Positions 1 through 64,000 of a stretch of 64,000 bases of DNA are shown here, piece by piece. Source of the DNA: Carpediemonas membranifera BICM (taxonomy: Eukaryota; Protista; Fornicata); contig JAHDYR010000066.1 in NCBI GenBank assembly GCA_019828565.1, positions 124,001 through 188,000 of the forward strand, read 5' to 3'. Made by a program: the position numbers and the translations under genes. Under the pieces are notes generated by a model, which was not told where the DNA came from, searched no databases, and saw only the letters and a program-made list of their open reading frames with translations. Each line of letters opens with the position of its first letter. Within the stretch, counting starts at the first letter, position 1.

Positions 1-2254
1 GAATACGCCCGCACCGTCGACTGCGGCGACCGTCTCCGCGTCGGCGGCAAGGTGCTCGTCAACTACTACGACAATGACATCCTCGTCGACCAGCTCCCCG
101 CCAAGTTCAAGCGCGAGCTGGCCGAGCGTGACGGCAAGCTTTTCATGGTCAACGCCCCCGCCATCAACCGCTCCGTCAAGCTCTCCCCCGAGAAGATCTC
201 GACTGCTCTCATGGCCGCCTTCTTCCGCGTCCAGGAGCTGCCCCAGCTCTCCGTCGACGACTCGATGCGCCTCTACATGAACGAGGTCAAGAACACCTTC
301 AAGAACGACCTCAAGAAGCTGACCCCCAACCTCAAGGTCATCGAGATGCTCCAGGAGAACCCCGATCTCATCCAGGAGGTCACATATGACAAGGAGGCCT
401 GGCTCAATGCCACGGACGCCACCGAGGAGATCGCGATCGGCGACGTCATGGAGCGCTACAACAACCTGCCCCGCTCCCAGTGGAACACCGTCTGGCAGGG
501 CACCGTCGGCAAGGCCTTCAAGGCCACCCGCGCCCCTGACCTCAAGGTCTCCCAGATGCTCCCCTTCGGCATGACCCCTGTCGGCACGTCCCAGCTCAAC
601 CAGGACGGTGTAGCCCAGCAGGTGCCCGACTGGTCTGCCGAGAACTGCATCGAGTGCCTCCGCTGCGTCGTCTCGTGCCCCCACTCGGCCATCCGACCCG
701 TCATCTTCCGTGAGGGCGATGCCCGCGTCGATGCCCACAACGCCAACCTCCCCGAGGGCGCCAAGCCCTTCCAGTCGATCCCCTTCATCAAAAAGTACGC
801 CAAGAAGCTCGAGCTCCAGGACCACCAGTTCCGCATCCAGGTCGCCCCCAACGGCTGCGTCGGCTGCGGTGTGTGCCAGCAGGAGTGCCCTGCCGACGCC
901 ATCTCGATGCCCCTCGACCGCACCCAGATCGAGGCCTCCATGCACGAGCAGGCCAACTGGGATCTGGCCATGGAGCTCGGCGTGCCCGACTTCCCGGCCC
1001 CTGCCCCCGCTTCTGAGACCAAGCAGATCGACCTCGTCAAGACCGCTGTCAAGAAGCCCCTCTACGAGTTCTCCGGTGGTACGTACCAACCCCCTTTACT
1101 GTTACACAGCTTGCGCCGGCTGCGGCGAGACCCCCTACATCAAGCTCCTCACCCAAGTCCTTGGCGAGCGCCTCCTCATTGCTGGCGCCACAGGTTGCTC
1201 TTCTGTCATTACAGCCTCCTACCCCTTCTCGGCCCTCACCACCGACGGCGAGGGCCGCGGCCCCGCCTGGTCCCGCTCGCTGTTCGAGAACAACGCCGAG
1301 CACGGCCTGGGCATGGCGTACACCGTGTCGTACCGCCGTAACCAGATCGCCCGCATGATGACGTCGATGCTGACCGACTCCCGCTCCCTCCTCAACGACA
1401 AGCTCGCTGAGGCCTTTGAGCAGTGGCTGGCCGGCAAGGAGGACCCCGAGGAGTCCGCCCGCCTGTGCCCCATCATCAAGGAGATGTGCCAGAGGAACCT
1501 GACGTCCGACACGACGATGTCGTCCCGCCACTATTCCACGGCCTACCGCTACCTGCAGCACATCCTCCGCTTCGCCGACTTCCTGCCCAAGATCTCCGTC
1601 TGGACCATCGGCGGTGACGGCTGGGCCTACGACATCGGCTACGCTGGTATCGATCACGTGCTCTGCAACACCGAGCCCGTCAAGATCCTCGTCCTCGACA
1701 ACGAGCAGTACTCCAACACTGGCGGCCAGCTGTCCCACGCCGCGCCCCCCGGTGTCGTCGGCTCCCTCACTGCCGCCGGCAAGGACAACCACAAGAAGGA
1801 CCTCGGTCTCATCGCCATGTCCCACCGCAACGCCTACGTCGCCTCCATCGCCATGGGCGCCGACCCCGTCCACGCCCTCCGCTGCATCAAGGAGGCCGAG
1901 GCCTTCGACGGTCCCGCCATCATCCTGGCTCTGGCGTCATGCAAGGACTGGCGCATCCAGCACGGCCTGTCCCGCTCCCAGAAGGCGCAGAAGGACGCCG
2001 TCGAGGCCGGCTACTGGCCCCTGTACAGCTACAACCCCGACCGCGCCGAGCCCCTCGAACTGCACCAGGCCGGCGTCGACACTGAGAAGCTTGATTCCTT
2101 CCTCGCCTCCCAGGGCCGTTTCAACCAGATGCGTAAGAACACCATCGACGAGCGCAAGAAGATTGCCGAGCTTAAGAGGAGACTTCACGAGAGTGTCGAG
2201 TGGAAGCTGGAGATGCTCAAGCGTTTCCAGCGCGAGGACGCCAAGAAGGAGTAG
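1..2254 (+). CDS. PFO: Pyruvate:ferredoxin oxidoreductase, 5'-truncated by window edge; 31-nt intron 1079-1109
   Basis: Two 4Fe-4S motifs (CIECLRCVVSCP, CVGCGVCQQECP), ATGCSS, and TPP motif GGDGWAYDIG..LDNEQYSNTGGQ. Removing GTACGT..TTACACAG (1079-1109) joins ORFs 52 and 710 and restores FEFSGACAGCGETPY-type sequence (here YEFSGACAGCGETPY). Confidence 0.96.
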
Positions 2255-2349
2255 ATCGTAACGTAAATGAATATGCTTTTTCTGTCTGTCTGCTGGACAC
2301 TGTGAGCCGCGGTTGCTTCACAACGCAGTTTTAGGGAGAACGCCGAAAC

Positions 2350-2960
2350 ATGGCAGATCGGCAGTTGACGTCCCAAATCTCCGCTCATGCGGCCACAGAG
2401 TTTATTGAGTGCATGATCGAGAAGTTTGTATGTCTTTAACCACGTCACATAGTGTGCTATACGAACGAGGCGTATTGCAGCCCAACTCGTTCACTAAGAA
2501 GAAGCAGTATGACTTGAACGTGTATACCATTACTAGCGGGCAAATTAAGCAGTACGTGGCGTCTATCATGTCTGCTGTCGAGGCGGCACTTGCCTCGAAT
2601 GCGTTACGAAAGGTCATCCTCCTCATCGCCAACGTCTGCACCCTGGTGCCCCTCGAACGCTGGGAGTTCACCATCGACACTGTCTCGGCATCGAAGGACA
2701 AGCCCATGAAGACGATCCATGCTGAGATGCAAGGCCCTGCGCGGCAGGTGCGGACGTACGCCGTCACACTGCCGATCAGGGACGTGCCCTGCAGCTTTGA
2801 TGTTCAGCTGGAGACCCTGGAGGACCATACCGGGGGCAGCGGGTGGTCCGAGGTGCGGGGCGGGAGGGGGGTCGAGGTGCCTGGGGAAGAGCTGCCGCTC
2901 AAAGGAATCAGCACGGGAATCCACGGTGTCGACGTGCGCGTGGTGTATTTCGACGAATGA
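2350..2960 (+). CDS. MAD2: MAD2 HORMA-domain spindle checkpoint protein; 29-nt intron 2424-2452
   Basis: Spliced product MADRQLTSQISAHAATEFIECMIENVLYERGV..PLERWEFTID..CSFDVQL..ISTGIHGVD matches the MAD2 pattern. Intron GTTTGT..CATAG fixes the frame. Confidence 0.8.
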
Positions 2961-3141
2961 AGTGTGTGGCCGCAGAACTTGCCCTGATAAAACGCTCGTC
3001 GTGGATTGGAACTCACGGGAGTGTGGTTTTGCAACGATGCGTGGCCTCATGCGCTTCGCCCTCATCCTGCTTCTTCTACTCGCCTCGTGAGAATTTCGCA
3101 GCTTTGCCGACGAGCATCCCTTCAACATCAAGCAACTTATC

Positions 3142-3921
3142 ATGGCTGGAACGATGCCCCAGTCACCAGCAAAAATGACTATGGTTCCCCGGGAGGTAGA
3201 TTTGGGCGGAACAAATGTGAAGCTGTTCACACTGGAGGACAAGCGCGATTTCCTCGAGCGCACGAAGGAGAAGATCCAAGAGCGCGATCGGAAGGAACAA
3301 GAGTTCCGCACAAAGAGCAGCGGCTCGCGGATGATGTCGAGGCTCCATACCCGCCGCTTCGACGATGGAGAAATCGATCCCGACGTTGAGAAGGCGCTCA
3401 AGCAGACCGGATTCGCCCACAAGCAGCGCTCATACTCCAACTACAACCCCCTCCCACCCAAACCGAAATACGCCGAGGACGTACCACGGCCGAAGGAGTT
3501 TGTTTCAGCATTCCACCAAGAGGACGGCCAGACGATGAAGCTCAAGGCGGCGCTCGACCTGTCCATCCAGGACCACACGGCGGTGTTCAAGGAGAAGAGC
3601 CAGCACTCGTTCCGACCAGACAACTACGGCCCCGCCCCGGGAAAGGGCGACTTCGCCATCCGCCTCAACCGCATCAAGGAGTTTGAACGTCCCGTGGCCG
3701 ACAGCGAGTTCGACCGGTTCAATCCGAGCCAGACGTTCAAGTACGCCCCCATCCCGGAGCCGCCGAAGCCCCGTACGAGGCCACCAGAGAAGGGCCTGGG
3801 CATGCACCCAGCGACGTGTGCCCCTGTGGAGCATGCCACTGGGTTCGTCAACTCGTTCAAGCTTCCAGACCGGCAGCACCGCATCTCCGGCGAGAAGTTC
3901 GACCACCTCGACTCCCACTGA
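3142..3921 (+). CDS. Hypothetical protein, 259 aa
   Basis: Long ATG-initiated ORF with host-like codon usage; no recognisable domain. Confidence 0.7.
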   Translation: MAGTMPQSPAKMTMVPREVDLGGTNVKLFTLEDKRDFLERTKEKIQERDRKEQEFRTKSSGSRMMSRLHTRRFDDGEIDPDVEKALKQTGFAHKQRSYSNYNPLPPKPKYAEDVPRPKEFVSAFHQEDGQTMKLKAALDLSIQDHTAVFKEKSQHSFRPDNYGPAPGKGDFAIRLNRIKEFERPVADSEFDRFNPSQTFKYAPIPEPPKPRTRPPEKGLGMHPATCAPVEHATGFVNSFKLPDRQHRISGEKFDHLDSH

Positions 3922-4231
3922 ATGTAACAATGATAGGATCACTTGTAAAGCTCCCTGTGTCGGCGGTGTTTGGTATTTATGCTATATGTACTATATAGAT
4001 GGACATGGACAGATATGGACTCGGATTACGAGCAGGGGCGCATTGAATACAGCATTCCTGTTATAGAAAGGTGAGGCAGACTTTCGAATCGGAAGGTCGA
4101 CCAAAAGGCAGCAGGATGCTTGGGAGCGTTGGATGTGCCATGCTGATACTCTAGATCCCGCAGATACGATTACATATTTAGGATACATTCCTGTCTCATA
4201 GCCCCGCGAGCCACCAATATAGCCTCAACAA

Positions 4232-4894
4232 ATGGAGGCTGATGCGCCAAATGAAGAAGCTCCTGATACTCCAGTAGCTTCATTAGAGAACCTTGCAACT
4301 TTAGAGAACGTCTTGGCGGACCTTCGCTTAGAAGAGGGCTTAAAGTTGGCGATGCAACAAACAATCCCACTTGGCGTCCAGCTTCCGCTAAATCCAGAAG
4401 AGATGTCCCCACCGCTCACCTCCTTGTCGCAGTATCCCTTCTGGTCGGACAAGAAGGCCCTCGACGAGACCTTCCAACGACAGTGGGTCCCACTCCTGCA
4501 GCCATACGTCGACACCGACAAACCTGTTCCCGCGGACATCGTCACGAAGCTCGGGGACATCTTCCTGATGATGAAGCAGACGTACTGCCTCTTCGACACG
4601 GACCCGTGCCCCGACTCGCCCCTCGGCACGCTGTTCATCAACGCACCCCACGGGAAGACGTCCGCCATATCCACAGCATGGTCCGAGGCATCGTCTCCGG
4701 AGGGCAGCGTGACGCTCATTGACCTGTCCAACGTCGAGGAGGAGGAAGTGGTGAGCTCCCTGGGCGTAGACGTCGAGGTCCTGTCCGTGGACGACATCGA
4801 GTCCTACGGCATGACGATGCCGTCCGCCAACCCCATGAGCGCCGCCCTGATGGAGTCTGATGAGTTCTCGAGCAACTCCGAGGACGACCTCTGA
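4232..4894 (+). CDS. Hypothetical acidic protein, about 220 aa; 5' exons uncertain
   Basis: ORF with host-like codon bias in its 3' part. Confidence 0.6.
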   Translation: MEADAPNEEAPDTPVASLENLATLENVLADLRLEEGLKLAMQQTIPLGVQLPLNPEEMSPPLTSLSQYPFWSDKKALDETFQRQWVPLLQPYVDTDKPVPADIVTKLGDIFLMMKQTYCLFDTDPCPDSPLGTLFINAPHGKTSAISTAWSEASSPEGSVTLIDLSNVEEEEVVSSLGVDVEVLSVDDIESYGMTMPSANPMSAALMESDEFSSNSEDDL

Positions 4895-5194
4895 GCCTCG
4901 ACCCTCCCATGTATACTAATATTGCTGCAGCCATGTATAAACCTGAAGTATATCATCTCATCAGTAAGAAGGTGGTCAGCTTGATAAATCACCTAAACTT
5001 GTCCGCGTTGCCGTGGCCGTCCTGAGTCGGCCGAACCTGTGCCCCCTGCCGGCACAGCACACGTCTGGCGTCTTTGCTCGGGCGTGGATGTCTGCGTGTG
5101 TGCGGGTTGATCCCCGACGATCGTTATATAAGTGGTAAATCGCGGCTGCAACAGAAGCAGACGAACACTTGGCGCCGTTGTTGCCTATTGTAAC

Positions 5195-7747
5195 ATGCCC
5201 ACGAATAGCAATGGACATGGATCACATATTGGAGGGACTCTTGGCACGAACTATGCGAAATTGCTCGACGCTCGCTTTGCATCAGGCCCGATAGAAGTTG
5301 TTGACCTTATAACTGGCTGTCGAGCGTCCATACGGTCCCTATCCGAGTTGGATATGCGTGAATACCGCACAGACGATGGCATTGAGATCGAACGAGTGAC
5401 GAAATATCAAGCGCTCATCGACGGAATTCATTTCGTCGACATTCCCCGAGAGGCGCCTTCTAAACCCAAGAAAGTCGCGTCACAGGGTCACGAGCGGGTC
5501 ACCTCGGGGTTTGTTGCCATTGAGCTGGACTACGACGCCTCAACCGACAGCGACGAGTCCTTCACGACCCCACCCACATCGCTGAGGGGCAGCCCCGTGG
5601 ATATGAAGCCGATGTTCGACGCGACGTCAGGCGAGCCGTACCACAGCCCGCCCAGGAACCACAAGAAGCGGTGGGCGAACAACAGCCAGTCGCTGAACAC
5701 CATCTGCGGCAACGACTCCGACTTCGCCTTCTTGGACGCACCGCAGACGGCCAACGGTCTCGAGCTAGTGGCACTGGATGAAGAGAGCGACGACAACCTG
5801 CCGAGGGCCGAGCGGCCGATTCCCACGCCCCGCACCCGGGAGAGAGAGGCGACGGTGCCGACCCAGGAGACGCCCCTGAAGCACGGGTACGACGCCAGCC
5901 CGACCAGATCGACCGAGCGGAGGCCGAAACGGACCCCGATGCTGTTTGACTCGCCGCTGCTCCCGTCGACAGGGCCAACCCCGAAGGCGATGCGGCGGTC
6001 AACTGCGGTGGCGTTCGGCCGCACGTTTGACCCGACGGAGAGCCCGTACACACCTCCCATGGGCAGTAGGGGCGACCTGAAGCCCCCAGGTCTGGACCAG
6101 TCGGGCATCGCGACCGCAAAGTTAGACCCTGCCAGCTACTCGAATTCACCAGTGGTCGCGGCCGGCCGGCCCGTGAGCCCGCTGACGCCAGAGGAGCAGT
6201 ACTCCGCGACCGAGCGGACTGCAACCCCGGGCATGGCGGCTGGGGCAGACGTCAGCCGCACAATGCTCGCCGGGGCCCTCCAGCGGCACCGGCAGGTGCT
6301 GAATGGAGCCACCCCCAGCCGGATCAAACCGCGGGTCCCGCTGTCCTCGGCGACGCCCAAGACCAGGGGCCGCGGGTTCGGGTCAGTGTCCGTTGCCGGG
6401 GGTGGGGTTGGCCGGCCGAGCGACGTGGCCAGTGTTGTGTCGACGAGGTCGGTACGAGTGCCCGCCCGGAGCCGGTTCGACGAGAGGGCCCGGGTAGACC
6501 ACTATCGGTCCCCACAGCCCGTCCGGGGCGAGTACGGGCTGACGACGTCATTGTACACGGGGCCAGACGTCGACAACCCCAGGCGGCAGTACGCCAAGCC
6601 GTGGTTGGCCAAGCCCAAGACCACCCCGCTGAAGAAGGAGCCCCGGCGGCCCAAGACCTCGGCGGCCCGGCCCCAGCCGAGGGCGACGACGGCCTATCAC
6701 ACGCCCGTCACCCGACCCAGAACGGCCAGCACCGTCAGCGGGTTGAAGACGCCGTCGTCCATGGCGGAGGTGAAGCAGCGTGCACGAGCAGTGAGCCACA
6801 GCAAGCACAACACGTCCACACCGACCGGGCCTGCGGTAAACCCAGCCGTCGCCCGCCGCATCCAGCACGCGAGGTCGATGACAGCAGAGCTGACCGAGAT
6901 GCCCGAGCCCGAACACGATCCGCGACCCCCGTCGTCGCTGTCAGGCATGGTGGATGAGGGCCGTGGGTCGGTGCTGACCGCGCGAAACCTGCACCGACTG
7001 AATGGGTCGGATGGCATGCACGACTGGTCATCCACGGAGAGCGAAACGGAGCTCGTGACCTTTGACTCGAGGCTCGAGCCGGTGCCCGAGACGGAGAGCG
7101 ACGAGGATGTCTCGAACGGCGACATCATGGCGTCGTCCGGGAAGCTCACGACGCCCAGGGCAGCCCAGCCGGACGTCGATGAGGTCGATCCCCAGCAGGT
7201 CGACGTTTCCCCGATCAGGACCCCCGTGCAGCAGACGCCCAAGGCCAAGAGCCCCCCTGCCGAGCCGAGCCCCGCCCCGACATCGCCCAGAGAGCACCAC
7301 GCGCCCGCCCGGTCCCAGCCAGACCTGAGGCCGGACCACACGATCATCATGGACTCCTTGGCCCGTGGGCGGACTGTGTTCAAGCGGCAGCCAGACACAC
7401 TATTCAAGAAGCGGCAGTACAAGAAGCGCGGCCTGATCCTGACCGACGCCGGTCTCGCCTGGGCTGAGGAGAAGGGCAAGCCGAAGTCTATCGCATACAT
7501 GGACGTCCTCCGCGTGCTCTTGGGGCGGCCGGCGTGCGACCTCCAGGGCGTGTCGTCCGACGTCATCACGAAGGTCACTGGGGATCGCGCCGACTTCGAC
7601 TGCGTGCTGTCGCTCGTCGGGCGGAAGCGGGACCTCGACCTCATCATCCCCAATCAGATGATTGACGTTGGTGGGTTTGAGATGACGATCGGGCGGGCGC
7701 TTGCGCTGCTGGTGAGCAAGAAGGCCGGCGTCGTCATTGCTCAGTGA
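5195..7747 (+). CDS. Low-complexity S/T/P-rich protein with a C-terminal PH-like domain
   Basis: About 850-aa ORF. C-terminus GRTVFKR..KRGLILTDAGLAWAE..SIAYMDVLRVLLGR..LSLVGRKRDLDL resembles PLC/Mcp5-type PH domains. Confidence 0.7.
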   Translation: MPTNSNGHGSHIGGTLGTNYAKLLDARFASGPIEVVDLITGCRASIRSLSELDMREYRTDDGIEIERVTKYQALIDGIHFVDIPREAPSKPKKVASQGHERVTSGFVAIELDYDASTDSDESFTTPPTSLRGSPVDMKPMFDATSGEPYHSPPRNHKKRWANNSQSLNTICGNDSDFAFLDAPQTANGLELVALDEESDDNLPRAERPIPTPRTREREATVPTQETPLKHGYDASPTRSTERRPKRTPMLFDSPLLPSTGPTPKAMRRSTAVAFGRTFDPTESPYTPPMGSRGDLKPPGLDQSGIATAKLDPASYSNSPVVAAGRPVSPLTPEEQYSATERTATPGMAAGADVSRTMLAGALQRHRQVLNGATPSRIKPRVPLSSATPKTRGRGFGSVSVAGGGVGRPSDVASVVSTRSVRVPARSRFDERARVDHYRSPQPVRGEYGLTTSLYTGPDVDNPRRQYAKPWLAKPKTTPLKKEPRRPKTSAARPQPRATTAYHTPVTRPRTASTVSGLKTPSSMAEVKQRARAVSHSKHNTSTPTGPAVNPAVARRIQHARSMTAELTEMPEPEHDPRPPSSLSGMVDEGRGSVLTARNLHRLNGSDGMHDWSSTESETELVTFDSRLEPVPETESDEDVSNGDIMASSGKLTTPRAAQPDVDEVDPQQVDVSPIRTPVQQTPKAKSPPAEPSPAPTSPREHHAPARSQPDLRPDHTIIMDSLARGRTVFKRQPDTLFKKRQYKKRGLILTDAGLAWAEEKGKPKSIAYMDVLRVLLGRPACDLQGVSSDVITKVTGDRADFDCVLSLVGRKRDLDLIIPNQMIDVGGFEMTIGRALALLVSKKAGVVIAQ

Positions 7748-7859
7748 GGAGCGGGCGGTGCATGCACGCGTCAACAGGCATTATCGATTTACGTTGGTTA
7801 TAAATTCTGACGAAAGGAGGGCTTTATGTACAGTACAGCGGGCAGGGTAGCATACATCC

Positions 7860-9198
7860 TCAGTCGGCCGCCAGGTAGTTCGCCTCGAACTCCGCCAGCT
7901 GCTCGGCGCGCTGCTGACGCAGGTCGGCGGTGCGCGCTGCCATTCGCCGCTCAAGCGCCTGGCGCTGCTCGCGGATGCGGGCGAGCTCCGCCTTCTTCGC
8001 CTCGATGCGCGTGCTGTTGGCCTCGCGCTTCCGTGTCAGCGCCGCGGTCAGCTCGGCGCGCTTGCGGACGCACGTCTCGCGCTCCTGGGTCATCAGGCCG
8101 AGGAGCACGGGGACCTGCTTCACCAGCCGCGACAGCGCCTCGGTGTCGTTGTTCACGCGCAGCACGCCGGCCTTGAGCGCCTCGACATCGTGCGCGGACC
8201 CGAGCGGCATGGCGAGCATGTCGCCCGGCTCGACCTCCTCCGCGGCGACGCCGATGCCGAGGTCGGCCACGAGCTCTGGCTCTGGCTCTGGTTCCTGCCG
8301 CTGCTTCGCACTCTGCCGGCCGGCCTTGCGCGACGGGGGCGGGCGTCGGGCGGACTGGGGGCGGGCTGCCCGGTGCTGCCGGACCGCCTGCGCCTCCTGC
8401 GCGGGCGCCTCAGGCTCGGGCTCGGCGGGCTTGTGCTCGCGGTGCTCCTTGCGGGCCTCGGCCTTCTCGTGCCGCTCCTTCCTCTCCTTGCGCTCAGGGG
8501 CGGGCTCCTTCTCGGGCGCCGGCTCCTTGTGTGGCCGCTTCTCGTCGTCGGGCTTCTTCTCCTTGGGGCGCTCCTTGTGTTCGGTCTTCTCAGCCTTCTT
8601 CTCAACCTTCTTCTCGGGGGCCTTCTCGGCCTTCTTGGGCGACTTCTCGTCCTTCGCCTTCGCGGGTCTCTCATTCGGCTTGTCGGTCTTCGGCTTGTCG
8701 GTCTTAGGTTTGTCCGCGGGTTTCTTCTCCTTCTTCTCTGGCTTCTCGGCCTTCTTCTCGGGCTCCTTCTTGGCCTCGCCTTCGCGCGCCTTGGCTCCAA
8801 GGTCGCAGAAGAACTGGAAGAGCGTCTGCTCGTCGCACTTGCCCGAGATCGCCGCCTTGGCGAACGCGGAGACGTCGTCTGAGGCGGCGTCGGGGTACAC
8901 GTCCTTGTAGAGCCCGCGGATGAACTTCTTCTTCAGCGACGAGTCTGCCTTCATCTCCTCGGCGCCGGGGGCGTCCACGGAGGGGAATTTCCGGCCGTTA
9001 GTGGCGCAGCTGTCCTGAATGGCGGACGAGATGGCGGAAAAGAGCGCGATCGGGCTGGATAAGCGAGGTGCGTAGTGATACGAACGGTCTCTTCAGTTTG
9101 GAGCCCACTTTCGAGGGCTTACCGTCGCTGTCCTCGATTTTAACGGCATCAACCAATCCCCGCAGCGCGGCGAGCACGTCTTCTATCGCTAGGGGCAT
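7860..9198 (-). CDS. IFT54: IFT54/TRAF3IP1/MIP-T3-like intraflagellar transport protein, copy 1; 31-nt intron 9055-9085
   Basis: Spliced N-terminus KLKRPPIALFSAISSAI resembles the LLSKPPFRYLHDII CH-domain start. KE-rich linker, RPQSARRPPP (cf. RPGSARPAPP), C-terminal coiled coil. Confidence 0.65.
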
Positions 9199-9449
9199 CG
9201 TAGTATTTTGGCCGAAAATTACGTGTCACCTCGCCGCATGTATACGGCCCCTGCCGCAGCCCCGGTGTTCCCCGCGGCCAGAGACTTCCCCTGCGGTGCG
9301 AGCTCGAGGCCAACCGCGTCTCGCCCGATCGACGCGCAACCGATGTGATGCAACGACACCAGCTGTCCGAGCGGGGCCACGCGAATGCATACGGCTGGCC
9401 GGGGAGCGCAGCCGGCGGCGCACTTTTTGGCCACGCCGGAGATGGCAGA

Positions 9450-10201
9450 ATGTTCAGCCAGTCGCGAAGCCAGCAATACGGCGCGTCGCAATAGTATGTC
9501 ACTCTCCAGCACCTCACAGCAGCACAAACACGTACACACAGGGCGCAGCGCTGCTCCCGGCGCGCGAGAACCGCGTCCAGGTGCCTTTCCAGCCCAGCGG
9601 CTTCGTGCAGAAGCCCCCTGGCGGTCTCATGAGGCAAAGCAGCGCCGTGACGCAGAAGACCGCCATCCGAACCGCACCGGCGCCGCCCGCGGCCTCGTCG
9701 GACCTGTACTTCATCAAGGTCGCGCTGCAGGAGAACGTCAAGCAGCTCCGCGACCTCGAGAAGCAGATCACGGCCGTCCAGCCGGTCGAGCCGTCGCAGG
9801 GCCTCGCGCCCATCGAGGCGTCTCTCGAGACCTTGCGCTCCGCCGTCGAGGGCCTTGGCGCTGCGCTCGGCCAGCAGGAGGCGGGCATGCACGCCCAATA
9901 CCGCGCCATGGACGACGCCCTCGCGGCGCTGCAGACCCAGCAGGCCGGGCTCGCGACCACGCTCGAGGCACGCGTGGGGGCGCTCGAGACGCTGCTGCGT
10001 GAGGTCGCCGAGCAGGGCAGACCCGAGCCCGTCGTCACCGGCGACATGGCCGTGCAGACGGACCCAGCGCCGCGGGAGACGCCGCGGCGGAGGGTCAAGG
10101 AGGAGGCGGTGACGCCCATCAAGAAGCGCCACCGGCAGCGCGTGTCGGCAAAGCCGCGTGCTGCGAGGTCGCCACCAGCGTTCGACATCTTCTCGCTGTA
10201 G
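9450..10201 (+). CDS. Coiled-coil protein with SQ/TQ-rich N-terminus and basic C-terminus, copy 1; 26-nt intron 9494-9519
   Basis: MFSQSRSQQYGASQY|STNTYTQ after removing GTATGT..CACAG. Central heptad repeats, DMAVQTD, TP/SP sites, KKRHR. Confidence 0.7.
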
Positions 10202-10322
10202 CCGTTCTAAACCGCACCGGGCGCAGCCTTGATTTGCGAGATTTCTAGATTTGCAAGATACGATTCGGTCTAGACACTGTGACGTTACATCGTGACAGTG
10301 CAACAAACCACAAAACAAAGCG

Positions 10323-11003
10323 ATGCTTTCCGTCCTTAGACAGGCGCTGAGCGCGTTCCCTTCGCCCCTTTCGCCGGGCCATGCCTTCGACGCGCCGGAT
10401 CCGCGCACATCGCTCTCAATTCAGACAGTCGCTTCCTGCTTTGCCGCCCGCAACCTCCAGATACACCTGCCACAGACGCAGTTCTTCCAGCAGACCACCG
10501 CGGTCGATCGCATCTCCCGAATCCTGGACCGCCACGGCCACAGTGTCCAGCAGCTCTCGTTGACACCGTCCACCGTCTGCGACGAGTTCGAGATCGAGGG
10601 CCGCGTGTGCACGGTCGCCGCGACGATCCACGGGCAGACGCGGGCCAACGTCCCCATCATCATCATGGCCCCAGAGCAGTTCAGCGCGGCCTGGCGCGTC
10701 GTCGTCACGATGGCGATGCTGGCGCTCGACTCGGCTGAGGCGATCGTGGTCTACCGGGAGACCTGCAACCTCAACTCCATCGAGATCTTCACCGCCAGCC
10801 TCCAGTACGACTGGCTGAAGCACCGCCGCGCGCTGCTCTTCAAGCTCTCGTTCTTCGGCAGCGAGGCCCACACCGACGCCGAGGAGGAGCGCGAGCACGA
10901 GGCCCTGAAGGCTATGGCGTGCGACGTGTTCAGCCACACGCTCGTCACGAATGTCATCGAGCCGCGCCGCGAGGTCTTCCCCCGCAAGCCCGCCAACCTC
11001 TGA
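10323..11003 (+). CDS. Hypothetical protein, 226 aa, copy 1
   Basis: ATG ORF with strong host codon bias. Confidence 0.65.
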   Translation: MLSVLRQALSAFPSPLSPGHAFDAPDPRTSLSIQTVASCFAARNLQIHLPQTQFFQQTTAVDRISRILDRHGHSVQQLSLTPSTVCDEFEIEGRVCTVAATIHGQTRANVPIIIMAPEQFSAAWRVVVTMAMLALDSAEAIVVYRETCNLNSIEIFTASLQYDWLKHRRALLFKLSFFGSEAHTDAEEEREHEALKAMACDVFSHTLVTNVIEPRREVFPRKPANL

Positions 11004-11138
11004 TCCTGTACCATAAATGACTAGAAACCGCGGGGTGCGGGGGGCTGTGGTGGGTGCCTTACGGCCTCGTGCACCTTGCGACTGCTGCCAAGTTGCTGAA
11101 CTTTTAGCAACGAGCCTTTGTGGGACACATCCAGCATA

Positions 11139-12467
11139 ATGTCGGAATTTCCAAGAGCAAGCTCGCCATTGGGCTATAATGACGACAAATCGGAGCTTGA
11201 CAACGAGACATTCGAGCGTCTTAGGAGGAAATGGGCCTCCCGCCTTAGTGGCGAAGAGACAGCGTCAATTCTGCAGACAACTCCCACTCCATCGAACAGA
11301 GCATCCGCAAAACGCACTGTATCATTCATGGAGACGTCCCCATCTGTCATTTCCGGGCGCTCGGTAACGCCAACTGGCAGGCGTGTTTCGCCCGGCCCGA
11401 GTCAGAGCCCGCTGCTGCAAGCCGCGACACGCACCTCTGGCGGGTATAGTGTTGGGCGCGGCCAGCAGAATTCAGAGCGGGAGCACACCGCAGAGCATGA
11501 TCCGGCGATCCCGGGCATCATGGCGAGGTTGCAGAGCCTCGAGGACCGGACCGGCCAGCCCCAACCAGTCCCAGACGTGGCAGCGAAGTGTAGAGACATG
11601 GGCCGTGTGACTGTTGCCCAGCCGGCATCTATGCACCGCTACCATGCGATACATACGGAGCCGCCCCGGACGTCGCCTTCCCCCGGCAGCGGGACCATCT
11701 TCGTGAACAAGCAGCACCTCTTCTTTGGGTCAGGCGCATCTGGCTTTGGCGGCAGTCCAGCAATTGTACGCGAACTCCGAATCCGGAATACGAACAGTCA
11801 TCGGGCCATTACAGTTAACTTAAGCATCGACCGCCGCTCACACGCGGTGCAACCATCACCTTACTCGCACACCTCCTTCTCCATCACGTCGCCGCGCACT
11901 CTCTACCTCAAGCCGATGGAGACCGAGACAATCCAGATCGCATGGCGCCCCCCGACAGTGGTGAGGTCGGCCCGGCTGCAGGACTACTACACGAGGGCGA
12001 AACTCGTCATAGAATGCCCGGACTCAGCCTTCCAAGTGCCACTGCTGGCAGTCAACGGCGAGCCCCTGCTCGTTATGACAAAGACGGCCGCTGTGTCGAC
12101 TGGTGGGAAGCTCCAAGGCTCTGCTGTGATCGAGAACAAAGGAACCGCACCCGCCTTCATCGAGTTCAGCCGCGGCGTGACCCCCGACACGCCCGTGGTC
12201 ATGCCGGGTGCCGTCGTTGCCTGCACCATTGCCTGCACGTCGACCATGGCGGGGGTCATGCAGGAACACTCCGTCGCAGAGTTCACGTACGACTGCGGCT
12301 CTGAGCCACTGCGGGCGCTGGCAGCCATGGCTGGTGCCACATGCCCCCTGGGTCACGTCGTTTACGACGCTCTGGGGCGGGAGAGCGTCGTGGCCGAGGA
12401 CGTACTTCCATGGTTCCTGGCGAGTACGTCGACGCACGCCATCCGCGTCAGGGTTGTTGAGAAGTAG
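11139..12467 (+). CDS. ASH/Ig-like tandem-domain protein resembling the CEP192/SPD-2 domain
   Basis: RELRIRNTN..LYLKPMETETIQIAWRPP..FQVPLLAVNG..VIENKGTAPAFIEF..GSEPLR parallels CEP192 FTIPLSGYGG..VRNTGSRAAFVK..GDEISR. Confidence 0.55.
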   Translation: MSEFPRASSPLGYNDDKSELDNETFERLRRKWASRLSGEETASILQTTPTPSNRASAKRTVSFMETSPSVISGRSVTPTGRRVSPGPSQSPLLQAATRTSGGYSVGRGQQNSEREHTAEHDPAIPGIMARLQSLEDRTGQPQPVPDVAAKCRDMGRVTVAQPASMHRYHAIHTEPPRTSPSPGSGTIFVNKQHLFFGSGASGFGGSPAIVRELRIRNTNSHRAITVNLSIDRRSHAVQPSPYSHTSFSITSPRTLYLKPMETETIQIAWRPPTVVRSARLQDYYTRAKLVIECPDSAFQVPLLAVNGEPLLVMTKTAAVSTGGKLQGSAVIENKGTAPAFIEFSRGVTPDTPVVMPGAVVACTIACTSTMAGVMQEHSVAEFTYDCGSEPLRALAAMAGATCPLGHVVYDALGRESVVAEDVLPWFLASTSTHAIRVRVVEK

Positions 12468-12519
12468 GCAGCGATCGTTTGTTTGCCTTAAATAAACTCA
12501 TTGCGACCAAATTAGAACT

Positions 12520-13351
12520 TTAAACCTCCTCGGGGTCGTCTCTCTCGGACGAGACGATGACGAAGACCTGCTCGAGCGTCGTGTCCGACAGACCCCAGTC
12601 CTCGACACCACCGTGGTTGCGGACCTCGGACATCGACTCGAACACCGTCGCGAGGGAGTGGGTCTCGGTGGGCACAGAGAACGTCCTCGTGCCGAACATC
12701 GACTCCGTCAGGGTGGCACCCTCCACGGCCCCGAGGACGAGGTCCGTGATGGCGTCGGCGCCATCCTCTGTGTCCTCGTCCTTGCTGGTGACGACGAGCT
12801 TGTAGCCGCTGCCGTAGAACTCCTTGAGGTTCTCAGCTGGGGCAAGGCACTTGAGCTTGCCATCGACGATGATGGCGACGTTGTTCCCGAGGGCCTCGGC
12901 CTCCTCCATGGAGTGTGTGGTGAGGATGAACGTCCTCTTGCCCTGGGACTCCCGGATCGACGACCACAACTGGCGGCGGGATGCGGGGTCGAGACCAGTG
13001 GTAGGCTCGTCCATGACGACGATGCTCGGGTTACCGATCATCGAGATGGCCACCGACAGGCGCCGCTTCATGCCGCCCGAATACGTCCCGCTGAGGTCGT
13101 TGCGGACGGAGTACAGACTGACGCCCTCCAGGCCGGCCTTGATGGCGGCACGGAGCTTCCGTCCCCACATGCCCTTGACCCGGCCATAGAAGGCCATGTG
13201 CTCGGCGGCTGTGAGGTCGGGCCACAGCCGGTCGAACTGGGGGCAGACGCCCAGGGTGCGGTGGATCTTCGTCTGCTGCTTGCCCATCTTGTATCCGACG
13301 ATGGTGGCGTTGCCGCTCGTCTGTTTCATGAGGCCGCAAAGCATGTTGATC

Positions 13352-13383
<32 letters not shown>

Positions 13384-15097
13384 CACCGCAAGGCACGTTC
13401 CCTGAGGGATGGTGAAAGAGACGTCGTTGACGGCGTCGAGACGCTTGCCCCCGGGGAGTTTGAAGCGCTTCTTCAGATGCTGGACGACGACCGCGTTGGC
13501 CTCCGTGTTGTTTGCCTCTGCGGCTTCCCGCTGGGTCTCCACGGATGGGTGGGTCGGGTGCTTCATGGTTGGGCGGGCGTTCGCCAGGTCCGTGAGGTGG
13601 TGGGCGTCCTGGTTGCGGCGCCGCGCCTCCTCCTCGGCCTCCTCGATGGCCCTGGTACCACGGAAGCGCCGTGTGACTGCGCCTACGAGAGACCCCACGG
13701 CCCTGAAGTCGGTGAGGCGGCTGATGGCGGTGTTCGTCCAGAAGGTGACCCAGCCGAGGAAGGCGTCCCACTTCCAATCGAGCAGATAGCCGACCGCCAG
13801 CTGGGGGATGACCGTGGCGAGGAGGACGGCGATATAGAGGTAGTATCGCCAGTCGACAGAGGCCCAGCCGACGCCCTCGAAGCCGAGCTTGGAGCCCTCC
13901 ATGAGGATGTACGTGCACTCGTGGAACGCCACCGAGGGGATGAAAACGAAGGGGTTCGTCAGGCCGGCCTCGTCCGCGATGAACACCACCATGACGGCGG
14001 TCTCGTTGAGGATGAATACGAGGAGCCAGCCGACGACCGTGGCGGCCATGACATTGGGGATGAGGGGAGCGACCGCGAGGGCCGTGGCGCTGATGTTGAG
14101 CGACCAGGCGATGTACAGCAGGGCGTACAGGAAGAAGTTGTTCTTGACGAAGATACGCATGTTAAAGACGAGACCAGTGATGATGAGGGCGATGCAGCAG
14201 ACAAGAGAGAGGAAGACCGCGAAGACGTAGTTGACGGACCAGTAGACAGGCCGTTTGAGTCCCATCATCGTCATCAGGTTGCGGAGGCCGAGGGCGCGGT
14301 CGAGGGCGATGCCGCCGATGATGAAGGGTAGCATGATATGGACAGCGAGGCCGAACGGCTCGACTAGGGAGACCGATATGAGGTCGAGTGAGGCCTCCAC
14401 TGCATCTCTGGGGTAGTCCACGGTGTAGTGGGTGATGTAGCTCAGACCGGGCGACAGCAGCTGCATCCAGGCGTTCGTGAGCAGGTCGCTGAGGGGCAGG
14501 AGGTAGTCCGAGGTGAATATGCCCACAGCCATGACTGACCCGTCGCCTGTGTCGTTCGTAAAGAGCTTGAAGTCGAGCCCGCTCGCGTCGGCCTTGCTGA
14601 AGGAGACAGCGCCCAACGTGTCGATGGCGTTGTCCCACTGCGCCAGGTAATACGCGTTGATCGCGTCCTCAGAGTCGTACGCCGCTCCATATGGCGAGCG
14701 GCTGCTGCCGATGTTGGCCGTCTCGACGTCCGCGAGCAGGCCCGTGGCGGGGGCCGTGGAGTCCTCGGGCAGTGTGCCGACAGTCACACCGTCTGCCGCT
14801 GTATAGAGGAGGGAGAAGGGCTTCGGATCACTGGAAAGGGGCGCGTGGTCGAGCCAGGAGGTCCAGGCCCAGCGCTGGGGGACCCAGGTGGGGCTGGTCG
14901 ACGCGGGATACGTCTGATCGAAGGAATCGCCGATAAGGGCTGCGGAGCCGATAACCATGAAGACAATTGCCACAGGGGCCGCGATTAGAATGAGATTGGT
15001 CATAACCTTGCGCTTCTGGCGATGGAGAAGGACCATCAATAGCCCAAAGCACTGAAGAAGGACTAGATAAGTGAGTACAATCCAACATACCGTTCAT
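12520..15097 (-). CDS. ABC transporter subfamily A (half-size); probable 28-nt intron 15063-15090
   Basis: TM domain, Walker A GPNGAGKTT, LGVCPQFD, YSGGMKRRLSVA, MDEPTTGLDP, TTHSMEEAE, TLEQVF. Exact start less certain. Confidence 0.92.
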
Positions 15098-15428
15098 ATA
15101 GTGGTTTGTCCTCTCTGTTTGTCCTCTCCAAGGATGATTGTTCTTGCACAAAACTGCACCGCAGGGTTTGTTGCATTGAGGCTAACATGTGGAGTGCAGA
15201 AACTTCAATCCATCTGAGCCGGACGAACGCATCTGCCACACCATGACGGTCTCTGCTCAACCCAGCTTGAGGTCTAAGATTCAATTCGCAGCGAAAAGAA
15301 ATCGAGTGCTTTCGAATCGCCTCGGGGTAGGTTTGGGTCGGCATGCATGAGAGTAGGGGGAGTAGAGGGCCAGCTTCCAGTTCGACGTCAGGTGACGACA
15401 GAATTTGCCAAATTCCAAACGATCGGCA

Positions 15429-16625
15429 ATGTTTCAAGATGAGCCAGAACTGCGGGCTCAAGCGACCACGAGGATGCAAGACGACCCAGAAAGGATAACG
15501 AAAGAGTCCACGTGGGGCAGCCATGATGAATCCTGGGCGGATAGCATGAAAGCGTATGAAATGCGGAGATCGACGACGCCATGGCAGCGGACGAGGAGTG
15601 AGGTGCCTAGCTATCATCGACAGAGAGAGTCCATCACACAGACTATCTACAACCCTGTGATACAGCGCTTCAAGCCCGACGGTAAGAACTATGAGACTGT
15701 CCGTGACGTCGAGCGGACATTGGAGAGGCCTGCATCTGAGCTCAACCAACGCTACGACGAGCGTCTTAAGCACGAGACGTCGTACAACATTGTTACGGGC
15801 GAGTCGAAGCTGAAGAACCACCCCCGTGACCCGTTCAACAAGGAGCTCGAGGAGAAGCCGTACAAGCCCTACGACAGCCGCCACAACTTCAATATCGCCA
15901 CTAACATGGACTACGCGGACACAGCGCAGGTCGCCCCGCACCTGAGACCAGAGCGAGAGCCGATTGAACACTTTGAGCCCCGCGAGCACCCTGGTCGGGC
16001 AGCGTTGCGGCGCGATTATGACATTGCAAGCAACAACTACATCAAGGACCACGAGACAAGGGCTCAGCAGGATGCGGAGCACCACCTCAACAAGGCGTAC
16101 GACACGATGCGGCGGACGAAGGTGTTCGACCCTGTCACAGGGGAGATCCAGGGCGACCGGGGTCACGATACCGCGGCTAAGGAGGCATCCAAGGTCAAAC
16201 GGGCGCAGTATTACCACGAGAGGGACCTACCGCCGTATGTCAAGCGGAGTGACTCGCGGGCCTTCGACCTCCTCTCGAACGAGGTCAAGGACAGCAGCAT
16301 CGCCAGTGCCCTGAAGAAGAAGGACAGTCGCACGGGTCAGCGCATCCTTAGGAACGAGGCGGCGGCCAAGTACAAGCAGCTCGAGCAGGTTAACCAGGCC
16401 ACTGAGGACAGGACGCTCGCCCGGCCCAACCCGCAGGCCTGGCACGAGGAATACGGCCGGGGCTACGATATTACCACCAACCAGCCGTTCGCGGGGGTCA
16501 AGGCGAAGACAGTGGCGTTCCCGAAGGCGAGGCCGCGACTGACGCCATACGACCGGTTGACGCTAGAGGCGGAGCCGGCCAAGCTGTTCGAGACGCAGCG
16601 GAAGCGTGCGGCGGGAACGAGGTGA
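15429..16625 (+). CDS. Repeat protein, putative axonemal microtubule-inner protein
   Basis: Recurrent [YF][ND]xx[TS][NG] units: YNIVTG, FNIATN, YDIASN, FDPVTG, FDLLSN, YDITTN. Confidence 0.6.
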   Translation: MFQDEPELRAQATTRMQDDPERITKESTWGSHDESWADSMKAYEMRRSTTPWQRTRSEVPSYHRQRESITQTIYNPVIQRFKPDGKNYETVRDVERTLERPASELNQRYDERLKHETSYNIVTGESKLKNHPRDPFNKELEEKPYKPYDSRHNFNIATNMDYADTAQVAPHLRPEREPIEHFEPREHPGRAALRRDYDIASNNYIKDHETRAQQDAEHHLNKAYDTMRRTKVFDPVTGEIQGDRGHDTAAKEASKVKRAQYYHERDLPPYVKRSDSRAFDLLSNEVKDSSIASALKKKDSRTGQRILRNEAAAKYKQLEQVNQATEDRTLARPNPQAWHEEYGRGYDITTNQPFAGVKAKTVAFPKARPRLTPYDRLTLEAEPAKLFETQRKRAAGTR

Positions 16626-16716
16626 CTGTATGATAGCGGTTTAAACCAGTGGTGGTGTTTAGTTAGTTTTGTGAGTTTGTTTCGTGTTGATAATAAGACA
16701 AATGTACACGACGGTA

Positions 16717-17934
16717 TCATTGCATGCTGACCGTCTTAAGCCGCGCATCCCGCAGCAACCGGGCTGTCCCCGCAGACCCCTGGCCCTCGTCGGCAAGGTA
16801 GACCACGATCTGTCCGCCCCTGGTCGACCTCAACAGCGGGCGGCATTCCTTGTAGCACGTCCCGAAGGTCTGCTCGAACCGCGGGGCCGGGGCGGGACCG
16901 GTGAAGTCATCTACTGCCGTCAGCTCGACGAACTTGCGGGGGCCCGGGAGGAACATACCCGTGGGGTGCCGAACGTTCTTCTCGAGTCCGGACTCCCTCA
17001 TGAAGCGAAGGTAGTCTGCCTGCCGGAGTTTGACGATCTCAAGAAGCGTCTGCTCGCGCTGCTGGACGAGGTTAACCAGCCCGCGGATGGACTGGCACCT
17101 CGGGAGGGTCTCCTTGAGCTCCTTGATGGTCTCCTTCCTCTGGGGGACGGGCTTGAATAGCACCGGCCGCGGCGGGTTCTTGGGGATGTTGCTAGCACTG
17201 GGGCAGTCCGGCCTGATCTCTGGAATGAGTGCCATGCCTAGTGCATGCCGCTTAGCGACCCAGTGTCCGAAGATGGCGTCACCAATTGTTACAACAATGT
17301 CGTTCGCCTGGCCAACACCGTACTTACTGGCAAGATCCCCTCGGAGCTTCCTGTAGAGACCATGGCGGCCGTCGATGTCGGTTATCTTGTACGGTGGCCT
17401 CGACTTCGACAGGATGGTGCTGTCAAAAACTGCGTTCCGATCAAAATAGTCCGTCTCGACGACATATGAGTCCATCATGATGATGATAGACTCGAATATG
17501 TCTACATCGAGGAGGTGGGCACGCTCGCCCAGCTGGGCACGCACTGTCTCAATGAAGGCGAGATCCTCCTCATCCGCATCATAGTCAATGTCTCGTATTC
17601 GATCATACTGTATATATGTCGGTGGCATCGTGTATGGGGGCATTGGGGCGGGTTCAATTTGGGTCATGACGGGCAACGGGATGTCGTGTCCTCGGCCAAG
17701 CCGTAGCATGCGCTCGAGCTCAGCTTTCTCGGAATCCACCATATCATCACTTTTTTGAGCTGGTTTCATCTCAATTGCCGCGGAAAGATCAACATCGAGC
17801 AATTCCTCTCCATCAATCTCCTCATATGGAACGACTTCGAAGATTTCCGGCAAAACGCGTGATGTAACACGTCTCCCATACCTCCCCATCTTCGCGCCGC
17901 TCCCGCTTTTCACGCCTCCGAAGCGTGAAGCCAT
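16717..17934 (-). CDS. EPL1: Enhancer of polycomb-like protein (NuA4 subunit)
   Basis: IPLP..YTMPPTYIQY..DYDADEEDLAFI..FESIIIMMD..IFGHWVAKR..LIPEIR matches the EPL1/EPC domain. Confidence 0.75.
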   Translation of the reverse strand: MASRFGGVKSGSGAKMGRYGRRVTSRVLPEIFEVVPYEEIDGEELLDVDLSAAIEMKPAQKSDDMVDSEKAELERMLRLGRGHDIPLPVMTQIEPAPMPPYTMPPTYIQYDRIRDIDYDADEEDLAFIETVRAQLGERAHLLDVDIFESIIIMMDSYVVETDYFDRNAVFDSTILSKSRPPYKITDIDGRHGLYRKLRGDLASKYGVGQANDIVVTIGDAIFGHWVAKRHALGMALIPEIRPDCPSASNIPKNPPRPVLFKPVPQRKETIKELKETLPRCQSIRGLVNLVQQREQTLLEIVKLRQADYLRFMRESGLEKNVRHPTGMFLPGPRKFVELTAVDDFTGPAPAPRFEQTFGTCYKECRPLLRSTRGGQIVVYLADEGQGSAGTARLLRDARLKTVSMQ

Positions 17935-18028
17935 GAAAATTCGAGTTTTCGTTCCCCGCAAAAGTGCAGAATAAGAACAAGGGTTTCCCGAGCGTCTTTA
18001 TACCATATAGCAGCTCAAATGCAACACC

Positions 18029-18631
18029 CTACATCCACTCTGGCTTGAAAGGCTTCGGGGCGACGTCCGGCACACGCCGCTCCTTCCCGGTGATGGGGTT
18101 GAACTGGGAGTTGCCCCGCTGGTCCAGAGAGCGCGCCCGCATCTGTGCCCGCCAGACGGCGCTATCGTCCTCGAACTTAAGCCGCTCGCCGTCCTTGCCG
18201 TCGCCGTAGTCGAGAGTGATCGGGTCGTAGGCGGCGCCGCTCCGGTTCTTACGGCCGTAGTCCGCGGAAACTAGGAAGTCCAAACGCTCCTCATCCGCAC
18301 GCATGCTCTCCTCGTTACGCTGCTTCACAGCTTCGAGCCTATCTGCTTCCACGGCCCGCTTCCGAGAAAGAACGGCTTCGTTCTTGACCTTCTTGGCGTA
18401 CTGGTCCTCGTGGATAAGCTCCTGAACATCCGTGTTGAATCGATCTGCTTCGTCTATGTATCCAGGGTCTCTAGTTGACGGCTTCGCAATATTTCCGGGA
18501 TTTTCGTATGAAGCAAAGCCCTCACGACGTTGTGCGAGGCGTACCTTCTGTACCTCGTCTACATTGGCAAGTGCTCTGCGCTCCTCGCGGGTTCTGGGCT
18601 GTACGCGGCGTACTGGCTCGTCGTAGTTCAT
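18029..18631 (-). CDS. Hypothetical protein, possibly flagellar
   Basis: About 200-aa ORF with YDPITLDY and FNPITG motifs, the same motif class as 15429-16625. Confidence 0.6.
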   Translation of the reverse strand: MNYDEPVRRVQPRTREERRALANVDEVQKVRLAQRREGFASYENPGNIAKPSTRDPGYIDEADRFNTDVQELIHEDQYAKKVKNEAVLSRKRAVEADRLEAVKQRNEESMRADEERLDFLVSADYGRKNRSGAAYDPITLDYGDGKDGERLKFEDDSAVWRAQMRARSLDQRGNSQFNPITGKERRVPDVAPKPFKPEWM

Positions 18632-18699
18632 ATTCTTGGTTGTTTGGGCAAACCTGCACATCATTAAAAGCAAGAGCAGGGAGGGCTCCGAGAACGAAT

Positions 18700-19341
18700 T
18701 TACTCTTCCTTGGGCTCAAGGACAGTAACGAGATCGGGCTGGATGGCGTTCTTGTCGAAGCGAGAGGTGGGGAGGCAGATCTTGACCTGGATGCCGAGGA
18801 CACCCTGGCGCATGTGGAGAGCGGTTGTGCAGGTGTCGACGTAGTCAATGCCGGGCTGGCCAGTGCGGAGGATGTAGCCATCGCGGTACTTCTGGGACTT
18901 GGCACGGGCAGCGCGCAACTTGCCGGAGACGACAATCTCCACACCCTTGGCGCCAGCCTCCATGGCGGAGCGCATGACGGAGTAGGCGGCACGGCGGACG
19001 GGGAGGCCCATCTCGAGCTTGAAGCGGAGGGACTCGGCCTGAGCGGAGGCAGAGAGGCCACGCTCCATAACACGGTCGCAGAAAAGCTCAACGGCGCCAT
19101 CCTTGAAGCCGTAGCGCTTCTGGATGAGGGAGGTGAGCTCACGGAGGCGGCGGTTGTTGGTGCCAAGAACCTCACGGGTCTTGGTGGCACGGATCACGAT
19201 ATCGGTCTTCATGGGGGAACGCTTGACCTCGCAGCCAGAGTAGCCCTCAGCAGCAAGTTCGCGGCGGAGGAACTCGTTGAGCTCGGCGTAGAAAAGGCCG
19301 TCAGCGACAGCCTTGTGCTTCTTGCTGATCATCTGCACCAT
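18700..19341 (-). CDS. RPS3: 40S ribosomal protein S3 (uS3)
   Basis: ISKKHKAVADGLFYAELNEFL..GLSASAQAESLRFKL..VSGKLRAARAKS..RQGVLGIQVKI. Confidence 0.98.
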   Translation of the reverse strand: MVQMISKKHKAVADGLFYAELNEFLRRELAAEGYSGCEVKRSPMKTDIVIRATKTREVLGTNNRRLRELTSLIQKRYGFKDGAVELFCDRVMERGLSASAQAESLRFKLEMGLPVRRAAYSVMRSAMEAGAKGVEIVVSGKLRAARAKSQKYRDGYILRTGQPGIDYVDTCTTALHMRQGVLGIQVKICLPTSRFDKNAIQPDLVTVLEPKEE

Positions 19342-19546
19342 AGAGAGACTATTTAAGAGAGGAAACTACCCACTGGCACTCGAAAACTGATCAATCGAGT
19401 GCTGTGGGGCCAGACATACAAGCTCCAGGAAAGGAAAGATGTATGCGTCTTTCGCCAAGCCAACCCAAACCTTCAGATCGCCACTCAGCAAGAATACTTC
19501 CCTTCTCCTAAGATGAATTTACACTGAAACCTCACAAACGAACACT

Positions 19547-22500
19547 CTACATCTTGATGGTCTCGTCGCGCTGCCCGCTCATGACGAGGTCCTGGATGAC
19601 GCCCTTGCTCTCGGCCCTGTCCAAGACCTGCTCCTCCACCGACCCTGTGGTGACGAGGCGGTACACGGTAACCTGCTTGGTCTGGCCGAGTCTGTGGCAC
19701 CGGTCCATGGCCTGTGAGTCGACGGTGGGATTCCAGTCAGAGTCGTAGAAGATGACAGTGTCGGCCGCGGTCAGGTTGATGCCGAGGCCGCCAGCCCTGG
19801 TCGAGAGGAGGAAGACGAAGATGTCGGGGTTGGACTGGAAGTCGTCGACGAGGTCGCGCCGGTCCTCGAGGGAAGACGACCCGTCGAACCGGACAAAGGA
19901 GTACGCCCGGAACGCCAGGTAATCCTCGAGGATGTCCATCATCTTCGTCATCTGGCAGTAGAGCAGGCAGCGGTGCTTCCCGTCCCGTCTCTGCCGCAGA
20001 AGCTGGTCAAGCAGACGCATCTTACCGCACTCGGCGATGAGCTGGCCCATATTCGGCCAACGAAGGGGCACCGCGGGTGTCAGGGCCAGCGGCATGCGGC
20101 GGTACATCATACGAAGGGGCAGCAGCGTCTTCTGGCGGCACGTCGACACCACCAGTCGGGGTGGCGAGGCGACGGCCGCTGGCAGGTACATCCCCGTCGC
20201 GGCGTGCCGCATGACGGCCAAGTCGCCGTGGAGCTGGCGCACGGTTGGCTGGACGAGGGTCTGGTCATTGACGAACTCGGACACGAGCCAGGCGGCGGGC
20301 ACGGCCGGGAGGGTTGTCTGGACGAACTCACCGCGCCCCACGCCCCGCAGGGTGACGTCCGTGTGGCCGCCGTGTCGGAGGGCGTACCGGCCGACATCGG
20401 ACGACGCCATGGCCGCCCAGACCGAGAGGCCCGGGGGTCTAACCCAGTGCTGCCGCAACTCGGTCTGCCGGTAGAGCTCGTGGGCGACGACCGGGAGGTT
20501 GACCACAAGGGGCGACCTCCGCGAGGGCGAGAGCGAGGTGTTGGGCCCCGCGACGCCGTTCTTGTCATCCATGGTGAACACGAAAGCGGGCATGGGCTGC
20601 CGACGGCCGAACAGCTGGGGATGGTTGCAGACCTTGCGGGACTGCATGACGAGGTTCATCAGGATGCCCTCCTGGCCCTTGCTGCCTTTCGAGGAGTCCC
20701 CTATGGTCTTCTGGAGCCGGTCGGTCATCCTGGTCTGCAGGGCCGTCATGGGGCACCTTAGCGTCAGCTCGGTCTTCTTTCCGAGCTCGTGCTCAACGTC
20801 CTTCTTCTCCCTTCTGAGCATGAACGGCTTGAGCACCTGGTGGAGGCGCTGTAACATCTCCGGGTCCATGGAGTACCGCTTCTTCGCGGTCGCCTCGAGG
20901 TCCCGGGAGAACCACTGGTCGAACTCGGAGCTGGAGTCGAAGAGCGTCGGCATGCAGAAGTGGAGCAGAGACCACAGCTCCTGCATGTTGTTCTGGACGG
21001 GCGTCCCGGACAGCAGCAGACGGTTGCGGCACTTGTACTTGAGCAGCGTCGTCCACCGCTGAGACGAGGACGACTTGATTGCTTGCGCCTCGTCGAGAAC
21101 CATGTACTGCCACGAGTAGGGCGACAGCATCTTGTAGTCCTGCACGGCGAAGTTGTACGACGTCACGACGACGTGGAAGGGCGAGTCCTTGTTCCCCAGC
21201 GCGCCCACCGACCAGCTCTTGCGGATAGTGGTGCGATCGTTCTTCTCGCCCCAGTACGGCCGGGCCTTCAGCTGCGGGCAGAACTTACCGATCTCGGAGA
21301 TCCAGTTGTGTAGCGTAGAGTTGGGTGTGATGACGAGGAAGGGGCCCCAAATTCCCTTCCGTTGTACCAGATGCGTCAGGAATGCGATCGACTGGAATGT
21401 CTTACCCAGGCCCATGTCATCCGCCAGGATGCCGTTGATGCCCTGGTCGTATAGTGATGCCAGCCACCGCAGGCCGTCGAGCTGGTACGGCTTGAGCGTG
21501 CCTGCGAGCATCTCGGGTTGTGTCAGACTTTTGGTGTCGACGTCGAGGTCGATGCCGCGGTCAAACGCGTTGATAGACTCCATAGCGGAGGCTGCCGCGC
21601 GGTGGGCGGATGCCTGGGCCGCGCTCTGTGCCTGCGCCGTGAACGTGGCCTCGTCGGCGTCGTAGTCGACGTCGATGTCCCGAAGCAGGGCGGGGGCGCT
21701 CTTGCCCCGCATGAAGTGGCTGTAGAGCTCCGTCTGGGACAGCAGGAACGCCAGCTTCCTCTTCTGCCGCAGCTTCTCGCGCTCCTCCTCGACCTTGCGC
21801 CTCTGCTCCTCTTCCTTCTTCTCGCGGGCCTTGGCCTCGGTGTCGAGGTCCTTGCCGAACTTCTTCCAGAACATCGCGCTCTCCCTGGCGAGTCGCTTGA
21901 GCCGCGTGTGCGACACGAGCACGCTGATCGTGGGGTGTTCTGTCTTGCGGCGCCGCTTGTACTCCTTAGCGGCCTCGGACGCCAGGACCAGGGCGTTCCC
22001 GCGCTCTTGTGCGGCCGACACAGTGCGGAGCTCCACGATACGGGCCGCCTGGGCGATCAGACGCATGTGGACTGCCCTGCGCTGCCGCTCGAGGGCACGG
22101 CGGGACTGCTTCTGGCGGCGCTTGACGGCGCCGACCTTCGTGTAGTAAATGCACAGCTGCCTGAGGGCGTGGATGGCGGCTAGCACGCTCTCAGCGGCCT
22201 CTGACACGGGGCCCAGACACGCGATGATGTCCTCGGCGTCAAAGACGGTCAGTCGGTGCAGGCTTGCCGGGACACGACGGGGCACACCGAAGACCATGAC
22301 GACCGTGGGGGGGAGGCCGGACCGGGACGCCTCGATGCTCACCTCACCGTCGATCTCAACAGGTTCATACGTACCGAGCACAGCCACGGGGTCCGCCGTG
22401 AAGGGGGTCGGCCGGCCGATGGGGTCGAGCCCGAGGAAGTCCGCGTCCACGAACTGGCTGAACGAGGCGTCGGGGCCCGGGGCGTCAGGGCACATGGCCG

Positions 22501-22921
22501 CGACGATGTCCTCGACGTCGACCGGGGCAGAGGGCCCTGGGAGGGGCAGCCTGGTGCCCGCCAGGAACTCCATCTCGGAGTCCAGCAGGCTCGCTGGGTT
22601 GTCATCTTCCTCGGGGCTTGGCCGCTGCATCGTGGCGACTGACGGCCGGTTGAAGAGGAGGGTCCCCGACGCCCCAGGGACGGTGTTGGCGGTGCGGCTG
22701 TCCATGAACGTCTTGGGGAACTTCTGTGGCCTCTTGATTCCAGCGCGGCCATCTGGGTACGTCGTTGCGGACCCGTCGGCGACTGTGAACTCAAGTCTCG
22801 GCAGTCTGGCGCGGTCGTCGAAGATGACGAGCTGGCGCTTCAAGTCGATGGCAAGGTCCTCTATGGACTGCTCGTTGTCAGCATTGGAGCGCTTGGTCTC
22901 GTGCAGGTGTGCGAGCATCAT
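19547..22921 (-). CDS. INO80: INO80 chromatin-remodelling ATPase
   Basis: DBINO motif [44 protein letters not shown], split ATPase, [26 protein letters not shown]. Confidence 0.93.
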   Translation of the reverse strand: [1124 protein letters not shown]

Positions 22922-23276
22922 GCGGTGTAACGTCTGCTCTGTGTGAGGGTGAAAATGGGGACATACGGGGCAAAGAGAGGTTCGGGGTGGACCAGTCTGA
23001 ATACTTTCCGAGCTTGGATGGTGGAGCAAACGCGTTTGAGGCGATTGCAGCCTGTACACGGGTGTTCTCCTGAACGCGCTGCATGTGGTTGTCTGATCTC
23101 GTTGGACGTTTGATCCACGCGCTAAAGTCGCGAACATCGACAGTTTCGAACGCTCCAGCATGCATACTAGGCGCTGGATTGTTCATTTTGGCGTTGTCGC
23201 TCTCGTCGAGACAACAGTTACATGAATACATGACCTCATGTATATCCCACAAGAACCATGTCCGCTGGCTATTTAT

Positions 23277-24004
23277 CTACAGCAAGTACTCATACTTCAC
23301 CATGGGCGAATCGCTGATGACCTTGCGGACTTGCGTCAGGTCGACCTTTGTTACGTCCAGCAGCTGCACATCATCCATTTCAACATCCTCTTGCTCCTCC
23401 TCTTGCCCCTCCTCTTCCTGCTCATCGTCCTCCTCGCCGTCCTCCCCCTCGACCCCTTCACCCTCGTCACTCCCCTCACCGTCGGCCCCCTCGGCCTCCT
23501 GCTGTGCAAGCTCGTCCTGATCAGCCTTGATCAGCGCCACGTCTGTGATGTCCTCTCCATCTGGCTCTGCGGCGTCCTCTGCGGTGGGGTCGACGACGTT
23601 GACGTAATACCCAACCCGCACGAACTGCTGTAGCTTCTCGTGCTCCTCGGTGCTGTCCGGGAGCTCGGTGTAGCCGACGAAGAGGATGACGTTCAGCCCA
23701 TAGAAGTGCGCCTCGGGGACCTTGGCGGGGTCTGGTGCGTTGAGCTCCATGGTAAAACGATTGATGCCGCGAGTGATTGGCCCGATCCATACCTTTGAGA
23801 GTTCCTGGTCGAAGCTGTCGTCCGCTGGATGCCCGGCATATATCACGCGGAAGCAAAGGTCCTGTGTTAGTCTGTTTAAGGCGTACGCACTTGTTCGAGG
23901 GAATAGTCGGAATGCAGCGACACGGTGAACTTCACCTTGTCCGTAAAGAGGCTATCTGTCTCTGAAATTACGATCTTTTTGATAGACAGGCCTTCGCTCG
24001 TCAT
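23277..24004 (-). CDS. ASF1: Histone chaperone ASF1; 29-nt intron 23862-23890
   Basis: DLCFRVIYAG..FDQELSKVWIGP..APDPAKVP..FVRVGYYVN plus acidic tail. Intron GTGCGT..ACTAACACAG. Confidence 0.9.
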
Positions 24005-24157
24005 TCTGTCTGTGTTCAGTGCTTGGCGCAAGTTCTTTCCAACCCGCCCGACTCAATCGACTCGCCGGACACAGAGATCCTGCGGCACGGGCCTTCTGGG
24101 TCAGCAGCATACACAGCCCCCCGCACCCCGCGGTTTCTAGTCATTTATGGTACAGGA

Positions 24158-24839
24158 TCAGAGGTTGGCGGGCTTGCGGGGGAAGACCTCGCGGCGCGGC
24201 TCGATGACATTCGTGACGAGCGTGTGGCTGAACACGTCGCACGCCATAGCCTTCAGGGCCTCGTGCTCGCGCTCCTCCTCGGCGTCGGTGTGGGCCTCGC
24301 TGCCGAAGAACGAGAGCTTGAAGAGCAGCGCGCGGCGGTGCTTCAGCCAGTCGTACTGGAGGCTGGCGGTGAAGATCTCGATGGAGTTGAGGTTGCAGGT
24401 CTCCCGGTAGACCACGATCGCCTCAGCCGAGTCGAGCGCCAGCATTGCCATCGTGACGACGACGCGCCAGGCCGCGCTGAACTGCTCTGGGGCCATGATG
24501 ATGATGGGGACGTTGGCCCGCGTCTGCCCGTGGATCGTCGCGGCGACCGTGCACACGCGGCCCTCGATCTCGAACTCGTCGCAGACGGTGGACGGTGTCA
24601 ACGAGAGCTGCTGGACACTGTGGCCGTGGCGGTCCAGGATTCGGGAGATGCGATCGACCGCGGTGGTCTGCTGGAAGAACTGCGTCTGTGGCAGGTGTAT
24701 CTGGAGGTTGCGGGCGGCAAAAGCAGGAAGCGACTGTCTGAATTGAGAGCGATGTGCGCGGATCCGGCGCGTCGAAGGCATGGCCCGGCGAAAGGGGCGA
24801 AGGGAACGCGCTCAGCGCCTGTCTAAGGACGGAAAGCAT
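24158..24839 (-). pseudogene. Copy 2 of the 226-aa hypothetical gene, frameshifted by one extra base
   Basis: A4 at 24719-24722 versus T3 in copy 1; may be a sequencing indel. Confidence 0.55.
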
Positions 24840-24961
24840 CGCTTTGTTTTTGTGGTTTGTTGCACTGTCACGATGTAACGTCACAGTGTCTAGACCGAAT
24901 CGTATCTTGCAAATCTAGAAATCTCGCAAATCAAGGCTGCGCCCGGTGCGGTTTAGAACGG

Positions 24962-25713
24962 CTACAGCGAGAAGATGTCGAACGCTGGTGGCGACCTCGC
25001 AGCACGCGGCTTTGCCGACACGCGCTGCCGGTGGCGCTTCTTGATGGGCGTCACCGCCTCCTCCTTGACCCTCCGCCGCGGCGTCTCCCGCGGCGCTGGG
25101 TCCGTCTGCACGGCCATGTCGCCGGTGACGACGGGCTCGGGTCTGCCCTGCTCGGCGACCTCACGCAGCAGCGTCTCGAGCGCCCCCACGCGTGCCTCGA
25201 GCGTGGTCGCGAGCCCGGCCTGCTGGGTCTGCAGCGCCGCGAGGGCGTCGTCCATGGCGCGGTATTGGGCGTGCATGCCCGCCTCCTGCTGGCCGAGCGC
25301 AGCGCCAAGGCCCTCGACGGCGGAGCGCAAGGTCTCGAGAGACGCCTCGATGGGCGCGAGGCCCTGCGACGGCTCGACCGGCTGGACGGCCGTGATCTGC
25401 TTCTCGAGGTCGCGGAGCTGCTTGACGTTCTCCTGCAGCGCGACCTTGATGAAGTACAGGTCCGACGAGGCCGCGGGCGGCGCCGGTGCGGTTCGGATGG
25501 CGGTCTTCTGCGTCACGGCGCTGCTTTGCCTCATGAGACCGCCAGGGGGCTTCTGCACGAAGCCGCTGGGCTGGAAAGGCACCTGGACGCGGTTCTCGCG
25601 CGCCGGGAGCAGCGCTGCGCCCTGTGTGTACGTGTTTGTGCTGCTGTGAGGTGCTGGAGAGTGACATACTATTGCGACGCGCCGTATTGCTGGCTTCGCG
25701 ACTGGCTGAACAT
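24962..25713 (-). CDS. Copy 2 of the SQ/TQ coiled-coil protein; intron 25644-25669
   Basis: Mirror of 9450-10201. Confidence 0.7.
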
Positions 25714-25963
25714 TCTGCCATCTCCGGCGTGGCCAAAAGTGCGCCGCCGGCTGCGCTCCCCGGCCAGCCGTATGCATTCGCGTGGCCCCGCTCGGACAGC
25801 TGGTGTCGTTGCATCACATCGGTTGCGCGTCGATCGGGCGAGACGCGGTTGGCCTCGAGCTCGCACCGCAGGGGAAGTCTCTGGCCGCGGGGAACACCGG
25901 GGCTGCGGCAGGGGCCGTATACATGCGGCGAGGTGACACGTAATTTTCGGCCAAAATACTACG

Positions 25964-27308
25964 ATGCCCCTAGCGATAGAAGACGTGCTCGCCGCGCTGC
26001 GGGGATTGGTTGATGCCGTTAAAATCGAGGACAGCGACGGTAAGCCCTCGAAAGTGGGCTCCAAACTGAAGAGACCGTTCGTATCACTACGCACCTCGCT
26101 TATCCAGCCCGATCGCGCTCTTTTCCGCCATCTCGTCCGCCATTCAGGACAGCTGCGCCACTAACGGCCGGAAATTCCCCTCCGTGGACGCCCCCGGCGC
26201 CGAGGAGATGAAGGCAGACTCGTCGCTGAAGAAGAAGTTCATCCGCGGGCTCTACAAGGACGTGTACCCCGACGCCGCCTCAGACGACGTCTCCGCGTTC
26301 GCCAAGGCGGCGATCTCGGGCAAGTGCGACGAGCAGACGCTCTTCCAGTTCTTCTGCGACCTTGGAGCCAAGGCGCGCGAAGGCGAGGCCAAGAAGGAGC
26401 CCGAGAAGAAGGCCGAGAAGGCCCCCGAGAAGAAGGTTGAGAAGAAGGCTGAGAAGACCGAACACAAGGAGCGCCCCAAGGAGAAGAAGCCCGACGACGA
26501 GAAGCGGCCACACAAGGAGCCGGCGCCCGAGAAGGAGCCCGCCCCTGAGCGCAAGGAGAGGAAGGAGCGGCACGAGAAGGCCGAGGCCCGCAAGGAGCAC
26601 CGCGAGCACAAGCCCGCCGAGGACAAGAAGGAGCGCGAGCACCACAAACCCAAGCCCGAGCCGGCGAAGCCCGATGAGCCCAAGAAGCCCCGTGAGCACA
26701 AGGAGCGCAAGCCCGCCAACCCTGAGCCGCTCCCCGCGCCCGCCGAGCCCGAGCCTGAGGCGCCCGCGCAGGAGGCGCAGGCGGTCCGGCAGCACCGGGC
26801 AGCCCGCCCCCAGTCCGCCCGACGCCCGCCCCCGTCGCGCAAGGCCGGCCGGCAGAGTGCGAAGCAGCGGCAGGAACCAGAGCCAGAGCCAGAGCTCGTG
26901 GCCGACCTCGGCATCGGCGTCGCCGCGGAGGAGGTCGAGCCGGGCGACATGCTCGCCATGCCGCTCGGGTCCGCGCACGATGTCGAGGCGCTCAAGGCCG
27001 GCGTGCTGCGCGTGAACAACGACACCGAGGCGCTGTCGCGGCTGGTGAAGCAGGTCCCCGTGCTCCTCGGCCTGATGACCCAGGAGCGCGAGACGTGCGT
27101 CCGCAAGCGCGCCGAGCTGACCGCGGCGCTGACACGGAAGCGCGAGGCCAACAGCACGCGCATCGAGGCGAAGAAGGCGGAGCTCGCCCGCATCCGCGAG
27201 CAGCGCCAGGCGCTTGAGCGGCGAATGGCAGCGCGCACCGCCGACCTGCGTCAGCAGCGCGCCGAGCAGCTGGCGGAGTTCGAGGCGAACTACCTGGCGG
27301 CCGACTGA
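25964..27308 (+). CDS. IFT54: IFT54-like protein, copy 2; intron 26077-26107
   Basis: Mirror of 7860-9198 with a different KE-rich linker. Confidence 0.65.
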
Positions 27309-27420
27309 GGATGTATGCTACCCTGCCCGCTGTACTGTACATAAAGCCCTCCTTTCGTCAGAATTTATAACCAACGTAAATCGATAATGCCTGTTGACGC
27401 GTGCATGCACCGCCCGCTCC

Positions 27421-27616
27421 TCACTGAGCAATGACGACGCCGGCCTTCTTGCTCACCAGCAGCGCAAGCGCCCGCCCGATCGTCATCTCAAACCCACCAA
27501 CGTCAATCATCTGATTGGGGATGATGAGGTCGAGGTCCCGCTTCCGCCCGACGAGCGACAGCACGCAGTCGAAGTCGGCGCGATCCCCAGTGACCTTCGT
27601 GATGACGTCGGACGAC
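27421..27616 (-). pseudogene. Duplicated 3' fragment of the PH-domain gene
   Basis: SSDVITKVTGDR..GVVIAQ* matches 7552-7747; 5' part absent. Confidence 0.85.
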
Positions 27617-29110
27617 TGCACGGCAGTCATCCCCAAGACCCACCAACGATGGCCAACAACGATGTGTTGAATGCTGTTGCGTGCATAGATGAGTTCTTGC
27701 GTGGTATTGATGCTGCTAATTGTGCCGATGAGGCATCTATGTTGGTGGTGGCACGGATTCAGCGTCTCTACGAGCACCCATGCCTTCATCGCGAGCTTCC
27801 AACCGACAGAAAGAAGGCACTACTTAACGCTTATCGAGTTTCTACTACCGTGGCACGTAGCATCCCGGGCGATGTTACATCTGCCCTTGCCCGTGCCTAC
27901 CGTGCTGAGCTTGGTGAGGACATCGCCTCGCATGAGGACGCACTCGATGACTTGACTAAGGCGATGCAGGCTATCCCACCGCTCTGCACTGACGCTAAGG
28001 TACACATGGGGCGGGCCTGGTCGCTGCTGGCCTCGCCCACGCTAAGCATGGACATCCCATTGAAGGTGGGGGAGAGCCTGCCCGATACGGTATACACCCT
28101 GCTGCAGGGCACGATCTGGTCGATCCTCATGGCTTCTGGGGCGTCACCCGAGCTTGACGGACGGGGACCGGTGTCACTGAAGCTCCCCTGGTTCCTATGC
28201 AGGAAGTTCTTGTTCGCTCACAGAATCGCCGAAAAGGACGGCGTTGTAGCGTACAGGTCGATCAGAAACTCCTTTCGCCTCTACGCGGGCCGTCTGTTCA
28301 CGCGACACGAGATCGTCGGTGCCAACCGGGCCACCTTTACCCGCGTCTGTGCCCCGCCGACCGTGGAGATACACAGCGACGGCCTCGCCAACATAGCAGT
28401 GACAGCCAAGGGCCTATACGGCTGGGGTTCTAACGACGAGGACGTGCTGGGTCTCGCCAGTGCAGTGGTCGCGACCCCCAGCCGCATCCCGTTCCACCGC
28501 TGTCCAGAAGTCGACCGATACGAGCGGTCCCTGCCGCCGTGGGGCAAGGACCGCCTCGTGCTTGGGATGCACCTCAGCTTCTGCCAATCGTTCATCCATA
28601 CACCCGTTGGCATCGTCGTCGCGGGTACTTTCCAGGATTGTTTCTCTGACGGTGTCCACGCCGGGTTTACGGGCTTTCTACCAGTCCTCCTGCCCCCGGG
28701 CTTTGTCCCAGACACGATGATGGTGTCGTATGGCATGCTGCTCGTCCTGCGGCAGCCAGCAGTTCATCGGCGGACTCAACGACTTTGGCCAGCTCGGCAT
28801 TGACGCCATCGACGATGATGACGCCCAGCCGGACTTCTTCCGGCCCATGACATTCCCGGTCGACCGCGTACTGACGTCGAACCAGCATGGCTACGCGATA
28901 TTCGTCAGTGGCCGCCGGCTGATGTTCGCAGGCCTCGTGCCCCCCAGCCTGCATGGCCAACCCTTCTTTGGCCGCATAATCGCCGAGGACGAAGAGTAAG
29001 AGAACAGTCTAAATTCATCCCGGGGGGTTGACAGCCTAAGCCTTCTTTACATGAACCCCCAGTAAATACCTCTAAACGCTACACTTGTTTGTATTGATCC
29101 TTATCCTGCA
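27617..29110 (+). mobile_element. Putative non-autonomous element related to the Fanzor element, carrying an RCC1-like gene; right end uncertain (about 29081-29110)
   Basis: Starts with TGCACGGCAGT (identical to 35570-35580). Contains the approx. 65-bp module 29014-29081, similar to 38050-38119. Confidence 0.55.
27649..28999 (+). CDS. RCC1/BLIP-II-like repeat protein; frameshift near 28745
   Basis: GLYGWGSNDEDVLGL..TPSRIPF, then in the next frame FIGGLNDFGQLGI (RCC1 repeat cores). A 2-nt loss at GTC(TC)CTGC would join the frames. Confidence 0.6.
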
Positions 29111-29166
29111 CATGATCGGATAAATCAAATGATGCCACTAGTTTACACTCAAAGCCTACAAGTACA

Positions 29167-30942
29167 CTACTCCCTGAGCCCCTGCACCTCCGCCAGGACC
29201 TCCCGGACCATCGCCCCGATGTTGCCAAGGATGTTGGCCTGGCAGTCGACGTCGGACATCAGTACGTCCAGATGCTCCCTCGCCGAGCACGCCACGGAGT
29301 TCAGTGCGCCCTCGAGCATGATCTTCTCGTCCCGCGCCTTCTTGAGCAGGTCCGACTCCGTGTCCGCCGACCGGGCCGCCAGCGCCTTCCTCGTACTCTC
29401 GAGCTGGGCGTAGAGCTCGGCGTTCTGCTCGGCCGCGCGGTGCTGCTCCAATCGCCGCGCCCGCTCGGCCTCGTCGAGCTCGGTCATGGCGTTCTTGAGC
29501 TGAGTCAGGAGCCCTCCGCTGCCGGCGTCGATCTTGTTCTCGAGGACCTTGATCTCCTCGTACGCCGCCTTCAGCTCCTCCATGGCCTCCTCTTTCTGGG
29601 CAATCGCCTCCTCGGTCGCCTCAGCGTCACCCAGGTTCTGGTCTTCGATGACCTTCTTAAGGTGCGCGATCTCGGCCTTGAGGTCGGCAATGAAGGCATC
29701 CCCCTCCTCGGCCTCACTGCCCCCGTCCACGGCCGTCTCCGGCGCTGCTCCGCCCTGTGCATCTGTTGCTGGTGCTCTCATGGGCCCTGAATGGAGCAGT
29801 CGCCCCATCTCCTCGAGCTGCACCGCGATCGTCTCGTTCGCAGCGCTCAGCTCGCTCTTCAGACGCTCGACCTCCTCGGCCGTCTGACTCTCCCTCAACA
29901 GGGCTAGACGGAGCTCTGCCCTCCTCCTGGCGGCGTCCGCGGCCTCAACCTTGTCCGCCATCGCCGAGAGCTCGCCCTGCTTCGAATCCAGTCTGGCCAG
30001 CAGGTCTGAGACCTCCTCTGTCGGGCTGCTGAGGGTCTCGCCCCTCTCGTGCAGGGCCTTGGTATCCGACTCGAGCATGGCGACGACGAGGTCGAGCTCG
30101 GCCTGCTTATCTCCGATCTCACTGGACAGCACGTCCACATCGGCCTGCAGGCTGGTGTTCTCGGCCTCGAGCTCGACCAGTCGCTTGGCCATCTCCTGGT
30201 AGTCCTCGAGCTGGCCCTGGGCGGCTGTGAGCTCCACTCTAAGGCCCAGCACGGCCTGCGCGTCGACGTCTGCCTCCTTCTCACGACGGAGCCGGTCGGC
30301 CTGGGTGCGGAGCTCCTTGTTGATGCCCTTCAGCGAGTCATACTCCCGTCTGAGCGAGTGGTACGCCCCCTGCATCTCGAGCAGCTCCTTGTCCGACGTC
30401 GTCTTCACCCGGGACAGCCGGCTCTCCGTCTGCTGTGTCAGCATCATCACCTGATCGTTTCTGTCGGCCAAACTGGCCTTGAGCTCCGCCACGGCGTCCT
30501 GCAGCGGCCTGGTTTCTCGCGCTATGCGTCTCTCGACAGAGATGGTCGCGTCCTCGAGCTCCTCGCGGAGACTCCGCGTCTCGATGTCCAGGTGTGCCAG
30601 TCTGTCCTTGTACTCGTTGATGGTCTCGTTGGCCACCTGGTTCTTCTTCCGTTCGTCGGATATTTGGACTTGGAGAACGTTGGTTGTTCGAACCTGGCTC
30701 TCAAACCGCTGCTGAAGGGCCGAAAGTTGGTGCCGCAGCTTCTTGATCTCCATTGCCTCGTTGCCGCTGAGCTGATCGAACACCAGCTCCTCTGTGCCGA
30801 CAGTACGGGGTGATGGCGGCTCCATCTGCAGCTGCGTAGCTTTGGCGACGGAGAGGATGTCGCGAGCTTTTTGGAGCTTATCCAGTGTGGCGACACGTCG
30901 GTCGAATTCGGCCGTGCTTTCCGGTGATGCCCCAAGCTCCAT
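29167..30942 (-). CDS. Long coiled-coil protein, 591 aa
   Basis: E/L/A/K-rich heptads throughout. Confidence 0.8.
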   Translation of the reverse strand: MELGASPESTAEFDRRVATLDKLQKARDILSVAKATQLQMEPPSPRTVGTEELVFDQLSGNEAMEIKKLRHQLSALQQRFESQVRTTNVLQVQISDERKKNQVANETINEYKDRLAHLDIETRSLREELEDATISVERRIARETRPLQDAVAELKASLADRNDQVMMLTQQTESRLSRVKTTSDKELLEMQGAYHSLRREYDSLKGINKELRTQADRLRREKEADVDAQAVLGLRVELTAAQGQLEDYQEMAKRLVELEAENTSLQADVDVLSSEIGDKQAELDLVVAMLESDTKALHERGETLSSPTEEVSDLLARLDSKQGELSAMADKVEAADAARRRAELRLALLRESQTAEEVERLKSELSAANETIAVQLEEMGRLLHSGPMRAPATDAQGGAAPETAVDGGSEAEEGDAFIADLKAEIAHLKKVIEDQNLGDAEATEEAIAQKEEAMEELKAAYEEIKVLENKIDAGSGGLLTQLKNAMTELDEAERARRLEQHRAAEQNAELYAQLESTRKALAARSADTESDLLKKARDEKIMLEGALNSVACSAREHLDVLMSDVDCQANILGNIGAMVREVLAEVQGLRE

Positions 30943-31084
30943 GCGATGGGTTTTGTCAGCCGGAAAAGAAACGCGACATCTAAAGGCGGCTGAGGTGAGC
31001 GAAGCTTGCCGTGCCTACTGGAGTGACTCTTTGACCACTTGCACGCCCGTAAAAACTATTCGCAGTTTATGCCTGACGAGCCAA

Positions 31085-32374
31085 ATGCTGATCATCAAGG
31101 GCGGTGTTTGGACTTCCACGGAAGATGAGGTTCTCAAAGCAGCAGTAGCAAAGTATGGGACAAATCAGTGGCAGCGAATTGCGTCCTTGATCCGAACCAA
31201 GACAGCAAAGCTTTGCAAGGCCCGCTGGTACTCCTGGCTTGATCCTACAATCAAAAAGACTGACTGGAAGTCTGAGGAAGAGCAAAAGCTTCTCATGGCT
31301 GTCCGTATGCGTCCCAATCAGTGGCAGGACATCGCCTCGATCGTCAACCAAGGCAACGAGGTCCTATCACGCCGCACCCCCGAGCAGTGTCGCGAGCACT
31401 ATGTGCGCATGTCCTCCCGTATCGCCCAGCAGGAGGATTCCGTGGATGCTGCAGACATCCTCCCGCTCGAGGCCCTGCCCGCCCGGGGCACGGAGGGAGA
31501 GCCGGGGCCCGACGAGCAAGACATGCTGCTTGAGGCGCGGGCCAGGATGGCCAACACAAAGGGCAAGAAGGCCAAGCGGCTCGAGCGGGAACGGCTGATG
31601 GATCGTGGGCGGCGGCAGGCGATGCTGGCCAAGCGAAGGGAGATGGCCGGCCGTGGGCAGGCCATGGGGGCCATACGACGCACCAGCAAGGCCTGGGACA
31701 TCGACTACGCCACGGAGATCCCGTTCGAGCACGCGCCCCCGCCTGGTCTGTTCCAGAGTACCGAGGCCGAGCTCAAAAAGGGCCAGCTGCTGCGGAAGCC
31801 CAAGCAGGATAGCAAGGAAGAGGAGAAGAAGGACAGCGGCGTTCGGCGGACGGACATTGACGGCATTGACCTCGAGGACATCACACGCGTTACTCTGCCG
31901 AAGACCAAGACACGCGACGCAGTTTCCGTGGACGTCAAGCTGCAGCCACAGGCCGCCACACATGCCCATGTCCGTCCAACAGTGGGCAAGTCAACGATGG
32001 CCGACCGGGGCTGGACGGCCGGCCGGGTCGGGGTCGAGACCGTGACGAGGACGCCCGAGGAGTGTCTGGCTGAGGCTGGCCGCATGGTGCAGCGGGCCGT
32101 GGCGGCAGACGACACGACATACGGGCCCGACCCGGTCCCCGCCCTCCCCATGGCCGTCGTGCTGGGGGAGGTCGTGCGACTAACTAAGCTGGCCAGGGCC
32201 AGGGCGAAAGGGCACCGGGCCCGGACGACAGACGCGATACAGGACCACACTGCCGCTGTGGACCACTATATGGCCCTCAGAGCTGGCCTCGCGGACAGGC
32301 GGTGCGAGTTGGCGGCACTGCGTCATGCCGCTGAGCTCGAGAAGTCCGCGGCAGAGCGCAGGGCAGCCCGCTGA
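31085..32374 (+). CDS. CDC5L: CDC5L/Cef1 Myb-domain splicing factor
   Basis: IIKGGVWTSTEDEVLKAAVAKYGTNQWQRIASL..WLDPTIKKTDW..EARARMANTKGKKAKR..IDYATEIPFE. Confidence 0.95.
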   Translation: MLIIKGGVWTSTEDEVLKAAVAKYGTNQWQRIASLIRTKTAKLCKARWYSWLDPTIKKTDWKSEEEQKLLMAVRMRPNQWQDIASIVNQGNEVLSRRTPEQCREHYVRMSSRIAQQEDSVDAADILPLEALPARGTEGEPGPDEQDMLLEARARMANTKGKKAKRLERERLMDRGRRQAMLAKRREMAGRGQAMGAIRRTSKAWDIDYATEIPFEHAPPPGLFQSTEAELKKGQLLRKPKQDSKEEEKKDSGVRRTDIDGIDLEDITRVTLPKTKTRDAVSVDVKLQPQAATHAHVRPTVGKSTMADRGWTAGRVGVETVTRTPEECLAEAGRMVQRAVAADDTTYGPDPVPALPMAVVLGEVVRLTKLARARAKGHRARTTDAIQDHTAAVDHYMALRAGLADRRCELAALRHAAELEKSAAERRAAR

Positions 32375-32582
32375 GACATGGTTAGGGTCATGGTTGTCGA
32401 TATGACACTATATTATTGGTGTTGGTAAATGTTCGCCATCGTTGACCGCGGAAGAATAATCCGGACCACAAATTATCTGAGTTGACACGGGTCAAGGATG
32501 GTCGTCGGCATGTCATCGGCGGTTAGACGGCGGGTGCATGCAGGGAGTACTAGGTTTACAAAGACAAAGGTTACAGAGAGGG

Positions 32583-33228
32583 CTAGTTGATAAGGCTGCT
32601 GATCATTCGCGACAACGACTTGACGGGGTTCGGCCACGAGCAGCCGACGTGCACGTCCGCGTAGTGCAGCTCCCGGCTATTGGGGAATGCGCGGCGGGGG
32701 CTGTCTGAGGGGATTGTGGCCTGGGACAGCGTCGGGAGAGATACCATGGAGGATGTCGCGGACGGGACGAAGTTCAGGCGCTGGATCGTGGCGGCATCTA
32801 GCTCTACATACTCGTCTTCTTGCTGATCGAACGATGCCCCGTCGATCTCGACGTTGTACCGGTTTGTGAATCGTTGAGCGCCCTTGGCCAATTCTTGCTC
32901 ACGGCGCTTGGAGGCGCGTTTCGGGTGTATAATCTCTTCTAAACGGCTTGGAGTGATGTTCAAGATCTTGCACACCTCCTTTTCCTTGTAGCCCACGCGC
33001 AGCAGCTGGGTAACAGATAATTCAATCGATACCGACCTTGTAGATGCGTGACTTCAGGCGTTCTTCGGATTTGCTATGGGTTGCAGACGAATGCGACGTG
33101 TGAGAGGTGTTAGACGCCTCGCTAGTTCGACGTTCTCGCATTCCAATGCTGATCTGCCTCGACTCGAGCCATTCCAATCGACTCCGCCGAGATTCATGCA
33201 GATACCACAAAGATCGCCTCTCTGACAT
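32583..33228 (-). CDS. Hypothetical protein; 31-nt intron 33006-33036
   Basis: GTCGGT..TTACCCAG joins MSERRSL..RIYK to LLRVGYKEKEVCKIL in frame. Confidence 0.55.
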
Positions 33229-33343
33229 GACCCATGGGGTCACCACACTGGTACCAGGATCAATCCGAATATTAGATAGTTTTCGAAATTGGTCAAAAGA
33301 TTCAATAATCGAATCACGAAAAGTAATCAAAAACAAAATGGCT

Positions 33344-34684
33344 TTAAAGATCCGAGAAGAACGATGCCCGCTTTTGGGCAAGCACGTCGAACTTGCGGCT
33401 CTTACCACGCTTCTTCCGCTTCCTATAGACCTCCTCCTCCTCCTCCTCCGAGTCGGACCCGTCCTCAGTGGCCACGCCCTCGCCGTCCCCCTCAGCATCA
33501 TCAGCCTTCTCGTCTCCCCCAGCATCCTCCTCGGCCTCGACGGCATCGTCGTCGATAGCCAGCAGCCCGGCGTCGCTGTCGGACGCGTCGCTGTAGTCCC
33601 GCACGGTGGGCTTGGCCTCCGCCATGACCAGCATCAGGTCGATCACCCACACGCCCCTGCTGTTCAGCACGGCGAGCAGGCCGTCCGCCGCCCGGTGCAC
33701 GGCATCGAACCCGGCAGCCTCGTCCTCAAGCATAATCCGGTCGACGACGAACGCCTTCTTGACGAGAGACCCGACGACGACGTTGGAGTCCGTAGCGACC
33801 ACCAGCCCGCAGTCAGCCACAGCGATGCTCCTCACAGCCCACTGGAGGGGGATCTGTGTGGGCCGGTACGTGTGGCCGTACTGGTAAGGGTCGTGGGTCG
33901 CGTTCTCCCGCACACAGGCCCGACGCCGGTCCGCAAGGTCGATGGAGCTGGCGATGAGCTTGGAGAGGTTGAATGTGTAAATGTTCCCGGCCGTGTCGGT
34001 TTCGATGGTGCCGACGATGAAGCGCTTGCTGTCGAGCCTGGTGATGCACGTAACGTCTTGGTCCAGGAAGCAGAATGGCGTGTACCGCTTCATACTCACG
34101 ATGACATCGGACTTCCTCTTGATGCTGAGCGGCGTGATGGCGCCGTTGTTGGACACGGTGACGACGGTCTGCCGGCCGTGCGCCCCATCGACCAGGAGCA
34201 TGTCGTTCACCTCGTCCTCGTTCTCACTGTTGTCCACAGTGCACACAACAGTCACCTTAGGGCCATCCACGGCGTAGAGCACGAACTCCCCCTGCTCGTC
34301 GCCCGTGACGAAGCAATCGTCCGTAACCCAGCAGGTCGTCGAGACTGGCTCCTCGACAGTGGTGGCCCAGACCCGTCTGAGGACAGGGGAGCCATCCTTC
34401 GTTGTCCGCTCGAGAAGGTGGAGGGTCTTTCTGGCACAGGCCAGGATGCGGGTCCTGTTGGGCGAAACACGGACGTGATGGATAATATGAATGGGCGCAG
34501 AGCCTTCAGCTTCACTCTTCTTGCCAATATTCATGGCGCATTCGTCCACAAACTCGTCCCACGGGCTATACACAACTACTTCACCAAGGATATTGCCCGT
34601 GACGAGCATTTCCTCGTCAATAGCAAGATCACTGGCGGTAATAGCAGCAAACCCGTCGTTTGAGAAGGTCAGTGCTGGCTCCAT
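33344..34684 (-). CDS. WDR55: WD40-like protein, WDR55/JIP5-like
   Basis: Beta-propeller-like blades (LVTGNILGEVVVY, FVTGDEQGEFVLY), acidic/basic tail ending SFFSDL. Confidence 0.6.
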   Translation of the reverse strand: MEPALTFSNDGFAAITASDLAIDEEMLVTGNILGEVVVYSPWDEFVDECAMNIGKKSEAEGSAPIHIIHHVRVSPNRTRILACARKTLHLLERTTKDGSPVLRRVWATTVEEPVSTTCWVTDDCFVTGDEQGEFVLYAVDGPKVTVVCTVDNSENEDEVNDMLLVDGAHGRQTVVTVSNNGAITPLSIKRKSDVIVSMKRYTPFCFLDQDVTCITRLDSKRFIVGTIETDTAGNIYTFNLSKLIASSIDLADRRRACVRENATHDPYQYGHTYRPTQIPLQWAVRSIAVADCGLVVATDSNVVVGSLVKKAFVVDRIMLEDEAAGFDAVHRAADGLLAVLNSRGVWVIDLMLVMAEAKPTVRDYSDASDSDAGLLAIDDDAVEAEEDAGGDEKADDAEGDGEGVATEDGSDSEEEEEEVYRKRKKRGKSRKFDVLAQKRASFFSDL

Positions 34685-34734
34685 CAGTCTTGATTGTGCA
34701 CACGCCCAACTGGCTTCTTGGTGCAGTTTATGTG

Positions 34735-34845
34735 CGTCTGTTACGCGCTCATCTGTCGTCCATTGCCGGCGTTTGAAGCTCATGTCGTCGTCGTCTTCGT
34801 CATCTTCGTACTTCGGACTCAGTAATTCTAATCCTGCGCGGCACA
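34735..34845 (+). mobile_element. 111-bp mini-derivative of the Fanzor element
   Basis: 34735-34810 is the reverse complement of 37725-37793. 34815-34845 is the reverse complement of the 31-bp module at 35586-35616 and 37933-37963. Confidence 0.65.
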
Positions 34846-34962
34846 CTGTGATGGGGCGCTGCTAGGGTCGAATGGCGCAGCTGAGCGCATTCCTGGTCCT
34901 CAACAGGGCATTTGGGCATCTCTTTACACTTTTTGCGCAGATCTGACAATACAATCGACGAG

Positions 34963-35481
34963 ATGGTAAAGACTCTCATAGTCCTCGGGAGCGGTGGGCA
35001 TACGGCTGAAATGATGCATCTGCTCACACAAGTTGATACTGATGATATTGCACCCAGATACTATGTACACGCCGACAGCGACGCCCAATCTTCTCAGAAG
35101 GCCGTATCGTTTGAGGAGAAGAACGGCGGGAAAGACTATATTATCAAATCGATTCCTCGCGCTCGATCTGTAGGTCAGAGCTACTTTACTAGCATTTTTA
35201 CGACGCTCTACGCCTTCATCTTCGCCTTTGTCTTGATTCTGAGGATACGACCGAAGCTGCTCCTCACAGACGGCCCGGGCACGGCCCTGCCACTCGTCTA
35301 CTCCGCCTTCTTCCTCCGTTTCATCGGCCAGCGCTGCCGGATAATCTTTGTCGAGTCGTTCTGCCGCGTCGAGTCACTTTCGTTGGCAGGGAGGCTCTGC
35401 AAACCTGTTGTCGACCGATTCATCGTGCACTGGCCGTCCCTGAAGACCCAGGGCGAGTATGTCCCGGGCCTGTTGTTCTGA
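34963..35481 (+). CDS. ALG14: UDP-GlcNAc transferase subunit ALG14
   Basis: IVLGSGGHTAEM..IPRARSVGQSYFTS..TDGPGTALP..IFVESFCRVESLSLAG..DRFIVHWP. Confidence 0.95.
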   Translation: MVKTLIVLGSGGHTAEMMHLLTQVDTDDIAPRYYVHADSDAQSSQKAVSFEEKNGGKDYIIKSIPRARSVGQSYFTSIFTTLYAFIFAFVLILRIRPKLLLTDGPGTALPLVYSAFFLRFIGQRCRIIFVESFCRVESLSLAGRLCKPVVDRFIVHWPSLKTQGEYVPGLLF

Positions 35482-35549
35482 GCCTTTGGAGCCCCGGGAT
35501 TGGTCAGAAAGAGGTCCGTTGTTGTAGGTAAATGGGCATAGGCGCGTAT

Positions 35550-35727
35550 GGTCGACTGGTATGCTCTGTTGCACGGCAGTACAGCTGTGCCGCGCAGGAT
35601 AAGAATACTTGAGTCCAAAACACAGTGATCCAAGCAGCATCAGGATCGCAGTGTGGTTCATCATACTCTATCAATCGTGCGCAGCATATCACGCGCGCTG
35701 CAGCGCGTGCTGGCTCAACTTGGCAAG
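35550..35727 (-). ncRNA. Candidate Fanzor omegaRNA: scaffold about 35727 to 35570, guide about 35569 to 35550
   Basis: Directly 3' of the ORF. Hairpins CAGCA-CGCGCTGCAGCGCG-..TGCTG, GATCC..GGATC, and GCGCGGCA-cagctgtac-TGCCGTGC ending at the shared terminus. Confidence 0.55.
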
Positions 35728-37567
35728 TTAATGATAGCGAGGAAGAGCACCTCTCTGGGAGTCGTAGTGGAAAGGAGATTGCACTATCTGATCTGAAGTT
35801 GCATCGAAGGTGCACCAAAGGATGTTCTCGCTGGCGCTCTTATCTCGGTGAGAGAGATTGAGAAGTATGTCTCTCTCTGCTCGGGATGCCGACGTAGCCG
35901 TTCAACGCGCCATGGAGCTCCCTCGCACGCGGGATTCTGGCAGAGCATGGTGCGGTGTGTGTGCACCACACGTCTGAAGTGTGCTTTGCAGTATGGGCAC
36001 ACGATGGAAGTGCGGAATTCCGAGACCATCGTGACAGTCACGACGACGTTGTGCCGGAGCATGATGCCAGGAAGAGCCCGAGCAAAGTGGCGGTACGGAG
36101 CACAGGAGGGAGTACCGGCGGAACCAAACAGTGCAGCCCCATACGCGACTTCGAGGTGAATGGGCTCCGGGGGGCGCCCGCCGAGATCATCCAGGAGTTG
36201 ACGTCCAGCCCGGGCGAAGTGCTTCTGGCGCAGACAGTGATTGGCAAAAGTCGCACGGCGGAAACACTTTCTCGTCCCCTCGTTGATGATCTGAACGATG
36301 TTCTCATGGACAAACCTAATCGACTGTTTGAGAGCCTCTAGACTTGTCGTTTTGAACGATGCTGCGCTCATATTCACGCGGAAAGAGGGGGTGGCAGTGT
36401 AGCCGCCCAGCGACCGAGCACCAGGGTCGAAGCCCATGAGAGCTTGAATGTCCGGGGCAGGAGTAGCCTCGGCGTCGTCCTGACCGAGCCGAGCCCGCTT
36501 GTTGCTGCTACCTTTTTGTACGTGGGCCGGTCAGCCACCCGACCGCCACGGTATTTCTCGCGACCCACCCAAACCGTCACAGCAACAGAGACCCCGTCAG
36601 TCTTCACAGAGAGCACTCTGCGGAGCTTGGTGATGTCGCCGTGATCACGCTCGTATTCAGCCACCTGCTCGTCGGTCAAATTCTTGGTTGCTGACCAATT
36701 CACGTGCACACGCAGGCGCCTCTTCATCGCTGGGGTGAGCGCTGTTACTCCGCGCTCGAGGGTCATGAACCCAGGCCTGACCGGTGCCATCGGAATGAGC
36801 TTCGGCTCTGGCAGGGCCTGACTGAGCTCGAGGTTCACGGCACGAGTGAGTGTGACCAGCTTGGTCACTGCAGCACTCATGCGCGTGACGCACGACAGCA
36901 CGCCGACGAGGGCCTCGGCCACGGTACCAGTGCGACCCACCCGTTGCCCCTCGGGCGATGCATGCATTTGAGGATGATACCTGTCATGATCGGCGGCTAT
37001 GGCGGCAACCTCAGTGTCGAGCTCGCCTAGGGTGTCGAGAAAATCCTGTCGAACACCCGGCTGATCATGGAGGAGCGGACGCACCCGTTCTAATCCAGCA
37101 CGAAGACGGGTCAGGTACCCGGGTGACGCGCGCGAGAGCCTGACCCGGGTGGCTGTGGAGTACTCGCCCAACCAGGTGTCAAATGGCTTGCACAAGCCAA
37201 GGTAGCTATAAGCCGTGACGAAGTCCTGGACGAGTGGGGTTATGTCAGGGTCCCTCCACATCGCCAGGTCGCCAATCCACCTGCACCGATCCGCTGCCTT
37301 TGCCTTCGACACCTTTTGCTGAGCAATGCTGACGATCTGCTTGAGGACCTCCTGGTCGAACAGGTTGACCATCCTCGGTGGGGTCAACGCGTGCGCAGAT
37401 GCAGAGACGCACGCAAGCAGGCAAGTGAATGTGTACTTAGCCTGCGTGAAAGAACGCATGCCGGGTTCAAGATTTCCTCGCCGCGGCGCGTTGTTATCGC
37501 CTCCACCGTTAATCTCGCAAATGGCCTTGTTAACGGAAGCCTTCACCGTGTATATCTTGGAAGGCAT
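35728..37567 (-). CDS. Fanzor (Fanzor1-like, TnpB family) RNA-guided endonuclease; about 613 aa after repairing two -1 frameshifts
   Basis: SVKTDGVSVAV, RuvC-I MGFDPG, VAYGAALFG, RuvC-II VSEFRTS, Zn finger CPYC..CQNPAC. RuvC-III HRDKSASENI (35821-35850) sits in the shifted frame. Stop TAA at 35728-35730. Confidence 0.88.
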
Positions 37568-37721
37568 TGGAGTCTATTGAGCTGCCTGCATCGATCATTT
37601 CTTTTCAGGGTTCATCAGCTGGCAGCATCCCTCAAAACACAAGAAACCAGCATCATACAACACAAAGCGTCTTTACTACCAGCTACAACCGCTTTCCACC
37701 ACTAGTGTCTCTCTCTCACAA

Positions 37722-37905
37722 CAGACGAAGATGACGACGACGACATGAGCTTCAGACGCCAGCAATGGACGACAGATGAGCGCGTAACAGACGAGCACAG
37801 ACGCGAAAGAAGACAGCAGCGTTCGACACAGACGATGGACGACAGACGACGCATCTTTTCGTGCAGACCGACGACTGAAAGCACGACAGCCCGATGGTAC
37901 AGACG
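37722..37905 (+). repeat. Cluster of seven CAGACG direct repeats
   Basis: CAGACG at 37722, 37753, 37788, 37798, 37829, 37843 and 37900. Confidence 0.75.
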
Positions 37906-38136
37906 AGGGCTGAAGTGGGTGAGTGGAGGTAGTGTGCTGCGCAGGATTAGAATTGTTGAGTCTAAACAATCGCCGACGCCCTCATGTCCGCTACCCTTCT
38001 GGTGTACGACAGGTGGGATGTCAGACTGAACCTGTTCAGCCCTCTGGAGTTCATCCCAGGGGGGTCGACAGCTTAAGTCACCTTTACATGAATCCTCCAC
38101 ATAAACCTCAAAATCTCTAATACAATACCACAACAG

Positions 38137-38228
38137 TGATGCATTCAAATCCCCTAGTTTGGACCATTTACACCACCACGGGTCTAAACCTCCTCAGTAA
38201 ACACATTGTTTGACCCTTCAATAGCACA
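38137..38228 (+). repeat. 5' LTR (92 bp)
   Basis: TGATGCATTC..AATAGCACA, identical to 42691-42782. Confidence 0.96.
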
Positions 38229-38241
38229 GTAATTACTACGC

Positions 38242-41200
38242 ATGAAGAAGGATGACGATGACGACGACCCAAAAGGGACTTACCCGAAGTATCTCCGGCA
38301 CACTGCAGCCGACTGGGTGAGGTTCCGCATGAGCTACGCACTCTATGCTGAAGATGAGGTCAAGCCGAAGACCCTCTTCGAGTGCATCGACGCGAAAGTG
38401 AGAACAAGTATCAAGGACGCATACCAAGCTCTGGAGGACGACGAAAGCTCCGATGACAGCTCTGACAGCTCGAGTGAAGACGACGAGGAGATGTTCAGCG
38501 CCAACGAGGGTAGCGACAGCAGCAGGGGCGGCGAAGACGCGCACGCCCAGAGCGACTCCGAGGATGACGCCCGGAGCACACTCATCGCTAACCCGGCCCG
38601 GAAGAAGAAGACAAGCGGCAAGACGACCGCCCGGGACGACGCTTTGCTCCGGTACATCATGGCTCAAGACCAAGAGAAGAAGGAGGCGAAGACAACGAGG
38701 AGGAAGCGCGATGAGCGCTGGGTGGTGATGGCTGAGGCCACACTAACCAATATCAGTCTTCAGCGCGCGTACCGCGAGCTTCGCAAGCTCCGTGAGACCT
38801 CTTTCACCCGTTACCGCCATGTGTTCACGGATATGGTAGATCTGTTCGAGAAGGTCGGATCCCTGGATGCTAGAGAGCTCCAGGAGATCGTTCTGGCGAG
38901 CCTCGATGACGAGACGATCGCATCGTCTCTTCGCTCTGTTGTTCTTTCCAAGTCAACAGTCGCGAAGTCGTTGAAGGTCATAGCAAAGTACCTACGGGCC
39001 CGAACAGATGCCATGCGAGAGTTTGACCTGGTGCCGAGCAGCCGGCTCGCGGCCCTACAGAAGCAGCTCGAGTCACTGCAGAGCAAGCCGAGAGAGGAGC
39101 GGAAGATGCCAGCGAGGACGGGAGAGCGCAGACGCAATGACGGCGCGGCCGAGGGGGCCAAGCCTGAGCGGCGGCAAGTGGGCCGCGGCTGCTTCAACTG
39201 CGGCGAAAAGGGTCACGACTCGGCCGACTGCCCACACGAGGAGCCGAAGTGCTTCAGGTGCGGCGAGTTCGGCCACAAGTCGCACCAGTGCACAGTTGTA
39301 AAGCCATCTGAGTATCCTTTCTGTTTTATGTTAGCGTCCAAGACTATCTGGCAGGAGAAGGCCAGTCTGCTGGGCGAAGAGTTGATCGTCCGCATGGACA
39401 CCTGCTCCTCGTTCAGCGTCGTGCCGAGGGACTGGGCCGTCGAGAAGGGACTGAAGATCGCCACGCGGGGCGAGACAGTCCGCTTGGCTGACGAGTCGAT
39501 GAGGAGGGTCTACCGAGTGTTGTCAGATGTGCCGATCACCCTCCACCTCGACAGAGAGGTCACCGCGACGCCGACCTGGTATGCGATGGACAAGGCCGAG
39601 TCGTTCCTCATCAACATGGAGGTGATTGACTCCCTCGGCCTAATCAACCGCAACCTTGACACCGAAGCAGACCCCATCCAGGTCATCTCCAAGCTCACAG
39701 AGGACTGGGCCGAGAGATACAGCGACTGCTTCGGCGATGCAGGCGAACCAGCAGACCTTAAGCCGTTCAAGGTCACGCTGAAGAAGGACGCCCGACCCTA
39801 CTTCCGTCTGCCCCGAAGGTTCCCAAGACAGGTGGAGGATGAACTCCGGTCAGAGATGCAGAAGCTGGAGGAAAGCGGGATCATCATCCCAACCAAGTCT
39901 CCCTGGAGCAGCTCAGTGGTCATGGTGCGGAAGAAGGCCGGGACGTGGCGGCCGTGCATGGACTACTCGCCACTGAACGAGCTCCTGGCGTCCATGACTC
40001 AGCACGACTTGCCGTCGACGGAAGAGCTGATCGAGAGGCTGAGGGGCAACAAGTACTTCGCAGCACTTGACCTCAGCAAGGCCTTCCATCAGGTCCCGGT
40101 GCACCCCGACACACAGGAGTACCTGGCGTTCACGTACTCCAAGGGGCACTATACCTACACTACGATGCCGTTCGGCCTTGCCACCGCGGCTGGCCATATG
40201 CAAGAGGCCTTAGAGGAGGCTTTCGCGGACATGCTGGGCACGGCGTGTCTTGTGTACGTGGACGACATCATCGTCTATGGGTCGACCTGGGAAGAGTACC
40301 AGGCGAACCTGATGCGGGTGATGGACCGGGTGCGAGAGAAGAAGCTGAAGCTCAACAAGAACAAGTGCTTTTTTCGGGTTGACGGAGGTGGAGTACCTCG
40401 GATGGATAGTGTCGGCGGAAGGAAAGCGCATCCCCCATGGCGCGTCCAGGGTGTCCAGGAGCTGCCCGACCCGACAAACGTGAGTGACGTCAGGTCCACA
40501 TTGGGCATCTTCAACTTCTTCTCCCAGTTCATCCCCGGCTACGCGGACATCACCGAGCCGATCCGCAAGCTGGAGATCAAGGGCCAGACGTTCGTGTGGG
40601 GCGACCCCCAGAGAGAGGCGTTCAAGAGACTGAAGAAGATCGTCACCTCCCCCACACTGTTGGTCACACCGGGCCCTGACGACCGCCTACAGCTGTTCAC
40701 CGACGCGTCCGACACCGGTGTCGGCGCAGTGCTGGTCAGAGTCGAGGACGACGGGTCGAAGCGACCTGTGATGTTCTTCTCCAAGGCCCTGACAGCAAGC
40801 CAGCGCAAGTGGAGCACCTACCGCAAGGAGGCATTCGCCATCATAGCGGCCACGAGGAAGATGAGACGGTTCCTAGCCACAAGGGAGTTTGAGATGTTCA
40901 CGGACCACCGTAACCTCGTGTACACGTGGGGCAACGTCGACCCCATGGTGCAGCGCTGGGCACTTGAGCTGGGCAACCTCAAGTTCAGCATCACCCACGT
41001 GCCTGGTAAGTCTAATACGGTCGCGGACGGCCTGTCCAGAATGCCCCGCGCAGAAGCCGAGAGCCTGACACCAGAGCAGCAGGGTGCGATCGTGTCCGTG
41101 ATGTGTGCAGTCGACGCAGCGGAGGAAGAGTCGGAAGAAGTCGCCGCCGACGAGCCGAGAGTTCGGTTCCGCGAAGAGGCGGCAGGACAGCCTGACCGCG

Positions 41201-42664
41201 AGCGCGACGAGGCAGACGAAAGCGACACCGAGGAAGCAGCCGGGACAGACGAGGGCGACACCCTTGACGCCGAGCCCGAAGAGGAGGGCACGTTCCCGGC
41301 CATACCCGAGTCCCAGAAGCTGCCACGCTTCAAGTCCGTTCACGGACCTGGCACCGGTCACCACGGGGTTGACCAGACGCTGTGGAAGCTCGAGGATAAG
41401 GGATTGCGCTGGGACACTGCGGACACGGACGTCCAGAGGATGGTTAAGGAGTGCCCCGTGTGCCAGAAGAACGCCGAACACCGGTCACGCGAGCAATATC
41501 AGGAGCAGCTGCGCATGCCAGCGTCGCCGTTCAGTCGCGTGTTCGCCGACACCATCAACATGGCAGAGGCAGACCAGGGTTACCGGTACATCCTGGTGCT
41601 GGTGGAGGAGTCGACGAGGTGGGTCACCCTGTGCCCACTGAAGACGGTGACCTCCGCCGCCACCATCAGAGCAATCAGGGAAAGATACCTCACACACTTC
41701 CCGCCCCCCGGTCGAGTGGGTGACCGATAGCGGACGGCAGTTCGACTCGAAGGAGTTCAAGTCGTTCGCGGCAGAGCTAGGCGGGGGCGCGAAGACGACC
41801 ACCCCGTACCATCACGAGGAGAATGGGATCGTTGAGCGCAGGAATCGCGAAGTGAACCGCCACCTCAGGGACGAGATGCATCAGCGCGGCACGAAGCAAT
41901 GGATGGGCCTACTGCCAGCGGTTCAGAACATCATCAACCAGGCTAGATCTGCCACGACAGGCACGTCACCCTGGAAGCTAGTGGTGTCCACAGAGCGGGA
42001 AGGGAAGATGACACTGTCGAACCAGGAGAGAGCCGACGTTACGGACGTCATTGACAAGATGGTCCGGAACGAGAAGATGAGAGCTCAACAGCGCAGGGAC
42101 GCGGCGAAGAAGACGTACGACGCGGCCAAGGCCAGACAGGACAAGCACAACAAGAGGACACCGACCCGTATCACAGCCAAGGCGTGGGTCATGGTCGACA
42201 GGGATGCAGAACAGAGAGGGAAGTACCAGCTACGATGGAGAGGCCCACTTCAGGTGGTCAAGAAGGCACCTGGAAACGCCAGCTCGTTCGTGATAAGGGA
42301 CCCCGAGACGAACAAGACGTATAAGAAGCACGTGAAGCATCTGAAGCTCGCAGAAGGCGACTGGGATGAGGAGAAGGCGAAGGCAGAATGCGCCAAGGAC
42401 CGTATGCACACGTATATCAAAGAGATCGTCACGCACAGGATCAAGAAGGACGTGATGAAGACGCCAGAGGTGAAGGTGCGCTGGTTAGGATACGAACCAG
42501 CAGACGACACGTGGAGAAACCCAACAGACGAGGATATGAGAGGCAATGCGATACTTCAGCAGTACCTGCAGGTGAATACACCCCTAGAGGAAGCCATGAA
42601 GCGGTTTGATGATTTGAAGCTCAGAATGTCGGCCCGCCAATCAAATGGCACTCGGCAGGATTAG
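38242..42664 (+). CDS. Gag-Pol polyprotein with homopolymer frameshifts (40369-40436 compensated; 41718-41720)
   Basis: Two CCHC knuckles, protease MDTCSS, RT YVDDII, RNase H TDASD..TDH..ADGLSR, integrase HH-CC plus D/TDSG/ER, chromodomain VKVRWLGYEPADDTW. Confidence 0.93.
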
Positions 42665-42690
42665 ACATCGCATTGAAGGAGGGGGGGTAG

Positions 42691-42782
42691 TGATGCATTC
42701 AAATCCCCTAGTTTGGACCATTTACACCACCACGGGTCTAAACCTCCTCAGTAAACACATTGTTTGACCCTTCAATAGCACA
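42691..42782 (+). repeat. 3' LTR (92 bp)
   Basis: Preceded by the polypurine tract GAAGGAGGGGGGG and followed by the TSD. Confidence 0.96.
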
Positions 42783-42829
42783 AACAGCGATGTACAAAAC
42801 TGCGCCGAGATTCAAAAGGAGGAGGAACC

Positions 42830-43147
42830 ATGCATTCCGCCGCCCCACTGACCCATGAAGAGTTCTATGAGCTAGTTGTTATGCTTAATGGCATGCGCGG
42901 TCAGATGAGGATCGTCGCCTTCTCCTATTGGGCCTTTTTGACGGGCAAGACAGCAGATGAAGTGAAAGCCGAGGGGCAATTGGAAATTGACCCAACAAAG
43001 GTCCCTATTGCAACTCAGCGGAAGTTTTATGAGAAGCTTAAGAAGATGCAGGAGGGGCTTGCCCGAGTTCAACAGATCAACATCGAGAAGGACAGCCTTG
43101 AGCTCGAGATCGCGCACAAGCAGACTCATAAGCGGAATAACGACTGA
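42830..43147 (+). CDS. Small stand-alone ET/NET (BET extra-terminal)-like domain protein
   Basis: PLTHEEFYELVVMLNGM..QLEIDPTKVPIATQRKF parallels ET PMSYDEKRQLSLDINKL..EIEIDFETLKPSTLREL. Confidence 0.55.
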   Translation: MHSAAPLTHEEFYELVVMLNGMRGQMRIVAFSYWAFLTGKTADEVKAEGQLEIDPTKVPIATQRKFYEKLKKMQEGLARVQQINIEKDSLELEIAHKQTHKRNND

Positions 43148-43379
43148 GTAGGCCATGTAGTGCTGGCTATAGTGTATTGTATTCATTTCCATCCTCTGGC
43201 AACGTGAGATAAATGCAGCAGCTTAATCAGCCCCCCATGCCTCTAATATCCGAGACCATGGCCGCCCCATCGGTCGCATAGCGCGGCACATGGCACTGTG
43301 AGAGCCTGTTGATCTGTGACCGGATCGGGCGACGTCCCGGGTAAAGCTGCACCACAACCTGCTCGAGCCTGAGCCGACG

Positions 43380-45699
43380 ATGGAAGAGCACTTCTCGCTG
43401 CTTCAACAGCTGAAAAGCGTCTCCGGTACGTATGAATTCGTGCTATTACACAGATAAGATCGTGGTCTGGCAATCCGACCTACTTCAGGCGGGGAAGGGC
43501 TCTCCGAAGCTAACAGACAGTAACCCACTCTGCCATCCATTCATAGACGTGCTTATGACCATATTGAAACACGGTCTTATCCAAGGGAAGCGCCCCGTTA
43601 CGCTCTGGGAGTTCTTTCAGAAGCTGAACAAGGCCTCCCATGGAGACGACCTCGCCAAGCACACCCTGAAGATGTGCAAGAACCAAGGCACCACCGCAGA
43701 GCACCATGCGCTCGCCATGGTCCGCTTTGGTCTCCGGGACAAGACGTTTGAGGTGTTCTTCTCTCAACTCTCCCACTCGCGGTTCGTCCCGCTCTGCTAC
43801 ACGAAGACAGCCTTCATGGCCAACCCGGACGCCATTGACGCGCTTGTGGTCATTATAATCTCCGTATCCACGGTCGACTTCGACATCCCCCTGCTTCCCC
43901 CCGCCAAGGGCCCAGCGACCCCCGCCCCCCGGAGTCACAGGGCCCTGCCGACACTTCCCACGCCCATGGCGATCAACAAGGCCATCCACACGAAGGCGAG
44001 CAGGGAGAGGCTCCCTGCCCCAGCCCCCGAGCAAGCCAACCCCCTCCCACCCATCACAGCAGACACCCTCGAGAGCATACAGTCGCGGTGCATCGAGGTC
44101 GCCTTCCTCACGCAAGAAGTCGCGGCCGTGCTGGAAACACCCGACCTGGCGCCCCGGGCATACGGCGACTCCTACTCGACTGCGGCCGATACACCCACGG
44201 GGACGTCGGACACAGACGACTACTCGCCCTCGGAGATCGGGACGAAGACGGCCAAGGTGCTGCGGGCCCTGATAGACGAGGGCCGGCTCATATCAGGGTC
44301 CATGGCGTCGTCGGTCCCACCGGAGTCGGAGTCAGACACGTGTGAGAGCGGCGTGTCCGTGCAGGCGGACTCCATCTTCGCCGAGGACGAGGTGGTTAGC
44401 CACGCCGACGTCGAGAACGACGCGGACACGGAGTCTGACACCGACGACTCCGGGCTGGACGTGCCAATGCACACTGACACCGACGACAGCGGGGACGACA
44501 GCGACTCAGACTCGGTCAGGTCGGGCGCCTCAGAGCTCCTCGCGGCCCGGGCCGAGCTCGAGCTTGAGGACAATTCCGACGTCGGGTCGGCCCACACCGA
44601 GAGCACGGTCGCCCTGTCCCACGCCCCCACAGACCTCGAGGACCACGACTCGACCGCTGAGTCAGGCCTGGATGTGATCGCGGACCCCGATTGCGAGTGC
44701 TCCGCGACCCCGGCCAGCGTCCGGTCGACCCAGTCGGGCCCGGTGACTCAGGTCAACCCCATCTCCCTCGCCACCACGCCGACGCCCGAGTCAGCGGTGA
44801 CGACCACACTGGCGACCCCCACGGCGCTCGGCCTGGGCCCTGATGAGGACCGCATGTCGACCGCCTCGATTCTCGACTCCGTCGTCGAGTCGCACTTTGG
44901 GACCACGGTTCCGGTTCGCCAGTTCCCCCCGCCGCTGACCCCCAAGAGCTTCCGTCTCCCCAAGCCGTGGCTGACCTCGCTCCTCACCCAGCCCGCCCGG
45001 GAGACGTCGCTGGAGCAGCAGGGGTCCGTCTGTCCCGGGTGCGACGCCACCATCATCGGCAAGGTCAACAAGATCGCCCTGCAACGGTGCTACTACACGG
45101 GCCACCTCTACTGCAACGACTGCCACGATGGCAGTATGACGTCTGCCATCCCGTGGCGAGTGGTCGGCAACTGGGACTGGACCGAGATGCCTATCGCTGT
45201 GAAGGCTACCAGCGCCATGGAGCTCTACTGGGACACGCCCATGATGAGCACGGAGGACGAGCTGGCCGCGGTGTACAGCAGCAACAAGCTGCTCCAGAAG
45301 GCAGTCTCTCTGCGGCAGACCCTCGCCCTCATGGTCCCCTTCGTCCTGACATGCCCTGGTCGGGACGAGCTGCTCCGGGACATCCCCGAGTCCCGCCAGC
45401 ACTACATGGGGCCGCCCCACATGTGGTCGATGGCGGACCTGACGGACCTGAAGTTCAACGACCTCCTCGGGTGGTTGCAGAGACTCGTTGAGATGTACTA
45501 CGTGCACATCACGGTGAACTGTCCCAACTGCCAAGGCAGGGGCTTCTTCTGCGAGATGTGCCGGGGCAAGGACACACTCTTCCCTTTCCAGGCCAAGATT
45601 CACAGGTGTAACGTGTGCAAGGCCATCTTCCACCAGGCGTGCTGGAAGAAGCACGGGAAGAAGTGTCCGCGGTGTGCCCGGTGGGGCGACCGGTCTTGA
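43380..45699 (+). CDS. RUN and Rubicon-homology domain protein (PLEKHM/Rubicon/DEF8 family); 28-nt intron 43426-43453
   Basis: ILKHGL..LWEFF (RUN); CYYTGHLYCNDCH..IPWRVVGNWDW..HITVNCPNCQGRGFFCEMC..CPRCAR. Confidence 0.88.
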
Positions 45700-45783
45700 T
45701 GTAGTTTTAGATGTTTTCCATGTTGATAAGGTCATAAAGTGCCATGTTTTGCTGGTTGCAGTTGTATAGTCTGCAGGAATGAT

Positions 45784-45857
45784 CTCCTGCTAGCTCAGCT
45801 GAATGAGGCATCAGATCAGACTGTCAGCTCGGTTCGATAAACTACCCGAGGCAGACT
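45784..45857 (+). other. Degenerate tRNA-like / Pol III element (pseudo-tRNA or SINE head)
   Basis: A-box-like TAGCTCAGCTG; T-arm CTCGG-TTCGA..-CCGAG with enlarged loop; partial acceptor CTGC/GCAG; no proper anticodon stem. Confidence 0.3.
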
Positions 45858-46249
45858 CTGGTGATTGGCCCACCCTCGGCTGGCACCAATACTCTTGTTT
45901 TCTCATCGAGTGGCAGCGACACACCGGGCTGGGGTGAGTTCTCCACCGAGCACCCTCCCGTGCACTAACAGACCCCGAGGTGTGGGATTAGTGTCCCTTG
46001 GCTCAATGTTATCGACATCACGGAGATGAACCATGAAACGGCCCTCGGATTGATTCGGGACAAATCTTGAGTCGGCCCAGAGACTTCCACGACCAGACGA
46101 GAAGTGTCCGCGGCGAGACACGCTTTCTAAACTCATGCTTCCCTTCATCCATCTCAAGCCCGCTGCGACTTTAAGTCTTGCTTCTCATCGCACACACTAG
46201 AGGTCTCTCGTGCCTGCATCGAGGTCCCCAACAAACCTTTGATCCGCGT

Positions 46250-47728
46250 TTACATGGCCTCTAGGGCCTCGATGAGTTCCTCATCAGCGACGGCGTCGTC
46301 CCCCTGCTCACCCTCGGGGTTCCGGTGCAGGTTAACGTACTGCCGCATCTCGGGCTCCTCCTCGAGCTCCTGCATGAACTGCTCGTAGTCCTCGTCGACG
46401 TTGCCCCGCCTGACCTGCGCCATGGACTCGTCCTGCTCGTACGACAGCCGCGCCAGCTTGAACTTGTGTCCATATCTCTTACGGATGCGGTCTCTCTTGA
46501 TGACGATGACAGGGACTCGCTCAGCGTTGAGCTCCGGGATCCGGCGCTTGATCTCGTCAATCGTCCAGCCAGAGAGGTCGTTCGTGTTGAACTGGATCGT
46601 CTCGAGGTCGTAGCCGAGGCAGGGGACGTCCTCGTCGGGGTCGTCCGGCCAGTGGTGCTCCGAGAACAGGTGGGCGATGTGCGTCATGCCCTCGACCGGC
46701 TCGAACGAGGTCGTGCCCTCGGGGAACAGCTCGAGCATGCCCTTCGAGAAGCGGGCCTCGGACCGCGGGACGTCGAGGGGATACGACACGAGGAAGCGGC
46801 GTGCGTGTTTGATGGAGCAGATAGGGCGGGTGTCCCTCATGTTCTTGAGGCAGTACGATGGTTGCAGGAAGAACTCCTGGAGGGTCTGCAGGTCGAGGCA
46901 GTGCACCAGAGACGACACGCGGGTGACTAGGGCTAAAGTGCGCCCGGTCGGGTTGCTGCGGGGCAACACGAGGAGGTCGTCCTTGCAGAAGGGCACGATC
47001 TCGATGTAGTACGTCAGCCGCTTGTCGATGGTGTTGTTGTTGTAATCCGCACCCTGTACGCGTTCCGTCTTGAGCGGCGCAGAGCAGGGGACGTGCTTGG
47101 CCACGAGAGCCATGAACGCATGAGCCTTGGAGTCGTTGTCGAAGAAGAAGTCGACACCCTCGGGGTACTCCCGGATGGAGAGCGTCTCGAGATGCATCTG
47201 GTGCTTCAGGATGAGCTGCTCGAGGAAGTAGAACGTCCGCTTATGCTCCACGTGCTGCCTCAGCTGCACCTGAACCTTCCACGTGTTCTCGGTGGCGGCA
47301 AGGGTGCATCCCGGGCAGATGTGCGGCTGCTCGACGAACTCGACGCGCACCTCCTGCTGCAACATGGCTCCCTCCATGACCTCCTTCTGGATCGTCAGGT
47401 CGATGTTGATACGGCGGCTGTGAGGCTCAGTCCAGTTGAACTTGGCATCCACCAACCGGATTCCCTTGAGGTGGGGCTTGATCCGCTGGAGCAGGATGCC
47501 CATCAGCTGGGGAGTCTCGCGGTCGGCAAAGACCCAGTTCTTGGGAGGAACAAGGTACTTGCCGCAGGTTCTGCACCAATCAACCACAAGTTTGTCTGGA
47601 ATGGCCGCTGTGATGTTTGCTGACGCACGTATGCAGCCAATGCACTTGTTCATCGGATTGGGATCGATCAGCGTGCCGCATTCGCAGCAATGTACCTTAG
47701 CTATTGTGTGTGTCGGAATGAACTGCAT
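46250..47728 (-). CDS. NMD3: 60S ribosomal export adaptor NMD3
   Basis: CCECGTLIDPNPMNKCIGC..WTEPHSRRI..QLRQHVEHKRTFYFLEQLILKH..FMQELEEEPEMR. Confidence 0.96.
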   Translation of the reverse strand: MQFIPTHTIAKVHCCECGTLIDPNPMNKCIGCIRASANITAAIPDKLVVDWCRTCGKYLVPPKNWVFADRETPQLMGILLQRIKPHLKGIRLVDAKFNWTEPHSRRINIDLTIQKEVMEGAMLQQEVRVEFVEQPHICPGCTLAATENTWKVQVQLRQHVEHKRTFYFLEQLILKHQMHLETLSIREYPEGVDFFFDNDSKAHAFMALVAKHVPCSAPLKTERVQGADYNNNTIDKRLTYYIEIVPFCKDDLLVLPRSNPTGRTLALVTRVSSLVHCLDLQTLQEFFLQPSYCLKNMRDTRPICSIKHARRFLVSYPLDVPRSEARFSKGMLELFPEGTTSFEPVEGMTHIAHLFSEHHWPDDPDEDVPCLGYDLETIQFNTNDLSGWTIDEIKRRIPELNAERVPVIVIKRDRIRKRYGHKFKLARLSYEQDESMAQVRRGNVDEDYEQFMQELEEEPEMRQYVNLHRNPEGEQGDDAVADEELIEALEAM

Positions 47729-47922
47729 TGGAAGTGTACTACTGCTATTGCTTGGCCGTACGGGCGCTTCCAGTTCCGAGGAGCCTTAATCTGCACATGA
47801 TTCGCGAGATTTGTCTCTGGAGGTTTTTCGCGCTTTCTGGCCAAGATTGGCGTGGCTGCACCAGCCGGCCGACACCCGCTGACCTTGCACGGCCTGACTC
47901 AAAATTTCCTTCCTTCATTGAC

Positions 47923-48702
47923 ATGGAAATAGGCGATTCAAGGTGGCTTAGCCAGCTAGACGCACACATAAGTGATTTTGAACACATACGCGCAACATTT
48001 GTGTCACAAGAGGATCATCAGCTCGCACTCGATGACCTACGCGTCAAACTATCACTCGAGCATAGCAAGACGGTGAAGCAACTGACTACAGCGAACGAAA
48101 AGCTCAAAGATCAGTTTATTAGCGAGCGAGAAACGTATGTGGCGAAGATGAAGTCGCTGGAGGGCGCGGTTGAGAGTTTGAAAACGCAGAATGAAATGAT
48201 GACGACACAGCGGAAAACGGTCGAGGACAGCCTCCGCGGGACAATCCACAGGCTAAAAGCCGAGCTCGCGGAGATACAGACGGAGCAGGCGGCTGCACTT
48301 AGGTCTGATGGGACCGACGCGCCGTCTGCAGCGCGAGCGACTGCACTTGAGGAGGACGTCCGCGCCCTCCGGCTGCGGGAGACGTCCATGACAGAAGAGC
48401 TAGCAGCGACACACAGGAGCTCGGTCCAGGACAGGCGTGCGTTGGGCGAGGCGCTCGAGGAGGCTGCCCGACTGAGAGGCGAGCTCGACAGGACTCGGGC
48501 CCAGGTCGTCGCGGCGGAGGGCACGATCGCGGAGCAGCGGACGAAGATAGGGCGGTATAAGGAGGAGGCGCGGGCCAAGCACCGCGAGGACGTGGACCGG
48601 TGCAACAAGGCCATGAAGGTGGCACGGCAGTACCGCGAGGACTACGAGAAGCTCGGGAGAGAGATCGTGGCACTGAAACACGAGCTCAACGTGCTTCGGT
48701 GA
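47923..48702 (+). CDS. Coiled-coil hypothetical protein
   Basis: Heptad-rich 259-aa ORF. Confidence 0.7.
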   Translation: MEIGDSRWLSQLDAHISDFEHIRATFVSQEDHQLALDDLRVKLSLEHSKTVKQLTTANEKLKDQFISERETYVAKMKSLEGAVESLKTQNEMMTTQRKTVEDSLRGTIHRLKAELAEIQTEQAAALRSDGTDAPSAARATALEEDVRALRLRETSMTEELAATHRSSVQDRRALGEALEEAARLRGELDRTRAQVVAAEGTIAEQRTKIGRYKEEARAKHREDVDRCNKAMKVARQYREDYEKLGREIVALKHELNVLR

Positions 48703-48771
48703 AGATATGACAATGCGATAGTAAAGCCAGCACGCCTAATCAGATTGACAATTTGATCGAATCTGGTTGAA

Positions 48772-50058
48772 ATGGCGTTTTCAGGACGAGCAAACCCATT
48801 TGGCTCACTTTCGCAGTCTTCACCAAACACATTTGGCCAGCCGCAGACCAATTCATCTCCATTTGGGCAACAGAACCATGCAACACGTCCGTTTGGTGGG
48901 TTTGGATCATCCCCAGCCCAATCGGCCCCTAGTAACCCATTTGGAGCACCGCAAGCATCTGCACAAGCCAATCCATTCGGTCAGCAGCAGCCGCAGTCTT
49001 CTGCATCCAACCCGTTTGGTCAGGCACAAAACTCATCTCCATTCGGCCAGCAAAATCAGCAGCAGAAGCCGGCATTCGGCGGGTTTGGTGCACAAAAGCA
49101 GAGCACTAGTGCCTTTGGAGCACCTGCAGCCTCATCGTCGAACCCCTTTGGCCAGACCAGCCAGAGCCCCTTCGGCCAGCAGGCACAACGGCCCATGGGT
49201 GGCACAGGATTTGGTGCCCCAGCCGCGTCCTCGGCCGGATCCAATCCATTCGGCCAACCTGCCAAGCCGTCCACGCCGTTTGGCCAGCCGTCCAATCCTG
49301 GGAACCCCTTCGGCCAAACGAACCCACAGCCCGCCGCCCAGGGGAACCCCTTCGGACAGACACAGACGGCCACACCCTTTGGACAGGCACCTAAGCCGGC
49401 TATCGGCTTTGGCCAACCCCAACCCCAAGCCCAAGCCCAGCAGTCGCCCTTTGGGTCCGCACCGTTCGGTCAGAGCACACAGACAGCCGGGGCGAACCCG
49501 TTCGGACAGCCGCAGGCCCAGCCTCAACAATCTCCTTTTGGACAGCAAGCTCAGCCTGCCAAACCTGCCGGCTTTGGGCAACCCGCGCAGTCTAGTCCTT
49601 TCGGACAGCCGGCCCCCCAGGCCCAGGGCGGCCAATCCGTGGCGAATCCATTCGGGCAGCCCCAGACCCAGACCCAGACCCAGCCCGCCGCCCAAGCCAA
49701 CCCGTTCGGCCAGGCACCCCAGCAGCAGCCTTCTTTCGGCCAACCTAATGGCCCCAACCCATTCGCCACCATGTCGGGCACCGCACAACCGCCAGCGAAC
49801 ACCGGCAACCCGTTTGGCGGCATGCAGACCCAGCCGGCGAACCCGTTTGGCTCCACCACGGCCCAGCCCCAGGGCGTGTTCGGGGCGGGGCAGAGCCAGG
49901 CTGCTGGCCAGGCACTGGACAGGGATAGCCGACTTGAGACGTACGTGGTCAACGGGCAGCCGGCCCATGTGAAGGGGAGCAGCGCCCACTTTAGCTGGGA
50001 TGCCGGCCAGACAGCGTCGGGGCCGTACAAGCTGGGGGAAGTCCCCGAGACGGCGTGA
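48772..50058 (+). CDS. FG-repeat nucleoporin, NUP42/NUPL2-like
   Basis: Dozens of (N/S)PFGQ repeats. C-terminal YKLGEVPE resembles the Gle1-binding FxLGxIP motif. Confidence 0.65.
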   Translation: MAFSGRANPFGSLSQSSPNTFGQPQTNSSPFGQQNHATRPFGGFGSSPAQSAPSNPFGAPQASAQANPFGQQQPQSSASNPFGQAQNSSPFGQQNQQQKPAFGGFGAQKQSTSAFGAPAASSSNPFGQTSQSPFGQQAQRPMGGTGFGAPAASSAGSNPFGQPAKPSTPFGQPSNPGNPFGQTNPQPAAQGNPFGQTQTATPFGQAPKPAIGFGQPQPQAQAQQSPFGSAPFGQSTQTAGANPFGQPQAQPQQSPFGQQAQPAKPAGFGQPAQSSPFGQPAPQAQGGQSVANPFGQPQTQTQTQPAAQANPFGQAPQQQPSFGQPNGPNPFATMSGTAQPPANTGNPFGGMQTQPANPFGSTTAQPQGVFGAGQSQAAGQALDRDSRLETYVVNGQPAHVKGSSAHFSWDAGQTASGPYKLGEVPETA

Positions 50059-50345
50059 GAGGTAGTTAGCGGCACCGACACCATAGGATAAATGCTCATG
50101 CGACACCGATGCCATCGACTATCATTTGATTCGTTCTATCTGGGACCGGTGCCCTGACGACTTGCCCTGATCAGGGTGATCGGCGATATGATTTCTCGGA
50201 ATACGGCATGGAAGCGAGCAGATTGGGCCAGTTGGTGATGTGGGGTGCCTGTACTTCTGGATTGCCTCGGATCTTGTCAATCTCGACAGGGCGGAACAGC
50301 TTGACTCGTCTTGACTTTCGATCATCATATTCGAGCATTGCAAGA

Positions 50346-52343
50346 ATGAAGAGTTCTTTCAGCAGAGCCGTTGATACTGTTCGCGTTGTTGCCGCGGAGA
50401 CTGTCCAGAAGGCCAATTCTGGTCACCCTGGCGCTCCCATGGGCTGCGCTCCCATTGCCACCGCCCTGTACGCGAATGTCATGAATTACTGCCCCAAGGG
50501 CCACAAGTGGATCAACAGAGACCGTTTTGTGCTTTCTAACGGCCACGCCTCTGCTCTTCTGTACACCATGCTCCACAACATCGGCATCCTTTCCGTCGAG
50601 GACCTGCAGGGCTTCCGTCAGCTCAACTCCCGCACGCCCGGCCACCCCGAGTTCGGCCACACCCCCGGCGTTGAGGTCACCACCGGCCCCCTCGGACAGG
50701 GTCTCTCCAACGCCGTCGGTATGGCTATCGCCGCGAAGCACGCCGGTGCCGAGTTCAACCGCCCCGGTTTCGATGTCATCAACCCTACTATCTACGTCCT
50801 TGCCGGTGACGGCTGCCTTATGGAGGGTGTGACCAACGAGGCCTCCTCGATTGCCGGCCACATGAAGCTCGACAACCTTGTCGTCCTTTACGATGACAAC
50901 CACATCACCATCGACGGCTCCACCGACGTCGCCTTCACCGAGGACGCCGCCAAGCGCTACGAGGCCCTCGGCTGGCACGTGATCGTTGTCGAGAACGGCG
51001 ACGACTCCGAGGCCACCGACGTCCTCGCTGCTATCGAGCAGGCCAAGACCATCGACCGCCCCGTTCTCATCAAGGTCCGCACCACCATCGGCATCTACAG
51101 CGCCAAGGCCGGCACTTCCAAGGTCCACGGTTCCCCCATCGGCGCCGAGGACTGCGCCCGTGTCCGCAAGGAGCTCGGCATCGAGGGCGAGGCCTTCGAG
51201 ACCCCCGCTGACGTCAAGCAGTTCTGGGCCGATGTCGTCGAGTCCAAGAGGGCCGGCCACAAGGCCTGGGGTGAGATGCTCGAGCGCTATGCCGTCGAGT
51301 TCCCCGAGCTCCACGCTGACCTCGCCCGCCGCATCAAGGGTGAGGCCCCTGCCGAGCTCGACGCCGCCCTCAAGGCCGTCGCTCTCGGTGACGCCAAGGC
51401 AACTCGCCAGGCCAACAACGCCATCCTCAACGTCGTCAACGGCGTCACCCCCGAGGTCGTCGGCGGCAGCGCTGACCTGTGCGCGTCCAACTTGACGACG
51501 CTCAAGAAGAACGGCGAGTACATGGTCGCGGGCGACTTCTCCGGCCGCTCCATCCCCTTCGGCGTCCGCGAGCACGCCATGGCCGCCCTCACGAACGGCA
51601 TCAGCGCCTTTGGCCTCCACTGGCCCTTCTGCGCCACCTTCATGGTCTTCTCGGGCTACATGCTCGGCGCCATGCGTGTCTCTGCCATCAGCGGCCACCG
51701 CGTCGTCTACGTCCTGACCCATGACTCCATTGGCGTTGGCGAAGACGGCCCCACTCACCAGCCCGTTGAGACCCTCGGCCAGCTCCGCGCCATCCCCAAC
51801 CTCTCCGTCTGGCGCCCTGCCGACGAGCGCGAGACTGCTGCCGCGTACGCTGTCGCTGCCACCCGCGCCGGCCCCCTTGCCCTCGCGCTCTCCCGCCAGG
51901 GTGTGCCTGCCCTCTGCCCCGACGTCGAGCTCGCCATGAAGGGCGGCTATGTCCTTATGGAGGAGGCCAACCCCCAGCTCATCCTCGTCGCCAGCGGCAC
52001 CGAGACTTCCCTCGCCCACGACGCCGCCGAGGCTATGATCGCAAAGGGTATCCGCGTCCGCGTCGTCTCGATGCCGTCTGTTGATGCGTTCAACGCCCAG
52101 CCCACCGAGTACCAGGAGGAGGTCCTGCCCCGCCGCACCGGTGGCGTCCCCATCGTCTCCGTCGAGGCCGCCTCCGCCATGGGCATGGCCGGTGTTTCCC
52201 ACGCCCACATCGGTGTCGAGGAGTTCGGCCGATCTGCCCCCGCAAGCCAGGTGTACAAGGTCTTCGGGCTCACTCCCGAGGGCGTCTCCGAGCGTGCTGC
52301 CAAGTTCGTCGGCCGCACCGTTGGCCCCATCCTTTTCGAGTAA
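50346..52343 (+). CDS. TKT: Transketolase
   Basis: SGHPGAPMG, RDRFVLSNGH, TGPLGQG, GDGCLMEG, FGVREHAM, THDSIGVGEDGPTHQP. Confidence 0.98.
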   Translation: MKSSFSRAVDTVRVVAAETVQKANSGHPGAPMGCAPIATALYANVMNYCPKGHKWINRDRFVLSNGHASALLYTMLHNIGILSVEDLQGFRQLNSRTPGHPEFGHTPGVEVTTGPLGQGLSNAVGMAIAAKHAGAEFNRPGFDVINPTIYVLAGDGCLMEGVTNEASSIAGHMKLDNLVVLYDDNHITIDGSTDVAFTEDAAKRYEALGWHVIVVENGDDSEATDVLAAIEQAKTIDRPVLIKVRTTIGIYSAKAGTSKVHGSPIGAEDCARVRKELGIEGEAFETPADVKQFWADVVESKRAGHKAWGEMLERYAVEFPELHADLARRIKGEAPAELDAALKAVALGDAKATRQANNAILNVVNGVTPEVVGGSADLCASNLTTLKKNGEYMVAGDFSGRSIPFGVREHAMAALTNGISAFGLHWPFCATFMVFSGYMLGAMRVSAISGHRVVYVLTHDSIGVGEDGPTHQPVETLGQLRAIPNLSVWRPADERETAAAYAVAATRAGPLALALSRQGVPALCPDVELAMKGGYVLMEEANPQLILVASGTETSLAHDAAEAMIAKGIRVRVVSMPSVDAFNAQPTEYQEEVLPRRTGGVPIVSVEAASAMGMAGVSHAHIGVEEFGRSAPASQVYKVFGLTPEGVSERAAKFVGRTVGPILFE

Positions 52344-52636
52344 AACTTTGATGCATTCAGACCCTGGTCGAGCTAGGCCCATGGGAAGCACATACCGTGT
52401 GGCCCCGCACGCCTGAGTTTTGGTGCCGAATGGGCAGGTGAGGCTGGTGGTGAGATCATTTGTTGAGATTCTGGTGGGCTCCCGTCCTACGGCTCACATC
52501 TGAGTGGGCTGACTGTAGCTGGCCGATTCATTACTCTCCTACCGCATCAACACCCCTCAACAGACCAGCACGATGCTTCGCTTTTTGTGCAGTTTTTTTT
52601 CAACGAAAAAAAGTTCCTTTGCTCACAGGCTTGCTA

Positions 52637-53317
52637 ATGAAGCTTAACCTGTCCTTCCCCGTTAACGGCACCAACAAGGTTGTCGAGATTGAGGACGAGA
52701 AGAAGCTGTTTGTTTTAGTTTGAGCCTAATTACCCAGCGCCATCTTCTACGACAAGCGTATGAGCCAGGAGGTTCCCCTCGACGTCCTCGGTGAGGAGTT
52801 CACCGGCTACGTTGCCAAGATCACCGGCGGTAACGATAAGCAGGGCTTTCCCATGTACCAGGGTGTCCTTGTCCCCCACCGTGTCCGCCTTCTCATGAAG
52901 CCCGGCAACAAGTGCTACACTCCCCGCCGTGAGGGTGAGTTCAAGCGTAAGTCCGTCCGTGGCTGCATCGTCTCCCACGACCTTTCTGCTCTTGCTCTCT
53001 GCATCACCAAGAAGGGCCTCGCTGATCTCCCCGGCCTTACCGATGCCACCAACCCCCGCCGTCTCGGCCCCAAGCGCGCTTCCAACATCCGCAAGATGTT
53101 CAACCTTGAGAAGACCGATGATGTCCGTAAGTTCGTCGTTCGCCGCTCTGTCACCACCAAGGGCGGCCACACCAAGTCCAAGGCCCCCAAGATCCAGCGC
53201 CTTGTCACTGCCCAGACCATCCAGCGCAAGCGCCACCTCCAGAAGGTGAAGATGGCCAACTGGCGCCGTTCCATCGCTGAGGCTAAGGAGTACAAGACCA
53301 AGTACGGCCGTGCTTAA
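52637..53317 (+). CDS. RPS6: 40S ribosomal protein S6 (eS6); 30-nt intron 52708-52737
   Basis: [14 protein letters not shown]|[43 protein letters not shown]. Confidence 0.98.
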
Positions 53318-53580
53318 ATGTTGGTTCAAAGCGGAATAAAGCTCCCGGCAACTGGATATGTGTCACCCAACAGCGAGCGCTTCCGTATCCAGCCGTTACA
53401 AAGGCTCCAGTCAAAGCTATTTTTGTCAAGGCAAGGTCAAACCAAGGAACAGTTAGAAATGCGAAAACAGCCAATAACCATCACATGCTGCCACCAGGAG
53501 GCTGCGACTGTTGTCGAATTCGATTGGGTTGACCCCGGATCTGAGGATCTTCATCCTTGATCTCAGAACAAACTACGAGA

Positions 53581-54365
53581 ATGGAGGCTTTCCTAACCCG
53601 TGTTAAAGACCAACTCACATCTGCTAGCGATCAATTGGTATGTTTGCACCATCCTTGCTGACTTAGGTGAACGCTACTGCGCAGGGCATGCTTGTCGTGC
53701 AGAAGGGCATCAATGTAACGAACAGCGAGCCTCCTCACGTGACCTTTCAGCGGAATTTCAACCTTCCCCCATCAGAGGTTCCTGCCTTCGAGTATGCTTG
53801 CCGCATGGTGAGCGAGAAGAAGGTCTATCTCCGCGGTGTCCTGTACATCTCACAGAACTTCTTCGCCTTCCAGGCTGCGACTCCATTCCAGAGCTACCGC
53901 ATCTCTGTGCCTCTTGCGGAGGTCACCTCTGTTCAGTGGACGCCCCAACGCACGCTCCTTGTCGAGACCGAGAAGAACTTCACCCTCGAGATGGGAGAAT
54001 TCTCCATCGCAACCCACCCCTTCGACAAGCTGTGGAGTGCGTGGCAGCAGATCTGCCTGAGGAAGTCTGCCGGCCTCCCCGTCCACATCTCGGTCCCCGC
54101 GCCCCAGCAGGAGGAAGTCCATATCGAGGCTGAGGCCAAGCCTGAGGCCGCCGAGCCCGTCGACGAAGAACCCATCCCTGAGGTCACCACCGCGGAGGAG
54201 CCTACCGTAGAGCCCACAGTAGAGCCTGAGCAGCCCACTGAGGAGCCCGCCCCCGCCGTCGTTCCCGCCCCTGTTATCTCGGCGCCGGCGCCCGCGCCAG
54301 TGGATGCGCAGGTCCACTCTGAAGAGGAGGAAGAGGAGGAGGAGGAGGAGATGGTGGCAGTGTAA
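53581..54365 (+). CDS. GRAM-domain protein with acidic tail; 29-nt intron 53638-53666
   Basis: FQRNFNLPPSE..YAC..GVLYISQNFFAF. Intron GTATGT..CTGACTTAG. Confidence 0.8.
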
Positions 54366-54415
54366 GTGTATAAAGCCGTGGGGTGTTTTGCCAGCTGCGC
54401 GACCAGTGGACAACG

Positions 54416-55873
54416 ATGATCAAAATCAATAGCTTCTTCGTCTACATGCCATCACTGGTTGAGGGTGATAGCGATCCGGCACATAAGAAGCTCTTGTACT
54501 ACTATCCCGAGACGGTGGCCATTGATGGTCGTGAAAACGCACTTTCTCTTGTCGAAGGACTGACAGCTTTTTCTAGATCACTTAGCGACCCCGTTGAGCT
54601 TTATAGAGGCGCATTTGAGCTGTCCGAGTCAACTTTCGTGGTGATTGAGGCCAACCCCGGCGTGTTCTTCTGCATGGAAACCCGGGCGACGTCCATCGAC
54701 ACTGAGCGTCATCTAGAGCGACTCCAGCACATCGTTAGCATAGTGTCCCTTCTACTCGGCCCTTTGGACGCCCTAGTGAAGCTCAAGTCCGTCCCCGGGG
54801 TCCGGTGTGTCCTCTACAAGGTCCTCGCCGACACACTCGGCCGGCCACCTCCCACGGGCATCAACTACCTCCCGATCTCTACCTCAGTCTACCTGCAGGC
54901 GGTAGACGCCCTGCACCAGATGCGGACGGACGTGGCGACAGTCCGGGAAGCCGTGCTCAGCGTGGGGCCCGACCTCCTCTATTCGGACCTCGCCCTGGAG
55001 GACACGGAGGCCCTTATGGCAGTGATAGCACGACTCAGCAACCCATCGCCCGCCAGACCCGCCGAGTGTGTGGCTTTAGCCCATGTGGACGTCGACCATG
55101 AGGGCTCGAGGCCGACCAGGTCCTGCCCCGGATGCGGGCAGCCGGTGGCCGGTGACCTCACAGACGTGACCCTGATGCGACGGACGACACCGCCCAACGC
55201 CTACTTCCTCTGTGGGCCCGTGTATCGGACAGAGCCTGGCGTTGGGGCCGCCATGATCGACATGTTCGAGGACGAGGAGAACCGGAAGAAGGCACGGGGG
55301 GATAAGAGGGGGCGGGAGGTCAAGCGTGAGAAGAAGTATCAGTGCCCGCTGTCGTTCCCACGAGTCTGGGTCCTCAGGGACGGGGTGCGGGTCCCCCGAC
55401 GCCTGGTTATCTTCGTCTTCTGTCATGCCCAGTTTTCGCTGCTGATCGAGGACCGGGAGACCGAGCACGCAAATCTTCTTTTCCTGACGCTCTTCCCAGA
55501 GTGGCTCCAGCCCAACCGGGCACGGTCCCTTGGTTTCCTCGCTAAACTGCACACAGACGGGGTGCCGACCGCCCCGTTCCCCTTCGTGTACTCGAACATG
55601 GCTAACAAGGGCGTGCGGACGAGCCACGGCGGGTCCGCGGACGATTCAATCGCCAGCGGGGTGCTTGCTCGCTTCCAGGACGACAGCCTTCACTGCCAGT
55701 ACGCGCAGCTGGCGTCCGGGGAGTGGGTCGTGGGGGCACAGGCGAACGGGCGGCAGTGCGTCCTGAGGCCCGAGCTGGACACCGATTCATTGGTGGAGGC
55801 GCATGCATCGCTGCTGAAGCTCGACCGGACGCTGTTCCGGACCGGAGATGCGGGGCTGTTCGAGGTCATGTGA
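54416..55873 (+). CDS. CCZ1: CCZ1-like longin-domain protein (Mon1-Ccz1 Rab7 GEF subunit)
   Basis: SFFVYMP..KKLLYYYP..LSLVEGLTAFSRSLS..FVYSNMANKG..WVVG. Confidence 0.75.
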   Translation: MIKINSFFVYMPSLVEGDSDPAHKKLLYYYPETVAIDGRENALSLVEGLTAFSRSLSDPVELYRGAFELSESTFVVIEANPGVFFCMETRATSIDTERHLERLQHIVSIVSLLLGPLDALVKLKSVPGVRCVLYKVLADTLGRPPPTGINYLPISTSVYLQAVDALHQMRTDVATVREAVLSVGPDLLYSDLALEDTEALMAVIARLSNPSPARPAECVALAHVDVDHEGSRPTRSCPGCGQPVAGDLTDVTLMRRTTPPNAYFLCGPVYRTEPGVGAAMIDMFEDEENRKKARGDKRGREVKREKKYQCPLSFPRVWVLRDGVRVPRRLVIFVFCHAQFSLLIEDRETEHANLLFLTLFPEWLQPNRARSLGFLAKLHTDGVPTAPFPFVYSNMANKGVRTSHGGSADDSIASGVLARFQDDSLHCQYAQLASGEWVVGAQANGRQCVLRPELDTDSLVEAHASLLKLDRTLFRTGDAGLFEVM

Positions 55874-55973
55874 GATAGGTAGGTAGATGGTAAAGGGCAC
55901 GCAGGGCTCGCGGTGGTGAACCGCCAATCATTCGGCATTTGATCGTTCCGGCCGTTCGTTCGTTCGCCCAGCA

Positions 55974-57080
55974 ATGAATAGCAGAGAACTGAGGCAGTTC
56001 TTCCAGTCAATATACATAGAACCGACTGATCAGTGGCTTGCTGAGCTATCGGCATTCCTCGCCTCGATTCCAGGCCAGGCTAGAGAGGCACAGCTTGATC
56101 TAGCGTATAAGAACTTCCTTCGGCAAGACATGGCCGAAACGTCGCTTGTTTGTGTGTCGTAAGACCAAATAACGCAGCCCGCCCTTCCCCGTTTCAACTC
56201 CAACAGCAACACCGTCCATCGCAAGCCGATGGTGCTTCAAGTCAACGCCTGCGACAACATCGGCGTCTCCCCCGCAGACACAGACCAGGAGAGGAACCGT
56301 GTCATCCGCCTAGAGCTTACGGACGGCCACAATGCCGTCGTGGCGTACGAGTTCAACCGGACGGCATTGCCCACGGCCATCACCCCCGGGGCCAAGGCCC
56401 TGCTGCTGCGACTCACAGTTGAACGCGGGGCCGTCGTGCTGGAGGGCGACCAAATCCTCGTCCTCGGCGGCGTGGTCGAGAGGCTGGCGACGCACTACGT
56501 CCGGACCCACGCCCGCCGCCTCGTGGCCCAGCAGCAGGAGGCCGTCATCCGGGAGACCAAGCGGATCATCCAGCAGGACCACGTCACCCACCCCCGCCTG
56601 GACCTCGACACGGCCCCCAAGCCCCAGGTCTTCGTCCCCTCATTCACACCAAGCGTCGACGTCGTCAAGTGGATCGGATCGTCTCGGTCGGGCGCCTCTA
56701 TGGTGCCGAGGCCCGTGGAGCTGACACTGCTGGAGGCGCTGCCGCCGTTCGTCTTCCACGGCGACGGCTTCACCTGCTTCGCCGGCGTGAGGGCAGCCGG
56801 GTCACCGCCCACTGTTGCCCGGCTCGCCAGCCCCGTTGTCGCCCAGCTGATGGAGCTCACACCAGCCGACTATCGTACCAACCGTGCCATGGCAGAGCAG
56901 GGCAACGCCGCAGCCCACAACACGCTCCTCGGGGCCTTCCGGCGGCTGATGGCGGGGCTGGACGACGTCGCCGTGAGTGCCCTGGCTGTACCCGACCCGG
57001 CGTGTGGAGAGGGCATGCGGGGGGACGCGACGATGGCGGTGGTCGAGGTCTTTGTGGAGTCCAACAGCATAGGGTCGTGA
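55974..57080 (+). CDS. RMI1: RMI1 (RecQ-mediated genome instability 1); 30-nt intron 56148-56177
   Basis: QWL..FLRQDM helical N-domain; VLQVNACDNIG..RLELTDG..AYEF..TPGAKALL..VERGAVVL..VLGGVV OB fold. Confidence 0.8.
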
Positions 57081-57131
57081 GACCGACTGTCATGTGAGAC
57101 GGCGCTGGTCCTCAAGGGCTGATTAAATTTA

Positions 57132-57944
57132 CTATTCTTCGGCCGCCAGACCGACGAACCTCTGCTTGAGCTGGGCGATGAAGCCCTCGTTTGGCCGGAC
57201 GAAGGGCCTCGCCTGCTTCAGCTCGGCCCAGGCGGAGTCGACCGACCTGCACCGTCCAAGCATCAGTAGCACGGCGATGACGAGGGTGGCAGACCGAGAA
57301 ATGCCCATGTTGCAGACGATGAGGACAGTACGCCCGGCAACGACGGCTTTGAGGACGTCATTCGCCAGCGTCCAGAAGTCGGCGCCGAGCACCTGGGTCG
57401 GCACGTCGTCGAGGGGCACGTGTGCGGTCTGGCCAATGCCATCGGGCGGGGGGCACTCTGATGCGACCGAGATTGCCAGGTCTATACCCATCCTGGTGAC
57501 GACCTCGGGGTTCAGGCAGCGGTGGTTACCGATGAGCAGATTAGGGAGGACCAGGTTCGGCAGCCTCGTGTTGTCTGCAGCGCCATGTCTGGTGATCAGG
57601 AACGGGTAGCTGTCGGCGAACGATGGCATGTCGGGGAAGGTGTCGACGGGGCAGCGCACGCAGGGTGCTAGCAGAGAACGGGCAGAATCCAGCGGAGACG
57701 GATCAATTGCGGTCAAAATGATGCGTGTTGCACTTCTTATCCGACCTTGCAACTCCTTTGGCGCAATATCTTCAACGCGCCACCCTTTTGCGAGAAGCTG
57801 CAGGCGTTCGAAAGGAAATGACATCGCGGAACGGATATGAGCCCGCTGAAACTGCTCCGATGAGCTAATATCGATCAAAGCCACCGAAGTGAAGCCCTGC
57901 ACAACATTAAAGACGTCCATCCGTATCCGTGACACGTTGTTCAT
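57132..57944 (-). CDS. Rhodanese plus dual-specificity phosphatase (MAPK-phosphatase-like)
   Basis: LIDI..FQRAHIRSA; catalytic VCNMGISRSAT; RPFVRPNEGFIAQL. Confidence 0.88.
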   Translation of the reverse strand: MNNVSRIRMDVFNVVQGFTSVALIDISSSEQFQRAHIRSAMSFPFERLQLLAKGWRVEDIAPKELQGRIRSATRIILTAIDPSPLDSARSLLAPCVRCPVDTFPDMPSFADSYPFLITRHGAADNTRLPNLVLPNLLIGNHRCLNPEVVTRMGIDLAISVASECPPPDGIGQTAHVPLDDVPTQVLGADFWTLANDVLKAVVAGRTVLIVCNMGISRSATLVIAVLLMLGRCRSVDSAWAELKQARPFVRPNEGFIAQLKQRFVGLAAEE

Positions 57945-57988
57945 GCTAAAGTGCGAAGCGGTCAGCGAATATAATGATATCTAACAAT

Positions 57989-59131
57989 TTATGCGTCCGC
58001 ACTGGCTCCCTGCTCGAATGCCCTGCTTGCCGACACCGCATGCACCGCCGACTTGAAGAGCTGCACCCCGCTCCGCTTCGAGTGGGCAAGAAGGTCCGGC
58101 CTCATGTGGAAGTCCTCCCAATTCTCGTTGAGGAACTCGCTGATTGGGCCTACAAGCTCCCGTGGGGACTCGATGTGGCACAGACCGCGGCCCCTGATAG
58201 TGCACCGGTCGATCCTGGCGAAGAAGGGTTTCTCCAGGCGGGGCAGGACGAGGCTGGGGGGCATCTCGCGGCCCAGCACGGCGAGCACGGGGCACTTGAC
58301 GTTGATCTCGAATGGGATCCTGTTAGAGATCTCCCGCGCCTCCCGAATGGTATATGCTGGCAAACGAAGCCTGAACATGGCCCTGTAGCCCTCCAACCGG
58401 GATCGGGGTAGGGGATGACCCTTGCTGTCCTCGAACCACCGCTGGAGCCACCGCGTCGAGTAGTAGTCGGGGATGACCGAGTCGGGGGAGGAGGTCGACC
58501 GGAGCTGCATCGACGCCAGGGACAGCTTGAACGCCATGGGCTCGAGCATTGGCGGCGGGGAGATCAGCAGGGCGGCCTTGAATAAGCCGTGGTCGAAGGT
58601 TGTGAGGTGGATCGCCTGCAGTGCTCCAGCCCCGACACCGCCGACAAAGCAGCCGCGGAGGTGCCGGTGTCGGACGAACTCCTCCACTATGTTACTGAGC
58701 GTGCCGAAAGACGGGTACGGCAGGTGCGGCTGGTCGTAGACCTCGCCGTCCGCCGGGCTGGCCATGTGGGGCCAGTTGAGCAGAGTGACGTTAAGCTCGC
58801 TGAAGATGGGGTCGATCAGGGGATGCGCCAGGAACTTGGTCCACGAGGATCTGGCGTCCAGCAGCATCTCTGGCAGCAGGACGATCGTGGGGCGGTCTGG
58901 CTCGGGGTGCTTGAACTCGTGGACGACGATGTTCACATCCAGCGGCTTGAGATAGACGACGTCGACGGGCCACCGATGGGCGTCGGCGAATATATATGAG
59001 AAACTATCAGTTTGTGGTTCCATTATGTCTTGTTCGTGTTCTGTTGATTCAGACCTGTCGCTTTCATCCAGTAAAGCAGGTTCGCCATGCCGGGTCTTCG
59101 CATCCTCTTCTTTTAGCTTGTCATGTTCCAT
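57989..59131 (-). CDS. NDRG/Ndr-family alpha/beta-hydrolase-fold protein
   Basis: RPTIVLLP..YPSFGTL..GGVGAGA (NDRG-type non-catalytic elbow). Confidence 0.7.
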   Translation of the reverse strand: MEHDKLKEEDAKTRHGEPALLDESDRSESTEHEQDIMEPQTDSFSYIFADAHRWPVDVVYLKPLDVNIVVHEFKHPEPDRPTIVLLPEMLLDARSSWTKFLAHPLIDPIFSELNVTLLNWPHMASPADGEVYDQPHLPYPSFGTLSNIVEEFVRHRHLRGCFVGGVGAGALQAIHLTTFDHGLFKAALLISPPPMLEPMAFKLSLASMQLRSTSSPDSVIPDYYSTRWLQRWFEDSKGHPLPRSRLEGYRAMFRLRLPAYTIREAREISNRIPFEINVKCPVLAVLGREMPPSLVLPRLEKPFFARIDRCTIRGRGLCHIESPRELVGPISEFLNENWEDFHMRPDLLAHSKRSGVQLFKSAVHAVSASRAFEQGASADA

Positions 59132-59268
59132 ATACTTGCTGTATTGTGATTGTAGGATCCGATGGTTAGACGCGAGGTTCGCTGACTGTACGTAAACTGC
59201 GAACCAACTCCGCGGCACCCGGCATGGAGAAGCCAACATCAGCCGCTTTATTCTATTGCGCCCGCCGC

Positions 59269-59925
59269 TCAGGGTTGGGACATGTCGATGCCGAGCACTG
59301 CCGCGGCGTTGTCGATCTGTTCGAGCACGTCTCTCAGTACCGTCGCGGCCTCGGGCTGGACGTTGGGCATGTACATCAGCCCATCGTCGCCCATGGGCCG
59401 GGACACCGTCGCCTGCATCATGGCGCTGGGTGGGAGCTCAGGCAGGGTGGACAGCATGGACGACGTGGGGATGTGCTCCGCCCTGGACAGCGAGGGGACT
59501 GTCCTCATCGGGGCGTGGAGGGGCTCGGACTCGCGGTCGAGGGACTTCAGGCAGCACGACACGTCGATGCGCTCTGGGGGCTGGGCATAGTTGGCCACTG
59601 CGGTGGAGATGCACGTGTTCCAGTTCATTGGGGACAGGGGTACGAAGTCGGCGACGGACTCACGCTTCTTGCACCGGATAAGCCACTGGAGGTGGTCAGG
59701 CAATGTGTAGTGCTTGGACACTGCTGCTTTCGACAGTTCGCTGTGGACGAAGTCTCTGCAAATGATATCGAAGTCATCGAATGTTCTCGCTGAGAACTGA
59801 AGCGAATCACAGAACTTGAGGCGGTTTTGCTGAGTAAGTGATAGCAACGGCGCTGTAAACGCTGTAAACGGCACAGCGGAGAAACATACCTTTCCGCGGA
59901 TCGTCAGCTTGAAGAGGTTTTCCAT
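59269..59925 (-). CDS. Hypothetical protein; 5' structure uncertain
   Basis: About 220-aa ORF; possible GTATGT..TTTACAG intron near 59862-59889. Confidence 0.45.
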   Translation of the reverse strand: MENLFKLTIRGKVCFSAVPFTAFTAPLLSLTQQNRLKFCDSLQFSARTFDDFDIICRDFVHSELSKAAVSKHYTLPDHLQWLIRCKKRESVADFVPLSPMNWNTCISTAVANYAQPPERIDVSCCLKSLDRESEPLHAPMRTVPSLSRAEHIPTSSMLSTLPELPPSAMMQATVSRPMGDDGLMYMPNVQPEAATVLRDVLEQIDNAAAVLGIDMSQP

Positions 59926-60247
59926 GTCCGATGGACAATTCACAATGGCGATTCCCAAGCACGCAGGTTATGCTAATGGCGGATCTTGCCGTGCTACGTG
60001 ACGAATGTAGGAAGGTAAGATGGGCCTAGGGGTAATACCTTGATAGAGGGCTCAACTCATGTTCATGGCGGCAGGGTTGACCCGAGATTGCCAGGAGATA
60101 TTCAAGAGCTGGTACCACGACACTGTCTCTGTCTTGCCTGCAGCGCAGCAACACGGCCGCCTCACCCCGTTCTTTCGACCGGCTGTGCGGGTCGACCGGG
60201 GAAGCGCACTTTGGCGCGATCCCGCACAACGTCTAAGAAGACGGTGA

Positions 60248-61387
60248 ATGGGAATAAGGAACCTTAAGACGATTATTCCAGAGGAGTGCGTCAAGAAAAG
60301 GCAGTTCTCTGAGTTCTTCGGCCTCTGGGTTGCCATCGACGCGAGCATGCTGCTCTATCAATCGCTCATCGGCCTCGGACGCGGCACTGATGCCTTTACT
60401 GACGGCAGCAACAACTCTACAGCCCATCTGGTTGGTCTGTTCTACCGCTCCATCCGTTTGCTCGAGCTCGGCATCAAGCCCGTCTTCGTCTTCGATGGCA
60501 CCCCGCCCGATATGAAGGCCGGTGAGCTGGAGAAGCGGCAGGAGCGCAAGGAAGCTGCGGAACAGCTGTTGCAGGAGTCAATCGATGCGGGAGATGCCGA
60601 GGCCGCGGCGAAGGCGGCCAAGCGGACGATACGTCTCACCACGGAGCAGATGGACGACGCCAAGACGCTCCTACGACACATGGGTATCCCGGTCGTCGAG
60701 GCCAAGGGCGAGGCCGAGGCCCAGTGCGCCCAGATGTGCAAGGACGGGCTCGTGTCAGCCGTGGCGACCGAGGACATGGACGCCCTGACGTTCGGGTGCC
60801 CCCGCATGCTCCGGCACTTCCTGTCCGCCGGGAGGAACAAGAACGTCCCCATCCGGGAGTACCGTGTGGATTCTGTGCTGGATGCCATGGAGCTGACGAT
60901 GGATCAGTTCGTAGACGTGTGCATTTTATGCGGGTGCGACTACACTGAGACCATCCCTGGGATTGGCCCGAAGAAGGCGCTGGACGGCATCAGGGAGGCG
61001 CTGTGCATCGAGGACATGCTCCTCAACCTCACAGACCGCCAGCTTGCACAGTTCCAGCCCGAGCTCTTCCAGTACAAGGAGGCGCGGCGACTGTTCATGA
61101 CTCCAGACGTGACGCCGTCAGACAAGATCAAGCCACTGACACTCGGGAAGCCGAAAAGGACCGAGGTCATCAAATTTCTATGTGATGAGAAGCAGTTCGA
61201 CCGCGAGCGAGTCCTGTCTGGGTTGAAGAAGCTTCAGGCGAGCAAGAGCAAGACCGGGCAGACCAGGCTGGACTGCTTCTTCAAGGCGAGCCCATCGCCT
61301 AAGTCGATCAAGACGCCACTCCCGACCCAGAAGGGCTCCCCGAAGAGGGCCGGCAAGGGCACGCCGACAAAGAGAAGGCCTGGCTGA
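60248..61387 (+). CDS. FEN1: Flap endonuclease 1
   Basis: MGIRNL..AIDAS..HLVGLFYR..KPVFVFDG..EAEAQCA..TEDMDALTFG..GCDY..GIGPKKA; PIP box QTRLDCFF. Confidence 0.97.
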   Translation: MGIRNLKTIIPEECVKKRQFSEFFGLWVAIDASMLLYQSLIGLGRGTDAFTDGSNNSTAHLVGLFYRSIRLLELGIKPVFVFDGTPPDMKAGELEKRQERKEAAEQLLQESIDAGDAEAAAKAAKRTIRLTTEQMDDAKTLLRHMGIPVVEAKGEAEAQCAQMCKDGLVSAVATEDMDALTFGCPRMLRHFLSAGRNKNVPIREYRVDSVLDAMELTMDQFVDVCILCGCDYTETIPGIGPKKALDGIREALCIEDMLLNLTDRQLAQFQPELFQYKEARRLFMTPDVTPSDKIKPLTLGKPKRTEVIKFLCDEKQFDRERVLSGLKKLQASKSKTGQTRLDCFFKASPSPKSIKTPLPTQKGSPKRAGKGTPTKRRPG

Positions 61388-61632
61388 GTGGCCGGGTGCG
61401 GATTAAACAGCGCTGTGTTTGGACGGGGGAGATGGTTGTCGGATGGCCGTGCAGCTTTGTATAGTATCGATTGCATATCCGACCGACAATGCAGAGTCTG
61501 ACTGATCAAAGATGGACGGGGATGGCTAGTGAGACCCGCGCAGACTCTGACCAGCCTCGAGCCATTACGTGAGCAACCATAAATCGGTTGTGCCATAATC
61601 TGCACCGATCAGACGACACACACAGCTGTTCC

Positions 61633-63918
61633 ATGCGCATTGAGAGTGATTCCAGCGCAGAAGAAAGCGATGGCTCCGACTACATAGCTCCCGATGACAT
61701 CATGGACGAGTTCGTCCCCCATGCGTCAGGCTTGAAGCGGAAAGGCGGACTGATTAGCTACAAACACACCACGCGCGCAGAAGAAGAAGTGGAGCGTGAA
61801 GTAGTGAAGTATAAGACCGGTTCTATGAAGAATGATGCTGGGAATCGGCCCCTGTGGGTTGCCCCCGATGGCCGCATCTTCCTTGAGGCCTTCAACCCCA
61901 TCTATCAGATCGCCTACGACTTCCTCATCGCCGTTGCCGAGCCCGTTAGCCGCCCCTCCATGATCCACGAGTACCGCATCACGACGAACTCGATCTTTGC
62001 GGCGTCCTCGATCGGCCTGACTATCGACGACATCACGCAGGCCCTGATGAAGCTCTCGAAGACAGAGGTCCCTGCCAAGCTGATGGCGAAGATCAAGGAC
62101 ATTGCGACGAGGTTCCGGCAGCTTGCCATCGTCCAGCGAGAGGGCAGGTGCCTCGTCGAGTGCCAGCGTCAGGAACTGCTAGAGGAGCTCATCAAACTGC
62201 TACAGAACGCGCCTACAGTGAAGGGACGGCAGCGGCAGGACCTTAAGGACATATTTGCGAAGGGCAGTGGCGTGGTTATCGAGTCTCGGGATGAGGCCGA
62301 GGTTCGGGCCGAGAAGGTCGGACAGACGGACGACGTCCTCGACATTCCAGAGTCCGATGACGACGACACGCCCGTGAAGAAGCGCACGGTGTACTACTTC
62401 GAGGCGCGGCAGCAGGCCATCGACTACGTCAAGGAGGTCGCCCATGCACGATTCCCCATCCTAGAGGAGTACGAGTGGCATAGGGACGGCGTGCCCCCCA
62501 TCCCGATCAACCTCAAGCCCAACGTCGACCTCAGACCCTACCAGGAGAAGAGTCTCTCCAAGATGTTCTCAAACGGGCGAGCCCGGTCGGGCATGATCGT
62601 GTTGCCATGCGGTGCGGGCAAGACCCTCGTCGGCGTGTCAGCGCTGTGCACGCTCAAGCGGCCCACCGTAATCCTCTGCACGAGTGGCGTGGCCGTTGAG
62701 CAGTGGCGGAGTCAGGTGAACCTCTGGGCCATGGCGTCAGGTGACGACGACGTCGACTCCCACATCACAAGATTCACGTCGGGGGCCCGGCTCCCATTCA
62801 GCGACCGCATGCACAAGGGTGAGGACATCGACCCCGTCGTGGAGGCACTGGACCCGGCATACGACATTATTATCAGCACGTATAACATGATGATCGACAG
62901 GAAGGGCGGGCGGAGCGCTGAGGCCGATCAAATGATGAAGATCATCGCAGCCAGACGCTGGGGCATGCTGATCATGGACGAGGTTCACGTCGTGGCGTCT
63001 AAAGAGTTCACCAAGGCCGTCCGGTCCATCGGGGCGCCATGCAAGCTCGGGCTCACCGCGACGCTGGTCAGAGAGGACGAGAGGATCAAGCAGCTGTACC
63101 ACTTGATCGGCCCGAAGCTGTACGAGGCGAACTGGCTAGATCTGAAGAGGCATGGCTACATTGCGGACGTCAGGTGCGCTGAGGTCTGGTGCCCCATGAC
63201 GGCTGTCTTCTACCGCGAGTACCTCAGGGCCAGGGACAAGGCCCAGCGGAAGCTGCTGTACGCCATGAACCCCACTAAGGTGCGGGTGTGTGATCATTTG
63301 ATTAGACACCACGAGGGCCGGGGCGACAAGATCCTCGTGTTCAGTGACGACCTGACCCCCCTCAAGGAGTACGCCAGGCGACTGGGGAACAAGCCTTGCA
63401 TTCATGGGTCGAGTTCCAAGGCCGAGCGGATGGAGAAGCTGCAGGCCTTCGCCAAGGACCCGAACTCAAATTGCCTCTTCATATCCAGGATCGGCGACAA
63501 CTCCATCGACCTGCCCAACGCCAACGTCCTAATCCAGATCAGCGCACTTTACGGTTCCCGCCGGCAAGAAGCACAGCGGCTGGGGCGTGTGTCTCGGCCC
63601 AAGGTGCCCGGGGGAATCTCCCACGCCATCTTCTACACCCTCGTCAGCACGGACACGCGGGAGAAGTTCTTCTCGTCCAAGCGGTCGCGGTTCCTGCGGG
63701 ATCAGGGGTACTCGTTCAAGGTCGTTACGAGTCTCGCTGACCGCATGATGGCGACGACCGACGGCGTGCTAGGCACTGTCAACGAGCAGGAGGAGCTGCT
63801 CGCACACCTCAAGACGCTGCAGATGGAGACGGAGGAGGACGCTGACCCCGACGAGACTAAGATGCGGGTCCACAGGGGCGTCGCCAGGGTCACCCGGGGC
63901 CAGAAGCGCGGCCGGTGA
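61633..63918 (+). CDS. XPB: TFIIH helicase XPB/ERCC3
   Basis: RPLWVAPDGRIFLE..AEPVSRP..LRPYQEKSLSKMF..VLPCGAGKT..DEVH..GLTATLVRED..GSRRQEAQRLGR. Confidence 0.97.
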   Translation: MRIESDSSAEESDGSDYIAPDDIMDEFVPHASGLKRKGGLISYKHTTRAEEEVEREVVKYKTGSMKNDAGNRPLWVAPDGRIFLEAFNPIYQIAYDFLIAVAEPVSRPSMIHEYRITTNSIFAASSIGLTIDDITQALMKLSKTEVPAKLMAKIKDIATRFRQLAIVQREGRCLVECQRQELLEELIKLLQNAPTVKGRQRQDLKDIFAKGSGVVIESRDEAEVRAEKVGQTDDVLDIPESDDDDTPVKKRTVYYFEARQQAIDYVKEVAHARFPILEEYEWHRDGVPPIPINLKPNVDLRPYQEKSLSKMFSNGRARSGMIVLPCGAGKTLVGVSALCTLKRPTVILCTSGVAVEQWRSQVNLWAMASGDDDVDSHITRFTSGARLPFSDRMHKGEDIDPVVEALDPAYDIIISTYNMMIDRKGGRSAEADQMMKIIAARRWGMLIMDEVHVVASKEFTKAVRSIGAPCKLGLTATLVREDERIKQLYHLIGPKLYEANWLDLKRHGYIADVRCAEVWCPMTAVFYREYLRARDKAQRKLLYAMNPTKVRVCDHLIRHHEGRGDKILVFSDDLTPLKEYARRLGNKPCIHGSSSKAERMEKLQAFAKDPNSNCLFISRIGDNSIDLPNANVLIQISALYGSRRQEAQRLGRVSRPKVPGGISHAIFYTLVSTDTREKFFSSKRSRFLRDQGYSFKVVTSLADRMMATTDGVLGTVNEQEELLAHLKTLQMETEEDADPDETKMRVHRGVARVTRGQKRGR

Positions 63919-64000
63919 TGCGGTGGACGCTGGGTTGTCTGTCGATTTAAACTCTTTTCTGCCAGTAATCGGCAACACAGTAACGCAGGACGTCGACCTC

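What the first reader, a model, noticed from the sequence alone, without database searches (positions are those of the whole stretch)
35728..37567. Hidden Fanzor (eukaryotic RNA-guided TnpB-family nuclease) with a complete RuvC triad
Seen: the ORF track splits the gene. Adding one base in the T5 run at 36513-36517 gives ..TYKKGSSNKRARLGQDD..ALMGFDPG (KRARL is NLS-like). Adding one C near 35850 brings in HRDKSASENILWC. The reconstructed protein of about 613 aa has TDGVSV, GFDPG (RuvC-I D), AYGAALFG, SEFRTS (RuvC-II E), CPYC/CQNPAC and RD (RuvC-III D). Known: this motif order defines TnpB/Fanzor, with TDGVS and AYG typical of Fanzor1. Inference: a catalytically intact Fanzor in an anaerobic flagellate that automated annotation would miss. 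Its long N-terminal part resembles nothing I recognise.
Basis: partly seen in the sequence, partly recalled or inferred. Interest (0 to 1): 0.93.

Follow-up and report, generated by a model that had tools for sequence, protein, structure and literature searches.

The report
Decayed Fanzor gene in retroelement-like carrier
This is a broken copy of a Fanzor-type (TnpB-like, probably RNA-guided) nuclease gene of Carpediemonas membranifera. It belongs to a family of over 100 copies whose carriers carry the insertion marks of the genome's Ty3/gypsy retrotransposons, an association not reported for Fanzors.

Summary
The homology to Fanzor is real. A profile of Carpediemonas paralogues matches a Fanzor1-like family (hhalign 98%, E 6e-14), and that family matches the solved Spizellomyces Fanzor (E 6e-21). 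ESM Atlas structure matches cover residues 9-635, so the N-terminal part is ordinary Fanzor architecture.

The window copy is not intact. Against a natural 642-aa intact paralogue on contig C18 it has:
- a 1-bp loss at 36511-36512;
- a 2-bp AG gain at about 35877, not a missing C at 35850;
- a 9-bp deletion;
- a 57-bp deletion that removes 19 residues just after the RuvC-I aspartate.

The genome holds more than 100 copies in three families, and the scan's first readers noted Fanzor-like genes on other pieces of this genome. Pairwise dN/dS is about 0.5.

The main finding is the carrier (35586-38132). It has TG..CA ends, 5-bp target duplications and 30-41-nt terminal direct repeats. A polypurine-like tract lies on the strand antisense to Fanzor. 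Insertion is about 10 nt from a promoter-like motif, the same spot and orientation as the neighbouring chromovirus. One sister family shares that chromovirus's polypurine tract and LTR ends. An RNA intermediate is not shown.

The parts
35581..35585 (.). Target-site duplication, first copy (ACAGC on the plus strand)
   Evidence: It matches ACAG at 38133-38136 plus C at 42788 once the later chromovirus insertion is removed.
35586..35624 (-). Outer terminal repeat, the right end in Fanzor sense. The plus strand starts TGTGCC.
   Evidence: A sharp homology end in about 45 copies. It is a direct repeat of 37933-37962. Adaptor-tagged cDNA contigs start here at about 35601 and 35611.
35625..35727 (-). 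3' untranslated stretch in Fanzor sense, the candidate omegaRNA region (not shown)
   Evidence: Conserved among copies. Folding z-score is -0.63 in sense and -1.74 in antisense on the paralogue, so there is no structural signal.
35728..35868 (-). C-terminal coding piece with RuvC-III (HRD at 35842-35850) and the stop codon
   Evidence: The intact paralogue has the same tail.
35869..35878 (-). AG run holding a 2-bp insertion (second frameshift)
   Evidence: Laid contigs lack these 2 nt, but they are paralogue versions.
35879..36510 (-). Middle coding piece: RuvC-I GFDPG, the G-for-E strand AYGAALFG, the alternative glutamate in SEFRTS, and the zinc finger CPYC/CQNPAC
36404..36405 (-). Junction of the in-frame 57-bp deletion (19 residues after RuvC-I)
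   Evidence: Residues 401-419 of the intact protein form strands 2 and 3 of the model.
36511..36517 (-). GG + A5 run with a 1-bp loss (first frameshift)
   Evidence: Laid contigs carry the extra C after 36510.
36518..37567 (-). N-terminal coding piece (helical lobe, the PKLIP..PVRPGFM block, TDGVSV). It has a 9-bp deletion at 36793/36794.
   Evidence: hhalign aligns from residue 260. Atlas structure matches start at residue 9.
37568..37906 (-). 5' untranslated stretch in Fanzor sense, including a short repeat array
37907..37932 (+). Purine-rich, polypurine-tract-like run ending GGTAG, next to the inner repeat
   Evidence: The chromovirus has an equivalent tract at 42672-42690.
37933..37966 (+). 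Inner terminal repeat (same 30 nt as the outer one) plus TAAA
37967..38132 (+). Variable 'B' segment and constant end (ends ..CCACA on the plus strand). This is the left end in Fanzor sense.
   Evidence: Its length varies from 0 to about 480 nt between copies, always truncated on the inner side.
38133..38136 (.). Second copy of the carrier's target duplication, split by the chromovirus. Its last base is 42788.
38137..42782 (+). Younger chromovirus (Ty3/gypsy with chromodomain). It has 92-nt identical LTRs and TSD AACAG, and it is inserted 1 nt inside the carrier's end.
42796..42807 (+). Promoter-like host motif (CAAAACTGCGCC), 22 nt before the ATG at 42830. It is the shared target landmark.

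Best explanation
The locus is a decayed copy of a Fanzor1-like gene of Carpediemonas membranifera. The intact form is a 642-aa protein with a helical N-terminal lobe, a WED-like block, and a split RuvC domain with D392, E547 and D605. Glycine sits at the canonical RuvC-II place, and a CxxC..CxxxxC zinc finger is present. By homology it should be a guide-RNA-dependent double-strand DNA endonuclease. This step is inferred: no guide RNA and no activity were seen.

The window copy cannot make that protein. It has two frameshifts, which may or may not be assembly errors. It also lacks 19 residues of the RuvC sheet.

The gene rides, in antisense orientation, in a 2.5-kb non-autonomous carrier. The carrier's ends, 5-bp target duplication, polypurine-like tract and promoter-proximal target match the resident chromoviruses. 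The carriers are therefore most likely inserted by a chromoviral integrase supplied in trans (inferred). They probably pass through a cDNA made by irregular strand transfers (more weakly inferred).

Purifying selection on the ORF suggests the nuclease helps the carrier spread. One possibility is cutting unoccupied alleles so that repair copies the element. That last step is speculation.
For: Organism: (KAG9392617.1).

Motifs and frames.

Copy number and the intact paralogue.

Lesions.

Homology:
- The Carpediemonas profile finds PF07282 proteins among 1.8e9 representatives at E 2.8e-8 and 1.3e-6.
- hhalign gives 97-98%, E 2.5e-11 and 5.6e-14, over 309 columns.
- That partner family hits SpuFz 8GKH at 5.9e-21.
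- The combined profile hits Fanzor1, Fanzor2, Cas12f and TnpB.
- Foldseek top hits are all Cas12f, Fanzor or RuvC.
- Atlas features score 0.98 and structure matches reach TM 0.59-0.64 over residues 9-635.
- The rearranged glutamate fits Jiang 2023, PMC10530073.

Selection: dN/dS is 0.53 overall and falls to 0.48 as dS rises.

Carrier:
- Sharp ends.
- 13 of 20 copies have a perfect 5-bp TSD and 3 more match 4 of 5.
- The target motif is in 19 of 27 flanks against 1.3% of controls.
- The chromovirus is inserted at the same spot and in the same orientation.
- All three Fanzor families share the anatomy.
- Family 3's tract and ends align with the chromovirus polypurine tract and LTR.

Transcription: probable RNA runs hold family contigs with poly(A) and adaptor ends.
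Against: - No Pfam or PDB hit for the protein on its own. The link is transitive, through one intermediate family.
- AlphaFold models are weak, with pLDDT 44 and 57.
- No omegaRNA was found, and folding z-scores are not significant.
- The flank positions next to the target duplication show no strong TAM-like consensus.
- The two terminal repeats of one copy are no more alike than repeats of different copies, 27.7 against 27.5 of 30. Their last 11-18 nt also differ in a heritable way. Classical LTR regeneration is therefore not supported.
- No tRNA-type primer-binding site was seen.
- No autonomous element with the ends of the window's own family was found near pol hits.
- The reads could not settle the frameshifts.
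Confidence: 0.8

Rival explanations
1. One reading: a functional, catalytically intact Fanzor at this very locus, hidden only by two sequencing or assembly indels.
For: Both frameshifts lie in run contexts, GGG beside A5 and an AG run. Every laid contig over these places shows the unshifted version. The copy is close to the intact paralogue, with dS 0.023 and dN/dS 0.76.
Against: The laid contigs are high-depth paralogue paths, and contigs drop rare variants, so they prove nothing about this copy. Independently of the shifts, a 57-bp deletion removes residues 401-419, two strands of the RuvC sheet. There is also a 9-bp deletion, and a TAG closes the upstream start.
Confidence: 0.07
2. The carrier is an ordinary DNA transposon (cut-and-paste, for example with an integrase-like Ginger-type transposase), as for all published Fanzors. 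On this view the likeness to the chromovirus is convergence or shared target preference.
For: Terminal repeats are not homogenised within copies. The two ends keep their own distinct last 11-18 nt. Published Fanzor carriers are DNA transposons.
Against: There are no terminal inverted repeats beyond TGTG/CACA, and no transposase gene in or near the copies. A purine-rich tract ending GGTAG abuts the inner repeat in all three families, as in the chromovirus. Family 3 shares the last 33 nt and the start of the chromovirus LTR. The insertion site and orientation are the same. The junctions of the B segment carry variable filler, as template switches do.
Confidence: 0.2
3. The motifs are a chance match or belong to another zinc-finger nuclease family that is not TnpB/Fanzor.
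For: The single protein gives no Pfam or PDB hit.
Against: all converge on TnpB, Cas12f and Fanzor, with all five motif blocks aligned in order.
Confidence: 0.02

Closest known systems
Fanzor1 (for example Spizellomyces punctatus SpuFz1, PDB 8GKH; Saito 2023 PMC10432273)
   Same: Same motif order: TDG block, G-DPG RuvC-I, G in place of the canonical RuvC-II glutamate, the glutamate in the EF-TS motif before CxxC, a second Cys pair, and RD-NA--NI RuvC-III. Length is about 640 aa with a helical N-terminal lobe. Both are multi-copy in the genome.
   Different: Very divergent, detectable only by profile-profile comparison or structure. There is an insertion of about 20 residues between the zinc finger and RuvC-III. 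The carrier has direct terminal repeats with 5-bp TSDs, not 30-nt inverted repeats. No omegaRNA is known.
Fanzor-type proteins with PF26935 (DUF8286) + PF07282, found by the Atlas mainly in Nucleocytoviricota (giant viruses)
   Same: They are the best ESM Atlas matches by features (0.98) and by structure (TM 0.59-0.64 over residues 9-635) and have a similar length, 600-700 aa.
   Different: Their host context is viral or unknown. Sequence identity is low, and no kinship closer than family level was tested.
TnpB with rearranged catalytic site ('TnpB2', for example Thermoplasma volcanium TvTnpB; Jiang 2023 PMC10530073)
   Same: The same relocation of the RuvC-II glutamate. Here it lies 40 residues downstream, against about 45 in the paper.
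   Different: TnpB2 is prokaryotic, about 400 aa, and sits in IS605 with TnpA. There the guide comes from the right end and the TAM from the left-end flank.
Non-autonomous LTR retrotransposons (LARD, TRIM, TR-GAG) and retroviral transduction of cellular genes
   Same: TG..CA ends, a 5-bp TSD, a polypurine-like tract, ends shared with an autonomous chromovirus (family 3), no pol of their own, and cargo in the internal region.
   Different: The terminal repeats are only 30-41 nt. They differ in their last 11-18 nt and are not homogenised within a copy. One end carries a variably truncated extra segment. The cargo is an antisense nuclease gene.
Target-specific LTR retrotransposons (Ty3 at Pol III starts, Tf1 at Pol II promoters, chromoviruses)
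   Same: Position- and orientation-specific insertion a fixed distance from a transcription landmark.
   Different: The landmark here is a 12-nt motif (consensus GTGCAGTTTAWG on the flank strand), 10-12 nt from the insertion. The tethering factor is unknown.

Membership tests
TnpB/Fanzor superfamily | RuvC-I aspartate in a G-x-D-x-G strand | tested here: met
   GFDPG at 36420-36434. D392 is invariant in 7 paralogues and aligned to GIDPG of the partner family.
TnpB/Fanzor superfamily | RuvC-II glutamate. Fanzor type: canonical place holds G/P, with an alternative E about 45 residues downstream before the zinc finger. | tested here: met
   AYGAALFG has G507, and E547 lies in SEFRTS. The criterion is from PMC10530073.
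TnpB/Fanzor superfamily | TNB zinc finger (two Cys pairs) between RuvC-II and RuvC-III | tested here: met
   CPYC and CQNPAC, with the four Cys invariant. Pfam PF07282 reaches only E 0.09, below its cut-off. The profile matches Cas12f TNB.
TnpB/Fanzor superfamily | RuvC-III aspartate in an RD-NA--NI motif | tested here: met
   HRDKSASENIL at 35812-35850, in a third frame in the window and in frame in the intact paralogue as D605.
TnpB/Fanzor superfamily | Significant sequence homology to experimentally validated members | tested here: met
   Transitive: A1 against A4 gives 98.2%, E 5.6e-14, and A4 against SpuFz 8GKH gives E 5.9e-21. Direct single-sequence searches were blank.
TnpB/Fanzor superfamily | RNase H-like RuvC fold with an inserted zinc finger | tested here: inconclusive
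   My model is weak, pLDDT 57.5, yet all top Foldseek hits are Cas12f, Fanzor, TnpB or RuvC with probability about 1 and TM 0.27-0.34. The Atlas model gives TM 0.59-0.64 to PF07282/PF26935 clusters.
TnpB/Fanzor superfamily | Cognate omegaRNA from the 3' end of the gene and the right end | tested here: inconclusive
   The 3' stretch is conserved, but its folding energy is not better than shuffles. No small-RNA data were available.
TnpB/Fanzor superfamily | RNA-guided DNA cleavage | not testable with these tools
   Needs biochemistry.
Functional ('catalytically intact') Fanzor at this locus | Uninterrupted ORF with a complete RuvC core | tested here: not met
   Two frameshifts and 9-bp and 57-bp deletions, with residues 401-419 lost.
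LTR retrotransposon (non-autonomous) | TG..CA termini and a 4-6-bp target-site duplication | tested here: met
   13 of 20 copies have a perfect 5-bp TSD. The window has ACAGC. Families 2 and 3 show the same.
LTR retrotransposon (non-autonomous) | Two long terminal direct repeats identical at insertion | tested here: not met
   The repeats share only about 30 nt. Within-copy identity equals between-copy identity, and the ends differ heritably.
LTR retrotransposon (non-autonomous) | Polypurine tract abutting the 3' repeat | tested here: met
   Purine content is 77-92% over 24-26 nt, ending GGTAG, GGTAA or GGCAG, in all three families and in the chromovirus.
LTR retrotransposon (non-autonomous) | Primer-binding site complementary to a tRNA 3' end | tested here: not met
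   No TGG-type site follows the 5' repeat. The autonomous chromovirus lacks one too.
LTR retrotransposon (non-autonomous) | Ends homologous to an autonomous partner | tested here: inconclusive
   Met for family 3 against the window chromovirus. Not found for the window copy's own family 1.
LTR retrotransposon (non-autonomous) | RNA intermediate | not testable with these tools
   Only hints: adaptor-tagged cDNA ends inside the outer repeat on the plus strand, and filler at the B junctions.

The most novel reading that the evidence does not exclude
Fanzor nuclease genes in Carpediemonas are cargo of chromovirus-derived, integrase-inserted retroelements that land a fixed 10-12 nt from gene promoters. 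The gene lies antisense to the element's RNA. Each round of copying takes one end from a co-packaged helper RNA, which would explain the variable B segment and the unmatched repeats. This would be the first retrotransposon-borne Fanzor. It would show that an RNA-guided nuclease can be kept under selection in an element that never excises.
Probability: 0.4. Interest if true: 0.85.

Novelty: new variant of a known kind. Interest (0 to 1): 0.7.

Why it matters
Fanzors are the only known eukaryotic RNA-guided DNA nucleases. So far they are tied to DNA transposons and giant viruses. [quoted passage not shown]

This genome bears on that statement in three ways:
- It is from a metamonad, a group not mentioned with Fanzor in the searched literature. 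It holds more than 100 copies of a very divergent Fanzor1-like gene under purifying selection.
- The carriers bear the marks of chromoviral integration at promoters.
- If this holds, the accepted rationale for TnpB/Fanzor (restoring an excised transposon) cannot be the whole story, and the system offers a natural test case.

The finding also documents a precise promoter-proximal integration target in this organism, and a natural intact protein that can be assayed.

Tried and rejected
- Pfam and PDB searches with the single proteins were blank, or gave only PF07282 at E 0.09.
- The full-length AlphaFold model from a 15-sequence alignment had pLDDT 44 and was unusable.
- Read check of the indels: only Logan contigs were on offer. 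They show the paralogue versions at both shift sites and cannot speak for this copy.
- A 19-nt leader on RNA contigs looked like a spliced leader. It is absent from the genome and joins at sites without AG, so I read it as a library adaptor.
- OmegaRNA by folding energy gave no signal on either strand.
- Classical LTR replication is rejected, because the repeats of one copy are not more alike than those of different copies.
- The search for an autonomous partner of family 1 failed. There is no pol in the fetched loci. The tail motif is not placed beside pol hits.
- I tested whether the B segment is a pol C-terminus. It holds a 96-aa ORF with no Pfam match and no likeness to the chromovirus pol.
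All protein work used the natural intact paralogue by reference.
- A Fanzor1/Fanzor2/TnpB tree was not made, because no named reference sequences could be handed to the tools.
Full report
**What is there**

The window is contig C65:124001-188000 of a 24.2-Mb genome. One encoded paralogue is KAG9392617.1 of Carpediemonas membranifera.

On the minus strand an ATG at 37567 opens a frame that runs to about 36517. A second frame carries KRARL, GFDPG, AYGAALFG, SEFRTS, CPYC and CQNPAC. A third frame carries HRDKSASENILWC and ends at 35728-35730.

**Copy number and the state of this copy**

Searching the genome with the two halves gave more than 150 and more than 120 matches. These fall into three families with about 45-50% protein identity to each other.

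Among the fetched copies of the window's family, one has an uninterrupted 642-aa ORF (L033:658-2583, minus strand, on C18).

DNA alignment of the window to that copy is 96-97% identical from 37966 to 35579. It shows four lesions in the window:
- One G is lost from a GGG run beside the A5 run (36511-36512).
- Two bases (AG) are gained in an AG run at about 35869-35878.
- There is an in-frame 9-bp deletion at 36793/36794.
- There is an in-frame 57-bp deletion at 36404/36405, between 8-bp direct repeats.

The 57-bp deletion removes residues 401-419. In the model these are the two strands that follow the RuvC-I strand. A TAG also closes the upstream start codon that the intact copy uses.

Public runs were available only as Logan contigs. 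Those lying over the two shift sites carry the unshifted, high-depth paralogue versions. They can neither confirm nor deny the window's version. Even if both shifts were assembly errors, the copy would lack part of the RuvC sheet.

All protein work used the natural intact paralogue.

**Is it a Fanzor?**

Single-sequence searches fail. Pfam gives nothing for the intact protein and PF07282 at E 0.09 for the window ORF. PDB gives nothing.

A profile of seven Carpediemonas paralogues (A1) was searched against 1.84 billion representatives. Besides 30 fragments from the same genome, it found five outside proteins, the best two at E 2.8e-8 and 1.3e-6. All five match PF07282, three of them above its cut-off.

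Profile-profile comparison of A1 with the family of one of them (A4, eight proteins carrying PF26935 + PF07282) gives 98.2% probability and E 5.6e-14 over 309 columns. The alignment runs from the PKLVP..PVRPGFM block through TDG, RuvC-I, the G-for-E strand, the EF-TS glutamate, both Cys pairs and RuvC-III.

A4 alone matches the solved Spizellomyces Fanzor at E 5.9e-21 over 366 residues. It also matches mimivirus Fanzor2 and Guillardia Fanzor1. The combined profile adds Parasitella Fanzor1, Cas12f and TnpB.

The arrangement of glycine at the canonical RuvC-II place and a glutamate 40 residues downstream is the rearranged site described for Fanzors and a TnpB subset (PMC10530073).

My AlphaFold model of the C-terminal 343 residues is mediocre (pLDDT 57.5). 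Even so, all top Foldseek hits are Cas12f, SpuFz, Fanzor2, CasX, TnpB or RuvC.

The ESM Atlas holds the intact protein. Its nearest clusters by features (0.98) and by structure (TM 0.59-0.64, residues 9-635) are proteins of 600-700 aa with PF07282 and PF26935, mostly from giant viruses. The N-terminal part is therefore ordinary Fanzor architecture.

Pairwise dN/dS among 41 copies is 0.53. It falls from 0.79 in the closest pairs to 0.48 in the most distant. This pattern is expected if the ORF was under purifying selection while the family spread.

**The carrier**

Homology among copies stops sharply at both sides. In Fanzor sense the element begins TGTGG and ends GCACA.

Thirteen of 20 copies with both ends in hand have a perfect 5-bp target duplication, and three more match 4 of 5.

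In the window the element is 35586-38132, with the duplication ACAGC. Its second copy is split by a chromovirus (38137-42782). That chromovirus has 92-nt identical LTRs and its own duplication AACAG. It carries RT, RNase H, integrase zinc finger and chromodomain, and it inserted 1 nt inside the carrier's end.

The last 30 nt of the element recur as a direct repeat near the other end (37933-37962). On the plus strand, which is antisense to Fanzor, that inner repeat is preceded by a purine-rich run ending GGTAG. The chromovirus 3' LTR is preceded by such a run in the same way.

Families 2 and 3 have their own ends but the same anatomy: TG..CA, 5-bp duplications, 30-45-nt direct repeats and the purine tract antisense to Fanzor. 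In family 3 the tract, the repeat start and the last 33 nt align with the polypurine tract and LTR of the window chromovirus.

**Target site**

In 19 of 27 flanks a motif (consensus GTGCAGTTTAWG) ends 10 nt from the element, against 1.3% of control 32-mers. Read on the other strand, it lies 14-50 nt upstream of start codons of host genes. I read it as a core promoter element; this is an inference.

In the window it is at 42796-42807, 22 nt before the ATG at 42830. The chromovirus chose the same spot and orientation. The shared site, the shared end chemistry and the shared ends in one family argue that a chromoviral integrase inserts the carriers.

**What does not fit a textbook LTR element**

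- The two repeats of a copy share only about 30 nt. Their last 11-18 nt differ in a way inherited by all copies.
- Within-copy identity of the repeats (27.7 of 30) equals between-copy identity (27.5 of 30).
- Between the inner repeat and the promoter-side end lies a segment, which I call B, of 0 to about 480 nt. It is always complete at the outer end, truncated at variable points on the inner side, and joined through a few filler bases.
- The longest B versions contain a 96-aa ORF with no Pfam match.
- No tRNA-type primer site is present, in the carriers or in the chromovirus.

A model that would explain these facts is reverse transcription that starts on a co-packaged helper RNA and switches early to the carrier RNA. 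One end would then be renewed from the helper at each round. This is a hypothesis only.

Probable RNA runs contain family contigs. Adaptor-tagged ends lie inside the outer repeat on the plus strand, at about 35601 and 35611. The adaptor is absent from the genome.

**Guide RNA**

None was found. The 3' untranslated stretch is conserved, but its folding energy is no better than shuffles. The flank gives no clear TAM.

**Literature**

No paper in the library pairs Fanzor with Carpediemonas or Metamonada. Published carriers are DNA transposons. Ty3 elements near SpuFz loci were judged incidental. [quoted passage not shown]

First readers of this scan noted Fanzor-like genes on six other pieces of this genome. 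On this window they also noted the chromovirus, a mini-element and a sister element.

**Verdict**

The locus is a real but decayed Fanzor1-like gene. The family, its one intact copy and above all its retroelement-like carrier are the interesting part.

Noticed in passing
window 38137-42782: A very young chromovirus with 92-nt LTRs that are 100% identical and TSD AACAG. The polypurine tract ends GGGTAG, and only 13 nt separate the 5' LTR from the gag ATG. There is no tRNA-type primer site. The integrase is split between two frames at about 41725. Other genomic copies have open frames of 1476 aa.
   Followed up: partly
window 42796-42807 (+) and 34721-34732 (-); flanks of L013-L057: A 12-nt motif (CWTAAACTGCAC in gene sense) lies 14-50 nt upstream of start codons. 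It marks the integration site of both the carriers and the chromovirus, and is probably a core promoter or initiator element of this organism.
   Followed up: partly
window 34726-34847: A fragment of about 120 nt from a family-1 carrier (part of the 5' leader plus the 30-nt terminal repeat). It lies directly beside the promoter motif of the gene at 33344-34684 (minus strand).
   Followed up: partly
L013:322-609 (minus strand); truncated forms in most family-1 copies, for example window 37967-38090: The variable B segment of the carrier holds, in its longest versions, a complete 96-aa ORF with a hydrophobic stretch and no Pfam match. It lies on the strand opposite to Fanzor.
   Followed up: partly
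L051 and L047 flanks; left ends of L061, L064, L065, L070: A 43-nt mini repeat with TG..CA ends occurs alone with its own 5-bp duplications inside other carriers, like a solo LTR. It shares its last 33 nt with the chromovirus LTR.
   Followed up: partly
G000:C8:147705-158213: Eight tandem C-terminal Fanzor fragments with a period of about 1.67 kb. L048 shows two units sharing one repeat. Both are as expected from unequal recombination between the terminal repeats.
   Followed up: no
RNA-like runs X3 and X4 laid on window 35601, about 35611 and 37449: A constant 19-22-nt leader precedes different plus-strand positions in cDNA contigs. It has no match in the genome, so it is probably a library adaptor that marks cDNA ends. 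A poly(A) end at 35544 fits the ALG14 transcript.
   Followed up: partly
window 27617-29110: A stretch ending at about 29085 carries a variant of the carrier's promoter-side end module after an unrelated ORF. I could not confirm a left end or a target duplication.
   Followed up: partly
L064 and L065 (C65:304500-310000 and 327000-332500): Two family-3 copies lie in opposite orientation, 99.6% identical. The left flank of one equals the right flank of the other (CTCAC), which suggests an inversion by recombination between them.
   Followed up: no
window 34912-35481: An ALG14 homologue (Pfam E 2e-57) is the host gene on the other side of the carrier.
   Followed up: yes
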